From positions 992,001 through 1,056,000 of the forward strand of contig CAVSBQ010000002.1 of the NCBI GenBank assembly GCA_963726265.1: DNA of 64,000 nucleotides, read 5' to 3'. This DNA is from Candidatus Aenigmatarchaeota archaeon. GTDB lineage: Archaea > Aenigmatarchaeota > Aenigmatarchaeia > QMZP01 > QMZT01. The translations under genes were made by a program, and so were the position numbers. A model generated the notes under the pieces. It did not search any database, was not told the origin of the DNA, and saw only the letters and a list, made by a program, of their open reading frames with translations. Of the stretch, positions 1 to 64,000 are shown in pieces (within the stretch, counting starts at the first letter, position 1; every line of letters starts with the position of its first letter).

Positions 1-296
1 ACGGTGCTCTCGTCGACCGGGAGCATCTTCTTCTCGTTCGAAAAGAACAGGTTAATCTTGGCGAAGTCCGCCGCAGGCTTGCTCTTGCTGCCGTGGAAGA
101 TGAGGTCCTGCGCCTTCTTCGCGCGCAGGTGTCTCGAAGACGTGCGGCCGAGGACGAAGGCTATTGCGTCTCCGCAATTCGATTTGCCGCAGCCGTTCGG
201 GCCCGTGACCACGACGAAGTTCGACGGGAACGATATGGTGATGGGCCGCTTGAACGACTTGAAGCCCTGGAGCGATACCTTTTCCAGCCTTATCAT
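1..296 (-). CDS. smc: Chromosome segregation protein SMC, N-terminal part (runs off window)
   Basis: Not in the ORF track. Manual translation from ATG at 296 gives MIRLEKVSLQGFKSFKRPITISFPSNFVVVTGPNGCGKSNCGDAIAFVLG...LRA, which has the GFKSF motif and Walker A of SMC. Confidence 0.93.
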   Translation of the reverse strand, partial: MIRLEKVSLQGFKSFKRPITISFPSNFVVVTGPNGCGKSNCGDAIAFVLGRTSSRHLRAKKAQDLIFHGSKSKPAADFAKINLFFSNEKKMLPVDEST

Positions 297-350
297 AAAA
301 TGACCAACCGCAACCTCTTTTATACCAATATATTATATACACATGCGAAC

Positions 351-662
351 TTATTTATTTCTGCGTCGCGAGCCGCGCGGAACAGGACCCGCCACCAAAT
401 TAAGAATGTAACATTCCATTTTCGCAAGCACAGGCAGCCTTCTGCTTTTTTCCCAGTCAGGTATAACCTGCTTGTCTTCCATGCGGTTCAAGTGCCATTT
501 GTATTCAAACTGGTATTTGTCAGTGATGTCTGCCTTTTGCGGCGGCTCATTCAGATAACCCATGTTGTTTGTTACCACGGCCTCGATGATTTGTTGAATT
601 GGCCGGTAACACCAGATGGTGCCCTTGATGTCATCAAGATTATATTTATTTCTATAACCCAT
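351..662 (-). CDS. Hypothetical protein (AT-rich solo gene)
   Basis: 103-aa ORF filling the gap between smc and the PIN gene; no recognisable motif. Confidence 0.5.
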   Translation of the reverse strand: MGYRNKYNLDDIKGTIWCYRPIQQIIEAVVTNNMGYLNEPPQKADITDKYQFEYKWHLNRMEDKQVIPDWEKSRRLPVLAKMECYILNLVAGPVPRGSRRRNK

Positions 663-713
663 GATATCTATGAAAATCTAAAGTTTTTTATTTACACATG
701 TCAACATCTCGTC

Positions 714-1103
714 ATGAAAGCCCTTCTCGACACGAATTTCCTCATGATACCCGGCGAATTCAAGGTCGACATCTTCTCCGAGCTGCTCTCGCTCGGCTAC
801 AGCGAGGTATACACGCTCGACCTCATCGTGAAGGAGCTGGAGAAATTCTCTACCAAGGGCGGCAGGGTTTCGAAGGCCGCGCGCATCGCGCTGCAACTGG
901 TAAAAAACTGCGGCGTCGTCGTGCTCGAGACGAAAGGTGATATCGCGCAGGTCGACCTGGAGCTGTTCACGCTCGCGAGAAATAAAGGCTACGTCATCTG
1001 CACGCAGGACAGGGAGCTGCTGCAAAAGGCGAGGAACGCGGGCATGCGCTTCATCACGCTGCGCCAGAAGAAGTATCTGGTCGAGGCCGGCGGGGATTTC
1101 TAG
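714..1103 (+). CDS. PIN-domain protein, Fcf1/Utp24-like rRNA-processing family
   Basis: MKALLDTNFLM...VKELEK...VD...ICTQDRELL...ITLRQKKYL. The start is placed at ATG 714, not the ORF-track start at 93. Confidence 0.88.
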   Translation: MKALLDTNFLMIPGEFKVDIFSELLSLGYSEVYTLDLIVKELEKFSTKGGRVSKAARIALQLVKNCGVVVLETKGDIAQVDLELFTLARNKGYVICTQDRELLQKARNAGMRFITLRQKKYLVEAGGDF

Positions 1104-1138
1104 CTGGTTTTTTTAGGCGCTAAACCAATTCAGATTCT

Positions 1139-1792
1139 ATGAGGTACAAGCTCGTTGCCTTCGACCTCGACGGGACGCTCGCCGACGGCACGGATTCGGT
1201 CTGGGCGACGCTCCACGAATTCTTCGGCATCAAGAATCATCCGAGGCGACTGGAGCTCCGCAAGAAGTTCTGGGCGGGCAAAATAGATTACACGACATGG
1301 GCCGTCGAGGACCTGAAGCTGCTGAAAGAGCACGGAGCAAACAAAAAAACCGTCATGCAGGCCATCGCGCCCTTCCGCCTCATGAAAGGCGCGCGCGAGA
1401 CGCTGGAACGGCTGAAAAAAGATGGATACAAACTCGCTATCGTTTCCGGCAGCTTCCAGATAGTCCTCGAAAAGGTGATGCCGGACTACAAACGTTTTTT
1501 CGATTACGTTTACATAAGCCGCATTTTCTTCAGCAGGAACGGCGGCATAAGAGAGATAGAAGCGAAGCACGACTTCAAGAACAAGAGCAAGTCGCTGCTC
1601 GAGATATGCAGAAAAGAAAAGATAAAACCAGAGGATTGTGTCTTTGTCGGTGACCACGACAACGACGTGGACATCGCGAAAATCGCCGGCTTCTCCATCG
1701 CCTTCAACTCGAAGTCAGAAAAGCTGAACGCAGTCTGCGACGCCGTGATAAGGAAGAAGGACCTGCGCGAAATCCTGAAATACGCTGTCTAG
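1139..1792 (+). CDS. HAD-family phosphatase, phosphoserine phosphatase SerB-like
   Basis: Motif I FDLDGTL, motif II VSGS, motif IV VGDHDND. Confidence 0.85.
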   Translation: MRYKLVAFDLDGTLADGTDSVWATLHEFFGIKNHPRRLELRKKFWAGKIDYTTWAVEDLKLLKEHGANKKTVMQAIAPFRLMKGARETLERLKKDGYKLAIVSGSFQIVLEKVMPDYKRFFDYVYISRIFFSRNGGIREIEAKHDFKNKSKSLLEICRKEKIKPEDCVFVGDHDNDVDIAKIAGFSIAFNSKSEKLNAVCDAVIRKKDLREILKYAV

Positions 1793-1798
1793 TTTTTG

Positions 1799-3046
1799 CT
1801 ACATCCACAGGAACTGTAGCAGGACGTGCGCGACCAGCACGGCTATGACGGAGAAGGGAAGGCTTATTTTCATGTAATCCTTGAGCTTTATCTTGTAGCC
1901 GCGCTTTTCGAGCATGCCGCAGGCGAAGACGTTCGCCGTCGCCCCGACCGGCGTGATGTTGCCTCCAATGCCCGTGCCTATGAGCATGCCGAAAATTAAC
2001 GGGAACGGGTTGACGCCCATGACTGCCGCGATCTGGTTGCAGACGGGTATCATCAGGACGGTGAATGGGACGTTGTCTATGAACGACGAAGCCGCCACAG
2101 ATAACCAGATTATTATCGCCAGCATGACGGACGCGTTGGTTATACCGAGGCCGCCTATGCCGTTCACGAAGTCGGAAAGCAGGCCTGTGATTTCCAGCGA
2201 CCCGATTACGACGAAAATGCCGGTTATGAAGAAGAACGAGTTCCAGTCGAATTCCTTCATCATCTTTTTGGCTTTCCTACCGCCGACGAGAAGGGCGACG
2301 ATTCCCACGATAACCCCGACGACGCCCGGCGTTACGCCAGCGTAAGAGCTCGCCGCCAGCGCAATGACGCCCGCCACGAAAACGACCGAAGGCACGTAGT
2401 CGACCTTTATCTTCTCGCGGGCAATTTTCACAGGCTTGTTCATCTTTCTGAACGTGTAAAGCAGGCTTAGCAGCGCGGCGACGACGCCGAAAAACGTTAT
2501 GACACCCAGGCCCAGCCTTCCCTGGAACCAGTAGAAATCGAAGAACTTCATGCCCGTCGATATGGCCATCACCAGCGCTGGCGGATCGGCGATCATGGTT
2601 ATGGTGGTCACGACGTTCGAGCTTATCGCGATCGCGATCAAGTAGGGGAAGAGACTGGACTTCAGCTTCCTCGCCATCTCTATCGCGATGGGCGCCATCA
2701 TGAGGACCGTCCCGACGTTCTCCATGAAGGACGAGATGAGGGCGGTTATGGCGCACAGCGCAAGCAGGGCGTATTTCTCCTTTTTGACATTGTTCACTAC
2801 CTTGTCGGCTATTAATGTCGGCATCCGACTCTCCATGAAGATCATCGAGACCATCATGAAACCCCAGTAGATGCCGAGGACGTCCCATTTTATCAGGCTG
2901 AAGAAAGCGATTTGCGGCGCGGCGATGCCCAGGAGGACGATGAGGCCGGCGGAAGCGAGGGAGATGTAGGCCAGCTTGACCTTCCTCGATATCGCGAGCG
3001 AATAGCAGGCTATGAATATCGCGAGAACGATTATTTTCTCGATCAT
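1799..3046 (-). CDS. ArsB/NhaD/CitMHS (IT superfamily) ion or anion permease
   Basis: Polytopic membrane protein with SSFMENV, IADPP, SSFIDNVPF and GIGGNITPVGATANV motifs. Confidence 0.85.
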   Translation of the reverse strand: MIEKIIVLAIFIACYSLAISRKVKLAYISLASAGLIVLLGIAAPQIAFFSLIKWDVLGIYWGFMMVSMIFMESRMPTLIADKVVNNVKKEKYALLALCAITALISSFMENVGTVLMMAPIAIEMARKLKSSLFPYLIAIAISSNVVTTITMIADPPALVMAISTGMKFFDFYWFQGRLGLGVITFFGVVAALLSLLYTFRKMNKPVKIAREKIKVDYVPSVVFVAGVIALAASSYAGVTPGVVGVIVGIVALLVGGRKAKKMMKEFDWNSFFFITGIFVVIGSLEITGLLSDFVNGIGGLGITNASVMLAIIIWLSVAASSFIDNVPFTVLMIPVCNQIAAVMGVNPFPLIFGMLIGTGIGGNITPVGATANVFACGMLEKRGYKIKLKDYMKISLPFSVIAVLVAHVLLQFLWM

Positions 3047-3199
3047 AAATAATTAATATTAAACGGGATTCCGCTTATATATGAAACGACATGGAATGTC
3101 TATCTTATAAGTCACCGATGCGAAAAGTTTAAAAACAATGGCGTGAAGATAATAAGAAAAATAAAATTTCGCATAAAATTTTGACAGGGAGGGGTTCGG

Positions 3200-5164
3200 A
3201 TGGCTCTTGATCTCTTGCTCATCGCTCTGGGAAGCGGCATATTCTCTATTCTTGTCGCGCTGCTTATCGCGTGGCGGGTTAACAGGTATGACAAGGGCAA
3301 CGACAGGATGAACGAGATCGCGGGCCACATAAGGACCGGCGCCTACGCCTTTCTGAGAAGGCAGTACAAGACGATCGCCATAATCGGCGTGATAGTCGCC
3401 GTCCTGCTTGGAATTTTCTTTTCGTGGCAGACGGGCTTCGCCTTCATTCTCGGCGTCGCAGCCTCGTTAGTCGCCGGCTTCCTCGGCATGGACGTCGCGA
3501 CCCGCGCGAACATTCGCACCGCAAACGCGGCGAGGAAAAGCCTGAATGCGGCCATAAAGGTTTCGTTTCTGGGCGGGCTCGTCATGGGCCTCGCGGTCAT
3601 GGGGCTTAGCCTCATCGGCGTGACTTCGTTATACATGCTTTTCGGCGACCCCAAGATGATCGTGGGCTTCGGCTTCGGCGCGTCGCTCGCCGCGCTGTTC
3701 GCGCAGCTGGGCGGCGGCATTTACACGAAAGCGGCTGACATAGGCGCCGATTTGGTCGGCAAGGTGGAAAAAGGGATTCCTGAAGACGACCCGCGCAACC
3801 CGGCCGTCATAGCCGACCTCGTCGGAGACAACGTCGGCGACTGCGCGGGACGCGGCGCCGACCTGTTCGAATCCATAACCGCCGAGAACATCGGAGCCAT
3901 GGTGCTCGGCATCGCCTTCATGCCGGTGTTCGGCATCTACGGCATAATTTTCCCGCTCCTTGCAAGGTCCGTCGGCATATACGCGACTATGATAGGCTCG
4001 TTCTTCGTGAGGGGGAAAGAGGGCCAGAACCCGATGCGCGCCCTATGGAAGGGCCTGATCGTGACCGCGGTGATAGCGGGCATAGCCTTCTACCCGCTGG
4101 TGATGAGCACGCTTGGCAACGTAAACTATTATTACATATCACTGATAGGCATCGTCTCCAGCATACTGATAGCGCTCATAACGGAATACTACACGGCCAA
4201 GCATCACAGACCGGTGAGGAGCATCGCGAGATCGTCGCACACGGGCGCGGCCACCAACATCATAACCGGCTTCGCCGTCGCGCTCGAGGCCGCGGCGCTT
4301 CCCGTCGTTGTCATATGCATGGCGCTGCTCGCGTCGTTCATGCTCGGCGGCATCTACGGGACGGCGGTCGCGACCATGGGAATGCTGGCGACGACCGGCA
4401 TGATACTCGCCATGGACGTCTTCGGCCCGATAACCGACAACGCTGGCGGCATAGTGGAAATGTCGAAGCTCGACGAGAAGACGCGCCATCGCACGGACAG
4501 CCTCGACGCCGTGGGCAACACGACCAAAGCGCTTACGAAAGGGTATGCGATGGGCGTCGCAGCGCTCTCGGCGTTCCTGCTGTTCTCCGCGTATTTCGAG
4601 GTTGCGGGCCTCACCTCGATAGACGTAGCCAAGCCGACGGTCTTCGTCGGCGCTTTCCTCGGCGCGCTTCTGCCGTTCCTGTTCTCCTCGCTCGCCATAA
4701 GGGCGGTCGGGAAAGCGGCGGAGGACATGATCAACGAGGTCCGCCGCCAGTTCAAGCACATACCAGGCCTCATGAAAGGCAAGGCCGAACCGGACTACGC
4801 CAAATGCGTTGACATAAGCGTGCGCGCATCGCTGCGCGAGATGATACTGCCCGGCCTTCTGGTGGTAGTGGCGCCGATAGTCGTCGGCGTATGGCTCAGG
4901 GCGGAGGCCGCGGGCGGCTTCCTTATCGGCGCGACAATTTCCGGCATACTGCTCGCCATGACCATGAACACGGGCGGAGGCGCCTGGGACAACGCCAAGA
5001 AGCATCTCGAGGCGGAGGGCCACAGGGGCACGGATGCGCATAAGGCGTCGGTGGTAGGCGACACGGTCGGCGACCCGTTCAAGGATACGGCCGGCCCAAG
5101 CCTGCACGTGCTGGTCAAGCTGCTCAACACGCTCGCGCTGATTTTCGTAGTGTTTTTCATATAG
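3200..5164 (+). CDS. hppA: Membrane-bound pyrophosphatase, K+-independent (H+-translocating) type
   Basis: [24 protein letters not shown] and GDPFKD motifs. The subtype signature is GNTTKA (Lys), with DCAGRGADLFES. Confidence 0.95.
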   Translation: MALDLLLIALGSGIFSILVALLIAWRVNRYDKGNDRMNEIAGHIRTGAYAFLRRQYKTIAIIGVIVAVLLGIFFSWQTGFAFILGVAASLVAGFLGMDVATRANIRTANAARKSLNAAIKVSFLGGLVMGLAVMGLSLIGVTSLYMLFGDPKMIVGFGFGASLAALFAQLGGGIYTKAADIGADLVGKVEKGIPEDDPRNPAVIADLVGDNVGDCAGRGADLFESITAENIGAMVLGIAFMPVFGIYGIIFPLLARSVGIYATMIGSFFVRGKEGQNPMRALWKGLIVTAVIAGIAFYPLVMSTLGNVNYYYISLIGIVSSILIALITEYYTAKHHRPVRSIARSSHTGAATNIITGFAVALEAAALPVVVICMALLASFMLGGIYGTAVATMGMLATTGMILAMDVFGPITDNAGGIVEMSKLDEKTRHRTDSLDAVGNTTKALTKGYAMGVAALSAFLLFSAYFEVAGLTSIDVAKPTVFVGAFLGALLPFLFSSLAIRAVGKAAEDMINEVRRQFKHIPGLMKGKAEPDYAKCVDISVRASLREMILPGLLVVVAPIVVGVWLRAEAAGGFLIGATISGILLAMTMNTGGGAWDNAKKHLEAEGHRGTDAHKASVVGDTVGDPFKDTAGPSLHVLVKLLNTLALIFVVFFI

Positions 5165-5248
5165 CGCTGAAACAGGCAATTTCATATAAAGGGCGGCGCA
5201 CAATTATTATATTGAGGGTTACTTTCATCAGCGATGGGAGGGATGTTC

Positions 5249-7216
5249 ATGGAGTTTCTGGAGGCGTTCGTCTGGATATCCGGCATAATCGCCCTTGTTT
5301 TCGCAGGCTACCTTGCATGGTCGCTTAAGAAGAAGCCGCACGGCGACGACAAGATGAAGGAGATAGGCGGGCTCGTCCACAGAGGCGCCATGACATACCT
5401 GAGCAAGCAGTATAAGATCCTCACGGTCTTCGTCATCGCCATGGCAGTCGTCCTCCTCGTGGCCGTTAACAGGGAAACTGCCGCCTCGTTCATACTCGGC
5501 GCGTTCTTCTCCGCGCTCACTGGCAACATAGGCATGCGCATCGCGACGACCTCCAACTCGAAAACGGCGGAAGGCTGCAGGAAAAGCCTTAACGACGGTC
5601 TGCGCGTCGCGTTCTCTTCGGGGACGGTCATGGGCATGTGCGTCGTGGGCATAGGCCTGCTCGGCGTCGCGCTGCTTTATTTTGTTTTCGGCAGCCCGCA
5701 GATAATCTACGGCTTCGGCTTCGGCGCGTCGTCCATCGCGCTCTTCGCCAGGGTCGGAGGCGGGATATTCACGAAGGCCGCGGATGTCGGCGCTGACTTA
5801 GTCGGCAAGGTCGAGAAAGGCATTCCTGAAGACGACCCGAGAAACCCGGCCGTCATAGCCGACCTCGTCGGCGACAACGTCGGCGACGTCGCGGGCATGG
5901 GCGCCGACCTTTTCGAGAGCTATGTCAATTCCATAATAGCGGCGATGGCGATAGGCGTCATTTTCTCGTCTTTCCAGGGAGCCATGCTCCCGCTCGCGCT
6001 CGCAGCGCTCGGCATCCTCGCTTCAGTCGCGGGAACGCTGTTCGTCAGGACCAGCGGGCGCACGGGAGTGAAAGGCGCCATATCGGCCTTCAACAAGGGC
6101 ATCTTCGCCTCTTCGGCAATAATGTTCGTGCTTTCCTACTTCCTCATAGCCTACGCGGGCGCGCAGGTCGGCGTGTGGTACGCGACCGTCACCGGCCTTG
6201 TAGTCGGCGTGGTCATAGGCCTCGCGACCGAATATTACACCTCGAAGGACAGGGGGCCCACGCAGGGCATCGCCGAGGCGTCGCAGACCGGCGCCGGGAC
6301 GAACGTCATAAAAGGCCTCGCCGTCGGCATGAAGAGCACGTTCATCCCGGTCATGGCAGTCGGGGCGGCGATACTCATCTCGTATTATTTCGCCGGCTTT
6401 TACGGCATCGCCATCGCAGCGGTAGGCATGCTTTCAACCCTCGGCATCACGCTCGCTACGGACACCTACGGCCCGGTCGCCGACAACGCAGCCGGCATTT
6501 CAGAAATGGCAGGCCTCGAGGACGAAATCAGGGAGCACGCGGAGACCCTCGATTCCGTCGGTAACACGACCGCCGCGATGGGCAAGGGCTTCGCAATCGC
6601 TTCGGCAGCGCTCACAGCGCTCGCGTTGTTCGTGACGTTCTCGCAGACCTTCGGCATTTCGTCGATGTCGCTCACCAACCCCTATGTGGTGACCGGACTG
6701 TTCCTCGGCGCGCTGCTGCCGTTCCTGTTCTCCTCTTACGCGATGGACGCGGTCGGCAAGACGGCCATGAAGATAGTGGATGAAGTCCGCCGCCAGTTCA
6801 GGGAAATACCGGGCCTCATGAAAGGCAAGGCGCAGCCCGACTACAAACGCTGCATAGAGATCTCCACGCAGGCTTCGCTCAGGGAGATGATAATCCCAGG
6901 TTCGATGGCGATAGCCGCCCCCCTGCTGGTAGGCTTTTTGCTCGGGCCAGGAGCGCTCGGCGGCCTGCTCGCGGGCGCGACTGCGACCGGCTTCCTGCTG
7001 GCCGTCATGATGGCCAACGCCGGAGGCGCCTGGGACAACGCTAAGAAATACATAGAAGCTGGCAATCTCGGCGGCAAGGGCAGCGACACGCACAAGGCCG
7101 CGGTCGTCGGCGACACGGTTGGCGACCCGTTCAAGGACACGGCCGGCCCGAGCCTGAACATACTAATCAAGCTGATGTCGATCGTCGCTCTCGTCTTCGC
7201 GCCGCTGTTCCTTTGA
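5249..7216 (+). CDS. hppA: Membrane-bound pyrophosphatase, K+-dependent type (likely Na+-translocating)
   Basis: Same catalytic motifs. The subtype signature is [10 protein letters not shown] (Ala/Gly), with [17 protein letters not shown] Shine-Dalgarno-like site precedes ATG 5249; alternative start 5234. Confidence 0.93.
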
Positions 7217-7221
7217 CTGAA

Positions 7222-7268
7222 GCGGAAACAAAATAAAAAAGAGAAAAAAAGAAAGATTTTTATTTTTT
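7222..7268. terminator. Likely bidirectional oligo-T terminator between convergent genes
   Basis: An A-rich tract followed by a T-rich tract lies between the stops of hppA copy 2 (+) and the membrane ORF (-). Confidence 0.5.
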
Positions 7269-7686
7269 ACTTCAGCGTTTTCGCGAATATCAGCCCTGCG
7301 CATATTGCCTGGACCAAGCTGCTGACGCTCCAGCTCTCCACCATGACCAGCGATACCGGGAAGCTGCTGTAGGACATGGCCATCCCCGGGATCGTGATTA
7401 TCCAGTACACGATGCCGAAAAACGCGCCCTTCTTCAGTGCGTCCGTCTCCTTTATCTTGTCCTTCAGGTTAAGCCACAGCCACGCAAGTATGAGGCCGGT
7501 CGCGAAAGGCACTGCATAATACAGCGACATCAGCGGGTCTGACCATGGGCGGAAGAGCGCAGGATTGTAGTATTCCGCGGCCAGGCCAGGGAACGCGACG
7601 GAGAATATCTGCCCCACCACCATTCCCGCCACCAGCATCACCAGGCCTGCGAGAAGGCCGAAAACAACCGCATTCGTCTTCATCAT
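7267..7686 (-). CDS. Small four-TM membrane protein
   Basis: Four hydrophobic segments; GGAGGTG Shine-Dalgarno upstream. Confidence 0.75.
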   Translation of the reverse strand: MMKTNAVVFGLLAGLVMLVAGMVVGQIFSVAFPGLAAEYYNPALFRPWSDPLMSLYYAVPFATGLILAWLWLNLKDKIKETDALKKGAFFGIVYWIITIPGMAMSYSSFPVSLVMVESWSVSSLVQAICAGLIFAKTLK

Positions 7687-7768
7687 GACACCTCCTGTAT
7701 AAATTTTATCCCATCTCCCTTTTAACTTTTAAGCTAAAACTTTTTAATCAGGCCATTTAATTCTACTC

Positions 7769-8806
7769 ATGCTCGTCGGCGGCAGGCATTATCGCAGCGT
7801 GTGGCTAGAAGGCGGAAGCGTCAAGATCATCAACCAGGTTCTTTTGCCCCACAGGTTCGAAATCGCCAGCCTGCGCAGGCCCGATGAAATCACCCGCGCG
7901 ATAAGGACGATGATGGTGCGCGGGGCGCCGGCAATCGGCGCGGCGGCGGCGTATGGCATGGCGCTAGGCATTTACAACGCTCCGCAGAAAGGCTTTGAGA
8001 GGCGTATCGCGGACATCGAAAAGGCGCTCAAGGCCGCGAGACCAACGGCGTATGATTTATTCCACGGCGTTGATTTCGTTCTCGAATCCCTGGAAAAAGC
8101 CGCTTCGAAGGACATGCGGACAAAAAGGAAGCTCGCTCTTAAGGCGGCGGAAGCGTATGCCAACGCTTCCATCGACGCGTGCAGGAAGATAGGCGAGCAC
8201 GGCTCGAAACTAATCAAAAATAATTTCAGAATCGCCACGCACTGCAACGCGGGCTGGGTCGCGTGCGTGGACTGGGGGACCGCGCTCTCGCCCATATACT
8301 TCGCCAGCCGCCAGGGCAAAAAGATTTTCGTTTACGTCGACGAAACCCGCCCGCGCCTCCAGGGAGCGAAGCTCACTTCATGGGAGCTGCTTAACGAAGG
8401 CGTAGCCCACGCCGTCATCGCGGACAACGCCCTCGGCCATTACATGCGGCGCGGCGAAATAGACATGATGCTCGTCGGCGCGGATCGCATCGCCATGAAT
8501 GGCGACTTCGCGAACAAGATAGGCACGTATGAAAAGGCCGTCATAGCGAAGGAAAACAAAATCCCATTCTACGTCGCCGCCCCGTCAAGCACCTTCGATT
8601 TCAAATGCAAATCCGGCGAGGCCATACCAATCGAGGAGCGGGACGAAAGCGAGGTCCACTTCATCGAAGAAAAGCGCATAACCCCGGAGGGAGCGAGGGC
8701 GATGAACCCCGCCTTCGACGTCACGCCCGCGCGATACGTCACGGCCTTCATCACCGAGAGGGGCGTCATGAAGCCCGGCGCCATAAAACGCGCCTACAGG
8801 AAATAA
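7769..8806 (+). CDS. mtnA: S-methyl-5-thioribose-1-phosphate isomerase
   Basis: VRGAPAIG, RPTA, THCNAG, DETRPRLQGAKLT, GADRI and NKIGT motifs. Confidence 0.93.
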   Translation: MLVGGRHYRSVWLEGGSVKIINQVLLPHRFEIASLRRPDEITRAIRTMMVRGAPAIGAAAAYGMALGIYNAPQKGFERRIADIEKALKAARPTAYDLFHGVDFVLESLEKAASKDMRTKRKLALKAAEAYANASIDACRKIGEHGSKLIKNNFRIATHCNAGWVACVDWGTALSPIYFASRQGKKIFVYVDETRPRLQGAKLTSWELLNEGVAHAVIADNALGHYMRRGEIDMMLVGADRIAMNGDFANKIGTYEKAVIAKENKIPFYVAAPSSTFDFKCKSGEAIPIEERDESEVHFIEEKRITPEGARAMNPAFDVTPARYVTAFITERGVMKPGAIKRAYRK

Positions 8807-8840
8807 CTTTCCGCAGCTGGAATCTTTAAATAGTTCTAAA

Positions 8841-8858
8841 ATATAACATATGTTATAT
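8841..8858. promoter_or_regulatory. 18-bp perfect palindrome overlapping the antitoxin start codon (probable operator)
   Basis: ATATAACATATGTTATAT, downstream of a TTTAAA TATA box at about 8825. Confidence 0.7.
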
Positions 8859-9471
8859 GAAGAAACCATATAGTCTTAAAAGAGAACAAAAGTTGTATAA
8901 TGTCGAAACCGCAAGGCAGAAAGTTATCGAATTTCTGTTCAGATATCCTGAAAAGGAGTTCAGCCTCAGCGATCTTGCCAAAGAGGCTGGAGTGGCAAAG
9001 GCCAACATAGGCAGAATTATAGAAGAATTTCGTGCAGCGGGTTTTATAGAAATCGAAAAACTTAGCAAAATATGGAGAATAAAAGCAAACACGAGAAATC
9101 CTGACTTTGTAAACGGTAAAGTGCTATACAACCTAAGCCAGATATACAATAGCAACTTTGTCGCTTTTCTTGACGATTATTTCGGAAATCCGAAGGCCAT
9201 CGTTTTGTTTGGCAGTTTCAGAAGAGGTGAAGACAATTCTGCTTCGGACATTGACATAGCGATAGAAACGGATGAAACAAAGAGGTATCAGACAATGAGC
9301 CTTAAAGAAGTTGTTGGCAAAGACCTCAAAAAAGATGTTGAAAAATTTGAAGGCGATATTGGAAGAAAAATACAGCTTCACATGTTCAACAGGAAGAGCG
9401 TCGACCTGAACGTTTTCAATAACATAGCCAACGGCATCGTTTTATCAGGCTTTCTGGAGGTACGGCCATGA
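8857..9471 (+). CDS. HTH plus minimal nucleotidyltransferase (MNT) antitoxin
   Basis: N-terminal wHTH (SLSDLAKEAGVAKANIGR) and an LFGSFRRGED..SDIDI motif. Confidence 0.88.
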   Translation: MKKPYSLKREQKLYNVETARQKVIEFLFRYPEKEFSLSDLAKEAGVAKANIGRIIEEFRAAGFIEIEKLSKIWRIKANTRNPDFVNGKVLYNLSQIYNSNFVAFLDDYFGNPKAIVLFGSFRRGEDNSASDIDIAIETDETKRYQTMSLKEVVGKDLKKDVEKFEGDIGRKIQLHMFNRKSVDLNVFNNIANGIVLSGFLEVRP

Positions 9472-9902
9472 GAAAAGATATGATAGACAATCTGGTTAAA
9501 ATCGGCGAGCTCAGGATAAGACAAAAGGATGCCGAAAAAATAAAATCAATCATAAAATCAGCTGAAAACACGGCAGGCGTGGTAAAAAGCATCAAACTGG
9601 ACGAAAACAGCGCCACCGTGATATTCAGGGAAATGTACGAAGCGATAAGACAGCTTGGCGATGCGAAATGGTGGCTGCTGGGCTTTGAACCGCTAAATCA
9701 TGATATCAGTCTCGAAATCCTCAAGGAGTTGGACATAAAGGAAAAATTCAGGCTCAATTTCCTGAAACGATTCAAGAAGATAAGGCACGACGCCAATTAC
9801 AGGGGCTTCAGAGTCACAGCGTCCCAGGCCAAAGAACTGCTGGATTTCTGGGACATCTGCGGCAAGGAGATTATAACCATCCTGAAAAGGGAGCTGCTAT
9901 AA
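9468..9902 (+). CDS. HEPN-domain toxin
   Basis: ATGA overlap with the MNT gene; RHDANY motif (R-x4-Y variant). Confidence 0.75.
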   Translation: MRKDMIDNLVKIGELRIRQKDAEKIKSIIKSAENTAGVVKSIKLDENSATVIFREMYEAIRQLGDAKWWLLGFEPLNHDISLEILKELDIKEKFRLNFLKRFKKIRHDANYRGFRVTASQAKELLDFWDICGKEIITILKRELL

Positions 9903-9960
9903 CCTTTTTATTTCAGGAACGATTTCTTTATTTATCTATATTATCGCATTTTGGTCAGAG

Positions 9961-10758
9961 GTGATGTTTATGGACTGGGGCAAAAGCAATCGTTTGTCGA
10001 GGATAATCAGGCATGACGGCCATACCCTGATGCTCGCCATCGACCACGGTTATTTCCTCGGCCCGACGACGGGCCTGGAAAAGCCCGGGAAGACGATAAT
10101 GCCGCTTATTCCTTATGCGGACTGCCTGATGCCGACGCGCGGAGTCCTGCGCAACTGCATAGACCCGAAGATTGACATTCCTGTCGTGCTTCGAGTCTCC
10201 GGCGGAACGAGCATCGTGGGCAGGGAGCTTCTGCACGAAGGCATAACGGTCGCCATGAAGGACGCGGCCAGGCTCAACGTGGCGGGGGTCGCTTTCTCCA
10301 TAATGGTCGGCTCGGAATACGAGCGCAACACCATAATCGGGCTCTCGCAGGTCGTGGACCAGGCCGAGGAGTATGGAATCCCTGTCGTCGCCGTGACGGC
10401 GGTGGGGAAGGACATGGTGCGCGACGAGAAGTATCTCGCCCTCGCATCACGCATAGCCGCGGAACACGGCGCGAGCATAGTCAAGACGTATTACTGCGAC
10501 CGCTTCGAACGGGTCGTCGACACGTGCACCGTCCCCGTCGTGATAGCGGGCGGGAAGAAGCTGCCTGAGATGGAGGCGTTGGAGATGGCCTACAAGGCGA
10601 TACAGGCCGGCGCTGCCGGCGTGGACATGGGCCGCAACATCTTCCAGGCCGACGATCCCGTGGCGATGATAAAGGCCGTGAGGGCGATAGTCCACGACAA
10701 GGCGAACCCGAAGGAAGCTTACAGCATTCTCAAGGCGAACTCCAGGAAAAAGAAGTAA
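9961..10758 (+). CDS. lsrF: LsrF-like class I aldolase/thiolase (DeoC/FbaB family)
   Basis: [37 protein letters not shown] and [10 protein letters not shown] motifs. Confidence 0.88.
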
Positions 10759-10801
10759 GATGGAAAGGCAAAATCAAAGGTAAGGGTTTAGGGGTGATGG
10801 T

Positions 10802-11112
10802 ATGGTTTGTTATCTGGTTCCGTTAACAGTGGGCATCGTCACTGCGCTGAGAAGGAAAGCCATGCACAGGAAGGACAAGGAGGGCTTCTGGCTCAGCCTG
10901 ATGTTCGGCGGAGCCTCGATATTCGGCGTGGTCGACCACCTGTGGAACGGCGAGCTTTTCCTGATACGGCCCGAACATAGCTTCCGACCTCGCCCTCGGC
11001 GGCGGTAATAACCGCCGGCGTGTTCGCGGGCTGGGGGATTATAGTCAGCAAGGACAAAATAACGCAGAGACTCGGCTTCCTCAGCAGGAAGACGGGCATA
11101 TACCAGCAGTGA
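10802..11112 (+). pseudogene. Small membrane protein interrupted by two apparent +1 frameshifts
   Basis: Removing one base near 10967 and one near 11001 gives ...VDHLWNGELFLIGPNIASDLALGAVITAGVFAGWGIIV...YQQ*. Confidence 0.6.
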
Positions 11113-11132
11113 TTCTCGGGAGGAAGTATGGC

Positions 11133-12152
11133 ATGAAAGTCGCGATGTATTACAACAACAGTGACATACGCCTTGAGGAGATGCCGATTCCCGAAATCAA
11201 GAGCGGCGAGATTCTTCTCAAAGTCATGGCATCGGGCATCTGCGGCTCGGACATCATGGAGTGGTACCGCATAAAGAAGGCGCCGCTGGTTCTCGGGCAT
11301 GAAGTCGCAGGCGTAATCGAAAAGACGGGCAAAAGGGTCAAAAGCTTCAAAAAAGGCGAACGCGTTTTCGTGACGCACCACGTTCCCTGCGACACGTGCG
11401 CTTACTGCAGGGACGGCAATGAAACCTCCTGCCACACGCTCAAGAACACGAATTTCCATCCAGGCGGCTTCTCCCAGTTCATCCGCGTGCCTGAAATCAA
11501 CGTCAAAAAAGGCACGCTCCGACTACCGAAAGGAATGAGCTACGAGGAGGCGACTTTCATCGAGCCGCTCGGATGCGTGGTGCGCGGACAGCGGCTGAAC
11601 GACATACGCAAGGGCCATCTGGTACTGGTCCTCGGTTCAGGCATGACCGGCCTGCTCCACATCCAGCTCGCGAAGGCGAAAGGCGCGAAGGTCGTCGCGA
11701 CCGACGTCAGCGATTTCCGGCTCGCCATGGCGAACAAGCTAGGCGCGGACTACGTCATGAACGCGAAGGACAACGTCCCGGAAAGGCTCAAGGCCATCGC
11801 GGGAAAGCTGGCCGACCGCGTCATAGTCTCGACGGGCGCAGTCGCCGCGATAAGACAGGCATTCTCCTGCGTCGATTCGGGCGGCAGAATCCTGTTCTTC
11901 GCCCCGACCGACCCCAACACCGAAATCCCTATACCATTCAACGACTTCTGGTTCAAGGGCGCGTCGATAACGACGACGTATGCCGCCGCCAGAAAGGACC
12001 TTGAAGAGGCCATAAAGCTAATCAGAACAAAGAAAGTCAAGGTCAGGCCCATGATCACACACCGCCTCCCCCTAAACCAGACCCAGAAGGGCTTCGGGCT
12101 GGTCCTCAGCGGAAAAGATTCGCTGAAGGTCATCATCGAGCCACACAAGTGA
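11133..12152 (+). CDS. Zn-dependent alcohol/polyol dehydrogenase (MDR family)
   Basis: GICGSD, LGHE, CDTCAYC-x7-C and GSGMTG motifs. Confidence 0.92.
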   Translation: MKVAMYYNNSDIRLEEMPIPEIKSGEILLKVMASGICGSDIMEWYRIKKAPLVLGHEVAGVIEKTGKRVKSFKKGERVFVTHHVPCDTCAYCRDGNETSCHTLKNTNFHPGGFSQFIRVPEINVKKGTLRLPKGMSYEEATFIEPLGCVVRGQRLNDIRKGHLVLVLGSGMTGLLHIQLAKAKGAKVVATDVSDFRLAMANKLGADYVMNAKDNVPERLKAIAGKLADRVIVSTGAVAAIRQAFSCVDSGGRILFFAPTDPNTEIPIPFNDFWFKGASITTTYAAARKDLEEAIKLIRTKKVKVRPMITHRLPLNQTQKGFGLVLSGKDSLKVIIEPHK

Positions 12153-12191
12153 CCGTAACAAATAGCCGACATATAGCGATTTGTTGCAAAG

Positions 12192-12203
12192 ATGTTTAAA
12201 CAT
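12192..12203. promoter_or_regulatory. ATGTTTAAACAT palindrome, copy 1
   Basis: Perfect 12-bp palindrome, 4 nt before TTTTAAG and 33 nt before ATG 12237. Confidence 0.8.
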
Positions 12204-12236
12204 AGGCTTTTAAGGCCTCTCGTTTAAACTAATTTT

Positions 12237-12383
12237 ATGGACGACTTCAGAATAGGCGGCAAAGTAAAGGAGATGCGCCTTAACAACCACATTGTCAAGG
12301 TAATAACCCCGAAGGAAAACATCTCTTACGAAGAATTTGTGAAAAGGGTAGACAAAATTCTCTCCAAAGCCAGGAAAAAATAG
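12237..12383 (+). CDS. 48-aa hypothetical protein (not in ORF track)
   Basis: MDDFRIGGKVKEMRLNNHIVKVITPKENISYEEFVKRVDKILSKARKK*, with palindrome and TATA at promoter distance. Confidence 0.6.
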   Translation: MDDFRIGGKVKEMRLNNHIVKVITPKENISYEEFVKRVDKILSKARKK

Positions 12384-12389
12384 CCGCAC

Positions 12390-12881
12390 TTATTCGTATT
12401 GTTTCATAAGTTTGTCGTCAGTCATTATTTTTTCATGAAATTCCTTCATCACGCCCAGTTCCCTTTCATGTGTTATGAAAAACAAATCATGCGATTTTGC
12501 CAAATCAATATGCATGCAATCAATTATGTGGTGATGTTTGTCCACAAAATTAACGATATTTTTAGAAATTATGACGCCTTCTATGTTAACTCCGTTTATT
12601 TTTTCCTCTGAAATTATCTTCAAATCCAACGCATTCTGAAGTTCTGCCAACAGGTCACGTATATAATTCAGTTTCAGCCCGAAGCCCTGAAAGTCATTTC
12701 CGTATCTAAGCGTATGCACAAGTTCCGCGACGGATATCAGCGAGATGAATTTTTCTATCTCTTTGTGGTCTATCAGAAATTTTATCACCTGAGGCTCGCT
12801 TTTGAATTTTCTTTTGTGCAGCTTATGAAGAAACCATCTTATGAGAAGGTTGTTGTCTATGTAAATTTTACAGGGTCTCAT
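12390..12881 (-). CDS. PIN-domain (VapC-like) ribonuclease
   Basis: KIYIDNN, ISLISVAEL, IDCMHIDLA and FITHE motifs; start at ATG 12881. Confidence 0.8.
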   Translation of the reverse strand: MRPCKIYIDNNLLIRWFLHKLHKRKFKSEPQVIKFLIDHKEIEKFISLISVAELVHTLRYGNDFQGFGLKLNYIRDLLAELQNALDLKIISEEKINGVNIEGVIISKNIVNFVDKHHHIIDCMHIDLAKSHDLFFITHERELGVMKEFHEKIMTDDKLMKQYE

Positions 12882-12914
12882 TTTCAAGTCTTCTATTCGC
12901 CAGTTTATTAAATT

Positions 12915-12926
12915 ATGTTTAAACAT
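12915..12926. promoter_or_regulatory. ATGTTTAAACAT palindrome, copy 2 (centre of a divergent promoter)
   Basis: 33 nt from ATG 12881 (-) and 34 nt from ATG 12961 (+). Confidence 0.8.
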
Positions 12927-12960
12927 AGCAATATAACCGCGCCCCTATCAAATTGTAAAT

Positions 12961-13239
12961 ATGGCCGAAGAAAAGGAGAAAAATTCTCAAGAGAAGCAGT
13001 CTAATTCTAAATCGTCGCTTGACAAGGTCGGCGACCTGCTCGAGAACGCGGCCAAGGTCGTGAAGGGGCGGAAGACCACGGCGGGCGCATTAATGGCCGC
13101 AGTCCTGGGCGGCATGATAAAGCTGACCGTTCTCACAGAAACGTTTCCCCAGCCCTTCGACGTCGTCGGGAACGTCATCATCTTCGCCGCAATCCTCATG
13201 GTCGTAATTGACCTCTGCCGCGGCGGGCTTGAAGACTAA
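12961..13239 (+). CDS. Small two-TM membrane protein
   Basis: Charged N-terminus and two hydrophobic helices. Confidence 0.65.
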   Translation: MAEEKEKNSQEKQSNSKSSLDKVGDLLENAAKVVKGRKTTAGALMAAVLGGMIKLTVLTETFPQPFDVVGNVIIFAAILMVVIDLCRGGLED

Positions 13240-13333
13240 TTAAATCTTATGAAAACGGGAGATAAGAAAACTAAAGTTTATATATCCCTATATGCATATA
13301 AACTTATATGTAATATCTTAGGGATGATACCAG

Positions 13334-13663
13334 ATGCAGCAAACGAAAACGATTGCCCATGGGGAGAACCATGCGAGCAGGAGCATACATATAAATGTGT
13401 CGAAAGTGGTTTACCACTGGCCGACGCTGAAGACAGTACTCATGGTGGAGAAAGCGGTACACGATGCCGGAATGCCTTTGTCAGTCGAGGCCCTCAAAAG
13501 GGCGCTTCCGGTCAAAATAATGGACCAGACGCTGAGGCTCATACTGGCCTACCTTGAAGACAGGGGCTCCATAATGATAGGCAAAAAAGGCATAGTGTGG
13601 CTTGAGAACAGGGATCCGAAATTCCTGAAGCTTATCAGCAAAGGCAAGAGAATCGAGCTATGA
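13334..13663 (+). CDS. Probable winged-helix DNA-binding protein
   Basis: PTLKTVLMVE...LSVEALKRALP...TLRLILAYLEDRGSI...GIVW fits a wHTH pattern. Confidence 0.6.
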   Translation: MQQTKTIAHGENHASRSIHINVSKVVYHWPTLKTVLMVEKAVHDAGMPLSVEALKRALPVKIMDQTLRLILAYLEDRGSIMIGKKGIVWLENRDPKFLKLISKGKRIEL

Positions 13664-13770
13664 CAACGTTCTCGAAATCTGCGACCACAGCGCATGGGCG
13701 GGCTCGAGGACTAGCATTCTTTGCACAAGTCACATAAATCTTTATAAATACTAATTACGAAAACGTATAT

Positions 13771-14127
13771 ATGAATTCGGAATATATAGTCTCGAAGGAG
13801 CAGATAAAGCTGATAAACGAAAAGTATGGCGGAAGCCTGAGAAGCGACGCGGAGATAGAGACAGCCCTTGATCTTGGCAAAGGCAAGTGCGTGTTCCGCA
13901 AGATAGCTTACCTGTGGAGGGCGATACTCGTCGGCCACCCGTTCACGGACGGCAACAAGAGAACCGCCCTCATGGCCGCAATGACGATACTTGAGGCCTG
14001 CGGCATAAAGGCAGAAAGGGAGGCCAAGGAGAATCTGGTTTCGGAAATCAGAAAAGTCGCCAAAGAAAACATAACCGACGTAGGCAGGATAGAGAGGCTG
14101 GTAAGGTATGCAGTGGAAGGAAATTGA
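13771..14127 (+). CDS. Fic/Doc-family toxin
   Basis: HPFTDGNKRTA Fic motif. Confidence 0.9.
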   Translation: MNSEYIVSKEQIKLINEKYGGSLRSDAEIETALDLGKGKCVFRKIAYLWRAILVGHPFTDGNKRTALMAAMTILEACGIKAEREAKENLVSEIRKVAKENITDVGRIERLVRYAVEGN

Positions 14128-14323
14128 GAGGATAATGAAGGAGAACGAGCGTTACGCTCGTATGCTGGAAGAGTTCGACAGGACAGGCGTCCTTGCGATA
14201 GACAAGATCCGCCGCTCCTTCACCATACGGAATTCGACGTTCGCAGCCCTCAAAAGCCATTCGAAATCGACGGGAAGGCCAATGAGCAGCCTCATCGACG
14301 ACATCGTGGAGAAGTGCCTGTAG
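14108..14323 (+). CDS. Ribbon-helix-helix protein, probable antitoxin
   Basis: Overlaps the Doc gene; IRRSFTI...ALK...TGRPMSSLIDDIV fits an RHH pattern. Confidence 0.7.
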   Translation: MQWKEIERIMKENERYARMLEEFDRTGVLAIDKIRRSFTIRNSTFAALKSHSKSTGRPMSSLIDDIVEKCL

Positions 14324-14469
14324 CCATCCTAGTTCCGCAGCGGTTCTGCTGCCTGGAAAACAAAAAAAAAGAAAAATAGAAAGGCAGTGCTGACGCTAAC
14401 CAAATCAAAATAAAGAACAAAAAATCTGAATCAATTTTTTATTCGCTTTATTCGATTTATCCGGTTAAA

Positions 14470-14634
14470 TTAAAAGCGTCTCGGTGGTCTGCGCTTCTGG
14501 AAACAATCCCTGCAGTATACAGGTCTGTCTCCGGAAGGCTTGAACGGGACCTCACAGTCCTTTCCGCACTCGGAACATTTTACCTTGTGCATCTCTCTTC
14601 CGAATTTGTCGTTACTATCTCTTCTTTCTTCCAT
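14470..14634 (-). CDS. CxxC-x17-CxxC zinc-ribbon protein (not in ORF track)
   Basis: Manual translation: MEERRDSNDKFGREMHKVKCSECGKDCEVPFKPSGDRPVYCRDCFQKRRPPRRF*. Confidence 0.9.
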   Translation of the reverse strand: MEERRDSNDKFGREMHKVKCSECGKDCEVPFKPSGDRPVYCRDCFQKRRPPRRF

Positions 14635-14855
14635 ATTACTCACTCACTTACTTTTTTATTCAATCGCGCGATGGGGTCACCAAAACAAGTGTTTGCAACG
14701 CCATTGTTAAGCCTATATATGTATTTCCTATTTATAAAGGCGATAGCAGGCGAAGCAGGCGGTTCAAAGCTCAAAGCCGGCAGCAGGCGGTCAAGGCAGT
14801 AAATGAGGTCAAGGCCGCCAAAGCAGTCCAAAGGCGGTCTCCGCCTTCGTGGCCG

Positions 14856-15320
14856 TCATCGGCGTCTGCTGCGGCGGACTGCTGCTTGAAGACTTTCAAT
14901 ATCGCTTCTGTAATCCGGCAGCTCTTTCATAAGCCGCAGTTCAAATTCCCCTATCTCCAGCAGCTCTGCCTTAAAATTTTCGATTAGCGGAATCTTGTCC
15001 CAGCTTAAAACGTAAGGCTTGGCTTCCTTCAGCAGAGATGTGGCCAAGGTAGTGCGGCCACCATCGTTCAATTCGTGCACTAAATTCCCCTTAGCAATGA
15101 TCATGCCCGGAGCCGTTGTTCTGCCGTCGGGAGCCCTGGGGTACACACAGTCAAAATCATCATAAAGGCCGACGCATCTTATCAGCGAACCTCCATTTTC
15201 CGGCCCCTCTATGACAGGCCGTACGTGGTATCGAACTTCCCTTGCGTAGCTGAATTTGCCTGTGGCGGATATGTATTTCCCGCCTTCTCCAGCCGTGCTT
15301 CCTCCTGCCTTGCCAGCCAT
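14856..15320 (-). CDS. Hypothetical protein
   Basis: 154-aa ORF with an upstream TTTAAA box; no recognisable motif. Confidence 0.6.
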   Translation of the reverse strand: MAGKAGGSTAGEGGKYISATGKFSYAREVRYHVRPVIEGPENGGSLIRCVGLYDDFDCVYPRAPDGRTTAPGMIIAKGNLVHELNDGGRTTLATSLLKEAKPYVLSWDKIPLIENFKAELLEIGEFELRLMKELPDYRSDIESLQAAVRRSRRR

Positions 15321-15440
15321 GATTACCTGAAGGAAAGTTAGTTTTAAAAAATCGCCGTGTTCTTCGAGCGGGCTTGGAGGACTAGTTAAAAAACACGTGA
15401 CTGCACACTAATAAAACGACGCCTGGTTTTGAACCTTTCA

Positions 15441-15839
15441 CTATGTAATTTCTTCGGCATCTTTCACTGAATCCCTAATTATGCATTTCAGAACGATTTC
15501 GTCGGAATTTTCCCTCAGATACCTCTCCGACTCCTCCGAAGGCATCCCTCGCAACTCAGTGTCTATCCCTTCCCATCTTTTCATCATTTTTGACCACTTT
15601 TCCTTGCTTATACTGCAAATCCCGGGTCCGTTATCGCATCCCTTGCAAATTGAAACAAGAGCTTTGATTATATCCTGATTCATGCTGCTTACTTCCTCTG
15701 TCACGTTCCCAATTCCTATTCCCATGCCCTGCCAGCAGTTGTAATCGCCAGTTGTCAGATCTTTAATGTAAGCCCCGAACAGACGCGTGTATTCTTTGCA
15801 GGAACGGCATGGGTTCGCTATCTTTCCGTCCTCGCTCAT
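15441..15839 (-). CDS. Hypothetical Cys-rich protein
   Basis: Two CxxC pairs (CRSC, CKGC); divergent TATA region at about 15860. Confidence 0.6.
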   Translation of the reverse strand: MSEDGKIANPCRSCKEYTRLFGAYIKDLTTGDYNCWQGMGIGIGNVTEEVSSMNQDIIKALVSICKGCDNGPGICSISKEKWSKMMKRWEGIDTELRGMPSEESERYLRENSDEIVLKCIIRDSVKDAEEIT

Positions 15840-15893
15840 TCACCATTATTAGATAACAATATTTATAAATATTAACTCCACAGTAATAACGAG

Positions 15894-16661
15894 ATGAATA
15901 ACATGAAAAGAATACTTATCATAGAAGATAACCCAGGATACAGGGAAGGCGCTGATAAATACTTTGGCAATCAGGGAGGAATTGACATAGCCTACGCTAT
16001 TGATTATGACCAAGCCATGCCTTTATTGGCTGGTGAACCGAGGCAGGACGGAGCAATCTCGGATGTTTTCTTTCCCAAGAAAACGGGTAGCGGTGACATA
16101 AGTTTGGGAAAACTAGCAATAGAAAAGATGAGAGACTCAGATCCTATAGAAAGTGCGAGAAAGGCAGTTCTGGAAAAAGTTGGCCAATATGCCAAAATAG
16201 ACGACGAATTAAAGGAGTATCTTATAAATTTTGCTGATGGTTACCCTGAAAAAGGAAAAGTTATACATAATCCTACTATTTGGGCTATTGAAAGAGCCGG
16301 TAAAGTATTAGCTCCGGAAGCTGTAGCACTAATCGTTAAAAATACGTTAAAGGTTTATATGACTTCAGCCATGCAAGCAAGAAGGGATTACTACGGTGCA
16401 TTGGAAAAGGCTATTCAAGAATCAGAGGCGAACCAGCCTCTTGGAATTCTGATAGGCGAAAGAGCAGAAGAGCTTGGTATACCATTTGTTTTAGCGACAT
16501 CAACATACCACCATGACATGCTCACCCAGCCTGTCCAGTATTATGCCTTCAAAAAAAGATGGCCACTTATTGACTGTGATCCTGCAATGGGAGATGATAA
16601 AGCAAAACCTGAATTCTGGAAGATGGCCTTCAATGTGCTGCTGGGAAAGAGTATTAAATAG
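15894..16661 (+). CDS. Receiver-domain-like protein with a large insertion
   Basis: RILIIEDN, DGAISDVFFP (phosphoacceptor-like Asp), then later GIPFVLATS. Confidence 0.7.
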   Translation: MNNMKRILIIEDNPGYREGADKYFGNQGGIDIAYAIDYDQAMPLLAGEPRQDGAISDVFFPKKTGSGDISLGKLAIEKMRDSDPIESARKAVLEKVGQYAKIDDELKEYLINFADGYPEKGKVIHNPTIWAIERAGKVLAPEAVALIVKNTLKVYMTSAMQARRDYYGALEKAIQESEANQPLGILIGERAEELGIPFVLATSTYHHDMLTQPVQYYAFKKRWPLIDCDPAMGDDKAKPEFWKMAFNVLLGKSIK

Positions 16662-16678
16662 GCTGAGAATTTTTAATT

Positions 16679-16873
16679 CTATTCCTCGAACACGAACAGC
16701 TCATCCACCGTCGTCTTAAGCGCCTTCGCCACGTCATGCGCCAGGCGAAGGGAAGGGTTATACTTCCCCTTCTCCAGGAACAGAATCGTCTCGCGGCGGA
16801 CACCGACTTTCCGCGCCAGCTCTTCCTGCGTTATGTCATAGCGCGCGCGCAGTTCTTTTATGCGGTTTTTCAT
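16679..16873 (-). CDS. XRE-family HTH regulator
   Basis: MKNRIKELR...[26 protein letters not shown]. Confidence 0.93.
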
Positions 16874-16898
16874 GCTACACCTGCCTGTCTCGTCAGGC

Positions 16899-17381
16899 TC
16901 ATGCGTCCCCCTTCCTCCCGAAGTAGAGCTTGAAGCCCGCAAAAAGACCCAGAATCACGAAGAACACGAGCCAGATGAAATACCTGACCGGTATGTCCGG
17001 CAGCCCCAGCTCCTCCATGAACATCTGGTAGAATGCCGCCGCGAGCAGGAACCACACGGTCCCGATCATCGCGTACCTGCCTGCCCTGTTTTCGATCTTT
17101 TCGGACCTCTCGTCACGAAGAGGAATGCCAGCTTTCACGGCCCTGTCCCGCCTCCTCACGAGGAGCACGAGCAGGGCAAGAATGGGTATAAGAGGTATGA
17201 GTGTGACAAAGAACATTGGGTTGATCCCGCCGGACCCCTCGGAGCCCGCATAACCCATCTCAACATACAATATGAGCAGCCAGAACGCCACCACAAGGGC
17301 TCCGAAGATCCCCGCTGAAATCTTCATTACAGTCATCTTCTTTCGCTCTTTCTTCCTTTTACCTTCTCCTGCATCTTTCAT
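16899..17381 (-). CDS. Membrane protein, DUF2178-like
   Basis: Four TM segments with a DER motif, directly upstream of the XRE gene, which is the usual pairing. Confidence 0.75.
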
Positions 17382-17390
17382 ATCATCACC

Positions 17391-17431
17391 ATGTTATATA
17401 ATTATAACATTATGTTATATATTTATAACAT
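17391..17431. promoter_or_regulatory. Tandem palindromic operators ATGTTATA-N4-TATAACAT (two copies)
   Basis: Exact copies at 17391-17410 and 17412-17431, between the TATA box and the start of the membrane protein-XRE operon. Confidence 0.8.
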
Positions 17432-17548
17432 AGTATATTTAAAGGTTTTTTGGAGGTCGAAGGTCAATGCTAGAGATAACAGAGAAGGTTGGAGATTAAA
17501 AGTTGAGTAAAAATGATTTTAAAGCATCTTTGATAAACATCAAGTATT

Positions 17549-18850
17549 ATGACTACAAAAGAAATTCTCGACCCATTTAAACCGAGAAATTTTGTTATAA
17601 AATCATTAAATAAATTTAAATTTGAATATAGTGAGGAATATCAAAGATCAGAAGTATGGACTCCGGCACAAAAACAAAAATTAATCGACTCTATATTACG
17701 TTCTTATCCTATAGGTATCTTTGTTTTTATTAAAAAAGGTAAAAATAAATTTGAGGTTATAGATGGTCAACAAAGACTTAAAACTATTCAGGAATTTAAA
17801 AAAAATAAATGGAAAACTTCTAAAGAGAATGCTCTAGCTGAAAATAAATATTATAAAGATATTGAAAAAGTTGATAGTTTAAAAACCGCATTAGATGGTT
17901 TTAAGATATGGTACATACCGATAAGTAATGCAGAAGATGAACAAGTATGTGATATTTTTATAAGATTACAAGAAGGTACTCCCACTAACACACCGGAAAA
18001 GTTAAATGCGATGAAGGGTGAAATAAGAAATCTTATTTATAGATTAAGTAAAGATTTAAAATTCATTAAAAAAACATCAATTACTACTCACAGATTTAAA
18101 CACAGAGAAATTTTGGCACAAATTTCTTTGTTGGAAATCGAATTTTTATCTAAAGCTATTTTTCCAGAATTTCCAAATTTGAGATTTAAGCCCCTAAAAG
18201 AAATGTATTTATCTCATAAAGATGACATACCGCCACATCTAAAAAATGATATTATAAAAACTTTTAATTTTCTCGATCATTGTTTCAAAAAATCAGCGAA
18301 ATTCATAACAAATAATGGAGATTTGATGCAAGTATATTTAGTCGCTTCAATACTATCAAAAAAATACTCATTAAATGAAAAATCAAAAAAGATTTTCGCT
18401 AAATCAGTAGAAAATTTTTTAATTAATACTGCAAGCGCAACAAAAGCTATTGAAGAACTAAGTAAAGAAGATATAGAAAAGGATCCTATAACACATTATT
18501 CATCTCTCCGAAGCAAAGGACAAACTAAAGAAAATATTAAAACAAAATTTTTAATTATTTCAAATTATATTTTTGAAAAACTTAAAGAAGCTGAGCCAAT
18601 ATTCAAAAAGGACGAGAAAAGATACTTTGATCTTTGTCAGAAAATTTATGTATATTATAAAAAAGATAAAGGCAAATGCCAAAAATCTGATTGTCAAAAA
18701 GATGTAAATTGGGAAGATGCAAGTTTTCATCATAAAGATTTTCATTCAAACAGTGGTAAAACGATAATTAAAAATTGCCAACTCATGCATAAAAAATGTC
18801 ATGTGGATTTTCATTCTATAAAAAAAGATTCTGATGAATTTATAAGTTAA
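17549..18850 (+). CDS. DUF262 (GmrS/ParB-like) plus C-terminal HNH nuclease
   Basis: YQR..VW, IDSIL, IDGQQR and IFIRLQ motifs; C-terminal CQ..DC...HH...G...N...H..CH. Confidence 0.88.
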   Translation: MTTKEILDPFKPRNFVIKSLNKFKFEYSEEYQRSEVWTPAQKQKLIDSILRSYPIGIFVFIKKGKNKFEVIDGQQRLKTIQEFKKNKWKTSKENALAENKYYKDIEKVDSLKTALDGFKIWYIPISNAEDEQVCDIFIRLQEGTPTNTPEKLNAMKGEIRNLIYRLSKDLKFIKKTSITTHRFKHREILAQISLLEIEFLSKAIFPEFPNLRFKPLKEMYLSHKDDIPPHLKNDIIKTFNFLDHCFKKSAKFITNNGDLMQVYLVASILSKKYSLNEKSKKIFAKSVENFLINTASATKAIEELSKEDIEKDPITHYSSLRSKGQTKENIKTKFLIISNYIFEKLKEAEPIFKKDEKRYFDLCQKIYVYYKKDKGKCQKSDCQKDVNWEDASFHHKDFHSNSGKTIIKNCQLMHKKCHVDFHSIKKDSDEFIS

Positions 18851-18869
18851 TTATCAATAATTTTTCTAT

Positions 18870-19442
18870 ATGGAACATGAAATTCATGAAGCAGTTCTTA
18901 AAAGACAAAGAGATGCTCAAAAAAGTGGAGACCGGTTTGAAATATTTGTAAAGAATTTTCTTAACAAAAAACTAAAACATAGAGATATTGCAATTTTAAG
19001 AGGAAAAGAAATTAAATGTGATTCTCCACTTTGGGAAAAATTAGCTATACCTGTTGAGAAACTAGGTTCGAAGCAAAAAATATGGGGTGATGTAGATCTA
19101 GTTGCAATTAGAGGAAAATTTCCAAACATAAAAATTATAGCTATTATAAGCTGTAAAGTGAGTTTACATGGTCGTTTTTCTGAAACACTTTTTTATGCTT
19201 TGATATGGAAAAAAAAATTACATCATGTTAAGGTAATTTTTGTAACACCAGATAAAGGTAGACAACAAAAAGGACCTTGGAAATCTGAGTGGGGTAGTGA
19301 AGAAAAACCAACAAAGGACAGGTTACTAGGTAGTCATTTTTTAGATGGCATATACGTTTATAATAAGAGAACTAAACTTGGTGGTATGATAAAACCATTA
19401 GAAGATTCGCCAAAAGATTTAATAAAATGGTGCATAAGTTGA
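18870..19442 (+). CDS. Putative type II restriction endonuclease (PD-(D/E)xK, BsaWI/Ecl18kI-like architecture)
   Basis: SGDRFE, GDVDLVAI and IISCKVSLHGR motifs; lies next to a methyltransferase. Confidence 0.65.
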   Translation: MEHEIHEAVLKRQRDAQKSGDRFEIFVKNFLNKKLKHRDIAILRGKEIKCDSPLWEKLAIPVEKLGSKQKIWGDVDLVAIRGKFPNIKIIAIISCKVSLHGRFSETLFYALIWKKKLHHVKVIFVTPDKGRQQKGPWKSEWGSEEKPTKDRLLGSHFLDGIYVYNKRTKLGGMIKPLEDSPKDLIKWCIS

Positions 19443-19493
19443 TTCTTAAATAAACATCTTCAATGTTTTAAAACTTTCTTATAAAACTTTATC

Positions 19494-20017
19494 ATGGAAA
19501 TGGAAAGAAACAAGTATGACAAAAAAAATTGTTTAGAAAAGGGTATAAATGCTGAGGAACAGTTTCATAAAATTGCTGAAAATAGAAATTGGAAAGTTAC
19601 TCATTCTACATCAGAACAGGATATCAATGAACATTGGGACAGGTTGATTGAAAAAAATGGCAAATCATATAAAGTCGATGTTAAGGCGATGAAAAGAATG
19701 AGAAGACAAGATAATAATGCACAGGATACATGGGTTTGGATCGACTTTATGGTGTAAGACCATATGACGAGGGATGGATATATGGCGCTAAATCAGATCT
19801 TATAGCCTTTGAAAAAATGAATTCATTTATCATAGTTAAACGTTCTGACCTGATAAATCTGATTCCTAGAATTATAGATATGAATTCTTTAGTAAGAAAA
19901 GTTGAGGATGCAAAATATAAGATTTATCAGAGAGAAAGCAGACCTGATAAAATTTCATTAATTGAAATTGAAAAATTAAATGATATTAAATGGGACGAAT
20001 GGGAGAAAATTTTATAG
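19494..20017 (+). pseudogene. PD-(D/E)xK nuclease split by an apparent 1-nt deletion near 19745
   Basis: GINAEEQF, HWD and VDVKA in ORF 19494-19757 continue as LYGVRPYDEGWIYG..DLIAFE in ORF 19730-20017. Confidence 0.7.
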
Positions 20018-20018
20018 A

Positions 20019-20793
20019 TTAACATTTAAATGTTTTGAGATCCATCTGACTCAATTGTCTTTTTGCATAATTTAATCTTTTTTCAGCTGTTTTGCAATAT
20101 TCTGATGATATGTCAATATGTATGAATCTGCGATCTGTTTTTAGAGCAACCACGGCTACGGTTCCTGTTCCACCAAACATATCCAGAACAACATTATCCT
20201 TGTACGTATAAAATTTAATCAAGCGATATATCAATTCTTCTGGAAATGGTGCTGGATGACCATTTCTCTGTGTTTCCGGAGAAATATACCACATACCATC
20301 AGAAAATTTCATGAATTCGTCTTTTGTTATATCTGATTTTTTTTGATCTCCTTTCAATTTTGCCTTATCCTTTGAAAAAATCAGGACATACTCCCATGAA
20401 GGGACTATGTGAGGATTTGCTGGGCTTTTAAAACTCCCCCACGCAGTTCTTTTTAACATGGTTTGTTTATACCATAGAATTTCCGTTCTGAAAATCATAC
20501 CTAAATCTCTCAATTGACTGGCAAAATCATGGTGAATAGGAGTAAAATTCTTTATTCCCGTTGGTGCTATATTCAAAGCAAACCTGCCTCCAGGAACGAG
20601 TAGATGCTTTGTTTCTCTTCCAAACTTTGTTTAACCATTCAAGATACTCTTTATACTCCATTTTGTCATTGTGATTATCGTAATCTTTGCCTACATTATA
20701 AGGTGGTGAAGTAATCGCAAGATGAATACTATTGTCTGGTATTTTTTTCATCTCTTCCAATACGTCCCCGCAAATTATTTTACCGATTTCCAT
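20019..20793 (-). pseudogene. Beta-class N4/N6 DNA methyltransferase split by an apparent 1-nt insertion near 20617
   Basis: TSPPY in the 5' fragment; HPAPFP and VLDMFGGTGT in the 3' fragment. Rejoined it reads VWKETKHLLVPGGRFALNI. Confidence 0.88.
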
Positions 20794-20798
20794 TTATC

Positions 20799-21416
20799 TC
20801 ACGTTAATAATTCACCACTTAATAGGATTCTATATTTATGAGGTCTTTTATCTTTATTTATCTCAATTAGACCATTTTTCTCCAGCTCTCTAAGATGCTT
20901 TCTTAAAACCGGTTCTTCCGTTGACATTTTCTTGTTTTTCAAGAAATTTATAATATCTCTCAAATTATTGCACTCTCTAACAGCTCTGAGTACGGCAAAC
21001 TTTTCCTCTGAAAGCATTCTTTCATACATTATAAATTTTGGTATCTCAATCACTTGATTGTTTTCTTCTTGAATATAAATTATCCTCTCTGCCTTTGTAA
21101 CAGAACCTGCAAACGCAGCTGCTAGCGATAGAGTCTTCCTACCTCCAGTTATATTGATTGTTACATTATCATTTTCATTTATAACTCTCTTTATTTTTTC
21201 CAAATTTTCCATAAAAAAATATGGTGAAACCTCAACTTTCTCTACAATTATTTCCATATCTTTAGATATTTTTTCTAATTTTCTGAGTCCATCTTTTGCC
21301 TTTTTTGATACTAATTTATGAGAGATAAGAAGAATGAGTTTATCGCAGGGGAATTGTTTAATTCCTTGAATAATTCCATCAGGTTCCTCTCCGAAAGTAG
21401 AAATTAAAGTTTTCAT
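20799..21416 (-). CDS. CARF plus wHTH regulator (Csa3-like)
   Basis: LISTFG, DKLILL and NITGGRK CARF motifs; C-terminal wHTH (LRKHLRELEKNGLI). Confidence 0.82.
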   Translation of the reverse strand: MKTLISTFGEEPDGIIQGIKQFPCDKLILLISHKLVSKKAKDGLRKLEKISKDMEIIVEKVEVSPYFFMENLEKIKRVINENDNVTINITGGRKTLSLAAAFAGSVTKAERIIYIQEENNQVIEIPKFIMYERMLSEEKFAVLRAVRECNNLRDIINFLKNKKMSTEEPVLRKHLRELEKNGLIEINKDKRPHKYRILLSGELLT

Positions 21417-21527
21417 ATAAAATTATTATTTCAGATATATATAAAGTTAACTATCGTGGTTACATAGTTAATACTATGGTTATAAGATGGAAATTGCCAC
21501 TGATTTTGGGGAGTACATCAGAAACCG

Positions 21528-21539
21528 ATGTTTAAACAT
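21528..21539. promoter_or_regulatory. ATGTTTAAACAT palindrome, copy 3
   Basis: 4 nt before TTTTAAAA and 34 nt before ATG 21574. Confidence 0.8.
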
Positions 21540-21573
21540 AACCTTTTAAAACGAAACTCAAATTTCATATTGA

Positions 21574-21729
21574 ATGGTAACTATTTTATGTCCAAAATGT
21601 AAAGCGAAATTAGATATTTTTACTGAAAGAAAAATAACTTGGGTTAAATGCTGGCGCTGTGGATATCGAGGCAAAGTCGGTCACAAAGAACCATTCATTC
21701 ACAAGGCCGCGACGCCTGCTGAGATTTAG
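21574..21729 (+). CDS. 51-aa zinc-ribbon protein (not in ORF track)
   Basis: MVTILCPKCKAKLDIFTERKITWVKCWRCGYRG...; two CxxC pairs. Confidence 0.75.
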   Translation: MVTILCPKCKAKLDIFTERKITWVKCWRCGYRGKVGHKEPFIHKAATPAEI

Positions 21730-21752
21730 AAGAGAGGATTGCCTTTGATAAT

Positions 21753-21977
21753 ATGATGTGGAAAATGACAGAAATTAAAGACATTGGTAAAATGTTTGAA
21801 AAGAAAACTACAGCATTTCTTGCACTAGGTGCAATTTTATTGATTTTCTCTATGTACTTCAATACAACTAAGGAAAACTCTTCAAATATAGGAGTATGGA
21901 TTTCTACTATAATAATAGGTATAGCTCTATGCGCCCAAATAGTAAATTGGATAATTTATTGGTACAAAAAATATTAA
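21753..21977 (+). CDS. Small two-TM membrane protein
   Basis: Two hydrophobic helices. Confidence 0.6.
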   Translation: MMWKMTEIKDIGKMFEKKTTAFLALGAILLIFSMYFNTTKENSSNIGVWISTIIIGIALCAQIVNWIIYWYKKY

Positions 21978-22020
21978 TTTTTAAGAAAAAGGGATTGCCG
22001 CTTGTGATTGGTGGGAACAA

Positions 22021-22251
22021 ATGAAAAAAGAAACAAACCATGATAAATTCGTGAAAGCCTTCAAGGGAATGGAAGGCCGAACGCTTGAAACAAAGGAAAT
22101 AAAGCGAATATTGAAAAGCAAAACCAACATAGAAGAAGGTAGCATACTGCCAAACGACCATGCAAGCGGCAATAAATGTCCATGCAGCTGTGCGGCAACG
22201 GAAAACAGGGTTTTTGATAGAATTAAACGCGGTTTCTATAAAGTGAGATAA
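22021..22251 (+). CDS. Small basic protein, possibly wHTH-like
   Basis: 76 aa ending FDRIKRGFYKVR; contains a CPCSC cluster. Confidence 0.6.
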   Translation: MKKETNHDKFVKAFKGMEGRTLETKEIKRILKSKTNIEEGSILPNDHASGNKCPCSCAATENRVFDRIKRGFYKVR

Positions 22252-22296
22252 CTAATGTGGGATTGCCGCTGGTTTTGGGGAGTTCCAACTAAAATT

Positions 22297-23070
22297 TTAT
22301 AAGTCCTCAACATTTCCGATTTTGATATACACAGAACCTTCTAGCGTGCCACCAGATATTTTAAGCCTTAAGCCAGTATCATCTCCCGGAACATCGAAAA
22401 CTATGCCGCCCTCGGATGTCAGGCCTGGGCCAATTTTATCAAACATAGGCAGAGGGGTGTATCCCATCTGACTCATGTAAATGGATGCAGTAGTATCCGT
22501 TTCATATTCCCTGCTTTTACTATCAAGTAGCTTGAAATTATTATAGGATAAATATTCAGATTTTTTACCGCTGTTTTCTACAGACATAATAAGAATTACA
22601 AACATTCCTTTAGCTTCTACACCAAGATAACCCCCGCCGATATAAGGAAGTTGCATAACATCCGTAACAATGTATGAAAAATCACCAATTGTCACTTTAT
22701 CACCGATAGAAGCTTCATAATCACATCTTTCAGTGATTGTTTTCATATTTTTTTGGCAAACATTCATTGAAGAATTCTGTAGGCAAATTTGGTCAATAAT
22801 GTTCTTCGCGTATCCTTCTGTAACATAATTCTTACCACAGTTGTTTTGATCATAACAAGGTATAACTCTGAAACCTGGAGATATACATTCACTAGCAGCG
22901 GAACATTTATAATCAGAAACACACGATGGAAGTTGATTTTGTTTAGGTTGTGACGTTTCTGTGGGTATATATGTTGTATCATCTCTAACTATATTTCCTG
23001 TGTTCACACAACCGGAACTAAATAAAATAGCTATTATTAAGACCGGAAGTATGAGGATTTTCGCCCTCAT
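22297..23070 (-). CDS. Lipoprotein with a C-terminal DUF4352-like Ig domain
   Basis: Lipobox SSGC, Cys-rich linker, VENSGK...FKLLDS..REY and GGIVFDVP motifs. Confidence 0.78.
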   Translation of the reverse strand: MRAKILILPVLIIAILFSSGCVNTGNIVRDDTTYIPTETSQPKQNQLPSCVSDYKCSAASECISPGFRVIPCYDQNNCGKNYVTEGYAKNIIDQICLQNSSMNVCQKNMKTITERCDYEASIGDKVTIGDFSYIVTDVMQLPYIGGGYLGVEAKGMFVILIMSVENSGKKSEYLSYNNFKLLDSKSREYETDTTASIYMSQMGYTPLPMFDKIGPGLTSEGGIVFDVPGDDTGLRLKISGGTLEGSVYIKIGNVEDL

Positions 23071-23102
23071 GTTTTAGAATTCTAAACTAGCTTTAAAACC
23101 CT

Positions 23103-23114
23103 ATGTTTAAACAT
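23103..23114. promoter_or_regulatory. ATGTTTAAACAT palindrome, copy 4
   Basis: On the - strand it is followed by AGGG TTTTAAAG and lies 32 nt before ATG 23070. Confidence 0.8.
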
Positions 23115-23185
23115 CACCTTCCCAATTATGGGTAAGAAGATGGAGAAGGCTCGTGGGATGCCGCCGGTTCCTGGCTTAGACTGGT

Positions 23186-23479
23186 TCAGTCCTTGCAGCA
23201 CTTATCGTACTTCTCGAACTTCCTGCCGTACTTGATGCCCCAGCTCGCCCAGCCTGCGCCCATTATGGCGATGAAGGCTAGGACTGCGACAAGGAAGACG
23301 GCGACGTTCTGGTATAGTGTGAACTTGTCCGCGAAGAAGAACAGCCATACGATGAAGAACGCCACGATTCCGAAGACGGAGATTATCGAAATCGCTACCC
23401 TCAAGCCGAAGCCCGGCGTGTCTTCCGGACGCTGGTATTCCTTCGCTTTCTCTCCCCTTACCACTTTTTTCTTTGGCAT
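23186..23479 (-). CDS. Small two-TM membrane protein
   Basis: Two TM helices; GAGGTG Shine-Dalgarno before ATG 23479. Confidence 0.7.
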   Translation of the reverse strand: MPKKKVVRGEKAKEYQRPEDTPGFGLRVAISIISVFGIVAFFIVWLFFFADKFTLYQNVAVFLVAVLAFIAIMGAGWASWGIKYGRKFEKYDKCCKD

Positions 23480-23636
23480 TTTCCACCTCATTGATAATGA
23501 TTTTCGTACTTTTTATATAATGTGGTTCAATTTCCTCTATATTTGGTTTTGCCGCGACTTAAAATCCTTCATTCGGGCGGACGAGGCTCAGGTTAAATTT
23601 ATAAAATTTGGTTTCAATCCTGAATTATGGTGAATT

Positions 23637-23906
23637 ATGACTGAAGCGGTGGGAGGCTGGAACCGAACCAGGGAGTTTTTTCCTGACGACAGGAGAGGTT
23701 CCGGCAAATTGCACGAGTATGCTTTGGAAAGCCTGCCCGGTAAATATGTTCTTCCGCTGTCGGGTGGCGAGGACATAGGTAAGATAATAGAGGCGGACGT
23801 GACAGGCGTGGTTTTATTGGGCGGAAAGAGGATAGGCAGGAGCGCCTGGCCGCTTTACAGGGTATTGGACAGGCCTCCGGAAGACGCCCTGGAAACCCAT
23901 GCCTGA
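23637..23906 (+). CDS. Hypothetical protein
   Basis: 89-aa ORF with upstream TTTATAAA and GGTGA. Confidence 0.5.
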   Translation: MTEAVGGWNRTREFFPDDRRGSGKLHEYALESLPGKYVLPLSGGEDIGKIIEADVTGVVLLGGKRIGRSAWPLYRVLDRPPEDALETHA

Positions 23907-23985
23907 ACGCGAATTCGCGGATTCTGAAACATCTTAATTTTGAGCGCTGACAACCCAACCCCCGAGTGTTATCTTTATATAACAG

Positions 23986-24005
23986 TTGTAATAATATTAT
24001 TACAA
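23986..24005. promoter_or_regulatory. 20-bp perfect palindrome (probable operator of the MNT-HEPN operon)
   Basis: TTGTAATAATATTATTACAA, with an imperfect second copy at 24008-24025. Confidence 0.72.
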
Positions 24006-24034
24006 GTGTAATAAAAATATATTACTGTGGGAAT

Positions 24035-24571
24035 ATGTGGGAGAATTACAACAAATACATGGTCTTCAAGGTCTTCCTTGACGACCCCATGCCCAAAGCC
24101 GGATTCCAGCTGAGGGAAATAAGCAGGATGGTGAAGCTCGCGCCCAAATCGGTGGGCATCTACCTGGCAGAGCTGGAAAAGGAAGGCCTTGTCATAAAGG
24201 AAAGGCAAAAGGCGACGGGATACCCGGTTTATTTTGCCAGCAGGAACAGCGAGATGTTCAGGTTTTACAGGAAGCTTGACGTTGTCCATTCCATAAAAAC
24301 AAGCGGGCTGCTTGATTATTTGTGCGATAAAACCACGCCGGATGTCATAGTCTTGTTCGGCTCGGCGTCGAGGGGCGAGGACACGCAAGAAAGCGACATC
24401 GACCTGTTCGTGCAGTGCGCCGGAAGGAAGCTTGACTTATCCGGTTTCGAAAAGCTCCTGAAGAGAAAAATCAGCATATTGTTCGGCGAAAATTTCAAAG
24501 AGCTCAGCGACGAGCTCAAGAACAATGTTATAAACGGCATAATACTCAAAGGGTATCTGAAGGTGTTCTGA
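24035..24571 (+). CDS. HTH plus MNT antitoxin
   Basis: LREISRMVKL wHTH and LFGSASRGED..SDIDL motif. Confidence 0.88.
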   Translation: MWENYNKYMVFKVFLDDPMPKAGFQLREISRMVKLAPKSVGIYLAELEKEGLVIKERQKATGYPVYFASRNSEMFRFYRKLDVVHSIKTSGLLDYLCDKTTPDVIVLFGSASRGEDTQESDIDLFVQCAGRKLDLSGFEKLLKRKISILFGENFKELSDELKNNVINGIILKGYLKVF

Positions 24572-24572
24572 A

Positions 24573-24983
24573 ATGGATATGGGTTTAGTTGACGTCACCA
24601 AAGACAAGGTCAAGGCAAAATCGATTCTCGCGATGGCTGAAGTCACGCTGGAGATGATCAAAACGATAGATGAGAAAAGGTTCGCCTCCAACCTGGTGAA
24701 AGAGTATTATGACGTCATAAGAGAGCTTATTTCTGCAATTATGCTTCTTGACGGATACAAAACCCGCGGTGAAGGCGCCCATATAAAGGCCATAGAATAC
24801 ATGCGGGAAAACTACAAGCAGCTTTCAGAGCTTGAGATTTCCGCCATTGACGACCTCAGGGAAAAGAGGAACAGGATAGCATACAACGGGTTTTTCGTCC
24901 AGCCCGATTATGTCGTGAGGAGAAAGCAGACGCTGGCTGGCATAATATCCAAACTCACGGAGACAATAAAAAAGCGCCTTTAG
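24573..24983 (+). CDS. HEPN-domain toxin
   Basis: YYDVIREL, GAH and RNRIAY (R-x4-Y) motifs; follows the MNT gene. Confidence 0.8.
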   Translation: MDMGLVDVTKDKVKAKSILAMAEVTLEMIKTIDEKRFASNLVKEYYDVIRELISAIMLLDGYKTRGEGAHIKAIEYMRENYKQLSELEISAIDDLREKRNRIAYNGFFVQPDYVVRRKQTLAGIISKLTETIKKRL

Positions 24984-24997
24984 AAATTCGCCTTCTG

Positions 24998-25106
24998 GGT
25001 GACCACAGAAACTGAAAGTGTGGTCATCTCCCGGCCTCCGGGCTGAAACCTTTAAAATCCGCCTGCAAATAAAACTTCATGGGTTTTCTCGGACTCCTGA
25101 GGAAGG
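24998..25106 (+). repeat. Direct repeat copy 1 (9-13-9 inverted-repeat site, promoter and first codons)
   Basis: 25043-25083 is identical to 26463-26503 (41 bp). GGTGACCAC-N13-GTGGTCATC at 24998-25028. Confidence 0.9.
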
Positions 25107-25111
25107 CGATG

Positions 25112-25840
25112 TCAACCGAATTTCTTTTTCAGTGCTTTAATGCATTCCATGTAGCCGAGCTTTTTGTTCGTGAGTGAGCTGATGTCGGAATCCCAGCGTG
25201 AATAGATTTTGTTTGCATTTCTGAATATCCTTTCCGTGTCGAATCTTTCGCCTGCTTCTTTCACTTTCCTTTTGACAAGCCCCATGTCCACGCTGTGCTT
25301 TTGGAGTATGAAATAGGCGTCAAAATAATCTCTGGGCTGGTTTCTGGTTATCAGCGCCCTTACCTTTTCTGCGATTATCTCCCTGATATTCAGCGTGTTT
25401 ATGCTGAAATCCAAGCCGTAAAAATTAGGCATTTTGTGTTTTTCCGGCTTAAGATGTATCGAAGCTTTGCGATTCACGTCGGCGATTATGAAGGATTCTG
25501 CCTGAAAATAGCTCCTGTAATATACCAGATATCTGACAAAATCTTTGGTCGTTTTGTCGGTCCTGATCCTCGTGAAGAAACCGCTGTTTTCGACTGCCCT
25601 TTCGAGTTCATTCCTTATTTCACGAACCGGCCTGTCCGCGGCGAAGTCGAGATCCTCGGAAAGCCTGGCATGATCTAAAAATATTTTGTTCAGGGCTGTT
25701 CCGCCTTTGAGATAAATGCCTCTGATGCCCTTTGTCAGATAAAGGAATACCGTCAGAAAGTAGTCCTTCTCTATGTAAATAAGGTTTAGCCCCTTCATGC
25801 CGGCTATATATCTCAGCTTATTCTCCGAAATCATCTCCAT
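25112..25840 (-). CDS. abiEii: AbiEii-family nucleotidyltransferase toxin (type IV TA)
   Basis: IEKDY, LKGGTAL, RLSEDLDF, AEKVRA and RDYFD motifs. Confidence 0.92.
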   Translation of the reverse strand: MEMISENKLRYIAGMKGLNLIYIEKDYFLTVFLYLTKGIRGIYLKGGTALNKIFLDHARLSEDLDFAADRPVREIRNELERAVENSGFFTRIRTDKTTKDFVRYLVYYRSYFQAESFIIADVNRKASIHLKPEKHKMPNFYGLDFSINTLNIREIIAEKVRALITRNQPRDYFDAYFILQKHSVDMGLVKRKVKEAGERFDTERIFRNANKIYSRWDSDISSLTNKKLGYMECIKALKKKFG

Positions 25841-26340
25841 TTACGGCTCTCCTCCTTAGTCGCTATAAGGGCGCTGTGCCTTTGGATGGTTATCTTCGTG
25901 TGTTTCGGAAGCTTCCTGACTCTCCTAAACCTTATCGTGAAGCCGAAAAATACGACATTTCCCTGCCTGGTCATGCTGAAAACCTCTGTTTCCGCGGGTA
26001 TCTGCTCTATGAGCCCCCAGTAATGCGCTGCGCTCTTACCGCCTATGCAATATCCTTTGCCATTGCACATTTCATCGGTTACTATGAAAGGATGCTCCGA
26101 CCACTTTCCGTGGTAGGCTTGCATGGGAACAAGGTAGTATTTTTCCCTGTTAATTTTCACAAGCCTTCCCTTTTTCATCAGCCTATGCATGTAGACATTC
26201 ATCTCGTTTCTGCTTCCGAAAAACCTTTCAACATCGTTACGACTGAAGAATCTTTTGTTGTCCAGTTCAAGGTATGAGACCATCTCCATCTCTTTACCTG
26301 AAAGACTGTTCACCCGTTTTTGTGTTTTGCCTACCTTCAT
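25831..26340 (-). CDS. abiEi: AbiEi-family antitoxin/regulator
   Basis: N-terminal wHTH (RLMKKGRLVKI..EKY) and SAAHYWGLIEQIP motif; overlaps abiEii. Confidence 0.88.
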   Translation of the reverse strand: MKVGKTQKRVNSLSGKEMEMVSYLELDNKRFFSRNDVERFFGSRNEMNVYMHRLMKKGRLVKINREKYYLVPMQAYHGKWSEHPFIVTDEMCNGKGYCIGGKSAAHYWGLIEQIPAETEVFSMTRQGNVVFFGFTIRFRRVRKLPKHTKITIQRHSALIATKEESRKWR

Positions 26341-26342
26341 GC

Positions 26343-26381
26343 GCTACACCGAAATTAACATATTATTAATTTTAGTGTAGC
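26343..26381. promoter_or_regulatory. Long inverted repeat upstream of abiEi (probable AbiEi operator)
   Basis: GCTACACCGAAATTAA-N7-TTAATTTTAGTGTAGC (14/16 match), just after the TATA box on the - strand. Confidence 0.72.
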
Positions 26382-26421
26382 ATATATAAAAAGGTTTTGC
26401 AGCATGGAGCATGGTTCTGGA

Positions 26422-26526
26422 GGTGACCACGTTTTTATCTTTTGTGGTCACCCGTCACCCGACTGAAACCTTTAAAATCCGCCTGCAAATAAAACTTCAT
26501 GGGGTTTCTCGGGTTTCTGAAGAAGG
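26422..26526 (+). repeat. Direct repeat copy 2
   Basis: GGTGACCAC-N13-GTGGTCACC at 26422-26452, followed by the promoter and start of the 26499 gene. Confidence 0.9.
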
Positions 26527-27797
26527 GTAAGAAAGCGGAAGGGGTTTCATCAGCCGCGCCGTCCGCGGCTGCGGATTCGACTCCGTCGACTGATATCGGG
26601 CTTGACGACGTGATGAAAACGCTGGAAGGCCGCATGGCGGACAAGCTCGCCGCGGAGACGAAGAAGGCGGAGAAACTCTACTTCAAAATAAGCGAAGGCC
26701 TGGCCGAGGCGAAGAAGCACGCGGCCGGCCTGGAGAAGCAGAGCTTCGAGCCGGGCGACAAGACTTACGCCATGGTCAACATGACCAAGGACAATTACGT
26801 CAAGAAGGCCAATTCCCTGATCGCCGGGCTGCCGAAGATAGGCCGCATGAATTACGCGGAGATAGCCGCGTTTTCCGGCGGGGCCAGGAAAATCCTCAAC
26901 GAGCTGCTCAACATCCAGCCGAAGCAGGCGATCCTGCTCACCCGCTACTTCAAGAAGGAGTCGTCTAGGGTAATCATGGCGCTCAAGGAAGCTGACATAG
27001 CATGCAGGGAGATGGAATCGCTGCTTCAGGGAAGCGCGCTGGGTCTCTACAGCTCGGCCAGCGAAACAATCGCTGATATCGCTGACCTCATGCGCAGGTC
27101 CGAAGACCTCGGAGGCCGCGCGCAGGGCATGGGCGAAAAGATCGCGGCCAGAAAGGTCGAGCTGGAGACGAGGCACGGCGACCACAAGGCCTTCCTTGCC
27201 GGCGAGGAAAGCGTAAAACACAGGACGCTGGACGACGAGCTGAAGATGCGCGAGCGCGAACGAACCGAACTCGGCAACAAGCTCAACGACGAGCTTTCAG
27301 GCCTCAAGAGGCCGGTGAAGAAGCTCGAGCACGCGGCGGCGAAGGACGCGAAGGACAAGGAGAAGCTGGCGCTTTATTCGCGGCTTTCCCATTCGCCGCT
27401 CAAGGTCATGCTGAACGAAGGCGATTCGGCAATAGCCGAGGCGCTGGTCAAGCTCAGAGAAATCGGCCTCAAGGACGAGGACCGCGAGCACGTCGAGGAG
27501 CTGGCGAAGAAAGTCGAGCTGGGCTACCTTTCCGAGCTCGCGGACAAATACAAGTGGCTCGAGGCTGAGATAGCGGAGAGGAAAGCGCAACTGGAGAAAT
27601 CAAGCTTCCCTGAGAGCGACAAGAAACACGCAAGGGATATAGAGGACCTGAAGCGTGAGATTGCGGAACTGGAAAAGGAACTCGAGAAGGCGAAAGAGAA
27701 CAGGACCGAGGTCTCTAAGAAGCTGAAGGACGGGAAGCGCAGGCTCGAGGATTCGCTTTTCAAGCAGGCGGGCCTGAAGCTGAACATAATCATTTAG
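26499..27797 (+). CDS. Coiled-coil protein of unknown function
   Basis: E/K/L-rich heptad pattern; host-like codon usage; first gene before thiM. Confidence 0.8.
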   Translation: MGFLGFLKKGKKAEGVSSAAPSAAADSTPSTDIGLDDVMKTLEGRMADKLAAETKKAEKLYFKISEGLAEAKKHAAGLEKQSFEPGDKTYAMVNMTKDNYVKKANSLIAGLPKIGRMNYAEIAAFSGGARKILNELLNIQPKQAILLTRYFKKESSRVIMALKEADIACREMESLLQGSALGLYSSASETIADIADLMRRSEDLGGRAQGMGEKIAARKVELETRHGDHKAFLAGEESVKHRTLDDELKMRERERTELGNKLNDELSGLKRPVKKLEHAAAKDAKDKEKLALYSRLSHSPLKVMLNEGDSAIAEALVKLREIGLKDEDREHVEELAKKVELGYLSELADKYKWLEAEIAERKAQLEKSSFPESDKKHARDIEDLKREIAELEKELEKAKENRTEVSKKLKDGKRRLEDSLFKQAGLKLNIII

Positions 27798-27810
27798 GAG
27801 GGTGGTCGGG

Positions 27811-28608
27811 ATGAATGAGATATACGCTGCTTTGGAGAAGATAAAGGCGTTGAAGCCGCTGGTCCATCACATGACCAACTGGGTCACTATATACGACTGC
27901 GCGAACGTCACGCGCTGCATCGGAGCGCTGCCGGTGATGGCATACGCCGCCGAGGAGGTCGAGGAGATGGCTTCCAGCGCGCAGTCGCTGGTGCTCAACA
28001 TAGGGACGCTGACGCCCGAGCTTGTCGATTCCATGATGCTTGCCGCGAAGAAGGCGAACGAGAAGCGCATCCCGGTCGTCATGGATGTGGTCGGCGTGGG
28101 CGCAACGAAGCTGCGCACGGACAAGGCGAAGGAAATCCTGTCGAAGGCGCGCGTCGACATAGTGAAGGGCAACATTGGCGAGATGGGCACGCTTGCAGGC
28201 GTCAGGGCGGAGGTCAGGGGCGTCGAATCCATGGGCGCGGCTCTCAAGCCGGACATGATAGCCGGCGCAGTGGCCAGGGCATACAAGACGACTGCGGTCG
28301 TGACGGGCAAGGACAACGTCGTGTCGGACGGCAAGAGACGCTATGTCGTCTCCAACAGCCACGTGATGCTGACGTCGATAGTCGGGACGGGCTGCATGAT
28401 AGCGAGCGCGATAGGCGCTTTTGCGGCGGTCGAGAAGGATTATGCGAAAGCGGCCGCGTACGCCCTCGTTTGCTTCGGCATCGCAGGCGAGCTCGCTGCG
28501 GCGAAGTCGAAGGGGCCTGGCAGCTTCAAGGAGAACCTCTACGACGAGCTTTACAGCCTTGACGAGAAGACCATAGCAAAGATGCAGAAGATGAGGCTGG
28601 TGAAATGA
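27811..28608 (+). CDS. thiM: Hydroxyethylthiazole kinase
   Basis: PLVHHMTNWV, LNIGTL, DVVGVGAT, KGNIGE and VGTGC motifs. Confidence 0.95.
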   Translation: MNEIYAALEKIKALKPLVHHMTNWVTIYDCANVTRCIGALPVMAYAAEEVEEMASSAQSLVLNIGTLTPELVDSMMLAAKKANEKRIPVVMDVVGVGATKLRTDKAKEILSKARVDIVKGNIGEMGTLAGVRAEVRGVESMGAALKPDMIAGAVARAYKTTAVVTGKDNVVSDGKRRYVVSNSHVMLTSIVGTGCMIASAIGAFAAVEKDYAKAAAYALVCFGIAGELAAAKSKGPGSFKENLYDELYSLDEKTIAKMQKMRLVK

Positions 28609-29255
28609 AAGGGAAAAAATTACACTTCGACTATTACTTCATAACCGATCGCGGCCTATCCAGAAAGAACGTGATCGAGGACGTCGAGGCCGCTCTCAGG
28701 GCGGGCGTGCGCGTCGTCCAGTACAGGGAGAAGGCGCTTTCGACGACTGCGATGATCGACGAGGCGAGGAAGATCGCCGATTTGTGCAGGAAACGCGCGC
28801 TTTTCATAGTGAACGACAGGCTCGACGTCGCGCTGGCGAGCAACGCGGACGGCGTTCACCTTGGGCCGGATGACATGGAGCTCGAGGACGCGAGGAGGAT
28901 TCTAGGTAAAAGGAAGATAATCGGGGTGAGCGTCTCCTCGGTCGAGGAAGCGAAGAGATGCGAGGAGGCGGGGGCGGATTACGTGAGCCTTTCGCCGGTC
29001 TTCGCGACTGCAACCAAGAAGGACGCCGGCCAGCCTCTGGGGTTGAACGCGGTAAAAGATGCCAGGAAAAAGCTGCGCATACCGTTCACGGTCATAGGCG
29101 GCATAAGCCAGGCGAATTTGCGCTCCGTGCTGGATGCGGGCGCGACCAGCGTCTGCATGCTTTCAGCCGTGCTTAAAGCGAAAGACGTGGAGACGGAGAT
29201 AAGAAACATCAGGAGGACCATCCATGAGCACGCAGCTCGAACGGGCAAGAAATAG
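28605..29255 (+). CDS. thiE: Thiamine-phosphate synthase
   Basis: VQYREK, IVNDRLD, GVHLGPDD, TATK and IGGI motifs. Confidence 0.95.
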   Translation: MKGKKLHFDYYFITDRGLSRKNVIEDVEAALRAGVRVVQYREKALSTTAMIDEARKIADLCRKRALFIVNDRLDVALASNADGVHLGPDDMELEDARRILGKRKIIGVSVSSVEEAKRCEEAGADYVSLSPVFATATKKDAGQPLGLNAVKDARKKLRIPFTVIGGISQANLRSVLDAGATSVCMLSAVLKAKDVETEIRNIRRTIHEHAARTGKK

Positions 29256-30495
29256 CGAGACGACGAAGGCCATGGAAAGCGTCGCCAGGGACGAGAAGGT
29301 TAATGCGAAAGAGCTCATGCAAAACATCGCGCACGGCCATGTCGTCATTACCGCGAGCGCGCTGCACAAAAATATCAGGCCGCTCGGGATAGGCAAAGGC
29401 CTGCGCGTCAAGGTCAATTCGAACATCGGCACGTCAGTCGCGAAAGCGGACGTCGCATACGAGCTGGAGAAGCTGCGCGTTTCGATAGAGTCCGGCGCGG
29501 ACACGGTGATGGACCTGAGCACGGGCGGCGACATCGACCGCGTGCGCAGGGAGATACTAAAGCATTCTACGGTTCCGATAGGGACGGTTCCCATTTACCA
29601 GGCCGTGTGCGAGCGCGGCGAGATAGTCGAGCTCACCGCGGATGACTTTCTGCGCGGGATACGGAAGCATATTGATGACGGCGTGGATTTTATTACGGTT
29701 CATTCGGGCGTGACTAGGGCGGCGATTCCACTGGTCCGGAAGCGAACGATGGGTGTCGTCTCGCGCGGCGGCGCGTTCCTGATAAAATGGATGGAGCACA
29801 ACAAACGCGAAAATCCGCTTTACGAGAATTTTGACAAGATTCTGAAGATGGCTTACAGGCATGACGTCACCCTGAGCCTCGGCGACGGTCTCCGCCCTGG
29901 ATGCATAAAGGACGCGACCGACAAAGCGCAGCTGCACGAGCTGCGCGTTCTTGGCAGGCAGGCCGACGCGGCGTATGAAGCGAATGTGCAGGTCATTATC
30001 GAAGGCCCTGGTCACATCCCGCTCCACCAGATAAAGAAAAACATCGAGCTGCAAAAGAGGATTTGCAAGGGCAGGCCTTTCTACGTGCTTGGCCCCATTG
30101 TCACGGACATCGCGCCCGGCTACGACCACATCACCTCGGCGATAGGCGGCGCTCTTGCGGCGTACCATGGAGCGGATTTCTTATGTTACGTCACGCCGCG
30201 CGAACATCTTGGTCTTCCTGACGTGGATGACGTGCGCGAGGGCGTCATAGCCTCGAAAATCGCCGCGCATGCGGCCGACCTGGCCCGCGGCATCGACGGC
30301 GAATGGGACGACAAAATGGCGGATGCGCGCGCGAACCTGGACTGGAAGCGCATGATGGAACTGGCGATAAACCCGGCGAAAGCGAAGCGCATGCGCGAAG
30401 AATGCTCGCCGAAAGACCCGATGACGTGCTCCATGTGCGACAGGTTCTGCTCCGTCAAGCTGACGAAATCCATGAGGGAAGAGGCAAAGAAGTGA
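29224..30495 (+). CDS. thiC: Phosphomethylpyrimidine synthase
   Basis: VNSNIGTS, MDLSTGG, SRGG, EGPGH, GYDHIT and CSMC-x3-C motifs. Confidence 0.96.
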   Translation: MSTQLERARNSETTKAMESVARDEKVNAKELMQNIAHGHVVITASALHKNIRPLGIGKGLRVKVNSNIGTSVAKADVAYELEKLRVSIESGADTVMDLSTGGDIDRVRREILKHSTVPIGTVPIYQAVCERGEIVELTADDFLRGIRKHIDDGVDFITVHSGVTRAAIPLVRKRTMGVVSRGGAFLIKWMEHNKRENPLYENFDKILKMAYRHDVTLSLGDGLRPGCIKDATDKAQLHELRVLGRQADAAYEANVQVIIEGPGHIPLHQIKKNIELQKRICKGRPFYVLGPIVTDIAPGYDHITSAIGGALAAYHGADFLCYVTPREHLGLPDVDDVREGVIASKIAAHAADLARGIDGEWDDKMADARANLDWKRMMELAINPAKAKRMREECSPKDPMTCSMCDRFCSVKLTKSMREEAKK

Positions 30496-33400
30496 AAATG
30501 TCCATCGGGAATGGCGGGCGATCCCTTGGAAGTATGGGCCTGTGCCCGAAAAGCCTGCGCCTTCTTATCGCTTTTCTCAGGAATATCAGGTAAACGGCCA
30601 GCACGGCTACGACTATTATCGTGACTGCTGCAGTCAAAGCCGGAAGCATTTCCCACAGTTCCTGCAATCCCTGCATCCAGTCATAAGGTTCGCTCTCCTG
30701 GACGTTCGCAGTAACGTTTCCGGAGCTTTCGTTGATTACGACGGTTTCGTTTTCAGGGGCGGTTTCGTTTTTTGTCGCGTTCTGTTCAGGCTGCGTTTCG
30801 TTGGCCGGCTTTTTCGTCGTTGTGGTGGTGTTGGCTGTCGCGTTCGACGTGTTGGCCGGCGGCATGTATGCTCCGCCTCCGTAGCTGGGGACATAATGTG
30901 TCGTGCAGGCCGAGCACGAGCCGCCGCAGTCGACGCCGGTCTCGTCGTAGTTCTGCATGCCGTCCGAGCACTGCTCGGTCAGCGAATATGTGCTGAAGGA
31001 CAGGACGGTCACGTTGTAGACTCCGGCGGTGGCATTATAAGAGGCGTTCTGGCAATGCGAACCGCAGTCGGAGCCGTCCCTTTTTACTATGGGTTTCGCG
31101 AGCGTAACGTTGGAAAACGTCAGGTTCGCGCTCTTGTTGAATTCCGGCAGGCCTGTCGAGTTGACGGCGATGGAAAGGTCCGCGACGACGATGTTCCCCG
31201 TGAGGTTCCTGCTCACCGATATGTTCAGGTTTTCCAGGAATGCGATGCCTCCGTACTGGTTGAAGAGGGTGACGTTGCTGATGTTCTCGAGCTGGGCGGC
31301 GCTGTACTGGGTGAAGTTCGTCGTGCCGTTCGAATCCCATTCGGACCAGTTCATGCCGATTTCAATGAAGACCTCGAGCGTCGTGAAATTGAACGTGCCT
31401 GACCTGTTGCAGTTGCCGGACGCGTCGCAGGACGTCACGTTGTAATAATAAGTCGTGTTGGCTTTCAGATACAGGAGATCGACTGAATGGTTTATGACCA
31501 TGTTCGATGACGAGTTCATGCTTCCGAGCGATGCGTTGAGGCCATAGTTCACCGACGAGTTCGAGCTTTCGTTCGTCGTCCAGTTTATGGTCGCGGAGTA
31601 ATTGGCTATGTTCGTCGCGTTGACGCCGGAAATGGAAGGCGGCGTCGTGTCGGTCGTAAGGGTGGTGAAGTTGAACGTGCCTGACGTGTTGCAGTTGCCC
31701 ATCACGTCGCACGATGTCACGTTGTAATAATATGTTGTGTTGCTCTGGAGCCCGGTGAGGCTTATGTTGCGGCTGGTCGCCCATGACGACGACGAGTTGG
31801 TGCTGCCCAGCGCAGTGGTGTTGCCGTATTTCACCGTGGAGTTTGCCTGTTCGCTGGTAGTCCAGCCGATGATGGCGGACTGGTTCGTGACTGAATAGTT
31901 CTGGACGTCAGTGATGACTGGCGGAGTTGTGTCGTTCGGGCTGGTAGTGAAGTTGTAATAGCCCGTGGTGTTACAGTTCCCCGACGCGTCGCAGGACGTC
32001 ACGTTGTAGAAATAGGTCATGTTGCTCAGCAGGTTATTAAGGTTTATGGTGTGGTTGGTGACCATCGAAGACGAAGAATTAACGCTGCCGAGGGCGGTCG
32101 TGTTCCCGTACTTTACAGTTGAGTTGGAGAGTTCATTGGTAGCCCAGTTTATCATCGCAGACTGGTTAGTGTTGGAGTAGTTGCTGACGCCGGTTATGAT
32201 GGGAGCGTACGTATCATTGGTCGTATTAGCATACCGTGAAAGCGGGATATAATCGACTATGCCCGTGTTCGTCGAGTTGTATATGGAATCGCATATGCCG
32301 TTGTAGTCCGAGTCGGTGCACGTGTCGGAAAACCCGTTGCCGTTCGTTTTCCCCCAGTAGTTCCCTCCGAAAGCGTTCCCTCCGAATATGTTAAGGCCGG
32401 ATATATTCAGCGTGGTGTTGAACTTGTTGGTGTCATTGTAGTTGGTGCAATTGGCCGAGCTGGTGTTTAATATGTTGTTGTAAATCTGGTTCCAGGCCGT
32501 GGTAGAGTCGAAAATGTACAGAGGATAGCTGAAATTCGAAATGCGGTTGCCCTTTATGGTGCTGTTGTAAAATTTGTTGAAGATGTATATCCCTGCTGAC
32601 AATGAGTATCTTCCGTTCATTATCGTGTTGTTGCTTATATTGTTGTATATGCCCGCATGCTGCATGAACAGCTCAATTCCGTAATCATACACGTCGCTTA
32701 TATAGTTGTTCTCTATCACGCTTGAGTTGAGCTCGTAGGTGTAGATGGCCGTGCTGTTTATGCTGATCATCCTGTTGTTCGATATGTTGACGAAGTCCAT
32801 GGAATTGCCGGTCATGCTTATGGCCCGGCCGAGGACGCTTTCGAACGTGTTGTTCGTGATGTTGGTCCAGTGCAGCTGAACACTGCTGTCGCTGGCATCA
32901 ATCTGGCCGTAGGAACTGGAGATGTTGCTGGTGAAATTGTTGCGGTCGATGGTGGTATACCAAACGTTTCCCGAACCGTCGAAGTGGATGCCGGAGTACT
33001 TCTGATTGATGAAGGAATTCCTGGAAAAATTATAATAGCGTGCCGGCTGGACATTAGCCCCGAAATCATTGAGCTCGAACCAGTTGCCGTCCGCCTGAAG
33101 GAGCCAGTTATTATAGCTGTTGTTAACCCCGTTAGTGTTGTTGTAAAACGTGTTGTTTACAAGGTGATCGGGATGCACCGGAAGCGAACTGTCTTCAAAA
33201 TTCGAATAGTAACCATTATAGTATCTCATGATCGTGCAGTTCGCGACTGTGGTGTTATGCCTGGAGGAGTTTATCGTAATTGCCGACAGCGTTTTGTTGA
33301 TGCCGTCGAGGACTGAGCCGTTGCAGTCCAGCGTTACGTTGGATGTGTTCATCTGTATCCTGAGGCTTCCGTACGTCCCGGCGCAGAGGGCGGTTGGAGC

Positions 33401-33517
33401 GTTGATGACGTACAGGCTGTTGTTGGATGGCGTCACGCAGGCGGCGTGTGAGCTGCCTGAGGACAGAATGAAGGCGGCCAGGAATGCTGCGGCAAGGAAA
33501 AACGATTTTTTTGCCAT
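30455..33517 (-). CDS. Large cell-surface glycoprotein: parallel beta-helix (NosD-like), three FN3-like repeats, Cys-rich module and C-terminal TM
   Basis: Signal peptide, Asn-rich beta-helix with GGNYW, three DT.PP.I...YYNVTSCD..GNC repeats, ETGVDCGGSC, very dense N-x-S/T sequons. Confidence 0.85.
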   Translation of the reverse strand: MAKKSFFLAAAFLAAFILSSGSSHAACVTPSNNSLYVINAPTALCAGTYGSLRIQMNTSNVTLDCNGSVLDGINKTLSAITINSSRHNTTVANCTIMRYYNGYYSNFEDSSLPVHPDHLVNNTFYNNTNGVNNSYNNWLLQADGNWFELNDFGANVQPARYYNFSRNSFINQKYSGIHFDGSGNVWYTTIDRNNFTSNISSSYGQIDASDSSVQLHWTNITNNTFESVLGRAISMTGNSMDFVNISNNRMISINSTAIYTYELNSSVIENNYISDVYDYGIELFMQHAGIYNNISNNTIMNGRYSLSAGIYIFNKFYNSTIKGNRISNFSYPLYIFDSTTAWNQIYNNILNTSSANCTNYNDTNKFNTTLNISGLNIFGGNAFGGNYWGKTNGNGFSDTCTDSDYNGICDSIYNSTNTGIVDYIPLSRYANTTNDTYAPIITGVSNYSNTNQSAMINWATNELSNSTVKYGNTTALGSVNSSSSMVTNHTINLNNLLSNMTYFYNVTSCDASGNCNTTGYYNFTTSPNDTTPPVITDVQNYSVTNQSAIIGWTTSEQANSTVKYGNTTALGSTNSSSSWATSRNISLTGLQSNTTYYYNVTSCDVMGNCNTSGTFNFTTLTTDTTPPSISGVNATNIANYSATINWTTNESSNSSVNYGLNASLGSMNSSSNMVINHSVDLLYLKANTTYYYNVTSCDASGNCNRSGTFNFTTLEVFIEIGMNWSEWDSNGTTNFTQYSAAQLENISNVTLFNQYGGIAFLENLNISVSRNLTGNIVVADLSIAVNSTGLPEFNKSANLTFSNVTLAKPIVKRDGSDCGSHCQNASYNATAGVYNVTVLSFSTYSLTEQCSDGMQNYDETGVDCGGSCSACTTHYVPSYGGGAYMPPANTSNATANTTTTTKKPANETQPEQNATKNETAPENETVVINESSGNVTANVQESEPYDWMQGLQELWEMLPALTAAVTIIVVAVLAVYLIFLRKAIRRRRLFGHRPILPRDRPPFPMDIFTSLPLPSWISSA
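31380..32220 (-). repeat. Three tandem FN3-coding repeats of about 280 bp
   Basis: GACGCGTCGCAGGACGTCACGTTGTA and its variant recur near 31420, 31705 and 31984. Confidence 0.8.
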
Positions 33518-33584
33518 TATATTAATAATTATATCCATTACCCCTTATTTTATAGATGAAGTACACGCTTTTCCGGGTGGCGGC

Positions 33585-34544
33585 ATGAGGATAAAGGACA
33601 TAGGCGGCGAGTTCGCGCTCATCAGGAGGATTTCGAGGAAGATAAATGATGCCAGCGTAATGACGCAGATAGGCGACGACACCGCGGTCGTAAAAATCGG
33701 GGGGAAGCTGCTCCTGCTCACCATCGACTCGCTGGTCGAGGACGACCACTTCTCGCTCCGCTGGTCGACGCCTTACCAGATAGGCGTCAAGGCCATGGAA
33801 ATAAATGTTTCGGATATAGCAGCGAACGGCGGACGCCCCCGATATGCGCTTATCTCGCTTTGTTTGAGGAAGGATATGGAAGTCGAATTTGTCGACGAGC
33901 TTTACAATGGGATTTATTCTGCAGCGAAGCGCTATGGCTTCGAAATCGTGGGCGGGAATCTCACGCATGGGAAGCAGATAGTCATAGACGTGGCCATGAT
34001 AGGAGAGACGAAGAAACCGGTCCTCCGCTCGGGCGCGAAAATCGGCGATTTGATTTGCGTGACAGGCGACCTCGGTAAATCGCGCGCGGGACTCGAGCTG
34101 TTCAGACGCTTCGGCCCCGATGCGAAGCGCTTTGACGTAGCGAAGGCGCATCTCGAGCCTAGGTGCAGGCTGAAGGAATCGCAGCTCATTTCGAAGTTCG
34201 CCAGCGCGATGATAGACGTTTCGGACGGCCTAGCGCCCGAAATCGGCCACATATGCGAGATGTCGAAGGTCGGCGCGATTGTCTATAAAGAGAAAATTCC
34301 CATATCGAAGCAGACGCTCACCGCGGCCGGGTTGGTGAAGAAGGACGCAATAGATTTCGCGCTGCATGGAGGCGAGGATTACGAGCTGGTCTTCACAATT
34401 TCCGAAAAAAATCTTAAAATGCTGAAAAAGAAATTCAAGAACTTTTCCGTTGCAGGTAAAATCCTAGCGAAAGGCGATGGCGTCTACCTGCTCGACAATG
34501 GGAAGAAAAAACCGCTCGGAAAGGGGTATGACCACTTCCAGTAA
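33585..34544 (+). CDS. thiL: Thiamine-monophosphate kinase
   Basis: GEFALI, IGDDTA, NVSDIAANGG, IDVSDGL and GGEDYEL motifs. Confidence 0.95.
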   Translation: MRIKDIGGEFALIRRISRKINDASVMTQIGDDTAVVKIGGKLLLLTIDSLVEDDHFSLRWSTPYQIGVKAMEINVSDIAANGGRPRYALISLCLRKDMEVEFVDELYNGIYSAAKRYGFEIVGGNLTHGKQIVIDVAMIGETKKPVLRSGAKIGDLICVTGDLGKSRAGLELFRRFGPDAKRFDVAKAHLEPRCRLKESQLISKFASAMIDVSDGLAPEIGHICEMSKVGAIVYKEKIPISKQTLTAAGLVKKDAIDFALHGGEDYELVFTISEKNLKMLKKKFKNFSVAGKILAKGDGVYLLDNGKKKPLGKGYDHFQ

Positions 34545-34576
34545 ACCTTATAAAAATTGCTTCTAAACTAAAGATC

Positions 34577-34798
34577 ATGACGAACTACAGGACTTTGGGC
34601 AATTTTGGGAAAGCGGCACTAATCGGAGCAATTATTTACACGCTTATGAGCTGCCCGGGGCAAAGGGACATTGAATACAGACACCTTTCTATATCGAACA
34701 CGTATAAGATTGATAATATTGAACAACCGGAGAAAGGGAGGACAGGGGAATTGTCCCTATCTGAATACATAAAGCCCAGACCTTCCGGTGGTAATTAG
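34577..34798 (+). CDS. Small hypothetical protein, possibly exported
   Basis: AT-rich, own TATA box, N-terminal hydrophobic stretch ending in Cys. Confidence 0.5.
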   Translation: MTNYRTLGNFGKAALIGAIIYTLMSCPGQRDIEYRHLSISNTYKIDNIEQPEKGRTGELSLSEYIKPRPSGGN

Positions 34799-34805
34799 TT
34801 TTTTG

Positions 34806-36071
34806 TCACGGCACCAACTTCTCGGGCGTGCGGGGGAAGAGAATGGCTTCCTGGACGTCGGACAGGTTCATGAGCTGCTTTACGAAGCGATCGACGCCGA
34901 AGCCGATCCCTCCGTGCGGCGGCATGCCGTATTTGAACGCGTTCAGGTAGAATTCGAAGTCCTTCGGGTTCAAACCTTTTTCTTTCATGACCTTTGCGAG
35001 CACGTCGTGCCTGTGCTCTCGCTGGCCGCCCGAAGCGAGCTCGAGGCCTTTATAATCGAGGTCTATCCCTCTAGAGATCTCGCCGTCCATCATGATGTAG
35101 AACGGCTTCAGCGATGACGGGTATTTGGTTATGAAATAGATGTCACAGCCCTTGTGCTTCATGAGCTCGGCGAACTTCGCTTCCTCGGCGTCTTCGAGGT
35201 CGTCGCCGAACTTCTTGTGCATGCCCGCCTTGTTCAGCGTCTTTATGACTTCCTCATACGTCACCCTCTTGAACGGCAGCTCGGGTATCTCGATGTCGGG
35301 CAGGCCGTCGCTCTTCAGGCCTTTCATGATGTGGACGACCATGCGTTCGAGCACGTTAAGCACGTCCTCCTCGCTGTCTATCCACGCCATCTCGAAGTCG
35401 AGCGACATGAACTCGGAGATGTGCCGCCTCGTATGGAATTTCTCAGCGCGGAACGCCTGGCCTATCTCGTAGACCTTGTCGAGGCCGGACGCCATCATCA
35501 TCTGCTTGTAGAGCTGCGGCGATTGTCTCAGATACGCCTCCTTGCCGTAGTAGCTGAACTTGAAGAGGTTCGCCCCTCCCTCCGCGCCTGCGGCCTGTAT
35601 GACAGGAGTGTGGATTTCGATGAAGCCGCTCTTCCTGAAGAATTCGTGAGCGAACTCCATGACCTTGTGGCGGACGAGGAATATCTTCTGCACTTCAGGC
35701 CTGCGCAGGTCCATGAAGCGGTAGTCGAAACGCGTGTCTTTCCACGATTCGATATGCTTGTCCATGGGCAGCGGCTTCTCGGCAACTGCCAGGACCTTGA
35801 CGGAAGTCGGGATTATCTCGTAGCCGAGCTTCGCTATCTTGGATTTCACCACGTTCCCTTCGACTTCGACGCAGTCCTCCTTGCCGAGCTTTGAGATTTC
35901 GCTGAAGACCAGACTAGAGACATCTTCTTTCTTGGCGATGACCTGCACAAGGCCCTCGCGGTCGCGCACGGTGAGGAACTGTATGTTGCCCATCTTCCTG
36001 ATGTTGTCTACCCAGCCCTTCACCTTCGCCTTCGTGTCAGGCCTCAGCTCTTTCGAATACGTTTGCTCCAT
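34806..36071 (-). CDS. aspS: Aspartate-tRNA ligase (archaeal type)
   Basis: QSPQLYKQ, FRAE..HTRRH..EF and GMPPHGG.G.G.DR motifs. Confidence 0.93.
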   Translation of the reverse strand: MEQTYSKELRPDTKAKVKGWVDNIRKMGNIQFLTVRDREGLVQVIAKKEDVSSLVFSEISKLGKEDCVEVEGNVVKSKIAKLGYEIIPTSVKVLAVAEKPLPMDKHIESWKDTRFDYRFMDLRRPEVQKIFLVRHKVMEFAHEFFRKSGFIEIHTPVIQAAGAEGGANLFKFSYYGKEAYLRQSPQLYKQMMMASGLDKVYEIGQAFRAEKFHTRRHISEFMSLDFEMAWIDSEEDVLNVLERMVVHIMKGLKSDGLPDIEIPELPFKRVTYEEVIKTLNKAGMHKKFGDDLEDAEEAKFAELMKHKGCDIYFITKYPSSLKPFYIMMDGEISRGIDLDYKGLELASGGQREHRHDVLAKVMKEKGLNPKDFEFYLNAFKYGMPPHGGIGFGVDRFVKQLMNLSDVQEAILFPRTPEKLVP

Positions 36072-36137
36072 AATCATCAATTTTGTCTTCCAGTCTTTTA
36101 ATAAATTTTCAATAAATTCAGGCCTTACCCGTCCCTT

Positions 36138-36644
36138 TCAGCCTTCCCTCAGTATCACCAGCGTTTCCGTGGATTCGATGCCCTGGACGTCGCGCAGCTT
36201 CTCGATGATTATCCTGTCCAGCTCGTCTATGTCCTTCACGCGGATGAGCAGGATGATGTCTATCGAGCCCGTCACGATATCGGCTTTCTCGACGAACTCG
36301 AAGCGCTTCAAATCCTTGACAAGGTCGTGCTGGTTGCGGCGGAAGCCCTTGAGATATTTGGAATCGACTTTGACGAGCACGTATGCGGAAATCGCCTTGC
36401 CCATCTTCCTGTAGTCGATGTCTATGGTGAATTTCTTGATGATGCCCAGCTTCTTCATGCGTTTTATCCTGTGGTGGACGGTGGTGACGGGCAGGAGTGT
36501 GCGGCTGGCGACCTGGCGCACGGTCAGGTCGCCGCCCTCTTTCAGGATCTCCAGGATGCGGAGGTCCTTGTTGTCGACCTTTCTGTCGGCCTCTGTGCCT
36601 TTCTCGTCTTTCGTGTCGGGATATGCTGCCTTAGCGTAATCCAT
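36138..36644 (-). CDS. Lrp/AsnC-family regulator
   Basis: VDNKDLRILEIL..., TVHHRIKRMKKLGII and VTGSID motifs. Confidence 0.93.
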   Translation of the reverse strand: MDYAKAAYPDTKDEKGTEADRKVDNKDLRILEILKEGGDLTVRQVASRTLLPVTTVHHRIKRMKKLGIIKKFTIDIDYRKMGKAISAYVLVKVDSKYLKGFRRNQHDLVKDLKRFEFVEKADIVTGSIDIILLIRVKDIDELDRIIIEKLRDVQGIESTETLVILREG

Positions 36645-36849
36645 ATTGAACAATTGTTCCATTTTGTATATAAATCTTCGCATTTTTCGTATATTTTTCA
36701 GCAAAAACAGGCAAAAACTTATATACCTTGGCCGGCATTCACCTATTATTGGCAATTGCAGGGCAGAACCATGACTGGGCGCGAAAACGCCTCCTGCGGA
36801 AGCGGGGCATATTTTTAAGCACCGTGGCCAAAAATAAGATAAGTATGAT

Positions 36850-38139
36850 ATGGCGGTTATCATGAACATCGACAAGATTCCTTCGAGCGTCGGCAAGGCC
36901 ATCGAGATAAAGGGATGGGTCTACCGCATGCGCGAAAGCAAGGACATCATATTCCTGGTCATACGCGACTCTAGCGACATAGTCCAGGCCACGATAAAAT
37001 CCGACAGCAGGGACTTCGAAAAGGCGAAGGCGCTCACGCTCGAATCATCGGTCATAGTGAAAGGCCACGTGGTCGAGGACAAGCGCGCCCCGACCGGCTA
37101 CGAGATAAGGATAAGCGAGCTTCACCCGGTTCACATCGCAGAGCGCTACCCGATAACCAAGGACACGTCTCCCGAGTTTCTGATGGACGTGCGCCATCTC
37201 TGGCTGAGGTCGCGTAGCCTTACGGCGGCGATGAAGGTCCGCCACACCGTCATGGGAGCGATACACAAATTCTTCCGTGACAGGGGATATTACGAGTTCG
37301 ACCCGCCCATCTTCCAGCCCAGCCAATGCGAGGGAGGAGCGACTCTTTTCAAGGTGAAATATTTTGACGATACCACGTATCTCACGCAGTCGTGGCAGCT
37401 TTACGCGGAAGCCGCGGTATTCGCTTTGGAGAAGGTCTACGACGTCTCCCCGACGTTCCGCGCGGAGCGCTCGAAGACTTCGAGGCATCTCGCCGAGTTC
37501 TGGATGGCGGAGATGGAAGCGGCCTGGATGGAGCTCGGCGAAGTGACGGATGTCGCGAAAGACGAAGTCCGCTTCATAATCCAGGAAGTTCTCAAACATA
37601 ACAAAAAGGAACTGGAAATTCTCGGCCAGGACGTGAAGAAGCTCGAGGCGGTTGCGAAGAAGCCGTTCCCCACCATCACCTACACCAAAGCGCTGGAGAT
37701 TCTCAAGGAGAAGGAAGGCCAGAAAATACAGTGGGGCAAGGACCTGCGGACGACTGAAGAAGACCTGCTCATGAAGCACTTCGACACGCCCGTCGTGGTA
37801 ACGCATTACCCGAAGGAGATAATGGCCTTCTACAAGCCGCGCGACCCGAAGGAGCCGAAGACCGCGCTGTGCTTCGACATGCTCGCGCCCGAGGGGTATG
37901 GCGAGATAATCGGCGGCTCGCAGAGGGACACGGACATCAAGGCGCTCGAGGAGTCGCTCAAGAAGATGGGCGAGAAGCCGGAGAGCTATGCATGGTATCT
38001 CGATCTCCGCCGCTTTGGCAGCGTTCCCCATTCCGGCTACGGTCTCGGCGTCGAGCGCGTGGTCGCCTGGCTCTGCAAGCTCGATAACATCAAGGATGCG
38101 ATCGCCTTCCCGCGCACGCAGAGACGCTTCAAGCCGTGA
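36850..38139 (+). CDS. asnS: Asparagine-tRNA ligase
   Basis: YLTQSWQLYAE, FRAERSKTSRHLAEFWM and WYLDLRRFGSVPHSG motifs. Confidence 0.93.
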   Translation: MAVIMNIDKIPSSVGKAIEIKGWVYRMRESKDIIFLVIRDSSDIVQATIKSDSRDFEKAKALTLESSVIVKGHVVEDKRAPTGYEIRISELHPVHIAERYPITKDTSPEFLMDVRHLWLRSRSLTAAMKVRHTVMGAIHKFFRDRGYYEFDPPIFQPSQCEGGATLFKVKYFDDTTYLTQSWQLYAEAAVFALEKVYDVSPTFRAERSKTSRHLAEFWMAEMEAAWMELGEVTDVAKDEVRFIIQEVLKHNKKELEILGQDVKKLEAVAKKPFPTITYTKALEILKEKEGQKIQWGKDLRTTEEDLLMKHFDTPVVVTHYPKEIMAFYKPRDPKEPKTALCFDMLAPEGYGEIIGGSQRDTDIKALEESLKKMGEKPESYAWYLDLRRFGSVPHSGYGLGVERVVAWLCKLDNIKDAIAFPRTQRRFKP

Positions 38140-38210
38140 TGCTGCCCGAAGCCGAATGCCTGGGACAGCATGGGTTTTTAAAATTTCTTCTCCAAAATTA
38201 ATCGATAAAT

Positions 38211-38750
38211 ATGGGTTATGTATCCGAAGGCATAAGCAGGCTGGGCAAAGCTGCCGCTATTGTTTGCGCCTCAACCTTATTGGCGCCAGCAGGGCTTAAT
38301 GCAAAAAGCTACCCAGCGCACCAAGGCGATATGGCGGCATATACTGGCGAACCAACGGCAAGTCCTGACAGGGTTTTTAAAGATGATGAAACTCTAAAAC
38401 TAGTATCATCAGTGTGGAAAAAATATCAACCGTTACTAGTACCGTTAGAAAAGCCGACTAAAGATGGAATAAGCACGTATGAAACCACATTAGATGTGAA
38501 CGGAGATGGCATACAAGAGATGGTAAAAATCAGGTTAGTAATAGAAGATGGATTTATGTCAGGTGGTGCCGACTTAGAATATGGAAAACAGATTGCAATT
38601 GATTTTAATGGTATAGCCGGTCAAAATGGAGCATCAACAGTTCTCGCAATTATTGGCAGTGGTGGCAAGGCTTCTGTAGCCAGAACTGTGTGGTTCAATG
38701 ATTCTAAGCTTCCAGGATTCCTTACGGAACTCGACAATGCAATTAAATAA
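38211..38750 (+). CDS. Hypothetical secreted protein (AT-rich solo gene)
   Basis: Signal-like N-terminus; DVNGDG Ca-binding-like loop. Confidence 0.65.
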   Translation: MGYVSEGISRLGKAAAIVCASTLLAPAGLNAKSYPAHQGDMAAYTGEPTASPDRVFKDDETLKLVSSVWKKYQPLLVPLEKPTKDGISTYETTLDVNGDGIQEMVKIRLVIEDGFMSGGADLEYGKQIAIDFNGIAGQNGASTVLAIIGSGGKASVARTVWFNDSKLPGFLTELDNAIK

Positions 38751-38785
38751 TTTACACAAAACTTTAAAGAAAAATTTATGACATT

Positions 38786-39502
38786 TCATTTTCCCAGGAA
38801 CCAGAACAATTTCTTCTGCTTGTTTTCTCCCAGCATCTCCCTGGTCGTGTCCCAGGTGAAACGAACGAGACCCTTTTCCGGGAACTTCTTGTATTTTCCC
38901 AGGTAGTCTTTCATCGAAGCGATGGTTCGCTCGTCGGAAGGGTAGCCCGTCCCGTCGATGCCGTATTTCTTGCCCAGTTCGGCCATCTCCCTGTCGCGCT
39001 CGACTTTCGCGAGTATCGATGCGGCTGAAACGACGGCGTATGTGCTGTCCGCGTGGTTCTCGACCACGAGATCCGTTTCGTTCTTCAGCATCTTCCGCAT
39101 CACCCTCGAGAACTTCTCCACGTTGACCTCAGGGCCATCGACGTAAGTTTTGCCCGCGCCGAGGCAGTCGATTACGGTGCACATCTTCATCGCTTCCACG
39201 CGGTTGAGGTTGACGCCCTGCCTGCTGTACTCGTCGATTTTGCAGGGACCGACCTTGAGGATGACGATGTCCTTGGCGATTTTTTCTATCTGCTTCGCGA
39301 GCTTCTCCCTCTGCGACGGCGACAACTCTTTAGAATCGCGTACGCCGAGCCTTTTCAGTTTAGCGACGTCCTTCTCGATGAACGACGCGCCGGCGATAAC
39401 GAGCGGCCCGATCACCGCGCCGCGGCCCGCCTCGTCGACGCCGCAGACCACAAGCCCGATGCCAGGCTTTTTCTCCGCTGCGCCTGTTTTTGGTTTTTCC
39501 AT
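38786..39502 (-). CDS. rnhB: Ribonuclease HII
   Basis: GVDEAGRG, RDSK, SAASILAKV and GYPSD motifs. Confidence 0.96.
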   Translation of the reverse strand: MEKPKTGAAEKKPGIGLVVCGVDEAGRGAVIGPLVIAGASFIEKDVAKLKRLGVRDSKELSPSQREKLAKQIEKIAKDIVILKVGPCKIDEYSRQGVNLNRVEAMKMCTVIDCLGAGKTYVDGPEVNVEKFSRVMRKMLKNETDLVVENHADSTYAVVSAASILAKVERDREMAELGKKYGIDGTGYPSDERTIASMKDYLGKYKKFPEKGLVRFTWDTTREMLGENKQKKLFWFLGK

Positions 39503-39564
39503 GAAAACGCCTTTATCATTTCTTGTATTGCAAAAATAAATACTGATGGAGGGAAAGGATAATA

Positions 39565-40161
39565 ATGGATGTCGTATCTCTTCTCAGTTCGGAATTCTTC
39601 GGCCTTCTGGTAATACCGGCTTTCATCTTTCTCTCCAGGATACTCGACGTTTCAATGGGGACGATAAGGATAATCTTCATTTCGAGGGGCATGAAATTAC
39701 TGTCGGCCTCCATCGGCTTCTTCGAGATGCTCGTGTGGCTTTTCGCCATAAGCCGCATAATGCTTGAGATGACGAACCCTCTCAACTACATAGCCTATGC
39801 CGGCGGCTTCGCCGTGGGAACGTTCGTCGGCATGCTGATAGAGGAAATCCTGGCCATGGGTTACCTGAGCGTCATAATAACCACCAGCAAGGACACCGCA
39901 GAGATGGTCGGCAAGCTGGATCTTGCCGGCTACAAATTGACGGTCATTGACACACAAGGCGGCACAAAGGACAGGAAGATGATATTCGCGATATTAAAGA
40001 GGGACAAGCTCAGGAACATTATCAATATAATCAAGGAAGTCGACCCCAGCGTGTTCTACGCGGTCGAGAACATCCGCGACATGCACGAGATACACCTGCC
40101 TCCGGACTTCAGCGCAAGGAAGCGCTCGCTGCTCATGAAGTTCAGGAGAAAGGCGGCGTGA
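39565..40161 (+). CDS. DUF2179/DUF5698 membrane protein
   Basis: RILDVSMGTIRII, GFFE and YAGGFAVG motifs. Confidence 0.85.
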   Translation: MDVVSLLSSEFFGLLVIPAFIFLSRILDVSMGTIRIIFISRGMKLLSASIGFFEMLVWLFAISRIMLEMTNPLNYIAYAGGFAVGTFVGMLIEEILAMGYLSVIITTSKDTAEMVGKLDLAGYKLTVIDTQGGTKDRKMIFAILKRDKLRNIINIIKEVDPSVFYAVENIRDMHEIHLPPDFSARKRSLLMKFRRKAA

Positions 40162-40187
40162 TGCGGCGTCGGGCCGATGGTCCGCTA

Positions 40188-40394
40188 TCAGAGCCTGTAG
40201 TTCATTTTTCCGAACAAGTCGGTTTTTTTTGAAACGTAATATTCATTTCCGTCATTGCCAATAAAAGAAAGCCATTCCAGTCCGTTATCCTCGATGACGC
40301 CGGTGACGCAGTAAATCTTGCCCCTTGTCACAGTAAAAATCGGCGAATCCCTCAGCGCAATTACGTCATCCCCCGTCTTTACATCCAGACCCAT
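40188..40394 (-). CDS. Small beta-rich (SH3-like) hypothetical protein
   Basis: MGLDVKTGDDVIA...TRGKIYCV...; AT-rich with its own TATA box. Confidence 0.5.
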   Translation of the reverse strand: MGLDVKTGDDVIALRDSPIFTVTRGKIYCVTGVIEDNGLEWLSFIGNDGNEYYVSKKTDLFGKMNYRL

Positions 40395-40471
40395 TTTACA
40401 TTCTTGGCAAAAAGTTTTTAATGCTTGCCGCCGCGGGAGGCTCATCAAAAAGTCGCATGCTAATCGTGCCG

Positions 40472-41926
40472 TCACTCGATGAACATGGGGCCGCCGTGGC
40501 CTTCTTCCACGCGCTTCTCGAGCTCTTCGAGCCTGCGCTTCAGCTCCTCGATGGTCGGGATCTCGCTGACCTTGCCCCATTCGCGCTTCTCCACGGTCCC
40601 GATTTCCCTCTTGACCTTCTCGATGTCACTCGCCACGTTCGTGATGTGGTCCTCGTTGCGGACTACCGCTTTCTTTATGTCGTTCATGTCCTTGTAGAGG
40701 TCGCCCGTTATGAGCTTCCCGTCCGTCTTCAGCCGCTTCTCGAGGAAGCCCTTCTCCACGTCGTCCTTGGTAAGGAACCCGTCCATCCTGGAAATTATGA
40801 TGTCTATTTCCTTGCGCAGGCCTTCGGTTTCAGGCGCGGCCTTCGCCCCCTTCGCCTGGGCGAATTCGGGCAGCTTTATCGGCCTGAGATCCGCCATCTT
40901 CTCAAGCCTTCTGGAAAGCGTTTCGACCCTCAGCTCCATCTGGCTCATGCGCTTCTTCGCCTCGGCGTCCTGCGGCATGACTATCCTGGCGCCCGGCTTC
41001 CTGGTGAGCAGCGTCTTCTTCACGTCCTCCATGAACTTCCTGTTTTCGCCCATCTCCTGCTTCATGCCTTCGATGCTCGTCTCCTCGCCCGAGATGAGCG
41101 CCTTCAGCCTTTCGATGCTGGCTCTGTTCGCTTCCATCGCTTTCTTCATTTCATCGGCGCTCTTCGGCCCGAACCTGACGTTGAGGTCGTCGAGCTTGGT
41201 GAACAGCTCGCGCCTGAGGTGGTCTATGTCGTCTTTCGGGGCCGGCCCGCTAAGTTTCTCGGTTTTCAGCCTCCTGACGTCATCCTCGAGCTTCGTGACC
41301 TCTTCATGCAGCCCGTCTATGTTCATGTGGGCCTCGGCAGGGAAGCTGAACTTCGAGTTCTCCATCTTGACTTTCAGCTCCTCCACGAGCCTCCTGTTCT
41401 CGCCTATCATCCTTTTCAGCGAGTCGATGTCGGGCACGGCGCCTTTCGGCCTGCCCGCAAGCATGCGCTTGAGATTCTCGACGGCGTTCCTGTTCTCGTC
41501 TATCGCCGCCCTGAGGTCCGCGAGGTCGATCGAGGGGGATTTCTTCATGTCCTTCCTTATCTGCTCTATGTCCCTCTTTATCTCTTCTATCTCTCCGCTG
41601 TCATCAGGCCTGCCGGCAGGCGCGTCGCCCGCGGATTTCGCCCCCATCAGCTTGTCCCTTATGAACCTGACCTCGTCCACGGTCTGCTTCCACCTCTTGA
41701 ACATGTCCACGTCCTTGGAGAGGTGCTGCAGCTGTATTATACGGTCCTCGTCTTCCGCCGAGACGGGTGCCTGGGAAGAAGTAAGCCTGATCTTGTCTAT
41801 CTCGTTCTTGAGGTTGATTATGTCGAGCTGCACGAGGTTCTGCAGGTCCTCCAGGGTCGACATCTTGCCAAGAAGCTCCCTGAGTTTGCCCTCGGAGTCC
41901 GCATCGTTGCCGGCCATTTCGTTCAC
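40472..41926 (-). CDS. Coiled-coil protein of unknown function
   Basis: E/K-rich heptads with repeated ENR motifs. Confidence 0.8.
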   Translation of the reverse strand: MNEMAGNDADSEGKLRELLGKMSTLEDLQNLVQLDIINLKNEIDKIRLTSSQAPVSAEDEDRIIQLQHLSKDVDMFKRWKQTVDEVRFIRDKLMGAKSAGDAPAGRPDDSGEIEEIKRDIEQIRKDMKKSPSIDLADLRAAIDENRNAVENLKRMLAGRPKGAVPDIDSLKRMIGENRRLVEELKVKMENSKFSFPAEAHMNIDGLHEEVTKLEDDVRRLKTEKLSGPAPKDDIDHLRRELFTKLDDLNVRFGPKSADEMKKAMEANRASIERLKALISGEETSIEGMKQEMGENRKFMEDVKKTLLTRKPGARIVMPQDAEAKKRMSQMELRVETLSRRLEKMADLRPIKLPEFAQAKGAKAAPETEGLRKEIDIIISRMDGFLTKDDVEKGFLEKRLKTDGKLITGDLYKDMNDIKKAVVRNEDHITNVASDIEKVKREIGTVEKREWGKVSEIPTIEELKRRLEELEKRVEEGHGGPMFIE

Positions 41927-42017
41927 AATAGAATATTGTAGGACTTAATATAAATTATAGATTAGAGGAGCCCTGCCGCGAAGCCGCTCCATTTTCTGCC
42001 CGCCCGAATGCGTTGCC

Positions 42018-42533
42018 TCAGAGCTCGACTGAAGGCGAGACTCTCGGGCAGACTTCGTTTATGACCTTGACCTTCGCGAGGGACCATGTGTCGTTTATCG
42101 AGGTCACATCCGCATCCAGTATCCAGTCATAGCCCGGCTTCAGCGGGTTGGCCTTGGTCCGCTGAGTTTCGCCGGTTATGTTGACCTCGGGATAGATTAT
42201 CAGCCTGGTGCCTGTGGAAGTAGTCATGGTCAGCTCCAGCGAGAAGTTGTAGAGGTTCTGCGAGCCGGTGTTTATTATCTTCACGCTCATGGTCCCGTTC
42301 GTGCCGCTGAAGTTCCAGACCGCGCCGGAGCTGCCGTAGTCGCTGTCGAAGCCGTATGCGGTCTGCCTGCAGACGATGTCCTGGTTCGCCCCGGTGGTGG
42401 CGCCTTCCGACGTCTCGGTCGCCAGCTTCATGGCCCACGGCCCCACCACCGCGGCCATGAGCACCACTATCGCTATGAGCATGATGGTGGAAATAATCTG
42501 CGATGCGCCTTTCCTTTCCATGGCATCCGCCAT
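42018..42533 (-). CDS. Archaeal type IV pilin-like protein
   Basis: Class III signal RKG/ASQIISTIMLIAIVV. Confidence 0.8.
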   Translation of the reverse strand: MADAMERKGASQIISTIMLIAIVVLMAAVVGPWAMKLATETSEGATTGANQDIVCRQTAYGFDSDYGSSGAVWNFSGTNGTMSVKIINTGSQNLYNFSLELTMTTSTGTRLIIYPEVNITGETQRTKANPLKPGYDWILDADVTSINDTWSLAKVKVINEVCPRVSPSVEL

Positions 42534-42567
42534 TTTACACCCCGTTTCGCTCATCCCGCCAGTCATC

Positions 42568-43278
42568 TCAACCACCCTTTATGATTATAAAATCCTCGCC
42601 GGATTCGAGAATGAATTTTATCTCATACGTCAGGCCGTAATCGGACTCCATGTGCGCCGTGACCTCGCCGAACGGCAGGTAATAGCCCGAGCGCGTGAGC
42701 TTCGTGTAGCCGCTGCCCACGGACGACGTCGCGTCCTCGTCCAGCGTTATATCCAGGTATTCCAGCGGGAGCGTCTGGTTGAGGTCCTTCTGGTAGACAG
42801 ACAGCAGCACGTCGGAGATGTTGTAGCGCGTGTTGTTGCCCTCGGAGCCAATCCTTTTAAGACATGCCTTGATGTGCTCGTTCTCGAGGATGAACGCGTC
42901 CTGGCCGCGGCAGTCGCTCTCGTAGGCCTTGGTGTCGAGGTTGGAGCCGAAGAGCACGTTGCCGAAAGCCTGGAGCGTCCTCGGCGACATCACGGGGGAC
43001 GCGCATTCGTATTCCCAGTATATTGCGTCTTCATCGCCCTCCACGTGGATTTCGCCTTCTTCAACGTTCAGGTCTATGGTCCTTTTCGAGCCCTCGCCCT
43101 GCGAGGCGACTTTCTGCGTGAGCTCGTCCATTTTCACGAAGGAAGACTTCATCTTGTCCATGACGATGGAGCACTGCACCTTCTGTATGGTCGGCAGGGC
43201 TATCCAGTATACTATCGCGGTCGCGGCTATCAGGAAAGCCATGAACAGAACGCCAGAAATCAAGCTCAAGCCCTTCAT
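42568..43278 (-). CDS. Pilin-like protein
   Basis: MKG/LSLISGVLF class III-like signal. Confidence 0.72.
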   Translation of the reverse strand: MKGLSLISGVLFMAFLIAATAIVYWIALPTIQKVQCSIVMDKMKSSFVKMDELTQKVASQGEGSKRTIDLNVEEGEIHVEGDEDAIYWEYECASPVMSPRTLQAFGNVLFGSNLDTKAYESDCRGQDAFILENEHIKACLKRIGSEGNNTRYNISDVLLSVYQKDLNQTLPLEYLDITLDEDATSSVGSGYTKLTRSGYYLPFGEVTAHMESDYGLTYEIKFILESGEDFIIIKGG

Positions 43279-43823
43279 GCCTTTATCTCCCCGGCCGCCT
43301 TGTTTCCCCCGTCGCTGATCTCGAGAAGCACCCAGAGGTTCGCCTTGAATTTCTCTAATAATAGATTCTTTTCGGTCGTATTAAAGTTTGCGCGGAGCTC
43401 GAATTCGGATGGCGGCGAAGCGAAGAGCGTGGAGTTTACCGCGCCGGAGCCGACGTAAAGATTCTTCACTTCGCCTGAGACGTTCAGGGTGATTTCGGCC
43501 GGATAGCCGAGGAAGTTGCCGGCGGTTACGTTGAGGTCGTCGCTCACGTTCTGCGTTATTATCCAGAGCACTTTGAGTTCAGCGTTCCTCTGGCCGGTCA
43601 GGTTCACGGCAAGGCCGGTGAAATTCGCGAGCACCTGCGACGGCGACGAAGAATTCATGCCGAAGTTGAAGGCCCTGGGATATTCCGCCAGTATGTTTTC
43701 GGACAGGTCGGATATCTGGTGGCCGCCCTGGACGGAATGCGACGGGGAGAAATAAAGCGATATGCCGACGTAGAACATCATGATGAGGAGGAACGCGCCT
43801 ATAAGGAAGAACTGCCCCTTCAT
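43275..43823 (-). CDS. Pilin-like protein
   Basis: MKG/QFFLIGA signal. Confidence 0.7.
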   Translation of the reverse strand: MKGQFFLIGAFLLIMMFYVGISLYFSPSHSVQGGHQISDLSENILAEYPRAFNFGMNSSSPSQVLANFTGLAVNLTGQRNAELKVLWIITQNVSDDLNVTAGNFLGYPAEITLNVSGEVKNLYVGSGAVNSTLFASPPSEFELRANFNTTEKNLLLEKFKANLWVLLEISDGGNKAAGEIKA

Positions 43824-43854
43824 CTCTCCATGTTTTCTTGTTGCCCTGTTCATG

Positions 43855-44238
43855 TCACCACCAGACGTAAAGCTTGACCTCGAGCGGCGCGTAGGTTTCG
43901 CTGCCCGCTATGACGTAACCCGAGACCACGATGTTGTCCGAGGACGGGTATTCACCCGTGCACGCTCCGCCCAGGCTGCATATCTGCACTGAGTGGTTGT
44001 ATGCGGGCATCTGGACGCCGGAGTTTATGGCGGCGTAATTGCCTGCGGCCGCGTAGGGCCTGAGAACGCCCCTGCTGTCCATCTCCTTAAGCAGCTGGTA
44101 GCCCGCCTCGGTCAGGCCGTTCTCGTCGGGCGCCGTGAAATAGACGCTGCCGGCTGACGCGAGGAAGAGCATGATTAACAGCACTGCAATGACGCTCTCA
44201 ACCATCCTCCACATGCCTTTCATGTTTTGCATATTCAT
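43855..44238 (-). CDS. Pilin-like protein
   Basis: MKG/MWRMVE signal followed by a hydrophobic helix. Confidence 0.7.
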   Translation of the reverse strand: MNMQNMKGMWRMVESVIAVLLIMLFLASAGSVYFTAPDENGLTEAGYQLLKEMDSRGVLRPYAAAGNYAAINSGVQMPAYNHSVQICSLGGACTGEYPSSDNIVVSGYVIAGSETYAPLEVKLYVWW

Positions 44239-44915
44239 CCCCATACCGCGACCGTTATGTTCGCGTTCTCCGACGTCTCGAATAGCCTCGTTTCCGTCGT
44301 CTTTGAATAAACGTTAACCGCGCCTGAGGGCGGCGTCCTGCCGTAGCTCACATTCCCTGAAGCCGCCTGCAGCACCAGCCTGAAATGCATGTTAATGCCG
44401 AGCGCCTCCCTGAACTGCTCGTAGCTCGTGTTGGCCAGCTCGTATATTTTCGTGAGCGATGCCATTGCCTTTTTCTCGAAGGCCCACGGCACCGCGAGCT
44501 CCGAAGACGTTATGGCGAAAGTCCCGGTGCAGTTCAGCGTCGAGTTGACGTCCGCAGTGCGTATCCTGAAAACATTGAAGCCCTGCGCGAGGTCAGCCTG
44601 CCAGTAGACATCGTCGCCGTCTAATCTGCACGGCAGCGCAGTTTCGTTCGAAAGGACACGAGTCGAATTCCTCTCGCCCGAATACAGGAACGCCTTCGCC
44701 TTCAGTACGGCATCCGAAAGCGAAGCGCTGGAATTGTATTTCACGGGCGCTTCATAGACGCCGACCGAAACGAAAGCGATTATGTTTTCCCTCTGGGTTT
44801 CGGCCGCCACCTCGAAATTCGCGCCGTTTCCGCTGACGAGCGCGAAGTAATACGAGAAGCCGAACGCGGCAAAAACCATGAACAGCGATATGCCCACGAT
44901 CCAGTCTATGTCCAT
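44235..44915 (-). CDS. Membrane-anchored pilin-associated protein
   Basis: MDIDWIVGISLF N-terminal TM; first gene of the pilin operon. Confidence 0.65.
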   Translation of the reverse strand: MDIDWIVGISLFMVFAAFGFSYYFALVSGNGANFEVAAETQRENIIAFVSVGVYEAPVKYNSSASLSDAVLKAKAFLYSGERNSTRVLSNETALPCRLDGDDVYWQADLAQGFNVFRIRTADVNSTLNCTGTFAITSSELAVPWAFEKKAMASLTKIYELANTSYEQFREALGINMHFRLVLQAASGNVSYGRTPPSGAVNVYSKTTETRLFETSENANITVAVWG

Positions 44916-45121
44916 GCTTAATAGATGGGCGAGCCCGAATAAAAACAATCCGGGAAATTTGCGGATTTTTATTTCGCATGCGGGAAGCGCTGAAAATGCC
45001 GCCATGCCATCACCGCCGAGCGGTTTTGGCCATAAACATTTAAATACTCGCTACATAATTTAATTAGAAAACAAACATACGGAAACGAAATTTAAGAAAA
45101 TTTTAAAATGGAGGTGTCGGG

Positions 45122-45409
45122 ATGGCTGCAAGAAAGAAATATTACATTCTGAAGAAAGGCAGTAAACTTTCAGTGTTTACAGGAAGGTCGCCAAGGCAGG
45201 CGGCTTTGAAAGCAGCTGCGAGGGGAATAGCTGACATCCGGCTCAGGGAGAGGGGAAGAAGGAACAAGGACAGGACATACACCATACACGTCTTCAAGGG
45301 AAGCGTGAGGGTTGTGGACGCCCCTGAGAAGAGACCCGAGTGGCTGCCGGCAAGAATCAAGAAGGCCTTTGTGAAGAAAGTCGGCATAGAAAAGGTCAAC
45401 AGAATCTGA
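45122..45409 (+). CDS. Non-histone chromosomal protein MC1 family
   Basis: FTGRSPRQAALKAA, IRLRERG, HVFKG and PEWLP motifs; strong GGAGGTG Shine-Dalgarno. Confidence 0.9.
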   Translation: MAARKKYYILKKGSKLSVFTGRSPRQAALKAAARGIADIRLRERGRRNKDRTYTIHVFKGSVRVVDAPEKRPEWLPARIKKAFVKKVGIEKVNRI

Positions 45410-45533
45410 TCGCAAAGCTTTGAATTTCAGGCCTGTTATTTTTACAGGCCTTCATTTTTCTTTTATCACGTTTTCTGAAAACACAATAAACTACATCTGA
45501 AAAACTGGAATTAACTGAAACAGAATTCAGGTT

Positions 45534-46826
45534 TCACCAGCAGAGGCCGTCGAACTTCGTGACCTTCGTCCTGTCGAGAATTCTTCTGCCTTCCAGAATT
45601 ATTTTTCCCTTCATCCTGGCGAAATCCCTGTCCGAAAGGCGTTTGAACTCGTTCCACTCGGTCGCGACAACGCACGCGTCGCTTCCGCTGAGCGCGTCCT
45701 GCGCGCTCTTCGCATATTCGATGTCCGGGAAAACGCGTCTCATGTTTTCCGCCGCCATCGGGTCATATGCTTTGACTTTCGCCCCCTTCCTGAGCAGTTC
45801 ACTGATTATCGAGATGGATGAAGCCTCGCGGATGTCGTCTGAGTCGGGCTTGAACGCCAGGCCGAGCACGCAGACGGTCTTGTTTTTCAGGCTGCCCATT
45901 TTGCTTTCAAGCTGCTCCACAAGCCTGACCTTCTGCTTCTTGTTTAGATCATGAACCTCTTCCAGAAGTTTCGGCTCGTAACCAAGTTCGTTCGCTTTCG
46001 CTATCAGCGCTTCCACGTCCTTCGGGAAGCACGAGCCGCCGTAACCAGCGCCTGCGTTGAGGAAATGGGGCGAAATCCTTTTATCAAGGCCGACGCCCTT
46101 CATGACATCGTAAACATCAATCCCCAGTTTTTTGCAGATGTTGCCTATCTCGTTCGCGAACGAAATCTTAGTCGCGAGGAACGCGTTGCTCGCGTATTTT
46201 ATCATCTCCGCGGTCTTTATGTCCGTCCTCAGGCGCGGAGCCTTGAAATTGGCGTAGAGTTTTTCCGCCACGTCTCCGGACCTCTTGTCGAGCGAGCCGA
46301 TGACGATTCTGTCGGGGTTCAGGAAATCCTCGATAGCCTTCCCCTCTTTCAGGAACTCCGGGTTCATGCAGAGGCCGAAATCCTTCCCGGCCTTCTTGCC
46401 CGACGCCCTCTCGATGTTTTTCAGCACGACGTCTTCGGTCGTGCCGGGCACGACGGTTGATTTGACGACAATAACATGATAAGCTTTCTTCCTTCGCAAA
46501 ACCTCGCCTATCTGGCGGCTGGCCGACTCGACGTATTTCAGGTCGATGGAGCCGTCCTCCCTCGAAGGCGTGCCGACGGAGATGAAGCTTATTTCGGTCT
46601 TCTCCACCGCGCCGGCGAAATCGATGGTCGCAACGAGCTTTTTGTTTTTGAGGACCTTTTTCAGGTAGTCTTCCAGCAGCGGCTCGTAGATTGGCGATAC
46701 CCCTCGGTTTATCTGCTCCACCTTGCGCTGGTCAATGTCGACGCAGATGACTTCGTTGCCTTTGACCGCGAAGCCAACGCCCGTCGAAAGCCCGACATAC
46801 CCGGTCCCTATCATAGATATTTTCAT
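45534..46826 (-). CDS. ugd: UDP-glucose/GDP-mannose dehydrogenase
   Basis: GTGYVG, VGTP, NPEFL, GYGGSCFPKD and LAFKP motifs. Confidence 0.95.
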   Translation of the reverse strand: MKISMIGTGYVGLSTGVGFAVKGNEVICVDIDQRKVEQINRGVSPIYEPLLEDYLKKVLKNKKLVATIDFAGAVEKTEISFISVGTPSREDGSIDLKYVESASRQIGEVLRRKKAYHVIVVKSTVVPGTTEDVVLKNIERASGKKAGKDFGLCMNPEFLKEGKAIEDFLNPDRIVIGSLDKRSGDVAEKLYANFKAPRLRTDIKTAEMIKYASNAFLATKISFANEIGNICKKLGIDVYDVMKGVGLDKRISPHFLNAGAGYGGSCFPKDVEALIAKANELGYEPKLLEEVHDLNKKQKVRLVEQLESKMGSLKNKTVCVLGLAFKPDSDDIREASSISIISELLRKGAKVKAYDPMAAENMRRVFPDIEYAKSAQDALSGSDACVVATEWNEFKRLSDRDFARMKGKIILEGRRILDRTKVTKFDGLCW

Positions 46827-46870
46827 AGGAATCAAATCAGTCAAATTTATCCCGTTCTGTTTTCAGCCGT

Positions 46871-47692
46871 TCACCCGAAAATCTCCCTGTATTCAGGCAC
46901 GACGTCCTCCGAGAACTTCACTATCCCCTCGAAGGTCTTCGGATGCTTTATCATGTCTTCCAGGACTTCGAAGGGCACGGTAGCGATGTCCGCGCCTATC
47001 TCGGCGACCTCCCTGACTTGCCTCGCGTTCCTTAGCGAGGCCGCGATGATTCTCGTGCGTATGCCGTATTTGTCGAATATGGCCTTCGTCTTCTTCACCA
47101 GTTCGACTCCGCTGGTTATGCCCCTGTCCTCCGCGAGCTTCCCGTCCTTGTGCTTCCCTCCTGCGGGGAAGTAGTCGGCCTTGCCGAACTCCTCGCCGAG
47201 GTTCTTGCGGATGAAGTCGTCTATCCTGCCCGCGAACGGGCTTACATATTTAGCGCCAGCCTTGCCCGCCAGGAGCGCCTGCTCGGGTGTCATGACCAGC
47301 GTGGCGTTCACGGGGATTTTCTTTTTGCTCAGGGCGGTTATCGCCTTCAGGCCCTCGTAATGCGCCTCGCCTTCGTGGCGAGAAGTGCTCACGGGGATCT
47401 TTATGACGACGTTGCCCGCGACCTGGTTGAACTTCCTGTAAAGCAGCTCCGCTTCCCTGACCATGTCTTCCGCTTTCAAACTCACCACTTCCAGGCTGAC
47501 GGGATTCCCCCTGCCAGCGGTCTCGCATAGCATCTTTATGTAGCCTTCCATGTCTATCTGCTTCCCTTCGCCTTTCATGCCAGCGACCGCCTTCTTGATG
47601 AGCGAAGGGTTCGTGGTCACGCCGTCGCACACGCCGTATTCCTTCGCCTTGCGTATCTCGTTGATATCCGCCGAATCGACATATATTTCCAT
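46871..47692 (-). CDS. tal: Transaldolase / fructose-6-phosphate aldolase family
   Basis: DSAD, GVTTNPSL, VIKIP, SPFAGRIDD and AASLR motifs. Confidence 0.9.
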   Translation of the reverse strand: MEIYVDSADINEIRKAKEYGVCDGVTTNPSLIKKAVAGMKGEGKQIDMEGYIKMLCETAGRGNPVSLEVVSLKAEDMVREAELLYRKFNQVAGNVVIKIPVSTSRHEGEAHYEGLKAITALSKKKIPVNATLVMTPEQALLAGKAGAKYVSPFAGRIDDFIRKNLGEEFGKADYFPAGGKHKDGKLAEDRGITSGVELVKKTKAIFDKYGIRTRIIAASLRNARQVREVAEIGADIATVPFEVLEDMIKHPKTFEGIVKFSEDVVPEYREIFG

Positions 47693-47702
47693 AACATCAC
47701 CT

Positions 47703-48365
47703 TCAAACATTCGAAGCGCTGTCTGCCCTCTCCCTTATGAGCCTGAGCATCTTTGCAGGGTCATCGCTGCCGAATATCGCCGACCCGGCGACTAGCACGC
47801 TCGCGCCGGCTTTCGCGGCGTCAGCGCAGTTGTCCTTGTTTATGCCGCCGTCGACTTCGATCTCGAAGCCGAGATTTTTGGCCGCTGCGATGTCCCTGAG
47901 CTTCGTTACCTTCGGAAGCGCCTGAGGCATGAACTGTTGACCACCAAACCCAGGTTCGACCGTCATTATCAGGACCAGGTCGACGCTGGAGAGCACGCCT
48001 TCAATCGCCCTCACATCGGTCCCGGGTTTTATGGAGACGCCTACCCTGCATCCGGCCTTCCTGACCGCGTCTATCGCCGCCCTCAGATTCGCACACGCCT
48101 CGGCATGTATGGTTATGAAGTCCGCGCCCGCCTTGGCGAACGCTTCCACGTATTTTTCCGGATGCTCGATCATGAGGTGGACGTCGAGAACCTGCTTCGT
48201 TATCCTGCGCAGCGCTTTCACTACTAGCGGGCCTATCGTTATGTTCTTTACGAAGTGCCCGTCCATGACGTCGATGTGCAGCCACTCCGCTTCCCTGACC
48301 TTGCCGATTTCCTTCGCTAAACAGGAGAAATCTGCCGAAAGGATGGAAGGCGCTATCTTGACCAT
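47703..48365 (-). CDS. rpe: Ribulose-phosphate 3-epimerase
   Basis: APSILSADF, HIDVMDGHFV, PGFGGQ and VDGG motifs. Confidence 0.96.
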   Translation of the reverse strand: MVKIAPSILSADFSCLAKEIGKVREAEWLHIDVMDGHFVKNITIGPLVVKALRRITKQVLDVHLMIEHPEKYVEAFAKAGADFITIHAEACANLRAAIDAVRKAGCRVGVSIKPGTDVRAIEGVLSSVDLVLIMTVEPGFGGQQFMPQALPKVTKLRDIAAAKNLGFEIEVDGGINKDNCADAAKAGASVLVAGSAIFGSDDPAKMLRLIRERADSASNV

Positions 48366-48466
48366 TTTAGAGAATTGCCGTCCTGCTTTAAAAATCAAAT
48401 GAGACATGGGCGAGGCATTATGGCTTTAAAAAATTTACTTCCAATTTAAATCTTAAAGGTGTCGGA

Positions 48467-48784
48467 ATGCCAGGAATATCACAGACAGAAGATGGTAACG
48501 TCAGAATCCCCGTTGAACGCAGGTTTGAACGGCATCCCAGATATCCGCACAAATTCACCTTCAGGCCTTATGCCATTCTCGGAGAAGGCTCCGAAGCCGT
48601 TGAGATAGCTGCAGACTTCGGTCCGATAGGACGTAGCGAAAGTTATAAATGGTATTTTAAAATCCAAGGCGAGCAATATCCAGTCCTCTCAGAGGGCATC
48701 CCCGTGCTCAACGAAAGGAATCATCACATATTCCTGAAAGGCGATGTTTATAAAAAATTGATCCAACATCCTGCTGAAAAATAA
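48467..48784 (+). CDS. Hypothetical protein
   Basis: 105-aa ORF with TATA and AGGTG upstream. Confidence 0.55.
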   Translation: MPGISQTEDGNVRIPVERRFERHPRYPHKFTFRPYAILGEGSEAVEIAADFGPIGRSESYKWYFKIQGEQYPVLSEGIPVLNERNHHIFLKGDVYKKLIQHPAEK

Positions 48785-48822
48785 AATTATCAATTTTTAT
48801 AGAGGCAGGCGAAACTATTAGC

Positions 48823-49279
48823 ATGAAGATTGCTATAGGTTCCGATCATGCAGGCTTTGAGCTGAAGGAAAAGCTCAAGGAATTTCTTACAGTCGAACGG
48901 CTACCACTTCGAGGACTTCGGCACGAATTCGACGGATGCGACTGACTACCCGGAATACGCGAAGAAGGTCGCGGAAGCCGTGCTTGGCGGATTCGAGTTC
49001 GGGATTCTCATATGCGGCTCCGGGATCGGGATGAGCATCGCCGCGAACAAGTTCCCCGGCATCCGCGCTGCGTTCTGCATGAACCACGACCTTGCGAAGG
49101 CTAGCCGCGAGCACAACAACGCGAACGTCCTGACGCTCGGCGCGAGGTTCACGACCGACCTGGAAGCTAAGAAGATAGTGAAGGCGTTCTTGGAGACGAA
49201 ATTCAGCGGGGAAGAGCGCCACATAAACCGGCTGAAGAAGCTCGCGGAAATCGAGACGATTTTCCAGGCGAGGAAATAG
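48823..49279 (+). pseudogene. rpiB: Ribose-5-phosphate isomerase B with an apparent +1 frameshift near 48889
   Basis: MKIAIGSDHAG from ATG 48823. Removing one base restores ...GYHFEDFG...DYP...CGSGIG...HNNAN. Confidence 0.9.
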
Positions 49280-49347
49280 CGGGCACCAGCCGCAGAAGAT
49301 AGCTTTTTATAGTATGATTAAATAATACTTGGTATGAAGGTGGCGGC

Positions 49348-50190
49348 ATGAAAGAGAGAATAACGCTCACGATAGACAGGAAAATTCTGAACAGGCTCGA
49401 CACGATGGTCGATGGCCTTGACGTCCGCAACCGTTCGCATGCGATAGAGCTCGTGCTTTCGAAATACCTCAGCATGCGCGAGTTGAAGACCGCGCTGATT
49501 CTGTGCGGCGGCGAGGGCACGCGGCTGCGACCGATAACCTACGAGATTCCCAAGACGCTCGTCCCCATACAGGGCAGGCCGCTCATAGAGCACATGTTCG
49601 ACCTGCTCAGGAAATACGGCGTAAGCGACGTCATTCTCTCCGTAGGGTATCTCAAGGAAAAGATAATCGCCAAGAAGGGCAACTGGTCGAACCTGGGCAT
49701 GGACATCTCCTTCGTCGAGGAGTCGCTTCCCCTGGGCACGGGCGGGCCGCTCAGGCTCGCGAAGGAGCGGCTTAACAAGACGTTCATCGTTTCGAATGGC
49801 GACGAGCTCATGGACATCAACATAGCGCAGATGTACGAGGCGCACAAGAGGAACAGGGCGCTGGTCACCATCGCCCTGACGACGATAGAGGACCCGACCC
49901 AGTACGGAGTCGCGCGCCTCGAGGGCGGCAAGATAATCGAGTTCGTCGAGAAGCCAAGCAAAGGCAGGGCGCCCTCGAACCTCATAAACGCCGGCTTCTA
50001 CATAATGGAGCCGGAGGTCGTCGAGATGATACCCAAAGGCGCATGCTCGCTAGAGAACGAGATCTTTCCCAAGCTCGCGAAGATGGGCAGGCTGTTCGGC
50101 TTCCCGTTCGCCGGCCAGTGGTTCGACGCGGGCACGCTGGAGCGCTACGACAAGGCGCTGAAGGGCTGGAAGGGCGTCAGGACGGATTAA
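49348..50190 (+). CDS. RHH domain fused to a sugar-phosphate nucleotidyltransferase
   Basis: N-terminal ERITLTID...NRSHAIE, then LCGGEGTRLRP..PK and EKP motifs. Confidence 0.88.
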   Translation: MKERITLTIDRKILNRLDTMVDGLDVRNRSHAIELVLSKYLSMRELKTALILCGGEGTRLRPITYEIPKTLVPIQGRPLIEHMFDLLRKYGVSDVILSVGYLKEKIIAKKGNWSNLGMDISFVEESLPLGTGGPLRLAKERLNKTFIVSNGDELMDINIAQMYEAHKRNRALVTIALTTIEDPTQYGVARLEGGKIIEFVEKPSKGRAPSNLINAGFYIMEPEVVEMIPKGACSLENEIFPKLAKMGRLFGFPFAGQWFDAGTLERYDKALKGWKGVRTD

Positions 50191-50211
50191 AAAACAGTCT
50201 ATAACCATATC

Positions 50212-50577
50212 TTATTTGCTATATTTTTCAATTTCCTCTTCGACAAGTTTTAAACGATTTTTTGCAATTCTGAGATGCCTTTTAAAATTATCCATAAGTT
50301 CGATTGCACGTTTCTCTCCAAAGTCATGTTGCTTTAGCAGGTCAATGGCGGTCGTGCAGCTTTCGATATAATGAAGAGCATATATTTCACAATCATCTAT
50401 TTCATCTTCAACATAGCATTTTTTACTCACTGTTAATTTTCCCGAAGATATCCATTTTATGTCTATGGTTATCTGGCCTGGCGGAGGGTTGCTTTCTAAG
50501 CGGGCTCTAAGTTCTTCGAACCTTCTTTCGAAATAACTCTTTACGACGTCCATGTTGATGTTTCTGTATTTTTCCAT
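50212..50577 (-). CDS. Hypothetical protein (AT-rich solo gene)
   Basis: 121-aa ORF with an upstream TTTAAA. Confidence 0.55.
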   Translation of the reverse strand: MEKYRNINMDVVKSYFERRFEELRARLESNPPPGQITIDIKWISSGKLTVSKKCYVEDEIDDCEIYALHYIESCTTAIDLLKQHDFGEKRAIELMDNFKRHLRIAKNRLKLVEEEIEKYSK

Positions 50578-50740
50578 AAAGCAGATTTGGAGCTAAAATT
50601 TAAATATACTACTTTTAAGTAGAATATGATTAAAACTCATAATTTCAAAACCCAGAATCGAAAAGAGGCACATATTTAAACCAATATCATTATATATAAG
50701 GAATATAATACGGATGACAGCGTGATTTCAGAGTGATATT

Positions 50741-51265
50741 ATGGGCATAAGACCTGCGAAGTGCTACAGGAAGCTTGAGAGGCCGAATACGCGAATCTCG
50801 ATATCCAAGCCGAAGAAAGGGTATGTGAAAGGTGTTCCGCCGTCGAAGATACACAGGTTCGACGCGGGCGTCAACAAGCCCGAGTTCACGTTGAGCATGT
50901 TCCTTGTCGCCAAGAACGCGGTCCAGATCAGGAGCAACGCGCTTGAGGCCATGAGGCTGGCTGCTTCCAAGACGATGGAAAAGCCGCTCGGGCCGGACGG
51001 CTATTTCGTCAGGCTGCTCATTTTCCCGCACCACGTCCTCAGGGAGAATCCTCTAGCGACGGGAGCAGGAGCGGACAGGTTCCAGACGGGCATGCGCCAA
51101 TCGTTTGGCAGGCCCATAGGGACCGCGGCGCGCATAACGAAAAACCAGCGGATTCTCGAGGCGAGGATTGCGCCGGCGAACGAAATGGCATGCAGGAAGG
51201 CGCTGAAAGTCGCTTCTTCGAAGGTGCCTAGTCCATGCTACGTAGTCCGGGTAGAAAGGAAATAA
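50741..51265 (+). CDS. rpl10e: 50S ribosomal protein uL16 (L10e)
   Basis: RPAKCYR, NALEA, PHHVLREN..ATGAGADR..GMR..FG motifs. Confidence 0.96.
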   Translation: MGIRPAKCYRKLERPNTRISISKPKKGYVKGVPPSKIHRFDAGVNKPEFTLSMFLVAKNAVQIRSNALEAMRLAASKTMEKPLGPDGYFVRLLIFPHHVLRENPLATGAGADRFQTGMRQSFGRPIGTAARITKNQRILEARIAPANEMACRKALKVASSKVPSPCYVVRVERK

Positions 51266-51315
51266 AAATAAAAAAGGGAAACGTTACCGTTTCCCCGTTC
51301 AACGCTTTTTCTAAC

Positions 51316-51579
51316 CTATCTTATTAGGCCAGCAAACACTGCCCAAAGCACCCCGACCAATAAGAAGAGCCACCCGAGAAATTCGAACAGGTATAAACCG
51401 TAGATTCCGACTCCTCCTGCCAGTGCGAGGAAGCTAGCGTTGAACGCCAACGCCAACAAGAAGAAAATCCCCGCGGCTGCGATAAAGTTAAACTGTCTCT
51501 CTGCTTTAGTGCGGATTTTTGCGTATTCTGCGAATACTGGTGCGAGCAATGTCGCAATGGCGAACCATACGTCTACCAT
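51316..51579 (-). CDS. Small three-TM membrane protein
   Basis: Hydrophobic 87-aa ORF; GGGGTG Shine-Dalgarno. Confidence 0.7.
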   Translation of the reverse strand: MVDVWFAIATLLAPVFAEYAKIRTKAERQFNFIAAAGIFFLLALAFNASFLALAGGVGIYGLYLFEFLGWLFLLVGVLWAVFAGLIR

Positions 51580-51667
51580 ATTGACACCCCTTAATTAAAT
51601 ATTTGCCGCCGACCCCCATATAAATGTTAGCCCGGGCCCAAAGCGGCCCTGGGCCGGCCGGAACGGC

Positions 51668-52486
51668 TCAGAAATATACTTCTATGCCCGCGGCGATAGC
51701 GATGAACATCGCCCCAAGGAGGATTATCTTGAGCGAGTCGAAGAATATGATCTTCAGTATTTCGGAGCTCCTGCATCTCAATATCGCCGCGGATATGAGG
51801 CTGCCCGCGAGGCCTGCGCAGAGGTAGCCCACGACCTCGGGTATGCCGTGCGGCAGGAAGGTGAGCGAGACTATGGGTATCTCGTAAACCGTCTTGGAGA
51901 GCTCGCCTATGCACACGCCCAGTATCGAGGCGTTCCAGACGATTATGAAGACCGCGCCGGCGCTGAACAGCAGAGCGAATATGAAGGCGAATATCATGAC
52001 CTCGAGGTTGTTCGAAAGGACTGCCATGAAGGACGTAAACGTCCCCTTGGTTATGCTGCCCGTTATGCTCCCCGAAACGGCGGAGCGTATGTCGAGTATC
52101 TTCACCAGCTGCACCTGGAAGAAGTCCTCGGGCAGGACGAAAGACCAGACGGCGAAGGCCGCGGTCACGCCGAGGAAGTAGAACAGGAACATCAGGATAT
52201 CCTTCTCATGGCGCCTGAAGAAGTCCTTCTGGTAATGTCGCCTGCATTCTTCTTCCTCGATTTCCTCCTCCTTGTTCACGACCACGGTGAGGAAATAGAC
52301 GGACGGGATTATGGTGAAGATGACGGCGAACATGCCGGTGAGGTTGAACGAGACGTTGGAGATGGTCACCTTGTAGAAGAGCTGCGTCGAAAGCAGGATG
52401 CCGACGGTCGAAATAAGCAGCGCCCAGATGAACGTCAGGTAAGGCGATTTGTCGACCTCCCTGAAGTCGAGGATGGATTCGAGCAT
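51668..52486 (-). CDS. SpoIIM/DUF95 membrane protein
   Basis: NNLEV, WNASILG, LPHGIPE and AAGIE motifs. Confidence 0.88.
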   Translation of the reverse strand: MLESILDFREVDKSPYLTFIWALLISTVGILLSTQLFYKVTISNVSFNLTGMFAVIFTIIPSVYFLTVVVNKEEEIEEEECRRHYQKDFFRRHEKDILMFLFYFLGVTAAFAVWSFVLPEDFFQVQLVKILDIRSAVSGSITGSITKGTFTSFMAVLSNNLEVMIFAFIFALLFSAGAVFIIVWNASILGVCIGELSKTVYEIPIVSLTFLPHGIPEVVGYLCAGLAGSLISAAILRCRSSEILKIIFFDSLKIILLGAMFIAIAAGIEVYF

Positions 52487-52586
52487 ATTAATTTATTGTC
52501 GGCGGGCTCTTTTATATCCCAGCCGGCTGGCTGCATCCCCCGGCTTTCTCAAAGTGTTTTAAGCCGGGAAGGACCAATTATAAAAC

Positions 52587-53291
52587 ATGAAGTTCGGTTC
52601 TCTGAGCCTCAAGATTCACGGCAAACCAAAGAACCCGGAAACGAATCCGGAAACCCCGGCGAAGACCGAGGGCAAGAAGAGAAAGCCCAAGAAATACGTC
52701 GAGGACATAAGGTCGGTTGCCGACATATTCAAGGAGCTGAAGGCGGAAAAAGCGAAGGAGAGGTTCGCAGTCCTGTGCGTGGGCAACGACATGAAGGGCG
52801 ACGACGGGGTGGGCTTTTACGCCGGCGACCTGCTGAGCAGGGAGCTTGGCAAGGACGCGGATTTCATGGTGCTCAGGACGTCCGTCCCGGAAAACCACGT
52901 CAGGGAGATAAGGGACTTCGTCCCCACGCTGCTCATAATAATCGACTGCGCGGACTTCGGGAAAAGGCCGGGCAGCATCAGGGTCATAAAGGAATACCAG
53001 ATAAGCGACACGTTCATCTCGACCCACACGACCCCGCTCACGCTTTTTCTGCGCCTCTACCAGGCAGACGAGCCTGTCAGGAAAGCGGTCATCCTGATAG
53101 GCATACAGAAGAAGAGCAACGAGTTCGGCCAGCCCATGAGCGCGCCGGTGAAGAAGGCCGGGAAAAGGGTCGCGGATACGATAATAACGCTATACGGTGA
53201 TGGCCTGCTGGGCATTTCGCTCGAGAAGGAGATCGCCTATCTCTCGAACCCCATCAGGAATTTCCTCAGGTTTTTCAGAAGGAAAAAATGA
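52587..53291 (+). CDS. hycI: Hydrogenase maturation protease (HycI-like)
   Basis: VGNDMKGDDGVG, VPEN, IDCAD and STH motifs. Confidence 0.88.
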   Translation: MKFGSLSLKIHGKPKNPETNPETPAKTEGKKRKPKKYVEDIRSVADIFKELKAEKAKERFAVLCVGNDMKGDDGVGFYAGDLLSRELGKDADFMVLRTSVPENHVREIRDFVPTLLIIIDCADFGKRPGSIRVIKEYQISDTFISTHTTPLTLFLRLYQADEPVRKAVILIGIQKKSNEFGQPMSAPVKKAGKRVADTIITLYGDGLLGISLEKEIAYLSNPIRNFLRFFRRKK

Positions 53292-53313
53292 AGGCAGAAA
53301 ACAGAAAAATGGA

Positions 53314-53652
53314 TTATTTTTTGTGATGCTCGGCGAACTTATGCCTGTCATGCGCGGCGAGCTCGAACCTGTCCGAGTTGTTCACTGACTTCGGCTTTGT
53401 GGGGCACACGTCATGGCAGCGTCCGCAGAAGATGCACTTGCCTATGTCTATGGACCAGCTCTCCTCCACCTTGTTTATCGCTATCGCGTTGGTCGGGCAG
53501 CTTATGGCGCAGAGCATGCAGAAGGTGCACGTTTCCCTGTTCCATTCGACCTTGCCGCGGAAGCCTGGCGGAAGCAGCGGTCGCGTCTTGGGATAGCGCC
53601 TCGTCGACGGTCTCGAAAAAAGCCTTTTCACAGCCTCAGGCATCAGCTTCAT
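53314..53652 (-). CDS. 2x[4Fe-4S] subunit, NuoI/EchF/MbhN-like
   Basis: CTFCMLCAISCP and CIFCGRCHDVCP; T..YP and FRG motifs. Confidence 0.9.
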   Translation of the reverse strand: MKLMPEAVKRLFSRPSTRRYPKTRPLLPPGFRGKVEWNRETCTFCMLCAISCPTNAIAINKVEESWSIDIGKCIFCGRCHDVCPTKPKSVNNSDRFELAAHDRHKFAEHHKK

Positions 53653-53685
53653 TACATCACCACGTTTCCGATATCATTCCAGCAC

Positions 53686-54597
53686 TCAATACATTCCTAT
53701 CATCACGCGCACCAGGTCTATCAGCGCGAGCGGCGCGATCACGAACCAGTAAAGCCTCAGTGCCTGCGCGATCCTCATCCTGGCGAAAATCACCCTGAAA
53801 AGCGCGAACAGCATGAGGATTGCGAACGAGTAGACGGCGAAAGACAAGACGCCGTCCGCGCCCATGAACATGACCGCCCCGAGCGATATGAGCACCCAGA
53901 AGCTCGCCGCCCTTGCCAGCTCGAACAGCGCGAGCCTCGGCCCGCTATACTCCGTCGTGGGGCCTGCGACTATCTCCTGCTCAGCATCCGGGATGTGGAA
54001 CGGAGGAAGAGCAAGCTTGCCCAGCGCGCCGAGCATAAAGGCGGCGAAGGTGAACGGGAAGGCTAGCGCGGAAAACGGGGCTATCTGGAAACCGGTGAGC
54101 AGGCCTAGCGTGACCAGCGAGATTATGAACGGGAACTCGTAGGCGAAGAGCTGCGTCACCTCCCTTATGCTCCCGACGGATGCGAATGGGTTTCCTGCAG
54201 CGAAGCCCGAGATGGCGAAGAACGCGGACGCCGTGACGAGGAAGTATATCACCACGAACAGGCTTCCCGGGAAAGTGACGAGCTGGAAGCCGACTATCGG
54301 TATGAACATCGCGACAGTGAGCATCGCCGCGAACGACACGATGGGACAAAGGGTGGCCAGCATGCCGACCGCGTCTTTGGTCGTGATGTTCTCCTTTGAC
54401 ATGAGCTTGAAGAAGTCGAGGAACGGCTGGCGGATTGGCGGCCCCACGCGGTGATGCATGCGCGCCGCGACCTTGCGCAGCACGCCCATGTAGAAAAATC
54501 CGATTATGAAAGCCGCAGCGAAACCGGGGAATACGAGGGTCTGGAAAAGAATCTGCGCAAGCTGTCCGCTCGCGAACGTGAGCGCTTCAATGGCCAT
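53686..54597 (-). CDS. Membrane subunit, NuoH/EchB/MbhM-like
   Basis: RKVAARMHHRVGPP, DFFKL..KE and PF...AEQEIVAG..TEYSG motifs. Confidence 0.92.
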   Translation of the reverse strand: MAIEALTFASGQLAQILFQTLVFPGFAAAFIIGFFYMGVLRKVAARMHHRVGPPIRQPFLDFFKLMSKENITTKDAVGMLATLCPIVSFAAMLTVAMFIPIVGFQLVTFPGSLFVVIYFLVTASAFFAISGFAAGNPFASVGSIREVTQLFAYEFPFIISLVTLGLLTGFQIAPFSALAFPFTFAAFMLGALGKLALPPFHIPDAEQEIVAGPTTEYSGPRLALFELARAASFWVLISLGAVMFMGADGVLSFAVYSFAILMLFALFRVIFARMRIAQALRLYWFVIAPLALIDLVRVMIGMY

Positions 54598-55768
54598 GAT
54601 GACCTCCGCCTCTCATGTGCTGGATTTCGTGCTTTGTCATTATCCTTTCCTTGCGGGTTTTCTCGTCGACGACAGTCACCCTGTCCGTGCACGAAAGGCA
54701 CGGGTCGAGCGACGCGATTATCACAGGAACGTCCGCTATCTCATACCCCTTCAGGACGTCGTCCAGGATGTGGAAGGTCTGGTAGGTGGGCGTGCGTATC
54801 TTGACCCTGTCCGGCTTTTCACCTGCCGACTTGAGATAATAAAAGAGTTCGCCCCTCGGCGCTTCCACGCGCGAAACGGTTTCGAGGCCTTCCTTAATAT
54901 TTATCGCAGGCGGAAGTCTGAGTGTGATGTCGCCTTTCACTTTCTCCATCTGGTAAATAGAGTCGCGTATCATGCGCGAAGATTCCAGGCATTCCCTGAG
55001 GCGAAGGAGGCAGCGCTCCATGGCGTCGCCGCCCTGGCCAGTGACGGCCTTGAACTTCAGGTTTTTGTAGGCGAAGTAGCCAGTCTCCCTGACATCGTAA
55101 TCAAGCCCTGACGCGCGCAGGTTCGGGCCGACCGGGCTCAGCTCCTTCGCTTTCCGCGTGGAAAGGTAGCCGACGTGGCGGGTCCTGTTCCTGACAGAGG
55201 AGTCGTCCCTGAAGACGCCGAGATAATGCCTTATCCTTTCGTCGAGTCTGTCCAGCGCTTTCAAAGTCTTCGCGGCGTTCTCGAGGCTTATGTCCTGCCT
55301 GACGCCGCCTATCACGTTCATCACGAAGTGGACGCGGTTGCCCGTGAGCAGTTCCTGGCAGTCCATGACCAGCTCGCGGTCGCGGAACATGTAGTGAAAA
55401 AGAGTGTCGAGACCCATCTCCCACGCGACGAGGCCGAGGCAGAGCATGTGCGAGTGCAGGCGCTCGAGCTCGCCGATTATGACGCGGATATATTGCGCGC
55501 GCTCCGGGATTTCGGCTCCCATCAGGCTCTCGATGCCCTGGCAGTAGCATGACGTGTGGTAATGGCCGCAGATGCCGCACACGCGCTCGCTCAGGTAAAC
55601 TCCTTTCGCCCAAGGACGCGCTTCGAACGACTTCTCGATGCCCTTGTGGTTGTATCCCAGGACGAGCTCCGAGCCGACGATTGTTTCCCCGTCGACCCGG
55701 AGCTTTATGTGCACCGGCTCTGCGAGCGCCGGGTGCTGCGGGCCGAAAGGCAGGACGTAATCGTGCAT
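54587..55768 (-). CDS. Group 4 [NiFe]-hydrogenase large subunit
   Basis: GPQHP, L1 motif ERVCGIC, EAPRGE, L2 motif DPCLSCTDR with a C-terminal extension. Confidence 0.93.
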   Translation of the reverse strand: MHDYVLPFGPQHPALAEPVHIKLRVDGETIVGSELVLGYNHKGIEKSFEARPWAKGVYLSERVCGICGHYHTSCYCQGIESLMGAEIPERAQYIRVIIGELERLHSHMLCLGLVAWEMGLDTLFHYMFRDRELVMDCQELLTGNRVHFVMNVIGGVRQDISLENAAKTLKALDRLDERIRHYLGVFRDDSSVRNRTRHVGYLSTRKAKELSPVGPNLRASGLDYDVRETGYFAYKNLKFKAVTGQGGDAMERCLLRLRECLESSRMIRDSIYQMEKVKGDITLRLPPAINIKEGLETVSRVEAPRGELFYYLKSAGEKPDRVKIRTPTYQTFHILDDVLKGYEIADVPVIIASLDPCLSCTDRVTVVDEKTRKERIMTKHEIQHMRGGGHHGH

Positions 55769-55800
55769 ATAATTAATTCAACGCCTGATTATAAGTATTT

Positions 55801-55895
55801 TTTACAATTGCAAAAAAATGCGAGCAATCGTCAATTGTAAAATTGCAAATTTACAGATATGACAAATGCGAAAAATCAATTGTAAATTTACAATT
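55801..55895. promoter_or_regulatory. Cluster of AATTGTAAA/TTTACAATT half-sites upstream of the hydrogenase operon
   Basis: Perfect palindrome at 55878-55895, imperfect copy at 55841-55855, and inverted pair 55801-55810 / 55832-55841. Confidence 0.65.
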
Positions 55896-55968
55896 ATGAA
55901 AAATCAAGAAATATTAAGAAAGGTAAAAATAATAAAAAGGCTGAAAGGAAAACCGGGAATGTCCTGTC

Positions 55969-56292
55969 TCACGCCACGTTCGAGCCGACCTCAGCGTCTG
56001 GGTCGACCGTGACCAGCTTGATGTCGTCGTTCTTGACGGCAGCGAGCAGCATCCCTTCCGAGGTCACGCCTTTTATGGTCGCCGGCCTAAGGTTAGTGAC
56101 AACGATTATCTTCTTGCCCGGCAGCTTTGCCTTCTTGTAGCTGTTTTTTAGCCCCGCCACCAGCGTTATCTGCCTGCCGCCGATGTCGACCTCAAGCTTG
56201 TATAAGTTGTCAGAGCCCGCGATGTCGTCCACCCTCAATATCTCCCCGACCTTCATCTCTATCTTCTCAAAATCCTTCATCTCTATGGCCAT
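55969..56292 (-). CDS. tRNA-binding protein (MetRS C-terminal/Trbp111/CsaA OB fold)
   Basis: DF.K.EMKVGEI, LVAGL and NLRPATIKGVTSEGMLLA motifs. Confidence 0.9.
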   Translation of the reverse strand: MAIEMKDFEKIEMKVGEILRVDDIAGSDNLYKLEVDIGGRQITLVAGLKNSYKKAKLPGKKIIVVTNLRPATIKGVTSEGMLLAAVKNDDIKLVTVDPDAEVGSNVA

Positions 56293-56341
56293 GATAATCA
56301 CCTTATAATAGGTTTTTCGGTTCCTGCTTTAAATTGTTTGT

Positions 56342-58000
56342 TCACATGCGGTATTGTTTCAGTTTCTGGCCTATTACGGCTCCGCCCAGGTTTGAGTATT
56401 TGCTTGGAACGGATACGCAGGGCACTTCCACCCAGACGCCGTTCCCCTTTACATACATCGTGGTAATCTCAGGTGAGAAGAGGGCACCGGCGTATTCGTT
56501 TTTCCAATGACCTCGCTGCGCCCATTCCCGTTCAACGGTGCTGCATTCTTTGATCGCCCCTACCGTTACCGCATGAACCGGGCGGCCGTTTTTTCCGGTT
56601 CCTATAATTCTTTCGTCAAATACATGGTTATGGCCTATCAGTGTCGCATAGAAGTCATTTTCCAGAAGCATTTCTGTTATTTCCGGCTGCTCCACGCTCG
56701 ACGGGTTTACGCCATTCCTCTTGTAATCGTCTCTGGTGAAAAGCGGACCCAGGCCGTTCTCGAAGGGATTTCCATACGAATTCCAGCCACCGAGGACGTT
56801 ATGCTGGCCGGCCATTTTAATCGGGGCTTCGCTTTTCTCGATGTCGCCTTTAAAACGCGTTTTCTGTGGTCCTCCAAGGCGGTTGTCCTGCGGCCTTAAT
56901 GTGCCTGAATTTTTTATGACATCCAGAATGTATATCTCCATCTTTCCGTTGGCAAGTGGGACAACAAAATAATTCTCTCTCTGGGGCATGAAAGAGTCAC
57001 CCATCGCCCGGCCCCAGATTTCTTCTCTTGCGCTGGTCACATAATTGTGGTAAGGATTCGATGCCATGTTCTCCCCGTCGTGGTTTCCGGAAGCATGCAC
57101 AATTGGCACAAGAGGCGTAAGCACGCCCCAGTATCTCCTGTGCCTGCCCCACAATTTTTTCGCGTTGCCAGAATAATCCTTTTCCGGAAGGACTTGGCGT
57201 TTGAATGCCCAGTCTTCAAAACCTATCTCATCGCCAAGCTGAACTATCAGATCAGGATGTTTATTCTTTACTATGTATGCCTCGGTGTTGGCAACGTTAA
57301 AGGCGTTTGTGAGAAAAGTTATACGTCTAGCCTCTTCTTTGCTAGCGTTGCTATACCATTCCGGGTTTCTTATGGCCCGCAAGAAGAAATCAACTTCATA
57401 ATCGCCTTTCAGTGCGCTTTCAGGCGAGGAGACACCTTTGCGTATGGGGTCAACCTCGTTTGGGGCATCCATGTAAACGTGCGTGTCGCTCAACCAGTGA
57501 ATAATCGGGTTTGGGTTGTATGCTGAGTTTTTGAAGGCCCGCACAGGCGAGAGCGGCTTGCCGTCGCAAAAGACCTGGTAGAAGACCCTCTCCCCGAAAT
57601 CATTCAGCGGCACCTTTATATTCAGGTTGCCTTCGACTCCGGCAAAGGTCCTAGCTTTGAGATTTGAGGGCGTTTTGCCCACGGCTATTCTTATGTCAGA
57701 CCTTTCATTTGTCCTCACGTTGATGATGGCGGACAAAGTGCTGTAATCTCCGGCTTGAGCCCTTTCGATGCTGATTTTTTCCGTAAAAATTTTCCGGTTG
57801 GATGGCGAGACATACTCTCCATTTATTCCCCATCCTTCCGTCCATTCGGTGATGTGGTCCTGGAGGTTCCATTCCCGGTCTTCGCCGCTGGTGAATGGCG
57901 TCTGTCCGAACAGATGTTCTCCGTACAGGGCGCCTAAAGCCACGGCGGCGCTTCCTTTAAGGAAATCCCTTCTTTTCATCGATGGTCCCTCACCTAACAT
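56342..58000 (-). CDS. Tat-exported metallophosphoesterase
   Basis: KRRDFLK Tat motif; SDTH, LGD, GNHD and GHNH motifs. Confidence 0.85.
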   Translation of the reverse strand: MLGEGPSMKRRDFLKGSAAVALGALYGEHLFGQTPFTSGEDREWNLQDHITEWTEGWGINGEYVSPSNRKIFTEKISIERAQAGDYSTLSAIINVRTNERSDIRIAVGKTPSNLKARTFAGVEGNLNIKVPLNDFGERVFYQVFCDGKPLSPVRAFKNSAYNPNPIIHWLSDTHVYMDAPNEVDPIRKGVSSPESALKGDYEVDFFLRAIRNPEWYSNASKEEARRITFLTNAFNVANTEAYIVKNKHPDLIVQLGDEIGFEDWAFKRQVLPEKDYSGNAKKLWGRHRRYWGVLTPLVPIVHASGNHDGENMASNPYHNYVTSAREEIWGRAMGDSFMPQRENYFVVPLANGKMEIYILDVIKNSGTLRPQDNRLGGPQKTRFKGDIEKSEAPIKMAGQHNVLGGWNSYGNPFENGLGPLFTRDDYKRNGVNPSSVEQPEITEMLLENDFYATLIGHNHVFDERIIGTGKNGRPVHAVTVGAIKECSTVEREWAQRGHWKNEYAGALFSPEITTMYVKGNGVWVEVPCVSVPSKYSNLGGAVIGQKLKQYRM

Positions 58001-58163
58001 TTTTGCCACTTTATTATTACTTTGAAAACAGCCTTTTTAAAGGTAATATTGGCCATACGAGGCTGCGGAAAGGCTGAGACGCCTTGGATAAAAAGCCGCA
58101 TGAAAAGCCATTTACAAGCCATTCACAAAACCATTTATTAAGCCCCTGCCGACAATTATAATT

Positions 58164-60065
58164 ATGAAGGGCGGGGCGTTTGTTTTAACATTATTATTAT
58201 CAGCCATCTCGGCTGCTTTGCTGCTGAACGCCGGCCTCGCGGCTGCGATTCCCGATGTCATGATACTGCCGGACGAGAAAATCGTGTCGCTCAACTCGTC
58301 CGTACTCATCAAGGTAGATCCTAAGACCAGCGAAGCGCCCATGCGCATCACGTGGTCCGTTTACAACACGGGCAACATAGGCATGGGCTCCTTCCCCATG
58401 GTCGATGGCAAGGGCTTGTGCTATTTTTCGAATTCGGACGGCAACGCGACATGCGGGCCGTCTCCGTTCTTCCAGACGGGCGAGACCGAGCTTTACGTTT
58501 TCGTCGTTACTCCCTCCGGCGCATCGAACAGGACGCTCTACCTCAACGTTTCCCAGGTTTCGGTCCCGCTTGACGGCGTCAACAGGGTCGACAACACGGT
58601 CTACATGTACTTGTTCATGGGCAAGAAGGACTGGGTCAAATACAGCATATACAAGGAGGACCTCAGCATATACCAGAGCGAGAGGCCCCTCGACTACGAA
58701 ATGATCCAGGGTCGCTACGCTGGCAACATAACGCTCAACCCCGGCGTCTATTATTTCGCCTTCATAGTCAACGACACCGGAACGTATGGAAGCGCACTCA
58801 AGAGGATAGAAATCCCGTCGGGCGATTACCTCACGCTGAAGACGGACAAGGCCGACTACTGGAAGGGCGAGAGGGTCAGGCTCAGCGGGACGGCCAGCGG
58901 GAACCTGGTTTCCGGCGAGGTGCGCTATCCCGACGGCACGAAGGCCCTGAGCTTCAGCGTCGACGCCGCGGCGAATCACACGTTCTCCTATGATTTTTAT
59001 TCGAAAAGCGACTGGCCCGAGGGCGAATACGACATAGTGACCACGAAGCCGCTCGAAAAGACCATAAGCTTTTCCATAACCGAGTTCCTCGAGCTCCTGC
59101 CGGAGGCGGTATCGGCGAGCGTGAACAAGTCCAAGGACTTCTCGACGTCGATACGCGTCAAGAACCTGAGGTCCAACGCGACCAACATCACTTTCACGAC
59201 GTCAGGCGGCATGAAGGACCAGTATGTCACGATTTCCGATGCGTCTCTCGGACCGCAGGAGACGACGAACATTGCAATAGAAATCCCGGACGTCGCGTCT
59301 GACCTGAATGGCCAGATAACGCTGAAGACGAGCGAGAGCCTGGAGCTGGTCATACCGGTTTCGCTGACAGTATCCGTGGCAGGCCAGACTTGCGCGGCGG
59401 CGAAGGCGCTCGAAATCGCCGACAGCTCGCTTGTTTGGTCGCAGGAATGCATCGCAGGCGCGGAGATGACGAAGACCGTGAAGCTATCCAACAACGGCGC
59501 GAGCCAGCTTTCCAGCTTCTCCTACGAGGTCGACGATGCGTATACAGGCAGCTTCGAGGACCTGGACAGGATGGGCTATCTTGACGTTCCGCTTAGCGGC
59601 ATGTCAATCGCGCCTGGCGAGTCGAAGGAAATAGAGCTCAAGGCCTCGCCACAGAGCGGGGGCAGATACCAGGGCACCATAAAGTTCAAGAGCGGAGGCG
59701 ACAGCGCGCTCATGTTCGTATCTTTCAGCTGCTTTGAAGATTTCTCCTCCGGCCTCACGGCGCTCGCTTCCAAGGCCGCGGGGCTGAAGGTTTCCGCGGA
59801 CGCGCTGGAAGACATAAACTCCGAAATCTCGAGCGCGCAGAACGCGGCCGCGCTGGGCAACTACGAGCAGGCGAACGAGTATTACCTGAGCGCGAAGGCG
59901 AAGGTCGAGATGGCCGAGTCAGGCGGAGCGCAGCAACCGCTTGACCTCACCATTCCCATAATCATCATCGTCGTCGTGGTCGTCGCAGTAGTCTTCCTGT
60001 GGTTCTTCAAGTTCAGGAAGCCCGGCGTCGCCGGGGACGAGAAAGAACTCGAGAGCTTCGGGTGA
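58164..60065 (+). CDS. Secreted Ig-like surface protein with a C-terminal TM anchor
   Basis: Signal peptide, beta-rich domains (TDKADY..GE.V), C-terminal TM and basic tail. Confidence 0.8.
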   Translation: MKGGAFVLTLLLSAISAALLLNAGLAAAIPDVMILPDEKIVSLNSSVLIKVDPKTSEAPMRITWSVYNTGNIGMGSFPMVDGKGLCYFSNSDGNATCGPSPFFQTGETELYVFVVTPSGASNRTLYLNVSQVSVPLDGVNRVDNTVYMYLFMGKKDWVKYSIYKEDLSIYQSERPLDYEMIQGRYAGNITLNPGVYYFAFIVNDTGTYGSALKRIEIPSGDYLTLKTDKADYWKGERVRLSGTASGNLVSGEVRYPDGTKALSFSVDAAANHTFSYDFYSKSDWPEGEYDIVTTKPLEKTISFSITEFLELLPEAVSASVNKSKDFSTSIRVKNLRSNATNITFTTSGGMKDQYVTISDASLGPQETTNIAIEIPDVASDLNGQITLKTSESLELVIPVSLTVSVAGQTCAAAKALEIADSSLVWSQECIAGAEMTKTVKLSNNGASQLSSFSYEVDDAYTGSFEDLDRMGYLDVPLSGMSIAPGESKEIELKASPQSGGRYQGTIKFKSGGDSALMFVSFSCFEDFSSGLTALASKAAGLKVSADALEDINSEISSAQNAAALGNYEQANEYYLSAKAKVEMAESGGAQQPLDLTIPIIIIVVVVVAVVFLWFFKFRKPGVAGDEKELESFG

Positions 60066-60121
60066 CTTCTTATTTTTTCAAGATTGAATTACTTTTGAAT
60101 TAGCTGCCAAAGGCTATTTAC

Positions 60122-61663
60122 TTACTTCCCGAAGAAGCGCCTCAGCGCAGGATGCATGTCCTCCATGTGCTGCATGGCTATCTGCTCGTAGAGCTGGTGG
60201 ACGATCATGACGGCCAGGAGGATGCCCGTTCCGGTTCCGAGCGCGTCGGTGAAATCCGCGAAAGCCGCCAGGAAGCCGACCGACGCTCCGCCGAGGACTG
60301 CGAGCGCGGGTATGTAACGGTCCAGGACTTTTTCTATGATCCTGATGTCGCGCCTGAAACCAGGGATTTGCATGCCCGTGGATTCTATCTGGGCCGCGAC
60401 CGTCTTGGAGTCCATGCCCGCGGTGCTGACCCAGAAAATCGAGAACATCACCGAGCCGCCTATCATGAAGGCCGCGTAGGTGAAAAGCCTCGCGACTTCG
60501 ATGGGCGTGATGGTGGCAAGCGAGGTGAGGCCCGTTGCGGAGATGCCTAAATACCATACGAGCCCGCCTGCGACTCCCGCCGCCAGCACGTATTTCAGCC
60601 CGCCCTGCTTCTTGGTGAAGTAGACGAACAGCGCGCCGAGCAGGGCGAAGAGCCCGATGGAAATCATCATACCGGATATCGCGGTCGTCCTGGGGTGGCT
60701 GAGGAATAATATCAGGCCGCCCGTCGGGTTGCCGCTCCCGTCGAAAGTGCCGAGCCACGCGTTCCCTCCGCTTTGCGAAATCATCTTGGCGAACACCTGC
60801 ACGTTGGCGAGCAGCGCCGCGATGAGGATGACGGGGATGTTGGACGAATAAAGGAACTTCAGCGGCCAGCGCCTGCCGAAGCCGCGCACGGTCGAGAAGG
60901 CGAGCGGTATTTCGACGCGAATCGCCTGGACATAAACAACCAGCAGGAAAACTATTACCGTGGCTATTACGGGCAGCATGACCAGGAACGCCGCGAGCGG
61001 CTCGCCCGAGCCGAGCAGGATGCCGGCGTTCGGTATCGCCCCGGCCGGCGGGTTCTGTATGCCCGTCGAAATCATGCCGTCCGATGTGAGCGGGTTGAAG
61101 GCTCTCAGGATCATGGTCTTCGCTACGCCTGCGACTATGAAAAGGCTTATGCCCGAGCCGAAGCCCCATTTCGAAACAACCTCGTCCATGAACAGGACTA
61201 TCCATCCGCCAAGCGCCAGCTGGAAGACGACGAAGGGCAGCATGCCCACATCGGCTGCGATTGCGCCGAAAGCGACGTAAACATAACCTTCCAGCAGACA
61301 AAGCAGTATCGAAAGCAGCTTCTGCGTCCCCTGGAACAGCGTGCGGCCCTTGTCCTCGGACAGGTTCCATGGTATTATCTTCGAGCCGACGAGCAGCTGG
61401 AGGATAATCGAGGCCGTGACTATGGGCCCGATGCCTAAAGTGACGAGGGAGCCGAAGGTCGATCCCAGCAGGATTTCGAGGTATTTGAAATACTCGTAAT
61501 TCGTCTGCGAGATGCCGTAGACGGTTACCTGCGTCATCACGTAATAGATGAGCAGCACGATGCCCGTCCACTTGAGCTTCTCCTTGAAGGTCTGCCTCTT
61601 TATCGGTTCGATAACGCCAGGCAGCCTCTTCAGCACTGCGATATACGCATCCTCAAGAGCCAT
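60122..61663 (-). CDS. secY: Preprotein translocase SecY
   Basis: LGIGPIVTASIILQLL, GSGISLFI, YSSNIP, IPGFR and GTGTGILL motifs. Confidence 0.97.
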   Translation of the reverse strand: MALEDAYIAVLKRLPGVIEPIKRQTFKEKLKWTGIVLLIYYVMTQVTVYGISQTNYEYFKYLEILLGSTFGSLVTLGIGPIVTASIILQLLVGSKIIPWNLSEDKGRTLFQGTQKLLSILLCLLEGYVYVAFGAIAADVGMLPFVVFQLALGGWIVLFMDEVVSKWGFGSGISLFIVAGVAKTMILRAFNPLTSDGMISTGIQNPPAGAIPNAGILLGSGEPLAAFLVMLPVIATVIVFLLVVYVQAIRVEIPLAFSTVRGFGRRWPLKFLYSSNIPVILIAALLANVQVFAKMISQSGGNAWLGTFDGSGNPTGGLILFLSHPRTTAISGMMISIGLFALLGALFVYFTKKQGGLKYVLAAGVAGGLVWYLGISATGLTSLATITPIEVARLFTYAAFMIGGSVMFSIFWVSTAGMDSKTVAAQIESTGMQIPGFRRDIRIIEKVLDRYIPALAVLGGASVGFLAAFADFTDALGTGTGILLAVMIVHQLYEQIAMQHMEDMHPALRRFFGK

Positions 61664-61751
61664 GCAAAAACCTTTGTTGATTTTGTTAAATTGTTAAATA
61701 TATTTATAAGGTTTGCTAAAATAGATTTTGTCGTTATTTATTGCGTGAGCT

Positions 61752-62156
61752 TCACTCAGAAACAGCTTTCCCGCCCGCTTCCTCTATCTTTTCCTTCGCG
61801 TGGCGCGAGAATGCCGTGGCCTTCACGGTCAGCTTCTTCGTGACCTTGCCCGTGCCGAGGACCTTGTCAAATCCCATTTCCGCCAGGTCGATTTCTGTCT
61901 TGTCACCGGCCAGCGCCTGCAGGTCGTCGAGGTTTATCGCGTTAACGACCTTCGTGCACTTCTGGCTCTTCGGGACGAAGCCGCGCTTGCCGAGGTGGGT
62001 GGGGTCGTATCTTATGAACCATGATTTCCTGTGCTTCTTCGAGCCCGCGTTGCCGTGGCCTCCGCGGTATCCTCTACCACGGCGTTTTCGCATGCCGCCG
62101 TGGCCGCAGGTCCTCGTCCCGCGCTTGCTGACAATCTTTTTTCTCCGGTGCGCCAT
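61752..62156 (-). CDS. rpl15: 50S ribosomal protein uL15
   Basis: RGTRTCG, RGGHGNAG, GKRGF and KVLGTG motifs. Confidence 0.96.
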   Translation of the reverse strand: MAHRRKKIVSKRGTRTCGHGGMRKRRGRGYRGGHGNAGSKKHRKSWFIRYDPTHLGKRGFVPKSQKCTKVVNAINLDDLQALAGDKTEIDLAEMGFDKVLGTGKVTKKLTVKATAFSRHAKEKIEEAGGKAVSE

Positions 62157-62174
62157 AAGCATCACTTGCGTCTG

Positions 62175-62600
62175 CTAAATCATCCTCTCGAGCAGCTCGT
62201 TTATCTTCTCGCCCCTGAAGCCGAGCGCGCCCTTTGGATAGGGATTCTTAACGCCCTCATAGCCTTTCCTGGGCGGGCTGAGCCTGAAAACGGGCTTGAA
62301 ACCATCAACCTTCGCTCCTTTCTTCTTCAGCGCGTCGAGGACGTCCTTCACTTCCTTCTCGCTGGGCTTCCTGTCCCCCGCCATCCTGCCGCGCTCAGAC
62401 ACGAGCCTGGCCAGCGTGGCTTCGCTTATGTCGCCCCACGTGACGAAGTCCTTGACTTTCTTTATCATGCCTTCGGTCCTCGGGTCCTTCCTGATGAGGA
62501 CGCAATGGTTGACCCTGGTAAGGTTCATCATGCGCAGCGTGTCCTTTATCTTCCCCCGTGTCTTCACGCTGCCCCTGACCCTTACCACGGCGAACATCAT
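62175..62600 (-). CDS. rpl30: 50S ribosomal protein uL30
   Basis: AVVRVRG, VKDFVTWG, FRLSPPRKG and INELLERMI motifs. Confidence 0.96.
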   Translation of the reverse strand: MMFAVVRVRGSVKTRGKIKDTLRMMNLTRVNHCVLIRKDPRTEGMIKKVKDFVTWGDISEATLARLVSERGRMAGDRKPSEKEVKDVLDALKKKGAKVDGFKPVFRLSPPRKGYEGVKNPYPKGALGFRGEKINELLERMI

Positions 62601-63448
62601 ATGTCACCCTTCGTCCTGCTCAGGTTGCCCAGGGCGTCAAAAACGGCGAGCGCGAGGTTGATCCTCGTGGAAGTCATGCCGAAAGTGTTGGACCAGACGT
62701 CCTTTATGCCGGCGAGCTTGAGAATCTTCTTCGTCTCCTCGTCCGCTACCACTCCGACGCCGACGGGAGTCGGGGTGAGCACGACCTTGACCGAGCCTGC
62801 CTTGCCCTTGGTCTTTATCGGGATGGAATGCGTTCCTCCGCAGTTGCATTCCCATGAGCCGCATCCCCTCCTCACGTTGATAACATTAAGCTTTGCCTGC
62901 TGTATCGCCTTCTCTATCGCGGTCCTGTGCTCGTTCGACGTCGCCTTGCCCATGCCGACTATGCCGTCCTCGTTGCCCACGACGACGAGCGATGTAAGCT
63001 TGAATCTCCTGCCCGATTTGTGCATCCTGGCGGTCATGCGAGTCGGCGTTCTGCGTATTCCGCCTCCTTTGCCTGGCGTGCCGCCGATGTAGACCAGCTC
63101 CTCCTTCAGGTCCGGCACGAGGTAATCTATTATCTCGGGCTCGAGGATTATCTTCCCCCTCGAAAGCAGCTCCTTGATGTCCTTGAACTTCCCCTCGACC
63201 ACCTGCTTGCCCAGCTCGGTCCTGGGTATCCATGACGAAAGCCTCTCCTCGACGACCCTGGCGACTTCCTTTATCTCCTTCTCCGGAGGGGCGACTACTG
63301 CCTCTATTATCTCTGCTATGGGCTCCTCCTCTCCTGCCTTCTTGGCAACGGGCTTTTCCTTCGGCTTCTCCACCGTCTCTTCCATTTCCTTTTCCTTCTC
63401 TATTTCCTCGCCCGTTTCCTCGTGCTTGAGCCTTTTCTTCTTTGTCAT
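62597..63448 (-). CDS. rps5: 30S ribosomal protein uS5 with a charged N-terminal extension
   Basis: WIPRTELG, SGRR, RGCGSWEC and AGIKDVWS motifs. Confidence 0.95.
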   Translation of the reverse strand: MTKKKRLKHEETGEEIEKEKEMEETVEKPKEKPVAKKAGEEEPIAEIIEAVVAPPEKEIKEVARVVEERLSSWIPRTELGKQVVEGKFKDIKELLSRGKIILEPEIIDYLVPDLKEELVYIGGTPGKGGGIRRTPTRMTARMHKSGRRFKLTSLVVVGNEDGIVGMGKATSNEHRTAIEKAIQQAKLNVINVRRGCGSWECNCGGTHSIPIKTKGKAGSVKVVLTPTPVGVGVVADEETKKILKLAGIKDVWSNTFGMTSTRINLALAVFDALGNLSRTKGDI

Positions 63449-63542
63449 GCATACCACTTCATTACACAAATCCGGTTGTTTCGGGATTGTGATGATTGCG
63501 ATTAGATTGTGATTATATAGATACCAATATATTAAAGGATGC

Positions 63543-64000
63543 TTATTTATATCTTCTCCTTTTTTTAATCCTTTCGAGCCTCGCCAGGATGTCTTTCGCC
63601 TTGTCAAAGCGGCTGGCATACGCGGCAGTGACGTCATTCCAGCATGCGTCTAGGACATCGAAATGCGCTGCTTTGAGCGCCTCGAAAAGCAGGAAAAGGT
63701 CGACCGCCTGATCTTCGACGGATGAAGAGAACTTACCGAGGCCGAAATCTATAAGATAGAGCCGTTCGCCAGCATCTGAAAGAATCATGTTCGAGGTCGT
63801 CAGGTCGCCGTGGATCACTCCCGCTTGGTGCAGCGCGGCAATCAGCCCGCCCATTTCCATGCAAACCTTTTTGCGCTCCTTCCCGCCCATCGCATTCAGC
63901 GCATCCTTCAGCTTCCTTCCTCGTATGTATTCCATGACGAGCCTGAAATCGTCCTCGGTGCGCAGCTTCGGGACAGCGACTCCGCTCGCCCTCGCCCGCT
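63543..64000 (-). CDS. bud32: KEOPS kinase Bud32 (C-terminal part; start lies outside the window)
   Basis: HGDLTTSN, IDFGL, AVDL and RRRY motifs. Confidence 0.93.
   Translation of the reverse strand, partial: RARASGVAVPKLRTEDDFRLVMEYIRGRKLKDALNAMGGKERKKVCMEMGGLIAALHQAGVIHGDLTTSNMILSDAGERLYLIDFGLGKFSSSVEDQAVDLFLLFEALKAAHFDVLDACWNDVTAAYASRFDKAKDILARLERIKKRRRYK

Follow-up and report, generated by a model that had tools for sequence, protein, structure and literature searches.

Detached 3' ends of a zinc-ribbon gene at the joints of defence genes in an archaeal island and in other metagenome contigs

A junction motif that recurs between the small genes of an archaeal defence island is coding sequence, the conserved 3' end (last 8-12 codons) of a gene for an uncharacterised zinc-ribbon protein of about 100 aa, called Znr in the following. 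Read in frame, the motif gives K-[KR]-G-L-P-L-[VI]-[LI]-G, the invariant C-terminus of this family; an earlier note on the DNA had taken it as an anonymous junction word and missed this point. In the window, the whole stretch of 64,000 nucleotides analysed here (C2:992001-1056000), four such detached gene ends in one orientation occupy the gaps between three tightly packed small genes. The same block of 24-39 bp, the tail, was present in 38 metagenome contigs and several MAGs, mostly as an orphan, and the orphans stand directly behind the stop codons of unrelated defence genes. In the sequences compared, the tail appears to be the most conserved DNA common to otherwise unrelated defence islands. 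We favour, at somewhat better than even confidence, the explanation that the tails are recombination joints, i.e., crossover points for the swapping or insertion of defence modules. Defence-island assembly is usually ascribed to mobile elements with integrases of their own or to unexplained 'hot spots'; detached Znr ends at the joints of defence genes suggest a little-known way of shuffling these genes. The detached gene end marks module joints in many uncultured lineages and can be searched for as a border marker, it provides a concrete substrate for recombination assays, and it shows directly where a cassette-associated site came from, namely a conserved protein C-terminus. The observation in the earlier note was a good one, and the mechanism proposed there, repeated single-gene insertion at the motif, was borne out in part.

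Five junction copies had been claimed for the window. Those at 21491, 21736, 21992 and 22260 (W1 to W4, all on the + strand) are real, the one at 23155 is unsupported. W1 (21491-21514) reads as the gene end K-L-P-L-I-L-G-S, with K in place of the G of the Znr C-terminus and a longer run-on; it sits inside a 19-codon ORF (21476-21535) with divergent promoters on either side, and 20 of 24 positions are identical to W4 (22260-22283). Cassette gene 1 (21574-21729, + strand) is a 51-aa zinc-ribbon ORF with weak zinc-ribbon matches in Pfam and a weak, mostly tail-driven match to the Znr profile (probability 86%). Directly after its TAG and in frame with it, W2 (21730-21756) reads K-R-G-L-P-L-I-I-stop and overlaps the ATG of cassette gene 2 (21753-21977, + strand), an ORFan of 74 aa with two hydrophobic helices. 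The database search with gene 2 returned solely its own protein, and homology to the membrane ORF behind a paralogous Znr gene was rejected (E 0.39). W3 (21983-22024), in the -1 frame relative to gene 2, reads K-K-K-G-L-P-L-V-I-G-G-N-K-stop, and its TGA overlaps the ATG of cassette gene 3 (22021-22251, + strand), which encodes a DUF7225-like protein of 76 aa (Pfam PF23870, 28.1 bits at a cut-off of 27); the locus search for DUF7225 relatives gave a single poor match. W3 matches positions 81-95 of the Znr profile, and over 35 nt it has 89% identity with the end of a full-length Znr gene from a genome of the same family (G021); it seems to derive from a Znr type of the window's own family. W4 (22257-22292) reads V-G-L-P-L-V-L-G-S-S-N-stop and lies 4 nt from the stop of a convergent DUF4352 lipoprotein gene (22297-23070, - strand; Pfam PF11611). 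Its core of 24 nt (22260-22283) is the widespread 'master' form, identical in loci L004 and L005 and in genome G001, and W4 probably represents a horizontally spread type.

The positions and matches claimed for these copies hold: W1 and W4 share 20 of 22 positions from ATTGCC, W3 and W4 12 of 12 over GGGATTGCCGCT, the copies are GC-rich inside DNA of about 31% GC, and the ORF list has a single small ORF between each pair. Both the GC-richness and the pattern of variation follow from the motif being zinc-ribbon coding sequence. Between W1-W3 and W4 there are 19 differences, distributed over codon positions 1/2/3 as 8/1/10 (P = 0.005 for at most one at position 2); six of the 13 changed codons are synonymous and four are V/I/L swaps. 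Chance origin of W1 to W4 was ruled out by word counts in the genome, the peptide pattern and a DNA profile. In the whole 1.13-Mb genome, a search with the 24-mer found only W4 with up to 3 mismatches and W1 and W4 with 4; TTTTGGGGAGT occurs in W1 and W4 only, and two of the three occurrences of GGATTGCCGCT are within the array. The short word GGATTGCC alone is ordinary in the window (3 observed, 2.8 expected). The peptide [GK]LPL[VIL][VIL] appears eight times in the six-frame translation of the genome, and four of these are W1 to W4, all on the + strand within 800 bp. Independently of these searches, 41 distinct copies, all of other contigs, were made into a DNA profile and the whole genome was scanned with it. 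W4 ranked first (E 5.9e-7), W3 second (E 1.2e-3), the end of the full-length paralogous Znr gene third (C2:177968), W1 fourth (E 0.063) and W2 ninth (E 2.9). The supposed fifth copy (W5, 23155-23169, + strand) had no match to this profile in the genome even at E<=100; its codon-wise ungapped agreement of about 14/21, by eye, is a level expected hundreds of times by chance genome-wide, and it is missing from a relative's contig (X1/X2) spanning the same border. A tRNA fragment or an att site in a tRNA gene was rejected, the window having no tRNA, and copies 245-268 bp apart with unrelated sequence between them do not fit a CRISPR or tandem repeat.

The Znr family, brought out by this analysis, counts 215 clusters among 1.84 billion representatives, and whole Znr genes usually close restriction-modification operons. 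The body, about 100 aa, is a CPxC ... (D)CPxCG zinc ribbon with two helices; the predicted fold (pLDDT 76) had only weak MqsA-like zinc ribbons as best matches in the PDB, none at E<=0.001. In 20 aligned members G-L-P-L-V is invariant, as is the K two places before the G, and GLPL[VI] ends 39 of 42 homologues. The consensus peptide of the tails is K-[KR]-G-L-P-L-V-L-G-S-(K)-stop; W2, W3 and W4 fit the family pattern K-[KR]-G-L-P-L-[VI]-[LI] with a stop within 0-7 residues. Invariant and apparently unstructured, this C-terminal peptide looks like a docking motif. At the array, a profile search against the six frames of 21300-22400 matched the tails only (profile positions 68-96), and a whole member is encoded elsewhere in the genome (C2:177951-178280); the copies in the window are therefore fragments and not Znr genes. 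Decayed tandem paralogues were rejected, since no remnants of a body were present in these six frames. Within the phylum few genomes (9 of 371) have the K-R-G-L-P-L pattern, and of the 10 matches about half are at chance level, so the array may have been imported ready-made. PADLOC returned nothing for Znr. Our literature search found no paper mentioning GLPLVL and none joining any three of defense island, zinc ribbon, type I restriction and YgjP; a term search of a paper on Asgard mobile elements (PMC11529989) gave nothing on direct repeats, zinc ribbons or cassettes.

Among 46 non-redundant tails, nine close full-length genes and 37 are orphans, the latter including the four window copies and four at contig edges, at least two of which read like cut full-length genes. 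Of the remaining 29 orphans, 27 follow a co-oriented ORF (45 codons or more), at a distance of 10-47 nt from its stop. Restriction-modification and other defence genes are the neighbours throughout (254 ORFs of 42 loci). In all six loci with at least two significant tails, the tails share one strand, as do W1 to W4. Most loci were collected via an exact 20-nt word, which biases the apparent conservation of the tail. Locus L016 was found via the peptide pattern and not the DNA word; its orphan agrees with the master form at 22 of 24 positions, the end of the locus's own Znr gene at 16 of 24. An orphan of the master form (24/24) stands behind a helicase gene in the same hot spot of the same-genus genome G001; in G004 the same gene has no tail. 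Both cases speak for spread at the DNA level. ATG-started mini-ORFs were rejected as an explanation, as about 6 of about 30 orphans, by eye, is chance level. Neither the tail word nor Znr had a match in the collections of viral contigs, plasmids and phages.

The earlier note had named missing breakpoints at the motif as evidence against its reading. Such breakpoints were observed in other contigs: in 10 of 13 pairs, from loci ascertained by the tail itself, homology starts or stops at the edges of this short conserved sequence, as at a module boundary. In six pairs upstream DNA of 80-91% identity and the tail are common and the downstream DNA is unrelated; in four pairs the tail and downstream DNA of 82-90% identity are common and the upstream DNA is unrelated. 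The other three rows, which have no bearing on the question, comprise a pair with only 30 nt shared downstream, a weaker pair (70% upstream) and a repeat of the L037 comparison. Locus L039 is like L027 on its left side and like L037 on its right. The linker beside the tail is 15-78% identical in five of the six upstream-sharing pairs and 100% identical in L005/L041, while the tail has 92-100%. The motif thus marks cassette-like joints, and tail-cassette-tail units were obtained in other contigs. In L028 the order is Znr, tail, ATPase gene; in L004 genes for proteins of 279 aa and 66 aa stand between two tails 1128 bp apart, in the order Znr, tail, the two genes, tail, ATPase gene. The Znr genes of L004 and L028 are of different subtypes, and the comparison therefore also fits a replacement of everything left of the tail. 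The 279-aa protein had only a weak Pfam match (PDDEXK_5, E 0.004), and PADLOC returned nothing for it or for the 66-aa protein. A single-gene cassette of 250 bp carries a gene for 69 aa in the order tail, 7 nt, ORF, 11 or 12 nt, tail in two contexts (L036, L031); in L065 the gene has the downstream tail only. Co-oriented units of an ORF and a 3' site, as known from integrons, occur three times in the window.

In the favoured explanation, a circular or incoming unit of gene(s) and tail would recombine with a resident tail by crossing-over inside the tail, giving tail-gene-tail, and repeated rounds would yield co-oriented arrays such as W1-gene-W2-gene-W3-gene-W4. No dedicated enzyme would be needed: the 24-39 bp of identity might be enough for general recombination, and homology-anchored illegitimate joining would be another route. 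The array in the window is probably an old, partly decayed product. Several points stand against the tails as joints. The left border of the homology varies, and the first origin of an orphan behind a new gene is left unaccounted for; in tightly packed genes, breakpoints at the tail could merely be breakpoints in the sole intergenic DNA; there is no recombinase near the 42 loci or near the window; and the tail of X1/X2 has diverged more than the adjoining DUF4352 gene, as for a neutral relic. Should the joints be merely by-products of general recombination, they would still be a useful example of conserved coding microhomology shaping islands. Mosaic lambdoid phages have short conserved boundary sequences between their modules, likewise at gene borders where the homology of relatives starts or stops, and these presumably guide the homologous exchange of modules. 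They are described for phage genomes, whereas the tails sit in cellular defence islands, stem from a detached gene end and are found as tandem direct repeats as well. Orphan C-terminal toxin/immunity cassettes behind rhs and cdiA are displaced gene pieces with a short conserved coding stretch as homology for swapping, and resemble the tails as arrays of displaced pieces retaining such a stretch. There, however, each displaced unit carries the conserved piece at its 5' edge, and the piece belongs to one large gene; the tails are the 3' end of a 100-aa gene and unrelated whole genes stand between them. GCTGGT bears some resemblance to Chi and might be read as Chi-like.

A dedicated system of cassette capture, with the tail as an attC-like site, a recombinase encoded elsewhere and circles of gene(s) and tail as in integrons or Xer dif modules, is in our view doubtful. 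In its favour are the units of ORF and site arrayed in one orientation, the 250-bp cassette, whose borders agree between its two contexts, the near-identical block of 24-33 bp after many unrelated genes in different lineages, the L016 orphan, which resembles the master form more than the Znr end of that locus does, and the linkers, which diverge next to a preserved tail. The search for an enzyme or a structured site argues against it. The earlier note had stated that the window has neither an integrase nor an attC signature, and indeed there was no integrase among 19 ORFs scanned (window 16.9-27.8 kb) and no RYYYAAC/GTTRRRY box on reading. Its unrecognised gene-capture system acting in trans did not find support: the 254 ORFs of the 42 loci, lying up to about 3 kb from the tails, included no recombinase of the tyrosine or serine class, the lone transposase being an IS-type rve in L032. 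The genome (88% complete) has two tyrosine recombinases (PF00589), at C2:110068 and C1:14061, both outside the window, and the search for a serine recombinase found none. Nor did the structure of the site support such a system. Eight folds of the four junctions, both strands, had no hairpin better than shuffles (z -0.17 to +2.07), the junctions had no Rfam match at E<=1, and the consensus TTGAAGAAAAGGGGATTGCCGCTGGTTTTGGGGAGTAAA has no inverted 11-bp arms with a 6-bp spacer of the Xer/dif type, its arms being direct (AAAAGGGGA / TTTTGGGGA, read by eye). On the left, the homology begins at anything from 0 to about 28 codons before GLPL, which gives no indication of a single fixed cut. The absence of the tail from the viral, plasmid and phage collections also counts against dedicated capture. 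That uncultured sediment archaea and bacteria share a defence-gene cassette system, with the Znr-derived site of 24-39 bp as attC and units moving across phyla via a candidate recombinase or nuclease, can be put forward only tentatively; the enzyme may be a host enzyme in trans or a recurrent neighbour of the tail, e.g., the 279-aa PD-(D/E)XK-like protein. If true, such a system would be a second, structurally different solution to the task of integrons, with the origin of its site visible, whereas that of attC is still open.

Integrons have been reported in Archaea, and clusters of attC without an integrase are known (10.1101/2022.02.06.479319 / PMC9668308). Like the tail units, integron cassettes are packed tightly and in one orientation, hold one ORF or a few and end in a short site associated with recombination; arrays occur without a nearby recombinase gene, and defence genes are among the cargo. 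They differ in that attC is a structured imperfect hairpin of variable sequence, whereas the tail is a fixed coding piece of 24-39 bp; the tails lack the RYYYAAC/GTTRRRY boxes, and no IntI was found. The dif modules of Acinetobacter, bounded by pdif (XerC/XerD) sites, are likewise (PMC6449649, PMC13141974) small accessory modules without their own recombinase, with border sites of about 28 bp, shuffled between replicons by an enzyme in trans. The tails differ from pdif in having no dyad symmetry and one orientation, in lying in chromosomal islands and in stemming from the end of a protein-coding gene. The pdif sites have inverted arms (11-6-11), alternate in orientation and lie on plasmids. 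Tn7 inserts at the end of glmS, and integrative elements that target the 3' ends of tRNA or protein genes accumulate there in tandem; in these cases, too, a conserved gene end is the landing site and is duplicated as direct repeats. These elements are kilobases long and bring their own integrase or transposase, whereas a tail unit can be 250 bp with one small gene and no enzyme. An integrase inside an element next to a duplicated gene end was found neither in the island nor in the 42 loci, apart from the rve of L032.

Passive relics are an unlikely explanation: Znr genes would have been lost repeatedly by deletion or insertion, and their ends would linger without a role in recombination. W1-W3 have diverged, and W2 and W3 are severed from any body; longer remnants exist, of 28 codons in L025/L026 and, interrupted by an internal stop, of about 20 codons in L045/L058; decay is also seen in the relative's tail, and other broken genes lie within the island. 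Among the sequencing runs listed for this DNA there was none of RNA; the relative X1/X2 (roughly 90-95% likeness) came from a single sample, as two contig runs that have 5% of the words and cover the DUF4352 gene and the right flank and nothing of 20800-22258, and its diverged tail also adjoins the end of the DUF4352 gene. Passive loss does not, however, account for more than 20 independent losses ending within a few codons of one point, for the same synonymous codons in orphans across contexts and not in whole Znr genes, or for the tail-cassette-tail units.

A functional cis element, in which the tail is kept as terminator or insulator, or as ribosome-binding or regulator site for the next gene, is improbable. 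The tail is often all that separates two stop codons, for about 15 of 46 tails the end of a convergent ORF (at least 75 codons) lies no more than 16 nt away, one strand carries T4 and the other T4CTT, and GGGGAG or GGTGG precedes the next ATG by 5-9 nt in W3, L036, L031 and L027. Against this role, the tail has no stem-loop, its T4 would make a short terminator by archaeal standards, most loci have their next start codon 37-230 nt off, and W2 and W3 have lost the two GGGGA runs and kept the codons. That the tail is instead translated, joined to the small proteins as a shared C-terminal docking peptide by read-through of the TAG (W2) or a -1 frameshift (W3), is extremely improbable: W2 lies in frame after the TAG, where family members have a Lys codon (alignment by eye), the A6 run at 21966-21971 could slip -1 into the frame of W3, variation between the copies follows codon structure and 11 of 27 orphans share the frame of the ORF upstream, but the frames (11:10:6) have no excess over one third, so that a surplus of in-frame tails was rejected, the 69-aa cassette gene has its tail in all three frames across L031, L036 and L065, the two-helix ORF has no tail-bearing homologue, the codon structure results from descent from different whole Znr genes, and TAG is a common stop that closes 178 of 874 long frames in the genome, by which its reassignment was also rejected.

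The array belongs to an AT-rich (25-38% GC) defence island of 5.7 kb (17450-23190), a species-variable hot spot delimited by composition and by comparison within the genus. The left flank is conserved to window position 17448 (G002) and the right flank from 23192 (G004); G001 and G004 have different defence genes between the same two flanks. Related genomes differ by the whole island, and gain or loss of the three cassettes of the window was not seen among them. The island contains a GmrSD-like gene, a BsaWI-like endonuclease, a split N4/N6 methylase and, as left neighbour of the array, a CARF-wHTH regulator gene of the Csa3/CasR type (20799-21416, - strand; Pfam HFX_2341_N, Csa3_N and CARF; PADLOC CARF3/CasR/Csa3). 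A palindromic TATA-like box ATGTTTAAACAT (21528-21539, + strand) about 35 nt upstream of the ATG at 21574 is, by its position, likely the promoter of the three small genes. A second copy of ATGTTTAAACAT (23103-23114) is similarly placed, with about 35 nt between it and the start at 23070 of the gene on the minus strand.

The earlier note on this DNA had claimed a junction motif at five gene boundaries. Genome-wide scans supported four copies in the window (W1 at 21491, W2 at 21736, W3 at 21992 and W4 at 22260), while the fifth, at 23155, was not found. The sequence TTTTGGGGAGT occurred in the whole genome only at W1 and W4, as did the 24-mer with up to four mismatches. When the genome was scored with a DNA profile made from 41 copies, all from other contigs, W4 and W3 came first and second, the end of a paralogous gene third, W1 fourth and W2 ninth. 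At 23155 the whole-genome scan yielded no profile match at E ≤ 100, and this copy was also missing from a relative's contig spanning that border. The exact 22-mer was present in two other MAG contigs; in locus L004 it was the 3' end of a 98-aa ORF, ...ERIERLKKRGLPLVLGSK-stop. In this reading frame W1 encodes KLPLILGS, W2 KRGLPLII-stop, W3 KKKGLPLVIGGNK-stop and W4 VGLPLVLGSSN-stop. Differences of W1–W3 to W4 were distributed 8/1/10 over codon positions 1/2/3, thus second positions were avoided (P = 0.005), and the changes were mainly synonymous or within V/I/L. This substitution pattern shows that the window copies are descendants of translated gene ends. The window stretch of the array, searched with the family profile, held no zinc-ribbon body.

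The 98-aa ORF is a member of an unannotated zinc-ribbon family (Znr), for which 42 homologues were found. The C-terminal G-L-P-L-V and the K two places ahead of the G were invariant in an alignment of 20 members, and 39 of the 42 homologues had a GLPL[VI] terminus. A search of 1.84 billion representatives with the Znr profile yielded 215 clusters; half of the matches examined (75/149) had G[LIFM]P within 30 residues of the C-terminus, namely GLPT in 49 and, in 8, the GLPL[V..] form of the window copies. In the AlphaFold model the zinc ribbon is a beta-sheet accompanied by two helices, and the tail is predicted at low confidence; a PDB structure search gave no match. One whole member is located elsewhere in the same genome, behind an Eco57I-like methylase gene. 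The profile also matched the proteins P0048 (1841 aa) in 15 and P0115 (706 aa) in 9 separate stretches, thus both are repeat proteins made of the zinc-ribbon unit.

Scanning metagenome contigs for an exact 20-nt word revealed 46 loci, 8 of which were an unrelated GC-rich gene or chance. Together with L004, L005, L016 and the window, 46 non-redundant copies of the Znr gene end, or tails, were obtained, most loci being ascertained through the exact word: 9 whole-gene ends and 37 orphans detached from a Znr body. The usual order around whole Znr genes was HsdR - YgjP-like - Znr or HsdM - HsdS - Znr. Orphans include the 4 in the window and 4 at contig edges, with at least two edge copies resembling cut full-length genes; 27 of the remaining 29 were situated 10–47 nt 3' of the stop of a co-oriented ORF, e.g., for Schlafen-type and MZB helicases, Eco57I-like enzymes, methylases, BsuBI or small proteins. 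The conserved block is (AAG)AAAAGGGGATTGCCGCTGGTTTTGGGGAG(T AAA TRA), i.e. K-K-R-G-L-P-L-V-L-G-S-K-stop, and the sequences flanking it were unrelated among loci. Within the phylum the K-R-G-L-P-L pattern was rare, with 10 matches in 9 of 371 genomes: 4 whole Znr genes, W2 and 5 at chance level (4 control matches). Record titles of matching contigs spanned archaeal names (Aenigmatarchaeota, Promethearchaeota) and bacterial ones (Eubacteriales, Deltaproteobacteria), but since islands are not reliably binned into MAGs, a spread across domains is tentative. Neither the tail word nor Znr occurred in the viral, plasmid and phage collections. L067 (G010:C4; 266-296 (-) and 1488-1790 (-)), from a genome of the window's taxonomic family, has a complete Znr gene and, at a distance of 1.2 kb, a tail-like copy that is weak (18/24; K-R-E-L-P-L-V-L); a 333-aa gene of opposite orientation separates the two, a layout resembling W4 - DUF4352 gene - W5, the claimed fifth copy. 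One-base length changes in T or G runs shifted the reading of the tails in L014 (4250-4276) and P0068 to GLPLVFGE-stop and KKRIAAGFGE..., with DNA still near the master form, a widespread 24-mer identical to the W4 core (22260-22283).

Whole-gene ends of Znr (the genome's own paralogue, G004, G010, G021 and L016) agreed with the master form at 15–17 of 24 positions and differed at synonymous sites, whereas orphans on other contigs had the first 18 nt unchanged, though most were found via that word. L016, less biased since it was found by peptide pattern, has an orphan with 22/24 and an own Znr gene end with 16/24 identities to the master. In G001, from the window's genus, a 24/24 master orphan follows a helicase gene in the same hot spot; G004 has this gene without a tail, and the G001/G004 homology stops three to four codons ahead of the stop. 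W3, unlike master-type tails, matches the end of a Znr gene from G021, a genome in the window's own taxonomic family (89% over 35 nt), so the window array combines tails of different descent.

Six locus pairs had the tail and 80–91% identical upstream DNA in common and nothing downstream, four pairs the tail and 82–90% identical downstream DNA and nothing upstream. L039 is the left side of L027 joined to the right side of L037. The Znr-tail of L028 is followed by a GHKL ATPase gene. In L004 two genes, one of 279 aa (PD-(D/E)XK-like) and one of 66 aa (zinc-finger), separate the Znr-tail from a second tail (1128 bp from tail to tail), behind which comes L028's ATPase flank; a homologous 279-aa gene (76% identity) sits between Znr gene and orphan tail in L016. 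A 69-aa gene occurs in different contexts in L036 and L031 as tail-7 nt-ORF-11/12 nt-tail, and in L065 with a downstream tail only. Where a locus had several significant tails, all were on a single strand. On balance, we lean towards the tails being recombination joints between defence modules. The simplest mechanism would be crossing-over inside 24–39 bp common to many islands, shared because the protein C-terminus is invariant there. Tail-gene-tail arrays would then arise when incoming DNA, circular or anchored, is joined by a single crossover.

Of the interpretation in the earlier note, the motif as a marker of cassette-like joints is supported, gene capture in trans is not. A dedicated trans-acting system would better account for the discrete 250-bp cassettes and for the spread of one master sequence, but it is rather unlikely, lacking an enzyme, site symmetry and a fixed border. 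The 254 ORFs scanned around tails included no tyrosine or serine recombinase and one rve transposase; the genome's two tyrosine recombinases lie far from the window, and a search of the genome for serine recombinases gave none. The consensus sub-repeats are direct, not inverted. Less probable again are passive relics, a doubtful reading, and a role as terminator or insulator, which seems improbable; junctions folded no better than shuffles and had no Rfam family match. Orphan frames relative to the upstream ORF were 11:10:6, thus read-through is not the rule, and translated tails, ranked lower with the latter two, are very improbable. None of the readings accounts for the first placement of a tail behind a new gene. 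Systems compared with the tails are rhs/cdi orphans, Tn7, tRNA-targeting elements and phage boundary sequences.

The genome (1.13 Mb, 52% GC, 88% complete; window at C2:992001-1056000), whose size and promoter-like TATA boxes suggest a small archaeon, has only 25–38% GC at window 17450-23190. Besides three small ORFs, this stretch carries genes for a GmrSD-like protein, a BsaWI-like endonuclease, a CARF-wHTH regulator and a DUF4352 lipoprotein, along with an N4/N6 methylase gene split in two frames. The conserved left flank reaches 17448 (G002) and the right flank starts at 23192 (G004); this stretch is, by genome comparison, a variable island within a hot spot, because same-genus genomes carry different defence genes between the shared flanks. 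Gain or loss of the window's own cassettes was not seen in the genomes compared. The methylase (20019-20793 (-)) is split into overlapping frames of 88 and 185 aa near an intact endonuclease ORF (18870-19442 (+)); either the R-M system is decaying or the assembly has a homopolymer error there. At 19494-20017 (+), a frameshift may have broken one gene into two overlapping ORFs (87 and 95 aa), neither of which matched Pfam. A 24-nt repeat (88%; 21522-21545 and 23097-23120) centred on the palindrome ATGTTTAAACAT lies about 35 nt upstream of a start codon in each copy and is likely a shared promoter box; 23006-23117 also matches five related genomes (G001, G002, G004, G012, G021) and C2:240956 of the same genome. 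The 2-helix ORF (21753) and the membrane ORF (23186-23491 (-)) start alike, with MMWKM and MRWKM, and across strands their first 28 nt (21753-21780 / 23464-23491) show 79% complementarity. At the left border of the island (17380-17440), AT-rich repeats of TTATAACAT units, both direct and inverted, overlap one another, and two toxin-antitoxin-type pairs adjoin the right side (23966-26340): nucleotidyltransferase and HEPN-like (23966-24983), and AbiEii and AbiEi on the minus strand (25112-26340).
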